NCBI GenBank assembly: GCA_964592475.1
Contig: CAZQEZ010000076.1
Coordinates: forward strand, 1-21,576
Direction of reading: 5' to 3'
From: an uncultured Roseivirgaceae bacterium
GTDB taxonomy: Bacteria; Bacteroidota; Bacteroidia; Cytophagales; Cyclobacteriaceae
DNA length: 21,576 bases
A program made the position numbers and the translations under genes. The stretch's first letter is position 1. Every line of letters begins with the position of its first letter. Shown here one piece after another: positions 1 to 21,576 of this stretch. The notes under the pieces were generated by a model. The model made no database searches. It saw only the letters and a program-made list of their open reading frames with translations, and was not told the DNA's origin.

Positions 1-2
1 AT

Positions 3-514
3 GAATATATAAATAGAAGTAATTATGGTAAAGACTTTCAAGATGAACGTCTTAAATACTATAGAGATAGAAAAATAACTAATGCCAATAAAACCTATGA
101 GCAAATGAGGATGTTGATAAAAATAAATTAGAAGGCAAGGCTGTAGCAGCAGTATATCCCTCATTCAGATATACTGGTCAAACTGGATCTGGAGCATGGA
201 TTGGTAAAGTTTCCGCCTTTTTTAGGGCAACAAACTATAGAAAAGGTTTCTTTGGCTGGGGGAAAAAAAGGTCAACTTCAACTGCAATATGGGGATATGA
301 TGTCTCGTTTTATGTGTCAATAGGTTCTGGATATAGCAGAAATATTTCCTGTTTTAACTATAATGAGGGTGATGCTCAAGAAATTACATATTATATTTAT
401 AGATCTAATTATATTTATTGGCCAACTTATCCTAATTATAACATGACTTTACATTATGATGTGGTCACTTTCAGATGTAGAGGAAATGTTACATGCGATA
501 TAATGAATCCTTAG
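3..514 (+). pseudogene. 3' portion of a gene that starts upstream of the window. Frame 3 is open from the window start to TAG at 129-131. Frame 2 is open from 101 to 514 with no ATG before GTG at 314, so the gene appears frameshifted near 100-131. The C-terminal region is Asn/Tyr/Gly-rich and belongs to no family I recognise.
   Basis: Manual translation. Frame 3 reads ...NYGKDFQDERLKYYRDRKITNANKTYEQMRMLIKIN*. Frame 2 reads ...KLEGKAVAAVYPSFRYTGQTGSGAWIGKVSAFFRATNYRKGFFGWGKK...CDIMNP*. The two open frames overlap over about 30 nt. Confidence 0.35.
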
Positions 515-552
515 TAATTGTAAATAAAATTGAAAAAGCAAGTTAATAAAAT

Positions 553-597
553 AGCCGCTTACATAATAATGTCAAGCGGCTATTTCTTCATTTCTTG
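553..597 (+). terminator. Hairpin AGCCGCTT(13-nt loop)AAGCGGCT followed by a T-rich tract. Candidate intrinsic terminator for the upstream gene.
   Basis: Perfect 8-bp inverted repeat at 553-560 and 574-581, then ATTTCTTCATTTCTTG. It lies 39 nt after the stop at 514. The listed ORF 530..742 would contain this hairpin in its first codons, so that ORF is probably spurious. Confidence 0.4.
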
Positions 598-931
598 CAG
601 TTATACAATTGATTATCCGTATGAATCATCTTTAAATAAGTTGGTGGTTAATTGCATCTTATATCCTGATTCAACAGTTAATTTATCTCTTACGCGTCCA
701 AATACCTATCCTTTTTATTTGAAACTTGTTATCAACCTTTAAAACAAAATCAATATATAAACGAAATAGTAACCCGGTTATCATCTTTACAGCAAAGTGA
801 AAGTTATTGGATCTATTTTTTATCTGATGATTATGATTATTATAGAAGAAAAGAAAATGGATACTATTACGGGCCCAAAAGTGGCCCATTTATTGAGTAT
901 CCTAATTCCTACGATAGAATTTTTGATGATT

Positions 932-1408
932 TTAACACATTATTTTCTGAAGATGGATCATTGGAGTATGAAAATATTTTGAGATTACCCAATTTAGAAT
1001 TTGAGTTTTATAATTTTGGAGTATTTTCGAACAATTCTGGCTCATGGCCCAATGGTCAAGAAAGAGGTGATTGGCAAAAAGATAAATTTCAGATGATCGT
1101 TGTGAAGGCTTCAGAGGAGGCCGATGTTTAGTAGCCGTACTGGTATCAATACCATCTTTCACACTAATAAATTCCACGCCTTTATCCCGGAAAAATGATA
1201 CAAGTTCTATTATATCTTTAAGGGACAGGCCCAATCGATCCTGTTTCCAAACCACCATCGTATCTCCCTTCCGTAATTGGGCAATCATTTTCTCTAGCTC
1301 CGGACGCGCTTTGCTTTGGATCTTTGGCGGGTGATGACCAAAAAACTGACTAACTATAAAATCACACCCAAAGATTCTATTAATACGTGATAACCGGCCA
1401 AACGCCAT
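932..1408 (-). pseudogene. Remnant of a serine recombinase (resolvase/invertase family). The N-terminal ~25 residues that carry the catalytic Ser are missing. The C-terminal half after ...GIDTST is out of frame or degraded.
   Basis: ...INRIFGCDFIVSQ...ARPELEKMIAQLRKGDTMVVWKQDRLGLSLKDIIELVSFFRDKGVEFISVKDGIDTST aligns with the resolvase catalytic-domain core (NRIF..., RP.L..LL..L..GD.LVV..LDRLGRS..D........GV.F.SL.E.IDT.T). There is no (I/L)GYARVST motif. Downstream sequence does not continue into the E-helix or HTH. Confidence 0.7.
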
Positions 1409-1414
1409 ATTCCA

Positions 1415-1633
1415 TTATAAAAAAGTCGATAATGCCTTGAAATTCGTATCGGCAAAGTAGATATATATTTTTATTTCTGCCGGTTCGTTGTTTGTATTTA
1501 AAATACAAGCTGTGCCATGGCTGGTAAATTCAAGCTCTTTACCTGTTCCATAAGTAGGAATATATCCCTCAGCTATTGCCCATTTTCTTTTACCTATTGC
1601 TTCCATCTTTGCTATGCCAGGTAAATGTGCCAT
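1415..1633 (-). CDS. Hypothetical 72-aa ORF. It is in the same frame as the resolvase remnant and separated from it by a single stop codon. The start ATG is directly preceded by the perfect palindrome CCGATTCTTCAGAATCGG (1634-1651).
   Basis: ORF track plus manual frame check (both 1633 and 1408 are frame 1 on the minus strand). I recognise no family. Confidence 0.3.
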   Translation of the reverse strand: MAHLPGIAKMEAIGKRKWAIAEGYIPTYGTGKELEFTSHGTACILNTNNEPAEIKIYIYFADTNFKALSTFL

Positions 1634-1717
1634 CCGATTCTTCAGAATCGGTTGGCACAGTATATACTTTCACCTTAATAGTAGATATTGGACATTGCAT
1701 TATTCAGGTGCTACAAG

Positions 1718-3502
1718 TTAATGTGGTAAAAAGCTTTCCAATGTGTCTTTAAAAGACTGTTTAATGATACCTTTTTCATCAGGATCTCCTTTAAACAATG
1801 CTTTTAAATAAGCCTTTGCCTGATCAAATTTAATATGTGGTGGCAATGGTGGCACATCAGGATCAACTAGTGCATCTATAATTATGGGTTTGTCTGTACG
1901 CAAAGCTTCTTCCCAGGCGGGCTTGATATCCTCCGGTTTCTCCATCCGAATACCATTCAACCCCAAATTTTTGGCATACTCGGCATAGTTAAATTTTGGA
2001 AGATTTTGAGATCCTTCAAATTTAGGATCTCCTGAAAGTACTCTTTGTTCCCAGGTTACCTGGTTGAGGTCATTATTATTCAACACCAAAATAATTAAGC
2101 GTGGGTCAGACCACTCGCGCCAATATTTTTCTATAGTTATTATTTCGTTTATTCCATTCATTTGCATGGCACCATCACCTACCATTGCAATTACTGGGCG
2201 TTCCGGATAAGCAAATTTAGCTGCAATAGCATATGGAACACCCGGTCCCATAGTTGCTAAATTACCCGACAACGAAGACATCATACTTCTTTTTACTTTC
2301 AAATCACGGGCAAACCAGTTGGCGGCAGATCCGGAATCGGCACTCAAAATCACATTCTCTGGAAGAAGAGGTGAAAGCTCCCAAAACACTCTTTGAGGAT
2401 TAATGGGATCTGCACTATTCATAGCACGAGCTTCTAATACTTTCCACCATTCTTTAATGTCATCTTCTATGCTTTCAGCCCAGTCGCGGTCATCTTTTCT
2501 TTGCAGCATTGGTAGCAAAGCCTCCAGGGTTTCTTTACTATCACCTACCAGGTTAAGCTCGGTTGGATACCTTATGCCCAGCATTTTTCCATCAATATCA
2601 ATTTGAATGGCTCTGGCATCGCCTTCTTTTGGCAACCATTCTGAATAAGGAAAACTGGTACCTACCATTAATAAAGTATCGCAATTTTTCATAAGCTTGT
2701 AAGATGGCTTTGTACCCAATAAACCGATTGCCCCTGTTACAAAAGGCAAATCATCGTCCACTACTGATTTACCCAGCAATGCTTTTGCCACACCTGCTCC
2801 CAGTTTCTCGGCCACTTGTATTACTTCATCAGTAGCACCCAGAGCACCGGCACCTACCAGCATGGCTACTTTTTTACCTTTGTTTAATATATCAGCTGCT
2901 TTTTGAAGGTCGTCATTTTTGGGAATTACCCGAGGTGAAGAAAAACCCATGCCGGAATGTATAGTACCATGTTCCCGAGCTGGCTTGGTTACTTCATCCA
3001 TTTCAGCTATATCATTTGGTATTATCACGCATGTAACTGTTCTTTGGGCTTTTGCAATGCGAATGGCACGATCTATAAGGTGCCTAATTTGAGAAGGTTC
3101 CGTAGCCATGTGCACGTATTCATGTGCAACATCTTTAAAGAGGGAAACAAGGTCAATTTCTTGTTGGTATGAACCACCCAATGCAGCCCTTTTCTGTTGG
3201 CCAACAATGGCCACTACCGGCTGATGATCCATTTTTGCATCGTACAATCCATTAAGTAAATGTACGGCGCCTGGCCCCGAGGTTGCTAAACAAATACCCA
3301 CTTCGCCAGAAAACTTAGCATGTGCGCAGGCCATAAATGCAGACATCTCTTCATGTCGCACTTGAATAAAGTCCATTATATCTTTATTCCTATCCAAAGC
3401 CCCTAAAATTCCGTTGATACCATCGCCTGGATAGCCAAATATTCGATTGATTCCCCAGTCAGAAATCCGTTTGAGTAAAAAATCACTTACTGTCTTAGCC
3501 AT
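1718..3502 (-). CDS. poxB: Thiamine-diphosphate-dependent pyruvate oxidase / pyruvate dehydrogenase (quinone), PoxB family.
   Basis: 594 aa. The N-terminus INRIFGYPGDGINGIL...RHEEMSAFMACAHAKFSGEVGICLATSGPGAVHLLNGLYDA is a TPP-enzyme N-terminal domain. GDGAMQMN is the TPP-binding motif. The C-terminal PPHIKFDQAKAY... resembles the E. coli PoxB membrane-binding tail PPQIKLEQAKGF. Confidence 0.8.
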   Translation of the reverse strand: MAKTVSDFLLKRISDWGINRIFGYPGDGINGILGALDRNKDIMDFIQVRHEEMSAFMACAHAKFSGEVGICLATSGPGAVHLLNGLYDAKMDHQPVVAIVGQQKRAALGGSYQQEIDLVSLFKDVAHEYVHMATEPSQIRHLIDRAIRIAKAQRTVTCVIIPNDIAEMDEVTKPAREHGTIHSGMGFSSPRVIPKNDDLQKAADILNKGKKVAMLVGAGALGATDEVIQVAEKLGAGVAKALLGKSVVDDDLPFVTGAIGLLGTKPSYKLMKNCDTLLMVGTSFPYSEWLPKEGDARAIQIDIDGKMLGIRYPTELNLVGDSKETLEALLPMLQRKDDRDWAESIEDDIKEWWKVLEARAMNSADPINPQRVFWELSPLLPENVILSADSGSAANWFARDLKVKRSMMSSLSGNLATMGPGVPYAIAAKFAYPERPVIAMVGDGAMQMNGINEIITIEKYWREWSDPRLIILVLNNNDLNQVTWEQRVLSGDPKFEGSQNLPKFNYAEYAKNLGLNGIRMEKPEDIKPAWEEALRTDKPIIIDALVDPDVPPLPPHIKFDQAKAYLKALFKGDPDEKGIIKQSFKDTLESFLPH

Positions 3503-3685
3503 ATTAAAAAAATGTTTTTCTTGTAAAAAAAGTCTACTAAAAAATTTAACTGGTCACATTGCTTTTGGTTTAAGGAGGATATAATACAATTTGACGCACA
3601 TAAAATTAAAATTTGTTTAAGTTAGCGGTTACAATGCCTTTACGGAAAGTAAATTATTTGCTCATTAAATTATTAAGTTGGTGAT

Positions 3686-3712
3686 TATTTTTGTAATAAA
3701 GTCGTATATTTG
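3686..3712 (+). promoter_or_regulatory. Two Bacteroidota-type -7 boxes (TATTTTTG at 3686-3693 and TATATTTG at 3705-3712) upstream of the desaturase gene.
   Basis: Both match the TAnnTTTG consensus. They sit in the divergent intergenic region 3503-3766. Confidence 0.3.
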
Positions 3713-3766
3713 TAGCTAGAGTTACAGTTTGTACTGAAATAAAGAAATAAATTAATAATAAGAGAT

Positions 3767-4378
3767 ATGGATAATTCATCATCTAAAAATGCTGGTAGTT
3801 TATTTAAAAACCCAATTTTAGAAAAGTTGACCCGCACACACATTTCTATTCCTATCACCATTTTAACTGGCGCAGCTATTGGATTGATTATCTATGGCTT
3901 ATATCACAGTTTAGTGGATGCGTTAGAAGTTGCATTATTGTCAGTTGCAGGTTTATTTGTATTCACTCTTACAGAGTACCTGATGCATCGATATTTGTAT
4001 CATATCGAGCCTTCTACCGATTCAAGAAAAAAATTGCAATACACTATTCATGGGGTACATCATGATTATCCTAATGATAAAGAGCGACTGGCCATGCCGC
4101 CGATTTTAAGCGCCATTTTAGCGGTAATTGTATTCTCATTGTTTTACCTTATTATGGGTAATTTTGCTTATGGATTTACCCCCGGATTTTTTGTGGGATA
4201 TTCGTCTTACTTGTTTATCCACTATTCAGTTCATGCTTTTTCTCCTCCCAAAAATTTCCTTAAAGAATTATGGTTGCACCATAGTATTCATCACTATAAG
4301 GATCAGGAGAGAGCATTTGGTGTATCGTCTCCTTTGTGGGATTATATATTCAAAACAATGCCAGCCAGGAAAAAATAG
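3767..4378 (+). CDS. Fatty acid hydroxylase / sterol desaturase superfamily membrane protein.
   Basis: 203 aa with three His boxes (HRYLYH, HGVHHDYP, HHSIHHY) and several hydrophobic segments. Confidence 0.8.
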   Translation: MDNSSSKNAGSLFKNPILEKLTRTHISIPITILTGAAIGLIIYGLYHSLVDALEVALLSVAGLFVFTLTEYLMHRYLYHIEPSTDSRKKLQYTIHGVHHDYPNDKERLAMPPILSAILAVIVFSLFYLIMGNFAYGFTPGFFVGYSSYLFIHYSVHAFSPPKNFLKELWLHHSIHHYKDQERAFGVSSPLWDYIFKTMPARKK

Positions 4379-4464
4379 TTACAAATTGTAATAACTTTAA
4401 AAGTGGATTTAACTTGTAGACATTGTTTGCAGGCTTTTTTATACTTCAACTAATTCTGAGCTTG

Positions 4465-4488
4465 AGGATAAATTCCTCTGGTTTTTGT
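4465..4488 (+). terminator. Weak hairpin GAGGA-TAAAT-TCCTC followed by TGGTTTTTG, between convergent genes.
   Basis: 5-bp stem plus a T-run, so the evidence is marginal. Confidence 0.25.
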
Positions 4489-4553
4489 AGAGGGAATCTC
4501 AATTATCATTTCCCGCGAAATCTTGTGCAAAGCCGAATAATGGTTGGTCAGGT

Positions 4554-5189
4554 TTATTGATTATTGTTATTTGGCTGATTAGTTTCTTTCTCTTCTTTCT
4601 CTTCTTGCTCTACCTCCACTACTTCCTCTTCTTTCGTTTCTTCCGTGAGGTTATCTTGGTCTTTATTCTTTTTACCGAAAGGCCACCAGCTTCTTTTCTT
4701 TTTCTTTTCTTCTACAGGCTCCTCAGCGGCAGCGGGTTCGTCCGTTGCGGTTATATCACCAGGATCTTTATACTCAAAATAAGGATCCATGGCTAACATG
4801 TAAAGCTTTTGATCACGGTTATATTTAAATTTGTTTTTGTAAGATTGGTCAAATAGCGTATCTATGGAAGCTGAATCCATTTCAGCAACATTATTTTCGG
4901 CCAGTAATAGTGAGTCTTTGGGAGGAGGAAATATAGTTTTCATTTTAACTGTGTTCATAGACTCCTTCTTTTTTTTGTACTTCACTTTTACAATGATACC
5001 GTATTTGTTTTTATTCACCGTTACATCACTTTTTGGAATTGAATCTTCACCAAACAATGAAAAAAAATCTTCTGTTTTTTCTTTGTCGAGGTAAAAAGCA
5101 CTTTGATAGGCAGGGCATACCACTTTTCTTTGACATGAAAATATTGTCAGAACTAATACCAATGTAATACCCAAAATTTTATTCATCAA
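4554..5189 (-). CDS. Lipoprotein of unknown function with a highly charged Glu/Lys-rich C-terminal tail.
   Basis: Signal peptide and lipobox (LTIFSC). The C-terminus reads EEPVEEKKKKRSWWPFGKKNKDQD...EEEVVEVEQEEKEEKETNQPNNNNQ. Confidence 0.6.
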   Translation of the reverse strand: MMNKILGITLVLVLTIFSCQRKVVCPAYQSAFYLDKEKTEDFFSLFGEDSIPKSDVTVNKNKYGIIVKVKYKKKKESMNTVKMKTIFPPPKDSLLLAENNVAEMDSASIDTLFDQSYKNKFKYNRDQKLYMLAMDPYFEYKDPGDITATDEPAAAEEPVEEKKKKRSWWPFGKKNKDQDNLTEETKEEEVVEVEQEEKEEKETNQPNNNNQ

Positions 5190-5220
5190 AAATCAGCAAT
5201 TAAGCAGCAACTAATTTCAA

Positions 5221-5228
5221 CAAAATTA
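5221..5228 (-). promoter_or_regulatory. Candidate -7 box for the lipoprotein gene, about 32 nt upstream of its ATG (TAATTTTG on the minus strand, read as CAAAATTA on the plus strand).
   Basis: Matches TAnnTTTG. A motif match is the only evidence. Confidence 0.25.
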
Positions 5229-5555
5229 AACAGTAAAAATACGCTTTACAACCTTACAAGTATAAATGATGATCATGGTTTTTAATTGAAGGCGTGATTC
5301 TTAACTTTGTTTTGAACTTGCAAACCATTATTTGTAATTAAATAGTAAAATATTACCTGCTTTTATCTAAGAATCAATTACTTACACGAAAGTAAACTTA
5401 GCATACATACATTAATACGCTTTTTTATACAAATACGTATAACCTAAATCCATTAAATTTCTATGGTGTAAGATAATCAGTTAATATGTTACTTTTAAAA
5501 GTTTTAATGAGGCGTATTGTTTATTGATAATTTACAATTTATACGACAAATAATA

Positions 5556-5900
5556 CTATGGTAACCTTTTCGATTTAGGAATACTTTGCTTCACCAAATC
5601 ATATGAATGGTCAACTAATTCTAATAAAGTTTTGTCGTTCAGCTGCTTATTGATCAAAATGGTGTTCCAATGCTTTTTATTCATGTGGTAACCCGGTAAA
5701 ACAGTTGCTACATATTTTTCCCTTAATTGAACTGCTTTGTCAGGGTCACATTTTAAATTGATGGAAACAAAATTATCCAAACTACAAAGAGCAAAAATTT
5801 TATTATAAACTTTAAAAGCCAGCGTGTCATTATCAAATGGTAATGTTTCTTCACTTCCTGGCTTTTTCAAACAGTATTCTCTAAATATTTCAATATTCAA
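5556..5900 (-). CDS. MmcQ/YjbR family DNA-binding protein.
   Basis: 114 aa. KKPGSEETLPFDNDTLAFKV..KIFALCSLD....INLKCDP......REKY..V.PGYHMNKKHWNT matches the family signature. Confidence 0.75.
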   Translation of the reverse strand: MNIEIFREYCLKKPGSEETLPFDNDTLAFKVYNKIFALCSLDNFVSINLKCDPDKAVQLREKYVATVLPGYHMNKKHWNTILINKQLNDKTLLELVDHSYDLVKQSIPKSKRLP

Positions 5901-6098
5901 TTAGAATATATTTTTAATCAACAGGAAAATAATTCCAGCCAAAAACATAATGATTGATATCTTATTGATGCCGTGCATCATTCTTAAGTTGAAATTTGAA
6001 GGTCTATTAGGATCTTTTTTTCGAAAAAAATACCCAAAAAATTCTCCTAGCCTGAAATATTCTTTTATAGCACTTTCTGAATTATTTTTATTACTCAT
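5901..6098 (-). CDS. Small hypothetical membrane protein (65 aa from the internal Met) with a C-terminal transmembrane helix. It is packed tightly between ispG and mmcQ.
   Basis: The ORF 5901..6140 overlaps the ispG C-terminus, so the start is more likely MSNKNN at 6098. Its stop abuts the mmcQ start codon. Confidence 0.35.
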   Translation of the reverse strand: MSNKNNSESAIKEYFRLGEFFGYFFRKKDPNRPSNFNLRMMHGINKISIIMFLAGIIFLLIKNIF

Positions 6099-6103
6099 AT
6101 TTT

Positions 6104-8110
6104 TTAATTTACAGATTCTACATTTTCCGGCGCTGTCCATCTACCATCATCTCTGATGATTTCAATCAATTCATCTACAGCATTTTCTGATGGCACGGAG
6201 CGTTTTACAACTTCTTTGCCCTTGTATAAAGTTATTTTACCTTTTCCCGAGCCAACATAACCGTAGTCAGCATCAGCCATTTCGCCGGGGCCATTAACGA
6301 TACATCCCATGATGCCAATTTTAACTCCTTTGAGGTGGTCGGTTCTTTTTCTAATCATGGCAGTTGTTTCTTGCAGATCAAATAAGGTTCTGCCACAAGA
6401 GGGGCAACTGATGTATTCTGTTTTACTTATTCTGGTACGGCTTGCCTGAAGTATACCAAAGCAAACGCTATTGTATTGTTTGACTTTAGCTATACGGGCT
6501 TCTTTTTCCTGAATAGGGTTTTTTTCAAAACTGAGCATAACACCATCCCCAAATCCATCAATTAGCAGCCCTCCTATATCAGTTGACGCAAATATCATTA
6601 ATTCATCTTCTGTTACCGATCCAAACTTTCGCATAACGATAACAGGAATGCTGCAAGATGCTTGCATTAAAGCAAAAAACACACGGCGTAAATCAGCCAT
6701 GGCGTGTGCATTATCAGTGTCAAGCAACAATACCAAATCTTTTCTCGCTTTTATGTGTTCTATAAATCCGACATCTACCTGAGTGGTTTTGACTTTAATA
6801 AAATTGATTTGCGCATGTTTAGGTATTGTTGTGTTGTTAAAATTATCAACATCCCACAATGGTATTTTATTTGTTTTATCAGTATAGTCCAGCCAGGTAT
6901 CCCAATCCATGATTTCTTTTAATCCATTGGGAAGCATGAATGGCACTGGTTTTTTGCCACTATAAATGAAATCAACACCCAGGTCATTCATTTTCCATTT
7001 GTCCAGTTCCGGTAAATAAAAATGACCGATAGCTTTTAAATCTTTATCCACCAATCCATCAATATTGCTGTAATCAGCAATAACTCGTGGTACATTTTGC
7101 TCGCCTATATTAAAAACCTCATGAGTTTTTCTCCTCTCATAATTAAAAGGGTCTATAGGTATTTCTTCAAGTGCCATAATTGGTTGATGTTGTTCACGGC
7201 CTTCATATCTATCAACCATTATTTTAGCCACTGGGGCTTCTACCTCAGGCTCTTCGGTGAGTGAAACGCGCACAGTATCGCCCAAGCCATCTTCCAGTAG
7301 CGTACCAATTCCTACTGCTGATTTTATACGTCCATCCTCAGCTTCTCCAGCTTCAGTTACACCCAGGTGTAGTGGGTAAGGCTGCAAGCCTTCTTCGTCT
7401 ATTTTATTTACTAATAAACGATAAGCCTGTACCATTACTTGTGGATTACTGGATTTCATGCTAAGTACTACATCGTAATATTTATGGTCTTCACAAATGC
7501 GCAAAAATTCTAGTGCCGACTCTACCATTCCGATAGGAGTATCTCCATAACGGCTCATGATTCGATCAGATAATGAACCATGGTTGGTACCAATGCGCAT
7601 GGCTGTACCGTATTCTTTGCAAATTTTTACCAATGGTGTAAACTTCTCTCTGATCCTTTCTAGTTCAGCCTGGTATTGCTCGTCTGTATATTCAATTACT
7701 TCAAATTTTTTCTTGTCCGCGTAATTACCGGGATTGACTCTTACTTTCTCTACAATACGGGCAGCTAATTCGGCAGCATTGGGTGTGAAATGTATGTCGG
7801 CTATCAAAGGAACATCATAGCCCCGGGCATGAAGTTCTTTTTTTATGTTATCCAGGTTTTTGGCTTCATTCACACTTGGGGCGGTTATGCGTACATATTC
7901 GCATCCGGCATCTACCATGCGAATCGTTTGTTCCACACTTCCCATGGTGTCCATGGTGTCTACCGTGGTCATCGATTGCACCCTGATAGGATTATCGCCA
8001 CCTAAAGGTATATCACCTATGTAAACTTCACGGGTCTTGCGCCGGCTGTATTTTACCAGGCTGTTACAGTATTTTTTAAATGCGCCTACGGCTGAAGCTG
8101 AATATTCCAT
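6104..8110 (-). CDS. ispG: 4-hydroxy-3-methylbut-2-enyl diphosphate synthase IspG/GcpE, long form with an inserted domain.
   Basis: 668 aa. The N-terminal TIM-barrel region matches (IGDIPLGGDNPIRVQSMTTVDT, LIADIHF). The C-terminus carries the 4Fe-4S Cys residues (CPSCGRT...GCIVNGPGE). A large central insert is present, as in Bacteroidota, Chlamydiae and plant enzymes. Confidence 0.95.
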   Translation of the reverse strand: MEYSASAVGAFKKYCNSLVKYSRRKTREVYIGDIPLGGDNPIRVQSMTTVDTMDTMGSVEQTIRMVDAGCEYVRITAPSVNEAKNLDNIKKELHARGYDVPLIADIHFTPNAAELAARIVEKVRVNPGNYADKKKFEVIEYTDEQYQAELERIREKFTPLVKICKEYGTAMRIGTNHGSLSDRIMSRYGDTPIGMVESALEFLRICEDHKYYDVVLSMKSSNPQVMVQAYRLLVNKIDEEGLQPYPLHLGVTEAGEAEDGRIKSAVGIGTLLEDGLGDTVRVSLTEEPEVEAPVAKIMVDRYEGREQHQPIMALEEIPIDPFNYERRKTHEVFNIGEQNVPRVIADYSNIDGLVDKDLKAIGHFYLPELDKWKMNDLGVDFIYSGKKPVPFMLPNGLKEIMDWDTWLDYTDKTNKIPLWDVDNFNNTTIPKHAQINFIKVKTTQVDVGFIEHIKARKDLVLLLDTDNAHAMADLRRVFFALMQASCSIPVIVMRKFGSVTEDELMIFASTDIGGLLIDGFGDGVMLSFEKNPIQEKEARIAKVKQYNSVCFGILQASRTRISKTEYISCPSCGRTLFDLQETTAMIRKRTDHLKGVKIGIMGCIVNGPGEMADADYGYVGSGKGKITLYKGKEVVKRSVPSENAVDELIEIIRDDGRWTAPENVESVN

Positions 8111-8458
8111 TATAATATTTTTTTCGCAATTGTAACGATGGATATAATTAAAATGTTCTTATTTTTGCAAAATTGATACGAATGATTGATTTACCTATCT
8201 CATGTTCAGATTTTTTTTCTCTTTTATTCATCATATAAATCAAATGCTGCTCCCCACTTACAGCAGAAAACCACTCAAAAAACTTTCATTTTTTGACAAA
8301 ATAGTCATATATTGGAAGTATTTTATTGCAAAAAATTCGCTACGCTAGCCGCCAGTAGAACATAGAAGCCCTTTAAAAATATAAAAACATAATATTCAGC
8401 TAATAATTTTTATAAGGTAATATGTAAAATAATTATAGTTTAGGTTGCAACCTATCTT

Positions 8459-8466
8459 TATTTTTG
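8459..8466 (+). promoter_or_regulatory. Candidate -7 box TATTTTTG, 38 nt upstream of the FtsX-remnant ATG. A perfect 10-bp palindrome GGTTGCAACC (8442-8451) lies immediately upstream.
   Basis: Matches the TAnnTTTG consensus. Confidence 0.3.
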
Positions 8467-8503
8467 GTCATCTTTATAAGTATAATCATACAATCCTTAT
8501 ACA

Positions 8504-8976
8504 ATGCTTAAAAATTTTCTTACCGTCGCCATACGTAACATTCTCAAGCAAAAATTCTAGGCCTTTGCTACTGCTCATGAGCTGGGATGGGAAGTCCTGT
8601 GAATGAAGAGCTATGGTTATTCAATAAAGAAACACCTAAAATGCTTAAAGTTATCGGTGTGTTGAAAGATTATAATTTCGAGTCTCTACGTGATGATATA
8701 CGACCAATGATTATTAGGCTAACACCTCGTATCAGTAATTTAATTGTTCGTTTCAATACGGAAAATCCCCAGCAAGCAATCAATTTAATAGAAGCAAAAT
8801 GGAATAAGGTAGTAGCCAATGAACCTTTTGACTTCGATTTTTTAAATCAGAAATTTGATTCCCTTTACCAGTCTGAGCAGCGGATAGGCACTTTATTTAC
8901 CACCTTCACCATCATGGCAATAGTCATAGCCTCTCTCTTGGTTTACCGGGGTTGTCAGCTTCTTGTGAGTTTTTGA
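8504..8976 (+). pseudogene. FtsX-like ABC transporter permease remnant. The N-terminal 18 codons are intact and then hit a stop. Most of the periplasmic domain is missing. A 130-aa internal fragment (end of the periplasmic domain plus the start of the next TM helix) follows, and the gene is then truncated.
   Basis: 8504-8560 translates to MLKNFLTVAIRNILKQKF*, a typical FtsX permease N-terminus. The frame-1 ORF 8581-8976 reads ...ISNLIVRFNTENPQQAINLIEAKWNKVVANEPFDFDFLNQKFDSLYQSEQRIGTLFTTFTIMAIVIASL, the conserved segment preceding an FtsX-domain TM helix. It diverges after IASL. Confidence 0.55.
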
Positions 8977-9571
8977 TGAAATCAACAGCCAAATGCGGCC
9001 ATGCCTTTTGTATACACTTGCCAATGCCGGTCCAAATTTCTGAATACCCAAGGCATGACATTGATAGCAGTATTGGGCAAACAAGTTTTTCCCTTCTTTG
9101 ATTCGTGACTCGTAGTGGGTAATGAGTGATACTGCGATTCCTTTTTGATATAAGGTAAAATGGCAAAGATTTGATTATCGGAAAGAAAATCGAAAGAGGG
9201 CATTAGCGTATCGTATTGTGAACGCAGGTAAGTAGCATATTCGTCGCCCGTATCAAGTACTTTTTCGGCATCTCGTATTCAACGAAAAAGCCAGCTCACA
9301 GGACATTTTCGATGCACGCTAGCAAGAGCTGCGCCCACAATTTTAAATTTTACCGCGTGACAAGCATTACAATGTAGCGTAAAATAATACTTCTCCGGAT
9401 CTAACCAACTTAAACGGGTATAGAATCTGGTGCCTGTGCTTCATTAAAGCTATATGCCAAGGTATCCAGGTTCACATTGATTTCACTATCATGTGCTTTC
9501 GAATCTAGCGGCTGGGCTAATTCAATAGGTATATAAAAATTAAAAGCAGTTGAAAAAATAAAAAACTTCAT
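8893..9571 (-). pseudogene. Di-heme c-type cytochrome remnant with at least three frameshifts.
   Basis: Minus-strand pieces sit in different frames. The signal-peptide start is MKFFIFSTAF... (9571-9410). The first heme motif is HCNACHAVKF (from ~9375). The domain C-terminal motif is MPSFDFLSDNQIFAILPYIKK (9203-). The second heme motif is CYQCHALGIQKFGPALASVYKRHG (9084-8893). The 3' end collides with the FtsX remnant. Confidence 0.55.
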
Positions 9572-9595
9572 AAAAAATGCCAGTAAATAAAAAAA

Positions 9596-10411
9596 CTATC
9601 CTAATGCCACATCAAGTGTCATCATTATAGCGAAACCCAGTATGGCACCTATTGTTGCCAGGTTTTTATGTTTTTCCAATTGCGATTCTGGTATCAATTC
9701 TTCTACCACTACAAATATCATAGCTCCTGCAGCAAAGGATAACGCGTAAGGCAAAAGAGGTTTAATAAATAAAACTGCAGCAGCCCCAATAAATCCTGCA
9801 ATAGGCTCCACAAACCCCGATAACTGACCATACCAAAAAGCACGAGATCTTTTCATGCCATCACGCCGCAGTGGAACCGATACAGAGATACCTTCTGGGA
9901 AATTTTGTAAACCAATACCGATTGCCAAAGCAATGGCACCACCCAAAGAAGCTGAGGGAAGATCGTAGGCTAAGGCACCAAAAGCAACTCCCACGGCAAG
10001 TCCTTCCGGTATATTATGTAAAGTAATAGCTAATACCAGCAAAACACTCCTTCGCCATTTTGTTTTTACGCCTTCAAATTTATCTTTTTTCTTCCCTAGG
10101 TGAATATGAGGAATTACCCGGTTAATGCCATATATAAACATGCCACCGGCTACAAAACCTACTACTGCCGGAACCCAGGAAGCTACTTTTCCTTCACGTT
10201 CTGCCATTTCAATTGCTGGTGCCAACAAAGACCAGAAACTAGCTGCTATCATAACACCAGCAGCAAAGCCTAACATCATATCGAATACTACACGGCTGAT
10301 ATTTTTAAATACAAAAACAATAGCGGCGCCCAGGGCAGTTACAAACCAGGTAAAGCAGGTAGCTAATACTGCTTGCACTATAGGGCTCAAGTTTACAAAC
10401 CAATCGTACAT
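9596..10411 (-). CDS. zupT: ZIP-family zinc transporter ZupT.
   Basis: 271 aa, multi-TM. Carries the HNIPEGLAVG and LQNFPEG ZIP signature motifs. Confidence 0.9.
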   Translation of the reverse strand: MYDWFVNLSPIVQAVLATCFTWFVTALGAAIVFVFKNISRVVFDMMLGFAAGVMIAASFWSLLAPAIEMAEREGKVASWVPAVVGFVAGGMFIYGINRVIPHIHLGKKKDKFEGVKTKWRRSVLLVLAITLHNIPEGLAVGVAFGALAYDLPSASLGGAIALAIGIGLQNFPEGISVSVPLRRDGMKRSRAFWYGQLSGFVEPIAGFIGAAAVLFIKPLLPYALSFAAGAMIFVVVEELIPESQLEKHKNLATIGAILGFAIMMTLDVALG

Positions 10412-10468
10412 AGTTATTGCTTAATTTTCAGGCAAATCTAAAAATATTTTATGATATATTAAAAATTA

Positions 10469-11269
10469 CTATTTAGACTTATAAAAATCAATTAATAGCT
10501 GTAAAAACTTCTTTACTTGAGGCACTTCATCCAGCCGGTAACTGGCAGTAGTCTCCATTTCATGATCTCCTACCAATATGCCGATACCATCTACTTCGGG
10601 AAGCACTTTAAAGGCATCTTCATCGGTCACATCGTCACCAATGTAAACAGGTAAAATTTCAGGTTTTTTTAAGTCCAGTTTTTCAAGCAACCAGAGCAAA
10701 GCTTTTCCCTTATGCCAATCGATATCCGGCTTTAGCTCAATTATTTTTTTACCACCAGTTTTCTTCAGGCACTTGTATTTTTTATATATTTCATCAGTTA
10801 TCGCTTCTACATTTGCTACTTCATCTTCTTTCACATTGCGATAATGAATGGCTATGGCAAAAAGCTTACGTTCCACTTTTGCGTTTTCAATAGAGGATAA
10901 AGATTGATTTAACGCTTCTTCTGCTTTATCAAATTCCGGTAGACATTTTACTCCTGCTTCATGCTGATATTCAAAATCCGGACCTTTGGTGTCAAATCCA
11001 TGGCTGCCAGAATATATTAAATTGTTCAATCCTACCATCTGAGAAACATCTTCACGATCACGGCCGCTAATAATTGCTACCGGAATTAAAGTTGAAAGCT
11101 CGTGTACGGCACCTTTCATTTCGGGTGTAATTTTGGCATCTTCGGGCCGGCTAACGATAGGAGTAAGGGTACCATCATAATCTAAAAAAATTGCTAAACG
11201 CTGTTTTACTAATTTTTTTAAAAATGATTCAATATTGCTGTTCAGTTCTGGTAAATCTTGATACTTCAT
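10469..11269 (-). CDS. otsB: Trehalose-6-phosphate phosphatase (HAD-IIB, OtsB-like).
   Basis: 266 aa. Motifs IFLDYDGTLTPIV, VAIISGRD, GSHG and IGDDVTDEDAF are the HAD motifs I-IV in the OtsB arrangement. Confidence 0.75.
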   Translation of the reverse strand: MKYQDLPELNSNIESFLKKLVKQRLAIFLDYDGTLTPIVSRPEDAKITPEMKGAVHELSTLIPVAIISGRDREDVSQMVGLNNLIYSGSHGFDTKGPDFEYQHEAGVKCLPEFDKAEEALNQSLSSIENAKVERKLFAIAIHYRNVKEDEVANVEAITDEIYKKYKCLKKTGGKKIIELKPDIDWHKGKALLWLLEKLDLKKPEILPVYIGDDVTDEDAFKVLPEVDGIGILVGDHEMETTASYRLDEVPQVKKFLQLLIDFYKSK

Positions 11270-11448
11270 GGTGGATTTTATTTATAAAAAAATGTATTTA
11301 GATTAAGTCAATGTTAGTTGTACCCTATTAACAGATAATGCAGACCTCAGAAATAAGTTTTGGTCATTGTTGTGAATAAAGAGCAAAAAAAGCAAAAAAT
11401 AGCCTGCTAAACAAATTGAATGAAGTAATACTGAAAGCAGACATAATA

Positions 11449-12738
11449 TCAATCGTGCCAGGCTGTAGGAAATGCACTTTTGGGTAATAATTTTATCATC
11501 AAAGGTAAGGTAATAAATGTAAATGGAAGAGCTATAATTACAAATGTGGGTATAGTTTTTAATATATCCAGCATTTGTGTTTTTACTTTTTGCTTTTCTG
11601 AAAGTGTAAGCACCCGCTTGCGAGACTGATTGAGTAAGTACATTAATTCTCTACTTTCGCGTGCTTCCGTCACTATCCGATCTTTGTTAATTTCTATAAG
11701 GGAGCCAATATGCCTTATCAACCGATTTTTAACCAGAAAGAAACTGTGCTTATTTTGCAAGAAGTGAACATCTTCCCAGTGAGCCAATACAAAACTTTCA
11801 ATAGCCACCATACTTGATTGCAACTCAGCCTCGTCAAAGCCTAACTTAACACTTAATTTTTTAATGAAATCCTCTTCCTGTTCGTCAATTTCCTTATCGG
11901 ACCAAAGGGTGAGTAAAGCTAACTCAAGAACGTATTTTTTCATTATCCAAAATTCGGTGTTAAGCGATTCAATATCATCAATATGCAAACCATTATTAAG
12001 GTATTCTCTTGCTTCGGCTTCTTTTTCAGGAGACAGGTGGGCCGATTGCAGGAAATATTCGAAAATTTGTTTTTCCTGCTTTTCAATTACTTTGTTTGCA
12101 TTGGCAGCTGCGGCCATTACTTTGAGGATGTAAAACCTCACATTCATTTTTTCTTGCAAAAGCGAGTTTTCGCTTACTCCATACTGGCTCAGGTTATTCC
12201 ATTTGCCAAAATACAGTACATCAAGGTACAATAGGCTATTGTGGAAAAATGAACTCCAGTAATTGCTGTTTTTAATATTTACCCTTTGATTGAAGATGTA
12301 TTCGGAGGTTACAATGTCAGGCTTTTTAAAAAGATACTTAGGACTGGCAAACATTAGTAGCGGACAATATTCATGATAAAAATCTTTAAGCTTGGCTATG
12401 GCATCATGCACATAATCTGTCCAGTTGTCTGCATACTCACCTACATCCATGCTATTTTTTTGGTAAGAAATACTGCTTAACACAAAGCTTTCTAACAGCA
12501 ATACTTTCATTTTTGCTTTTTCATCCCAATTATAGCTTTTCTTTTTTTGGATAAAAGGAAACTGAAGGGGGTGGCCATACATAAGGCCAGTGGGCTGCGT
12601 TTTTTGATACAAAAGCTGTTCATCAGTAGGGGCCAGTAACATGTTGCGAAGCTCTTGCATCAAATCTTCGCGTTGCTCCAGATTGCGTTGAAAATCTTTG
12701 TAATAGTGGTTTAGCCAACCTTTTTTGTGTGGATTCAT
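11449..12738 (-). CDS. Hypothetical protein with a C-terminal LETM1-like transmembrane segment.
   Basis: 429 aa. The C-terminal ...KQKVKTQMLDILKTIPTFVIIALPFTFITLPLMIKLLPKSAFPTAW closely parallels the LETM1 TM motif (...[32 protein letters not shown]). The rest has no family I recognise. Confidence 0.5.
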   Translation of the reverse strand: MNPHKKGWLNHYYKDFQRNLEQREDLMQELRNMLLAPTDEQLLYQKTQPTGLMYGHPLQFPFIQKKKSYNWDEKAKMKVLLLESFVLSSISYQKNSMDVGEYADNWTDYVHDAIAKLKDFYHEYCPLLMFASPKYLFKKPDIVTSEYIFNQRVNIKNSNYWSSFFHNSLLYLDVLYFGKWNNLSQYGVSENSLLQEKMNVRFYILKVMAAAANANKVIEKQEKQIFEYFLQSAHLSPEKEAEAREYLNNGLHIDDIESLNTEFWIMKKYVLELALLTLWSDKEIDEQEEDFIKKLSVKLGFDEAELQSSMVAIESFVLAHWEDVHFLQNKHSFFLVKNRLIRHIGSLIEINKDRIVTEARESRELMYLLNQSRKRVLTLSEKQKVKTQMLDILKTIPTFVIIALPFTFITLPLMIKLLPKSAFPTAWHD

Positions 12739-12758
12739 TTTGTTTCTTGATTATTAAA

Positions 12759-12766
12759 CAAATTTA
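12759..12766 (-). promoter_or_regulatory. Candidate -7 box (TAAATTTG on the minus strand) about 21 nt upstream of the LETM1-like gene ATG.
   Basis: Matches the TAnnTTTG consensus. A motif match is the only evidence. Confidence 0.25.
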
Positions 12767-13089
12767 AGCAACAGAAATGTAGTAAATTTTGAAAAACGAG
12801 AATTAAACCAAAGAATGTAAGCTTTAAAATGTAATAGAAGATGATAAAATGCTAATAAACTGATACTGTGAACTATAGAATTTGGTGTTTATCTAACAAA
12901 AGGTGTAAGACAAGTAAGAAATATTGTTAAAAACATGAATTAGTTAAAAAATCAGGAGAATTTCCATCATTACTATTAACCGCATTATAAAACTTAATAA
13001 TAAATCCTCAATTTCTTTTTTTGTGCAGGCAACTATTATTGATAAAATTAAAATCTTCCGATTTCTGCCTTGATCCATCATCGGCAAGC

Positions 13090-14124
13090 TTAATCCAGCA
13101 TTTTCTGCCATTTCCAGGCAGAGGCCATCATATCATCCAGGCTCTTTTCGGCTCGCCAGCCCAGTTCCTGGTTGGCCAACTTAGTATCGGCCCAAATCTT
13201 CTCAATATCACCTGGTCTGCGGTCTACAATTTCGTAATTTAATTTTAGTCCGGTAACTTTTTCAAAAGATTTGATTACCTGTAACACGGAAAGGCCATTG
13301 CCGGTGCCAAGGTTAAAATATTCGTATCGCTCTTTGTTTTTATTTTGTAAAAGCCGTTTCACCGCGATAACATGTGCCTTGGCCAGGTCTACCACGTGAA
13401 TATAATCGCGAATTGCTGAGCCATCGGGGGTATCGTAGTCATCGCCAAATACCTTGAGTTGAGATCGCTTGCCAGCCGCGGTTTGAGTAATGAAAGGCAC
13501 CAAATTGTTAGGCACACCTAGGGGCAGCTCACCAATTAATGCAGATTCATGGGCCCCAATTGGATTAAAATATCTTAAGGATAGGGCTTTAAGACTGTTT
13601 ACAGCTTTAATAGTGTCTTTTATTATTTCTTCCGCTATTTTTTTGGTATTGCCATAAGGTGATTCAGGTTTTTGCACAGGGGCCGATTCATCTACCGGAA
13701 GATTTTTTGGCTGGCCATACACGGTGCAAGAGGAAGAAAATACAAGGTTGAATACATTGGCCGTAGGCATTACTTGCAGCAAATTAATTAATGAAGTAAG
13801 GTTGTTTCGATAGTACATCAGCGGCTTTGCTACTGATTCGCCTACCGCTTTGTTGGCAGCAAAGTGAATGATGGCAGCGATGTTTTGATGTTTTTTGAAA
13901 AAATCATTTACCTTCTCACCATTTATCAGGTCAAATTCTTCAAAAGCCGGGCGGGTGCCGGTAATTTTTTCAATACCATCGAGCACGGCTAGCTCAGAAT
14001 TGGATAGATCGTCGATAATAACTACCTCAAAACCTTCATTAATTAATTCTACCACCGTGTGTGAGCCAATATAGCCGGTGCCCCCGGTTACCAATATTTT
14101 CTGCATGATTGTTAGTTTTTGCAA
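13090..14124 (-). CDS. galE: UDP-glucose 4-epimerase GalE. The true start may be the second Met at 14106.
   Basis: ILVTGGTGYIGSH Rossmann motif, a YGNTK-type catalytic motif (SPYGNTK), and colinear similarity to GalE over the full length. Confidence 0.9.
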   Translation of the reverse strand: MQKLTIMQKILVTGGTGYIGSHTVVELINEGFEVVIIDDLSNSELAVLDGIEKITGTRPAFEEFDLINGEKVNDFFKKHQNIAAIIHFAANKAVGESVAKPLMYYRNNLTSLINLLQVMPTANVFNLVFSSSCTVYGQPKNLPVDESAPVQKPESPYGNTKKIAEEIIKDTIKAVNSLKALSLRYFNPIGAHESALIGELPLGVPNNLVPFITQTAAGKRSQLKVFGDDYDTPDGSAIRDYIHVVDLAKAHVIAVKRLLQNKNKERYEYFNLGTGNGLSVLQVIKSFEKVTGLKLNYEIVDRRPGDIEKIWADTKLANQELGWRAEKSLDDMMASAWKWQKMLD

Positions 14125-14326
14125 ATTTAATCAGCCAGCGCATTAAAGCAAATCATTTGAGTAACGGCCTCTTTTATTTTTGTCTTAAAATTCTGAACGT
14201 GTAGTGATATTTCCTTTTGGGACTATATGATTTATTGTGGAATATACTTATTGATAATCAATCTTTATAACAAAATCAATTTCGAACAGAAACTTAAAAA
14301 TATAAAAGCATCATGGCCAATAAACA

Positions 14327-14334
14327 GTAAGTTT
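14327..14334 (+). promoter_or_regulatory. Candidate -7 box TAAGTTTG, 58 nt upstream of the MutS-related gene.
   Basis: Matches the TAnnTTTG consensus. A mirror motif for galE on the other strand sits at 14142-14149. Confidence 0.3.
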
Positions 14335-14392
14335 GCAAATTGACCGGGTAAATGATCTGGCTATTAAGTTGCTCCAATATTCCTGAAAAAAT

Positions 14393-15988
14393 ATGTTTAA
14401 TTCGAAGCGCAAGAAAAAAGAAGCGATATTATCTACTTATTACCAAGTAAAAAAAGGGCCATTTTATTTTAACAGTATAAGCCAATATTTTCTTAAACAT
14501 GATCACAAAGAAAGCTTACAGGTAATTTCAGATAAAACCTATCAGGATCTCGACCTGGACGAAGTTTTTATGTATATCGACCGGACATCTTCCAACGTTG
14601 GGCAACAGTATTTATATAATGCTTTCAGAACCATCCCATCTGATAATAAACGAAGCCAAAGATTTGAAAATTTAATTACACAATTGAATAAAAATACACG
14701 GCTGAAGAAATTGGTAGTATTATCCCTTGCCAGGTTACAAGATCAAGACGCTTACTACATTGCTTCCTTGTTTCAAGTGGATCATTTAACCAAGCCCAAA
14801 TGGTTTTGGATAGTGCCGTTGCTTTCTGCAGGCAGCATTTTTTCGATATTACTATCGTTTGTTTTTCCCCAGTTTCTTTTGCTTTTGCTGCTTTTTTTAA
14901 CGGTCAACTTTATTATACATTACTGGAACCGATTGAGATTTAATCAATATAGTGGCGCTATTTTGCAGTTGCTTATTTTAAAAGAAGTGGCCAGTAAATT
15001 TATAAAATGGCCAAACCTTATAGATAATATAAGCGAGATGAAAAGGGCTGTAAAAACAATCCGGAATATTGGTTTTCAGTTGTCAATATTTAAGTTAGAA
15101 GCAAAATTACAAAGTGATATTGGCCAAATGATTGAGTTTCTAGTTGATATTGTCAAAGCTTTATTTCTAATTGAGCCGCTTTTATTTTATGATGTGCTCA
15201 AAAAATTTGATTCGAGAAGAAGAGAAATACATCGGCTTTACCAGTTGATTGGTGAATTAGATGTTGCCCTTTCAATAGATGCGTTAAGAAAAGATTTACC
15301 CTATTATACTTTACCTGGTTTAGTGCATGAAGCCAATCAAATTACCGCAAAAGACCTTTATCATCCGCTTTTGCAAAACTCTGTGGCTAATTCCATTGAT
15401 AATCAGGGAAAATCCATTCTTTTATCTGGCTCCAACATGTCGGGAAAAACCACCTTTATCCGTACCATAGGTATTAATGCACTTGTAGCGCAAACGATCA
15501 ATACTTGCTTCGCCACAGAATTATCCCTTCCTCGTCTTAAAATCTTTTCGGCCATCAGGATTTCAGATGATATCATGAACAGTAAAAGTTACTATTTTGA
15601 AGAAATGCTTACCATTAAAGAAATGCTTGATGAAAGTAGAAGTGGTAATCAAAATCTTTTTTTGCTGGATGAAATGTTTAAAGGAACCAATACTATAGAA
15701 CGTGTTGCCGCTGGCAAAGCTGTGCTGAGCTATTTGAGCGATGAAAAGAATATTGTATTCATTTCCACGCATGACCTGGAATTGGCAGCTTATTTAAAAA
15801 ATAGTTTCCATTTGTATCATTTCAGCGAAGTAATACAGGACCAGGAAATTAAATTCGATTACAAGTTAAAATCCGGACAATTGAAAACTACGAATGCTAT
15901 TAAAATATTGGAATTAAATCATTACCCTACCTCAATAATTACAGAAGCTAAAAAGCTATCTGATGATTTAAGAAAAATCAAAGAATAA
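14393..15988 (+). CDS. MutS-related protein carrying only the MutS domain V ABC ATPase. It has N-terminal and central hydrophobic or transmembrane segments and no mismatch-binding, connector or clamp domains.
   Basis: 531 aa. Walker A SGSNMSGKTTFIRTIG, Walker B LFLLDEMFKGTNTIERV and STHDLELA form the MutS family domain V signature. The hydrophobic stretch is PLLSAGSIFSILLSFVFPQFLLLLLLFLTVNFIIHYW. Confidence 0.85.
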   Translation: MFNSKRKKKEAILSTYYQVKKGPFYFNSISQYFLKHDHKESLQVISDKTYQDLDLDEVFMYIDRTSSNVGQQYLYNAFRTIPSDNKRSQRFENLITQLNKNTRLKKLVVLSLARLQDQDAYYIASLFQVDHLTKPKWFWIVPLLSAGSIFSILLSFVFPQFLLLLLLFLTVNFIIHYWNRLRFNQYSGAILQLLILKEVASKFIKWPNLIDNISEMKRAVKTIRNIGFQLSIFKLEAKLQSDIGQMIEFLVDIVKALFLIEPLLFYDVLKKFDSRRREIHRLYQLIGELDVALSIDALRKDLPYYTLPGLVHEANQITAKDLYHPLLQNSVANSIDNQGKSILLSGSNMSGKTTFIRTIGINALVAQTINTCFATELSLPRLKIFSAIRISDDIMNSKSYYFEEMLTIKEMLDESRSGNQNLFLLDEMFKGTNTIERVAAGKAVLSYLSDEKNIVFISTHDLELAAYLKNSFHLYHFSEVIQDQEIKFDYKLKSGQLKTTNAIKILELNHYPTSIITEAKKLSDDLRKIKE

Positions 15989-16012
15989 AGGAGCAAGAAA
16001 CTGAATGGAATG

Positions 16013-17038
16013 CTACTCCCAATTTAAGATCACTTTACCACAATTTCCCGATTCCATTATTTCAAATCCTTCCTGAAATTGATCGATAGTCAGCCGGTGA
16101 GTGATTAACTGGCTCACATCCAATCCGGAAAGCAACATTTGAATCATCATGTACCAGGTCTCAAACATTTCTCTACCGTAGATGCCTTTCAGGGTAAGGC
16201 CGCGGAAGATGATGTCGTTCCAATTTACTTTGGCATCAAATGGCAGAATACCAAGTAAAGCAATTTTGCCACCATTGTACATATGGCTTACCATGTCATT
16301 TATTGCTGCAGAAGCACCTGCACACTCTAGGCCAATATCAAAACCCCGGCTCATGCCAATTGCGGGCATAATGTCTTCAAGTTTTTCATTTAAAGGATCC
16401 ATTACCACCGTTGCTCCCATTTTTTTAGCCAGGTTGCGGCGGTATTCGTTAGGGTCAGAAATTACCACGTTGCGTGCCCCGGCAAATTTACAAATGGCTA
16501 CAATCATATTGCCAATAGGTCCGGCACCGGTAATAAGCACGTCCTCTCCCAATACTTTGAAAGAAAGTGCGGTATGAGTAGCGTTACCCAGCGGATCCAT
16601 GATGGCAACAATGTCATCAGCAATTTTGCTGTTTACCTTCACTACGTTGGTTGCCGGTATTACCAGGTATTCAGCAAAAGCGCCATCCCTATTTACTCCC
16701 ACACCTACTGTGTTTTCACAAATGTGCTTGCGTCCTCTGCGGCAATTTCTGCACATTCCACAGGCAATGTGACCTTCACCTGTCACTCTTTCGCCTATAG
16801 ACAGGCCGGCAACTTCCTCACCCAAGGCAGCAATTTCTCCTACATATTCATGCCCTATTACTGTTGGTACTTTTATGGTGCTGCTGGCCCAGTCGTCCCA
16901 TTTATAAATATGCAAATCGGTACCGCATATCGCTGTTTTCTTGATCTTGATCATTACATCGTTCACACCCATTTCTGGTGTAGGAACTTCTTGCATCCAT
17001 ATCCCTTTTTCTGCCTTAGATTTAACCAGTGCCCTCAT
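16013..17038 (-). CDS. tdh: L-threonine 3-dehydrogenase (zinc-dependent).
   Basis: 341 aa, nearly colinear with E. coli Tdh ([15 protein letters not shown]..., [38 protein letters not shown]). Confidence 0.95.
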
Positions 17039-17268
17039 TTTCTATCATTTTATAATGTTGTAAAACTAACTAATTTCAATATTCCTTTATTTTACCAGCC
17101 CAACTTTATTTTGTTAATAATGTATATTCCTGAAAATATTCTTTGCATGAATCGATTTAAAGCAAAGCCTGAATAAAACCGGAAATTTTTTATCTCCTCC
17201 ATATTGTATATAAATTGATCGTCTGTATTACCAAATTGTTAAAAATGCATAGGTAAAGTCAATAATAT

Positions 17269-17298
17269 TTGTTATATGCATTAAATTGTTTATATTTG
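17269..17298 (+). promoter_or_regulatory. Promoter-like pair: a -33 TTG (17269-17271) and a -7 TATATTTG (17291-17298) with 19-nt spacing.
   Basis: Matches the Bacteroidota sigma-A consensus TTG...N19...TAnnTTTG. It lies in the 600-bp gap between tdh and the tRNA cluster. Confidence 0.3.
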
Positions 17299-17315
17299 CA
17301 AACGTTTTTAAAATA

Positions 17316-17408
17316 ATGGTCATTGCGATACATCCAACATATCATTTAAACATGCTTGCCAAAAGAATATTTGGTGATCAGGATTGTGTGCATGGCCCAA
17401 AGGAATAG
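17316..17408 (+). other. 30-codon ORF (MVIAIHPTYHLNMLAKRIFGDQDCVHGPKE) lying between the predicted promoter and terminator. Candidate small protein or sRNA.
   Basis: The ATG sits about 11-18 nt downstream of the predicted transcription start. I cannot assign it to a family. Confidence 0.2.
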
Positions 17409-17430
17409 GTTTACCATATTTGAATATATC

Positions 17431-17463
17431 AACCGGGCCCAAATTTTGAGTCCGGTTTTTTTA
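17431..17463 (+). terminator. Intrinsic-terminator-like hairpin AACCGG-(15 nt)-CCGGTT followed by TTTTTTT.
   Basis: 6-bp GC-containing stem followed directly by a 7-T run. No annotated plus-strand gene lies upstream of it. Confidence 0.4.
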
Positions 17464-17794
17464 TGCTTTTTTCCATTTAATTAAGTAAGTATAATGGAGA
17501 TTACTTTTAAGTAAAATAATGTATAAATAACAAGTTACGAACGAATGTATCTTGGTTCTGTGATTACTGGATTTTTTTAGGCCGGTTCAATAGAGTAAGT
17601 CCGAGACAAATGTTGTAGTAATTTGACCAAGTGAAATTGAAGATATTTAAAAATATTTTGTTTGGCCATAGCCGGGCAAAATCGAGGGAAAGACTTGATT
17701 TACAGTACCTGACCAGGGTTTCAGTAAGGCCCGGTAGTGCCGGCTCTTTGGGTTACGGTATGCTGACTGACTTTAGGTTGTTTCTCCACCACCT

Positions 17795-17828
17795 TGCAGG
17801 TCGGGGGTTCGAATCCCTCTTCGTCATA
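17795..17828 (+). tRNA. Orphan tRNA 3' half: T-arm GGGGG-TTCGAAT-CCCTC plus the 3' acceptor strand TTCGTCA. I find no complementary 5' acceptor or D-arm upstream.
   Basis: Canonical GGTTCGAATCC T-loop. A search up to 100 nt upstream found no TGACGAA-like 5' strand. Confidence 0.35.
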
Positions 17829-17868
17829 AGCGAATAGCTCAGTTGGTTAGAGCGGCAAGCTTTTCATT
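17828..17868 (+). tRNA. tRNA 5' half: acceptor AAGCGAA, 8-9 TA, D-arm GCTCAGTTGGTTAGAGC, and an anticodon-like stem-loop GCAA/GCTTTTCA/TTGC. It is fused directly to the next T-arm with no variable region, so the unit is too short to be an intact tRNA.
   Basis: The D-arm is of the class-I Lys/Glu type. The anticodon stem is only 4 bp with an 8-nt loop. The 5' acceptor does not pair with CATCCTC downstream. Confidence 0.35.
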
Positions 17869-17893
17869 GCAGGTTCGAATCCTGTCATCCTCA
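17869..17893 (+). tRNA. tRNA 3' half: T-arm GCAGG-TTCGAAT-CCTGT, 3' acceptor strand CATCCTC and discriminator A. It is the perfect complement of the tRNA-Leu 5' acceptor that begins 3 nt downstream.
   Basis: CATCCTC-A-CTA-GAGGATG. A73 is the Leu identity discriminator. Confidence 0.45.
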
Positions 17894-17896
17894 CTA

Positions 17897-17940
17897 GAGG
17901 ATGTGGCGGAATGGTATACGCGTTGGATTCAGGTTCCAAT
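17897..17940 (+). tRNA. tRNA-Leu(CAG) 5' half, positions 1-43: acceptor GAGGATG, 8-9 TG, 3-bp class-II D-stem GCG/CGC, D-loop GAATGGTATA, anticodon stem TTGGA/TCCAA and loop TTCAGGT. No variable arm or T-arm follows.
   Basis: The layout and anticodon loop are colinear with E. coli tRNA-Leu(CAG) (UG-GCG-GAAUUGGUAGA-CGC-G-...-UUCAGGU-...). Downstream sequence (TTGATCATGAAGACGGCC...) contains no T-loop. Confidence 0.45.
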
Positions 17941-18294
17941 TGATCATGAAGACGGCCAACTTCTAAAAAAGGCCACCAGAAAAGTAAGGGTAATCCCGCC
18001 CGCTGGTTTAATGTGAAGCCTGGCTTTCATTTTACTAGTGTAAAAAGCGGCTTAGCGGCTTCGAAAGTTCGGGGATTTCGCAGGTGTACCTTGTTTGCAT
18101 TGTTGTACCCTGTTTTTGCTCTTTTCGGCTACGGTCGCAAACAGCGAAAATAATTTGCAATCAATCCAAGCGAGAGGAATTTGCTTAACCGAATTTCCGC
18201 CGTAAGCGGTGGCTGGTTTACCTTTTACTTTTTCTTTAAATTGAATTATTGGCCCAATAATTATAAAATTGATTGTTTTATTAAAAATTATCTT

Positions 18295-19398
18295 ATGATG
18301 AAAAGAGTGAGAATTAATTCGGGTTGGGTAGGCCTGGTTTTTCAGAGCAATGAATATAAAAAAGTTATCACTGCCGGAAAGCACTGGGTTTCGATGTTTG
18401 CCACTGTGCGATTGTACAATATGGCTTCCACCTTTATACCTCCGGTCGAGCTAAATCTTTTGTTGAAGGATGAGGCGCTGGCTGATTTGCTAATCGTACT
18501 GGATGTGAAGGATAACCAAATAGCGTTACAATATGCAGATGGCGTATTTGTGAAGGTGCTGAAACCTGGTAGGCATGTGTATTGGAAAGGAGTAGTTGAT
18601 TACAAATTTAATACTTATGACTTGAATGAGCTGATGGTACCCAAAACACTTGATCGTAGCCTTTTGAGTAGGCCTGAAGTTATTGAATTTATCAGAATTT
18701 ATGTGATTAGTAGTTTTGAAAAGGGCCTGTTATATGTAGATGGTAATTTCAATAATACATTGGATCCCGGAACCTACTATGTTTGGAATAACAACCTGAA
18801 TGTACATTTGTACAAAGCTGACTTGAGACAACAACAAATGGAAGTTTCAGGACAGGAAATGTTGACTAAAGACAAAGCTGCTGTTAGAATCAACTTTTTT
18901 GCTTTGTATAAAATTGTTGATATCGTGAAAGCTTTGGCTGAAAATAGCAACTATGTACAACAATTGTATGTTTTGATGCAACTTGCATTGCGAGAATTTG
19001 TAGGAATGTACACTTTAGATGAATTGCTGGAAAAGCGTGAATCCATTGCCGAGTATGTATTGAAAACTTTGAGTGAAAAAGCAGACAGGCTGGGTGTAAA
19101 TCTACTCGACTGCGGTGTAAGGGATATTATACTGCCGGGAGATGTAAAAGAAATCATGAGTCAGGTGCTGGTGGCTGAGAAAAAAGCTCAGGCAAGCGTA
19201 ATCACCAGAAGGGAAGAAACTGCTTCGGTGAGGAGCATGCTCAACAGCGCAAAATTGATGGATGAAAACCCAATGCTTTGGAAGCTGAAAGAGATGGAGT
19301 ACGTGGAAAAAATCGCGGACAAAATCAATACCATCAGCTTGTCTGGTGGCAACCAGGTGCTGGATCAATTACGTGATATATTTACTTCAGGAAAATAA
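18295..19398 (+). CDS. SPFH/band-7 domain protein (slipin-like). An N-terminal degenerate SPFH-like segment is followed by a well-conserved SPFH domain.
   Basis: 368 aa from MMKRVRINSG. GQEMLTKDKAAVRINFFALYKIVD...LALREFVGMYTLDELLEKRESI...LGVNLLDCGVRDIILPGDVKEIM..AEKKAQA is the SPFH signature. The N-terminal VRINSGWVGLVFQSNEYKKVITAGKHWV resembles an SPFH domain start. An upstream in-frame start at 18181 is possible but less likely. Confidence 0.8.
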   Translation: MMKRVRINSGWVGLVFQSNEYKKVITAGKHWVSMFATVRLYNMASTFIPPVELNLLLKDEALADLLIVLDVKDNQIALQYADGVFVKVLKPGRHVYWKGVVDYKFNTYDLNELMVPKTLDRSLLSRPEVIEFIRIYVISSFEKGLLYVDGNFNNTLDPGTYYVWNNNLNVHLYKADLRQQQMEVSGQEMLTKDKAAVRINFFALYKIVDIVKALAENSNYVQQLYVLMQLALREFVGMYTLDELLEKRESIAEYVLKTLSEKADRLGVNLLDCGVRDIILPGDVKEIMSQVLVAEKKAQASVITRREETASVRSMLNSAKLMDENPMLWKLKEMEYVEKIADKINTISLSGGNQVLDQLRDIFTSGK

Positions 19399-19404
19399 AA
19401 ATAG

Positions 19405-19433
19405 AGGTGCTCCAATGGGGTGCCTTTATTTTG
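19405..19433 (+). terminator. Imperfect GC-rich hairpin (AGGTGCTCC-AAT-GGGGTGCCT, with G-U pairs) followed by TTATTTTG, between convergent genes.
   Basis: It lies 7 nt after the slipin stop. The stem contains wobble pairs. Confidence 0.3.
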
Positions 19434-19455
19434 TTGAGGGTATTAATATACTAAT

Positions 19456-19854
19456 TCAATTGCAACATACACTTGTAAATTCGATTGTTTGACCGTAAAT
19501 AACGTATTGGTCAGTCTCAACAAATGCCCGTACGGTATAGGTGGTATTTTTTATTAATAAATCGTTTAATGTGATAGCAAAAGTATTGTTTTCTGGTTTG
19601 CCATTAAGTCTTACCTGAGAACCTGAAATTAGATCAGGGTTATTTCCTTGGCCCCATACAAAACCGTAACTTTGTATTTCTGTCTCTCCTCTATAAGTTA
19701 TTTCTGCCTTGTATATTACTTCTTCCATAGTATTTACACTAATATCTAGCGTTTTTATTCTAGGATAATCTATATTGAGCCTTTCTTCTTCAGTACAACT
19801 GAGTAAAAATGGAAAGCAGTACAGTAAAATGATCAATTGAAATGTAATTCTCAT
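19456..19854 (-). CDS. Lipoprotein of unknown function.
   Basis: 132 aa with signal peptide and lipobox (FPFLLSC). Confidence 0.55.
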   Translation of the reverse strand: MRITFQLIILLYCFPFLLSCTEEERLNIDYPRIKTLDISVNTMEEVIYKAEITYRGETEIQSYGFVWGQGNNPDLISGSQVRLNGKPENNTFAITLNDLLIKNTTYTVRAFVETDQYVIYGQTIEFTSVCCN

Positions 19855-20055
19855 CGTGAAATAATTAAAACAAAAGAAAATCGATTATTATTAACTTGAA
19901 TATCCAAGGTGTTACTTAAATTAGAAAATAGAAAATACCGCAATGCCAATTCAGACTTAAAATTTTTAAAAGGTTTTTGCCAACTTATTCCTGTCCAGAC
20001 AGATGATTGTGTATTGTTGGTAGTAAATATTTTCCTTTCTGGCTGTATATAAATA

Positions 20056-20520
20056 TTATTGCCTACAATCACTAGATAGGTAACTTAATATGTTTCTCCA
20101 CATGTTATCATGTTTAACCATGAGTTTGCCATCTACAATCTCTTCCTTTTTACTGTAAGTTAAAGTATGTTTCTGGTCATCTTTTTGTACAATAAACGAG
20201 CTACCATACCTATATAAGCTTATGGTTCCTAAAACTAATGCCTCAACAAATGAGCTATCTACTATTTGGGAAATATAGGATTTGCCATTTGAAAAAGAGT
20301 AAGCTTTAATCTGATTAGGTGAATATTTAATAATATTTTCCTTTCGCTTAAAGTTACAGTGGCTATACATTCTTCTTGCATTACTTTTTTCAACAAAACC
20401 TTCAATTGTATCATTGTCAAATGTTACCACATAACCGGGCAAGAAGTTGTTCTGGGCAAAAATATTTATAGTTACATTTAATGTGATAAGTAAAAATATT
20501 ATTGTTGTTTTTGTTTTCAT
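20056..20520 (-). CDS. Secreted hypothetical protein.
   Basis: 154 aa. N-terminal signal peptide MKTKTTIIFLLITLNVTINIFAQ. Confidence 0.55.
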   Translation of the reverse strand: MKTKTTIIFLLITLNVTINIFAQNNFLPGYVVTFDNDTIEGFVEKSNARRMYSHCNFKRKENIIKYSPNQIKAYSFSNGKSYISQIVDSSFVEALVLGTISLYRYGSSFIVQKDDQKHTLTYSKKEEIVDGKLMVKHDNMWRNILSYLSSDCRQ

Positions 20521-20696
20521 AGTCTTAATGGCAAAGAAGCCGAGGAGAAATCCCCTCAGGCAAGTAGCTGGCTGCTAAAAGTAGAAATCTACACTGCACG
20601 TTCCTTTTATCTGAAGCTTGGCATAGGATTCATCGAAATGAACCGTTTTTTATTGGCTGCATCCGACCTGAAGCTCCGAAAATATCGCTGGCCCAT

Positions 20697-20711
20697 ACCT
20701 CAGGCTGAGGT
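20697..20711. promoter_or_regulatory. Perfect 7-1-7 palindrome ACCTCAG-G-CTGAGGT in the divergent intergenic region.
   Basis: Read directly from the sequence. It lies about 180 nt upstream of the minus-strand gene start and about 65 nt upstream of the plus-strand ORF. Confidence 0.3.
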
Positions 20712-20774
20712 GAACATTAACCCAAAAATAGGAAATTAATTAATTACTTGTAGTCTTTTTTAGCTTAAAATAAA

Positions 20775-21065
20775 TTGGATGAGAAAAATCCCGGATTCAA
20801 TGATTTCGGGATTTTTTATGTATTACTTTGTGCTTTAATTCTTATAAAAAAGCATAACCATGTTCACCATATTTTACATTTGTTGAAAAAAAATCCAGCC
20901 GGATATACAGTTGAAGACCTACTATTTTTATTACAGACTGAATTTGGTAAGGATGCCCGGTTTACCACCTGTGGAGACCATTCGCTGGATTGTAGGCAAG
21001 CCATCGATTTTGTTCTGATCCGGGAAAAGGCAGTTTTATCCGGGGGCAAAATTTTAATTAATTAA
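20775..21065 (+). CDS. YecH-like (DUF2492) putative metal-binding protein. There is no in-frame ATG. The ORF as drawn starts at TTG 20775, so the start is uncertain.
   Basis: HNHVHHILHLL..GYTVEDLLFLLQTEFGKDARFTTCGDHSLDCRQAIDFVLIREKAV matches the YecH family pattern (HGH.VL.......YT.E.L......FG.DARFHTCS.......E...FL). The only ATG codons in the region are out of frame. Confidence 0.5.
   Translation: MDEKNPGFNDFGIFYVLLCALILIKKHNHVHHILHLLKKNPAGYTVEDLLFLLQTEFGKDARFTTCGDHSLDCRQAIDFVLIREKAVLSGGKILIN
20785..20817 (+). promoter_or_regulatory. Terminator-like hairpin AAAAATCCCGGA-(10 nt)-TCGGGATTTTTT, with an A-tract on one side and a T-tract on the other. It lies inside the first codons of the TTG-initiated YecH-like ORF.
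   Basis: ATCCCGG pairs with TCGGGAT (one mismatch). The stem is flanked by A5 and T6. Confidence 0.4.
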
Positions 21066-21333
21066 TTCACAAATAGAATCCTGCTGATTGGCATACTGAC
21101 TCTTGGCAAGAGGAAGGTAACTAGTGAGTGAATTTGGTAATAAAACACTAACTGCCAGGGGTGAGGTTGTATAGAGAAGAAAAATTTATGGAACATTATA
21201 AAATTTAATACAACCCCCTCGCCTTATAATAGTGGAAAAAAGTTAAAGGGCAGAAAATGCAGGATTTGCCTTAATTTCTTTATGGATCAATACCGGATTT
21301 ACCTTATCTTTCAGGTTCGAAATTAAAAACCCA

Positions 21334-21576
21334 ATGATTATGAATAACATAATAAAAAATGCCTTAATAGGCTTAAGCATAAGTTTTATATTCTTAGCCT
21401 GTGAACCACCGGTAAAGGAAGAAGCCCATAAACCCAACATCATTTACATCATGAGTGACGACCATGCCTACCAGGCCATCAGCGCCTATGGCCATGGATT
21501 GAATGAAACCCCGAACATCGATCGTTTGGCAGAAGAAGGAGCCATCTTCTCCAGGTCTACGGTAACTAATTCCATC
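21334..21576 (+). CDS. Sulfatase (arylsulfatase family), N-terminal 81 codons. The gene continues beyond the window end.
   Basis: Signal peptide or lipoprotein-like start (LIGLSISFIFLAC), then PNIIYIMSDDHAYQAISAYG...NETPNIDRLAEEGAIFSRSTVTNSI, the conserved sulfatase N-terminal motifs just before the C/S-x-P-x-R active-site motif. Confidence 0.85.
   Translation, partial: MIMNNIIKNALIGLSISFIFLACEPPVKEEAHKPNIIYIMSDDHAYQAISAYGHGLNETPNIDRLAEEGAIFSRSTVTNSI

What the first reader, a model, noticed from the sequence alone, without database searches (positions are those of the whole stretch)
17795..17945. tRNA cluster made of out-of-order tRNA halves, including a candidate circularly permuted tRNA-Leu(CAG)
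The 150 nt between the tdh upstream gap and the slipin gene contain four recognisable tRNA modules, and they are not in the canonical order. (A) 17795-17828 is a T-arm plus 3' acceptor with no 5' partner. (B) 17828-17868 is a 5' acceptor, a textbook D-arm (TAGCTCAGTTGGTTAGAGC) and a short anticodon hairpin. (C) 17869-17893 is a second T-arm with 3' acceptor CATCCTC and discriminator A. (D) 17897-17940 is a clean tRNA-Leu(CAG) 5' half (GAGGATG-TG-GCG-GAATGGTATA-CGC-G-TTGGA-TTCAGGT-TCCAA) that matches E. coli tRNA-Leu(CAG) element by element. No T-arm follows D. C ends with exactly the 7-nt complement of D's acceptor strand plus the Leu-specific A73, and only 3 nt (CTA) separate them. That is the 3'-half-then-5'-half order of a circularly permuted tRNA gene. 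Sequences flanking the would-be junction could pair: ATGAA at 17947-17951 with TTCAT at 17863-17867. That pairing would be the long variable arm that a class-II Leu tRNA needs. A and B repeat the same 3'-then-5' order, but their acceptor strands complement each other only partly. Permuted tRNA genes are described in Cyanidioschyzon and a few archaea, and I know of none in bacteria. The mundane alternative fits the pseudogene-rich window equally well: tandem tRNA genes scrambled by duplication and deletion, or remnants of integrase att sites.
Basis: partly seen in the sequence, partly recalled or inferred. Interest (0 to 1): 0.7.

Follow-up and report, generated by a model that had tools for sequence, protein, structure and literature searches.

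The report
Double tRNA-mimic RNA beside SPFH gene
The "scrambled tRNA halves" are the core of a conserved, roughly 350-nt structured RNA built from two rearranged tRNA look-alikes; it always sits just upstream of an SPFH/Band-7 gene and often next to the RNA ligase RtcB, so it is a tRNA mimic of an RNA-repair-type system and neither a decoding tRNA nor gene debris.

Summary
Window 17793-17939 contains T arm, closed acceptor-like hairpin and D arm twice, and the second unit ends in an anticodon-like hairpin (CAG). ARAGORN and Rfam at gathering score call no tRNA. Rfam's YrlA model (bacterial Y-RNA tRNA mimic) hits the first unit below threshold (41.6 bits, E 1e-7).

The same two-unit architecture lies upstream of homologous Band-7 genes in 9 named Bacteroidota genomes and about 60 metagenome loci. 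In a 47-sequence alignment, 94% of cells pair against about 40% in slid controls, and 36 of 41 pairs show double-sided changes. A conserved 5' domain and a 3' pseudoknot flank the core. RtcB follows Band-7 in 34 of 53 loci, but not in this window. No Ro60/TROVE gene is linked.

The anticodon-like triplet differs between orthologues (UUU, GUU, UAG, CAG and others), which argues against a decoding tRNA-Leu.

The closest known things are YrlA and the predicted, unvalidated "band-7-associated tRNA" of Burroughs and Aravind (2016). The decayed-array and att-site readings are refuted. The function, a tRNA-mimic cofactor or bait, is inferred.

The parts
17640..17792 (+). Conserved 5' domain of the RNA. 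The 5' boundary is approximate. It includes hairpin P-I (17712-17735) and hairpin P-II (17737-17761), the shared UAUGCUG box (17759-17765) and CCACCA (17788-17793).
   Evidence: Alignment of 55 relatives. RNAalifold on 13 type-A relatives gives 18 pairs, 11 of them with compensatory changes. Against L208 this stretch has 2.7 differences per 100 nt, compared with 6.2 in the spacer further upstream.
17793..17859 (+). tRNA-like module 1, permuted at the anticodon loop: closing stem 17793-17797 with 17855-17859, V-loop analogue 17798-17802, T arm 17803-17819, acceptor-like hairpin 17820-17834, U8-A9 17835-17836, D arm 17837-17853.
   Evidence: Rfam YrlA hit at 17795-17858, 41.6 bits, E 1.2e-7. Helices 1-4 are 90-100% paired and carry compensatory changes.
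17860..17868 (+). Linker CTTTTCATT between module 1 and T arm 2. It occupies the place of a variable loop for module 2.
   Evidence: Variable in sequence and length (8-18 nt) across the family.
17869..17939 (+). tRNA-like module 2, permuted at the anticodon-stem/variable-loop junction: T arm 17869-17885, 7-bp acceptor-like hairpin 17886-17903, U8-G9 17904-17905, D arm with 3-bp stem 17906-17921, anticodon-like stem-loop 17923-17939 (loop UUCAGGU, triplet CAG).
   Evidence: Helices 5-8 are 85-100% paired, and every pair of the acceptor-like and anticodon-like stems shows double-sided changes. The triplet varies among orthologues.
17948..17974 (+). H-type pseudoknot: S1 GAAG 17948-17951 with CTTC 17960-17963; S2 GGCC 17954-17957 with GGCC 17971-17974; A-rich loop 17964-17970.
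   Evidence: The motif is found in 51 of 57 relatives against 11.2 +/- 3.1 (maximum 20) in 100 shuffles. More than 15 different complementary S2 sequences are listed.
18295..19398 (+). SPFH/Band-7 gene (366-367 aa, no evident membrane segment), the invariant downstream partner of the RNA.
   Evidence: Pfam Band_7, 1e-31. A homologue lies 330-630 nt downstream of the RNA on the same strand in all 9 genome loci and in the metagenome loci with enough upstream DNA.

Best explanation
Window ~17640-17975 (+) encodes a member of a conserved family of structured RNAs. The RNA is either a free ncRNA or is processed from the leader of the Band-7 transcript.

Its core is two tandem, circularly permuted tRNA-like domains. 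Module 1 has the YrlA topology: T arm, closed acceptor-like hairpin and D arm, closed by an anticodon-stem analogue. Module 2 has a T arm, a 7-bp closed acceptor, a D arm and a complete anticodon stem-loop. A conserved 5' domain precedes the core and an H-type pseudoknot follows it.

The RNA is the cognate partner of a soluble SPFH/Band-7 protein encoded just downstream. In most relatives this pair forms an operon-like unit with the RNA ligase RtcB and other RNA-repair or conflict genes.

Shown here: the structure, its conservation, covariation and gene linkage.

Inferred: the RNA acts as a tRNA mimic. It probably presents tRNA-shaped elbows and a genuine-looking anticodon loop, either to the SPFH scaffold and tRNA-acting enzymes or to tRNA-cutting toxins. 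In that role it would serve as a cofactor, bait or sensor in the response to tRNA damage. This parallels the way YrlA is thought to work with Ro60 and RtcB. It is not a translating tRNA.
For: - Architecture and YrlA similarity.
- Same architecture in named genomes: 9 Bacteroidota genomes (Chitinophagaceae, Ferruginibacter, Paraflavitalea, Pedobacter, Schleiferiaceae, Flavobacteriales).
- Same architecture in metagenomes: the family model scores 97 bits or more in 58 of 90 sources (window, 9 genome loci, 80 metagenome loci).
- Covariation: 94.2% of cells paired against 38-47% in slid controls; 36 of 41 pairs with double-sided changes; score 0.74 against 0.08-0.17; 0 of 500 shuffles reach the observed value.
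- Pseudoknot enrichment. Hairpins in the 5' domain.
- Purifying selection within the lineage: 1.3 differences per 100 nt in the core against 6.2 in the adjacent spacer. Both core differences are structure-neutral, one in a loop and one changing C-G to U-G.
- Linkage: Band-7 is always downstream. RtcB is downstream in 34 of 53 loci. RlaP nucleotidyltransferase, a WYL regulator, an AAA ATPase and an RNaseH-like gene recur.
- tRNA arrays lie beside many loci.
- Literature: the Band-7/RtcB/tRNA-like RNA association was predicted by Burroughs and Aravind (2016), as relayed in bioRxiv 10.1101/312249. YrlA biology is described in PMC4201824.
Against: - There are no expression data, so transcript ends, processing and protein binding are unknown.
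- In this window and its close relative L208 no RtcB lies within 10 kb, so the repair link is by homology only.
- Neither a sigma-70-type promoter nor a terminator was clearly placed around the RNA.
- The window sequence was part of the seed of the covariance model.
- The original description of b7a-tRNA could not be read, because the paper is not held. Identity with that predicted RNA is therefore likely but unverified.
Confidence: 0.72

Rival explanations
1. This is a cis-acting 5' leader: the structured RNA regulates expression of the downstream Band-7 (and RtcB) genes, for example by sensing tRNA-acting enzymes or being cut by a tRNA nuclease, and is not a trans-acting RNP component.
For: The RNA is always on the same strand, 330-630 nt upstream of Band-7. 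No terminator-like site lies between 17975 and 18295. The spacer from the pseudoknot to the Band-7 start is also constrained, at 2.8 differences per 100 nt.
Against: YrlA is likewise encoded inside the rsr-rtcBA operon yet acts as a separate RNA (PMC4201824). A distance of more than 300 nt to the start codon is long for a direct translational switch. This reading is not mutually exclusive with the best explanation.
Confidence: 0.18
2. One reading: C-D is a genuine circularly permuted tRNA-Leu(CAG) gene that matures, through circularisation or two-piece assembly, into a decoding tRNA.
For: The acceptor hairpin is a perfect 7 bp followed by A. tRNA spacing is exact throughout (65/66, 7/8-9/10, 25/26/27). 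M. smegmatis YrlA, which has a 7-bp acceptor stem, is cut by RNase P and receives CCA (PMC4201824). An RNA ligase, RtcB, is a frequent neighbour in relatives.
Against: The anticodon-like triplet is not conserved among orthologues: UUU in 10, GUU in 8, UAG in 5, CAG in 3, and others. Flank pairing that could bring the ends together is at shuffle level. No CCA is encoded. The unit is embedded between conserved domains. RtcB is absent from this locus. Bacteria lack the splicing endonuclease that permuted tRNAs in algae require (established knowledge).
Confidence: 0.04
3. These are decayed or scrambled tandem tRNA genes, or remnants of integrase att sites, with no function.
For: The window has at least one gene fragment (a partial resolvase). 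Relatives often carry tRNA arrays nearby.
Against: All eight helices show compensatory changes across 47 sequences, including the acceptor-like hairpins, which would be spacer in a decayed array. Synteny with Band-7 is conserved across families of Bacteroidota. Divergence in the core is lower than in the flanking spacer. No integrase recurs among neighbours.
Confidence: 0.02
4. This is a bona fide Ro60-binding Y RNA (YrlA) whose rsr gene lies elsewhere in the genome.
For: The best Rfam hit is YrlA. The T-AS-D topology is the same.
Against: The score is below the gathering score (41.6 against 69). No GNCGAAN0-1G motif occurs in 17401-18100. No TROVE gene is found in the window, in L208 within +/-10 kb, or recurrently in 80 related loci. 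The hit lacks model positions 1-22 and 87-114, which form the Ro-binding helix.
Confidence: 0.04

Closest known systems
[quoted passage not shown] 2014, PMC4201824; Wang et al. 2018, bioRxiv 10.1101/312249)
   Same: Module 1 has the same permuted order: anticodon-stem analogue, V loop, T arm, closed acceptor stem, D arm. It has the same conserved T-loop and D-loop bases. YrlA is encoded in operons with RtcB, and some YrlA RNAs have a 7-bp acceptor stem that RNase P cuts.
   Different: This RNA has no Ro60/TROVE partner, no GNCGAA motif and no Ro-binding terminal helix. It has a second tRNA-like module with an intact anticodon stem-loop, a different 5' domain and a 3' pseudoknot. Its partner protein is SPFH/Band-7. 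It scores below the Rfam gathering score.
[quoted passage not shown]
   Same: It is a predicted tRNA-resembling ncRNA encoded next to a Band-7 domain gene and RtcB. That work also notes that YrlA-like RNAs sometimes sit next to Band-7. The RNA has not been validated experimentally. The window element fits this description.
   Different: I could not read the original paper. I therefore cannot say whether the two-module permuted architecture, the 5' domain, the pseudoknot and the variable anticodon triplet were described there. This window also lacks RtcB.
Circularly permuted tRNA genes of Cyanidioschyzon merolae and some other algae and archaea
   Same: The gene order is 3' half then 5' half, with the acceptor strands joined by a short loop.
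   Different: Those genes mature through a BHB-dependent circular intermediate into decoding tRNAs with a fixed anticodon identity. Here there is no conserved end-joining helix, the triplet varies, and the unit is embedded in a larger RNA.
Two-piece (permuted) tmRNA
   Same: It is a permuted tRNA-like domain combined with pseudoknots in a bacterial RNA.
   Different: ARAGORN finds no tmRNA. Rfam tmRNA_permuted scores 11.6 bits against a gathering score of 47. There is no tag reading frame, and D arms are present.

Membership tests
YrlA / Ro60-associated Y RNA (RF02553) | Permuted tRNA-like domain: T arm, closed acceptor stem, D arm, closed by a stem | tested here: met
   cmscan alignment of 17795-17858 to model positions 23-86. 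Helices 1-4 covary.
YrlA / Ro60-associated Y RNA (RF02553) | Reaches the Rfam gathering score (69 bits) over the full model | tested here: not met
   41.6 bits with only model positions 23-86 of 114 matched. No hit at gathering score in the window or in 9 relatives.
YrlA / Ro60-associated Y RNA (RF02553) | GNCGAAN0-1G motif near the 5' end, in the Ro-binding region | tested here: not met
   No match on the + strand in 17401-18100.
YrlA / Ro60-associated Y RNA (RF02553) | Encoded within about 4 kb of an rsr (TROVE) gene on the same strand | tested here: not met
   Pfam scans of the window ORFs find no TROVE. There is none within +/-10 kb in L208. Among the families hit by at least 2 of 88 large ORFs from related loci, none is TROVE.
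Band-7-associated tRNA-like RNA (b7a-tRNA) | Encoded adjacent to a Band-7/SPFH domain gene | tested here: met
   The Band_7 gene at 18295-19398 is 320 nt downstream on the same strand. The same arrangement holds in all relatives.
Band-7-associated tRNA-like RNA (b7a-tRNA) | RtcB ligase in the same gene neighbourhood | tested here: not met
   RtcB is absent from the window and from L208 within +/-10 kb. It is present downstream of Band-7 in 34 of 53 related loci. I therefore treat it as a frequent feature, not an obligatory one.
Band-7-associated tRNA-like RNA (b7a-tRNA) | 'Strongly resembles an authentic tRNA' | tested here: inconclusive
   The tRNA model scores 26.6 and 24.9 bits in the window, below the gathering score of 29. 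Module 2 of some relatives passes 29 bits (L093, L096, L055, L090). The resemblance is of a permuted kind.
Band-7-associated tRNA-like RNA (b7a-tRNA) | Match to the original authors' sequence and structure definition | not testable with these tools
   Burroughs and Aravind 2016 (PMC5062991) is not held in the library. No Rfam family exists for it.
Canonical tRNA gene | Colinear cloverleaf recognised by tRNA finders | tested here: not met
   ARAGORN finds 0 genes. The Rfam tRNA model is below the gathering score.
Circularly permuted tRNA gene | 3' half precedes 5' half, with complementary acceptor strands | tested here: met
   CATCCTC/GAGGATG pair at 7 of 7 positions. The pairing is conserved and covaries (helix 6).
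Circularly permuted tRNA gene | Conserved helix or BHB joining the outer ends so that a mature tRNA can be made | tested here: not met
   Complementarity between the linker and the downstream flank is 4.25 against 4.15 in shuffles across 53 relatives. A BHB motif was not searched for specifically.
Circularly permuted tRNA gene | Stable anticodon identity among orthologues | tested here: not met
   20 different triplets occur at the orthologous position.
Permuted (two-piece) tmRNA | Recognised by ARAGORN or the Rfam tmRNA models | tested here: not met
   ARAGORN finds none. tmRNA_permuted scores 11.6 bits against 47.

The most novel reading that the evidence does not exclude
Module 2 may be a programmable bait or reserve. 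Its anticodon stem-loop and D arm copy whichever tRNA species is threatened by anticodon nucleases in that lineage: Lys-UUU, Asn-GUU, Leu, Tyr and others. Cleavage of the bait could be sensed and resealed by the SPFH-RtcB module. More radically, RNase P and CCA addition, plus RtcB ligation, could convert the permuted unit into a usable two-piece or re-joined tRNA when cellular tRNAs are destroyed. Either version would be a new kind of RNA-based immunity or repair device in bacteria.
Probability: 0.12. Interest if true: 0.85.

Novelty: new member of a known kind. Interest (0 to 1): 0.55.

Why it matters
The finding turns an apparent pile of tRNA debris into a well-supported member of a widespread RNA family that has not been studied experimentally and has no Rfam entry. 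The analysis gives the family a concrete eight-helix model with a pseudoknot, a covariance model, about 60 members and a defined protein partner.

Two features make testable predictions about how SPFH/RtcB systems deal with tRNA damage: the anticodon-like loop that changes identity between lineages, and the neighbouring tRNA arrays. The case also shows that bacteria contain conserved circularly permuted tRNA-like genes beyond the Ro60-linked YrlA.

Tried and rejected
- **Standard tRNA and tmRNA finders and Rfam at gathering score.** Nothing was found.
- **Search for Ro60/TROVE.** None in the window, in L208 or in related loci.
- **GNCGAA Ro-binding motif.** Absent.
- **Hairpin 17597-17635 with GUCCGA/UUGACC as a mini Y RNA.** It is not conserved in L208 and was dropped.
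It is real in the window (7 bp including one G-U) but at shuffle level in the family.
- **An alternative acceptor pairing of module 2 with sequence after the pseudoknot.** It is seen in L093 but not in the window, L055 or L090, so I judged it coincidental.
- **Hammerhead-like CUGAUGAG in the 5' domain.** There is no GAAA box and no Rfam hit, so it was rejected.
- **MAFFT alignment of the pseudoknot region (A5) for the pair-counting tool.** The loop lengths vary, so the registers were unusable. I used a constrained motif search with shuffles instead.
- **Viral-contig scan with the Band-7 profile.** No relatives.
- **PADLOC and NCBIfam.** The Band-7 protein belongs to no named defence or equivalog family.
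- **Burroughs and Aravind 2016.** It could not be retrieved.
- **Organism name.** It was not obtained. The window is an NCBI contig of 21,576 nt, and its close relative is GCA_963992285.1.
Full report
**1. The observation**

ARAGORN finds no tRNA or tmRNA in the whole window, and Rfam at gathering thresholds finds nothing. So standard finders do not re-parse the region as normal colinear tRNAs.

A permissive Rfam scan of 17400-18300 gave the key lead. The best hit is not tRNA. It is YrlA (RF02553), the bacterial Y-RNA-like tRNA mimic, at 17795-17858 with 41.6 bits and E 1.2e-7. The hit covers model positions 23-86 of 114. That is exactly the closing stem, T arm, closed 'acceptor' hairpin and D arm.

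The tRNA model gives only sub-threshold hits: 26.6 bits at 17897-17964 and 24.9 bits at 17835-17885, against a gathering score of 29.

C+D is a second such domain that also keeps a full anticodon stem-loop.

**2. Anatomy in the window (+ strand)**

| Element | Coordinates |
|---|---|
| Closing stem, CTTGC with GCAAG | 17793-17797 / 17855-17859 |
| Five-nt variable-loop analogue, AGGTC | 17798-17802 |
| T arm 1 | 17803-17819 |
| Acceptor-like hairpin 1 (5 bp, one G-U) | 17820-17834 |
| U8-A9 and D arm 1 | 17835-17853 |
| Linker | 17860-17868 |
| T arm 2 | 17869-17885 |
| Acceptor-like hairpin 2, CATCCTC-ACTA-GAGGATG (7 bp) | 17886-17903 |
| U8-G9 and D arm 2 (3-bp stem, class-II type) | 17904-17921 |
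| Anticodon-like hairpin (loop UUCAGGU) | 17923-17939 |

The spacing between elements is exactly that of a tRNA. Module 1 is opened at the anticodon loop. Module 2 is opened between the anticodon stem and the variable loop.

**3. Relatives**

*Near-identical contigs.* The tdh protein is found on seven near-identical metagenome contigs, 99.3-99.9% identical across the intergenic region. These are too close to be informative.

*Named genomes.* I scanned one genome per species with the pattern T-loop, 12-19 nt, D arm, 15-45 nt, T-loop. It also returned nine Bacteroidota loci with the short second gap typical of the window:
- three Chitinophagaceae MAGs
- Ferruginibacter
- Paraflavitalea pollutisoli
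- Pedobacter sp. N23S346
- Schleiferiaceae
- Flavobacteriales
- one Bacteroidetes MAG

All nine share the complete two-module architecture, about 170 nt of conserved sequence upstream, and a pseudoknot downstream.

*Gene neighbours in the genome loci.* Eight of the nine loci extend far enough downstream, and in each a ~367-aa Band-7/SPFH gene follows on the same strand, as in the window. Four also have RtcB. Other neighbours are an AAA ATPase, an RNaseH-like protein (PF04308), a divergent WYL-WCX regulator and tRNA arrays.

*Metagenome loci.* A profile of the Band-7 proteins (A1) retrieved 80 metagenome loci. Nearly every one with enough upstream DNA has two T-loops 57-72 nt apart, at -330 to -630 from the Band-7 start.

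**4. Covariation**

I scored a 47-sequence MAFFT alignment of the core (A2) against the eight-helix structure.
- 94.2% of cells form standard pairs, against 38-47% when partners are slid by 1-3 columns.
- 36 of 41 pairs show changes on both sides.
- The covariation score is 0.74, against 0.08-0.17 in the slid controls.
- 0 of 500 shuffles reach the observed values.

Every pair of both acceptor-like hairpins, of the closing stem and of the anticodon-like stem has compensatory changes. In a decayed tandem array the acceptor-like hairpins would be meaningless spacer.

A covariance model built from this alignment (R1) scores 97-142 bits in 58 of the 90 sources searched. The window scores 123.9 bits, but it was in the seed. 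Weaker hits of 20-58 bits are ordinary tRNA pairs in neighbouring arrays.

**5. Flanking domains**

*Pseudoknot.* An H-type pseudoknot follows module 2. In the window S1 is 17948-17951 with 17960-17963, and S2 is 17954-17957 with 17971-17974, separated by an A-rich loop. A constrained search finds it in 51 of 57 relatives, against 11.2 +/- 3.1 (maximum 20) in shuffled sequences. More than 15 different complementary S2 helices occur.

*5' domain.* Upstream, the family shares a GGGUUUCNGUAUAGCCC-type hairpin, a second hairpin and a UAUGCUG box. RNAalifold on the 13 relatives closest to the window predicts 18 pairs, 11 with compensatory changes. In the window these hairpins are at 17712-17735 and 17737-17761.

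The whole conserved RNA spans roughly 17640-17975.

**6. Selection within the lineage**

I compared the window with contig CAXDTP010000252.1 of GCA_963992285.1 (L208).

| Segment | Differences per 100 nt |
|---|---|
| tdh-side spacer | 6.2 |
| 5' domain | 2.7 |
| tRNA-like core | 1.3 |

The only two differences in the core are structure-neutral. One is in the loop of hairpin 1 (17827). The other changes C-G to U-G in hairpin 2 (17890).

**7. What it is not**

*Not a Ro60-type Y RNA.*
- No GNCGAAN0-1G motif occurs in 17401-18100.
- The Ro-binding helix positions of the YrlA model are not matched.
- No TROVE gene is found in the window, in L208 within +/-10 kb, or among the families hit by two or more of 88 large ORFs from related loci.

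*Not a decoding tRNA-Leu.*
- The triplet in the anticodon-like loop differs among orthologues: UUU in 10, GUU in 8, UAG in 5, CAG, GAG, CAA and GAA in 3 each, plus GUA, GAU, CAU, UCG and others. The 7-nt loop with U33 and a purine at 37 is kept.
It is at shuffle level across the family, 4.25 against 4.15.

*Not an att remnant.* No integrase recurs nearby.

**8. Gene context and likely role**

Across loci with enough sequence the neighbours are as follows.
- RtcB follows Band-7 on the same strand in 34 of 53 loci.
- An AAA ATPase precedes the RNA in 18 loci and an RNaseH-like gene in 15.
- A WYL regulator is divergently oriented in 20 loci.
- The RlaP 'RNA repair pathway' nucleotidyltransferase occurs in 6 loci.
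- Arrays of 2-23 tRNA genes lie beside many loci.

The window and L208 carry only the RNA-Band-7 pair among housekeeping genes.

The literature held here states that Burroughs and Aravind (2016) predicted a 'band 7-associated tRNA' next to Band-7 and RtcB genes, and that YrlA is occasionally found next to Band-7. Neither has been validated experimentally (bioRxiv 10.1101/312249). An SPFH gene inside the Pseudomonas aeruginosa rtc locus is also reported (PMC13086221). M. smegmatis YrlA, which like module 2 has a 7-bp acceptor stem, is cleaved by RNase P and receives CCA (PMC4201824).

From this I infer, but have not shown, that the RNA is the tRNA-mimic partner of the SPFH protein in a tRNA- or RNA-damage response. 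Three things make a bait or sensor role for anticodon nucleases attractive:
- The anticodon-like loop is lineage-variable.
- The D-arm type tends to follow it. UUU and GUU go almost always with a UAGCUCA-type D arm, and class-II-like D arms go only with Leu-, Tyr- or Phe-like and a few other triplets. This correlation is imperfect.
- tRNA arrays lie beside many loci.

A purely cis-regulatory leader role cannot be excluded.

**9. Novelty**

The element is a new member of a kind that was predicted in 2016 and is related to YrlA. It is not in Rfam and not in PADLOC. I could not check whether the following were described before, because the original paper is not held:
- the two-module permuted architecture
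- the 5' domain
- the pseudoknot
- the variable triplet

The functional reading as a permuted decoding tRNA is very unlikely, and the 'junk' alternative is refuted.

Noticed in passing
window 17597-17635 (+): The hairpin GUAAGUCCGAGAC...AAUUUGACCAAG recalls the metazoan Y-RNA Ro-binding helix (GGUCCGA/UUGACC). It has three differences in the close relative L208 and is not seen in other relatives, so it is probably chance.
   Followed up: partly
window ~17433-17470 (+): CAACCGGGCCCAAATTTTGAGTCCGGTTTTTTTAT is a terminator-like hairpin plus T run in the spacer between tdh and the RNA. It was picked up as weak L10/L20-leader hits. No + strand gene ends there, and its role is unknown.
   Followed up: no
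related loci, e.g. L159 4315-8700, L157 440-2390, L131 357-2512, L160 2360-3767, L149 2623-3757: Arrays of 2-23 tRNA genes lie beside the RNA/Band-7 unit, mostly just upstream on the same strand. They are rich in Lys-UUU, Asn-GUU, Asp, His, Tyr, Gln, Arg-ACG and Phe. The window has none.
   Followed up: partly
related loci L135, L142, L148, L152, L158, L183; L147, L157; L136, L194, L134, L162: The family has architectural variants: a second anticodon-like hairpin AUGGACUnAAAAUCCAU after the first, forms with three T arms, and apparently single-module forms that score lower with R1.
   Followed up: no
window 932-1408 (-): This ORF matches only part of the resolvase N-terminal domain (profile positions 47-109 of 145). 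It is likely a gene fragment or mobile-element remnant.
   Followed up: no
window 18052-18384 (-): A 110-aa ORF, called as a gene on the JGI contigs, overlaps the RNA-to-Band-7 spacer and the Band-7 start. It has no Pfam hit and is probably spurious. Antisense ORFs inside Band-7 recur in many loci for the same reason.
   Followed up: partly
L047, L052, L108 (proteobacterial hits; sequences): In Rhizobacter, Arenimonas and Thiobacillus loci, a T arm and short hairpin are followed by a tRNA-like unit whose anticodon loop is replaced by a GAAA/GCAA-type tetraloop. This may be another kind of tRNA mimic. Its gene context was not examined.
   Followed up: no
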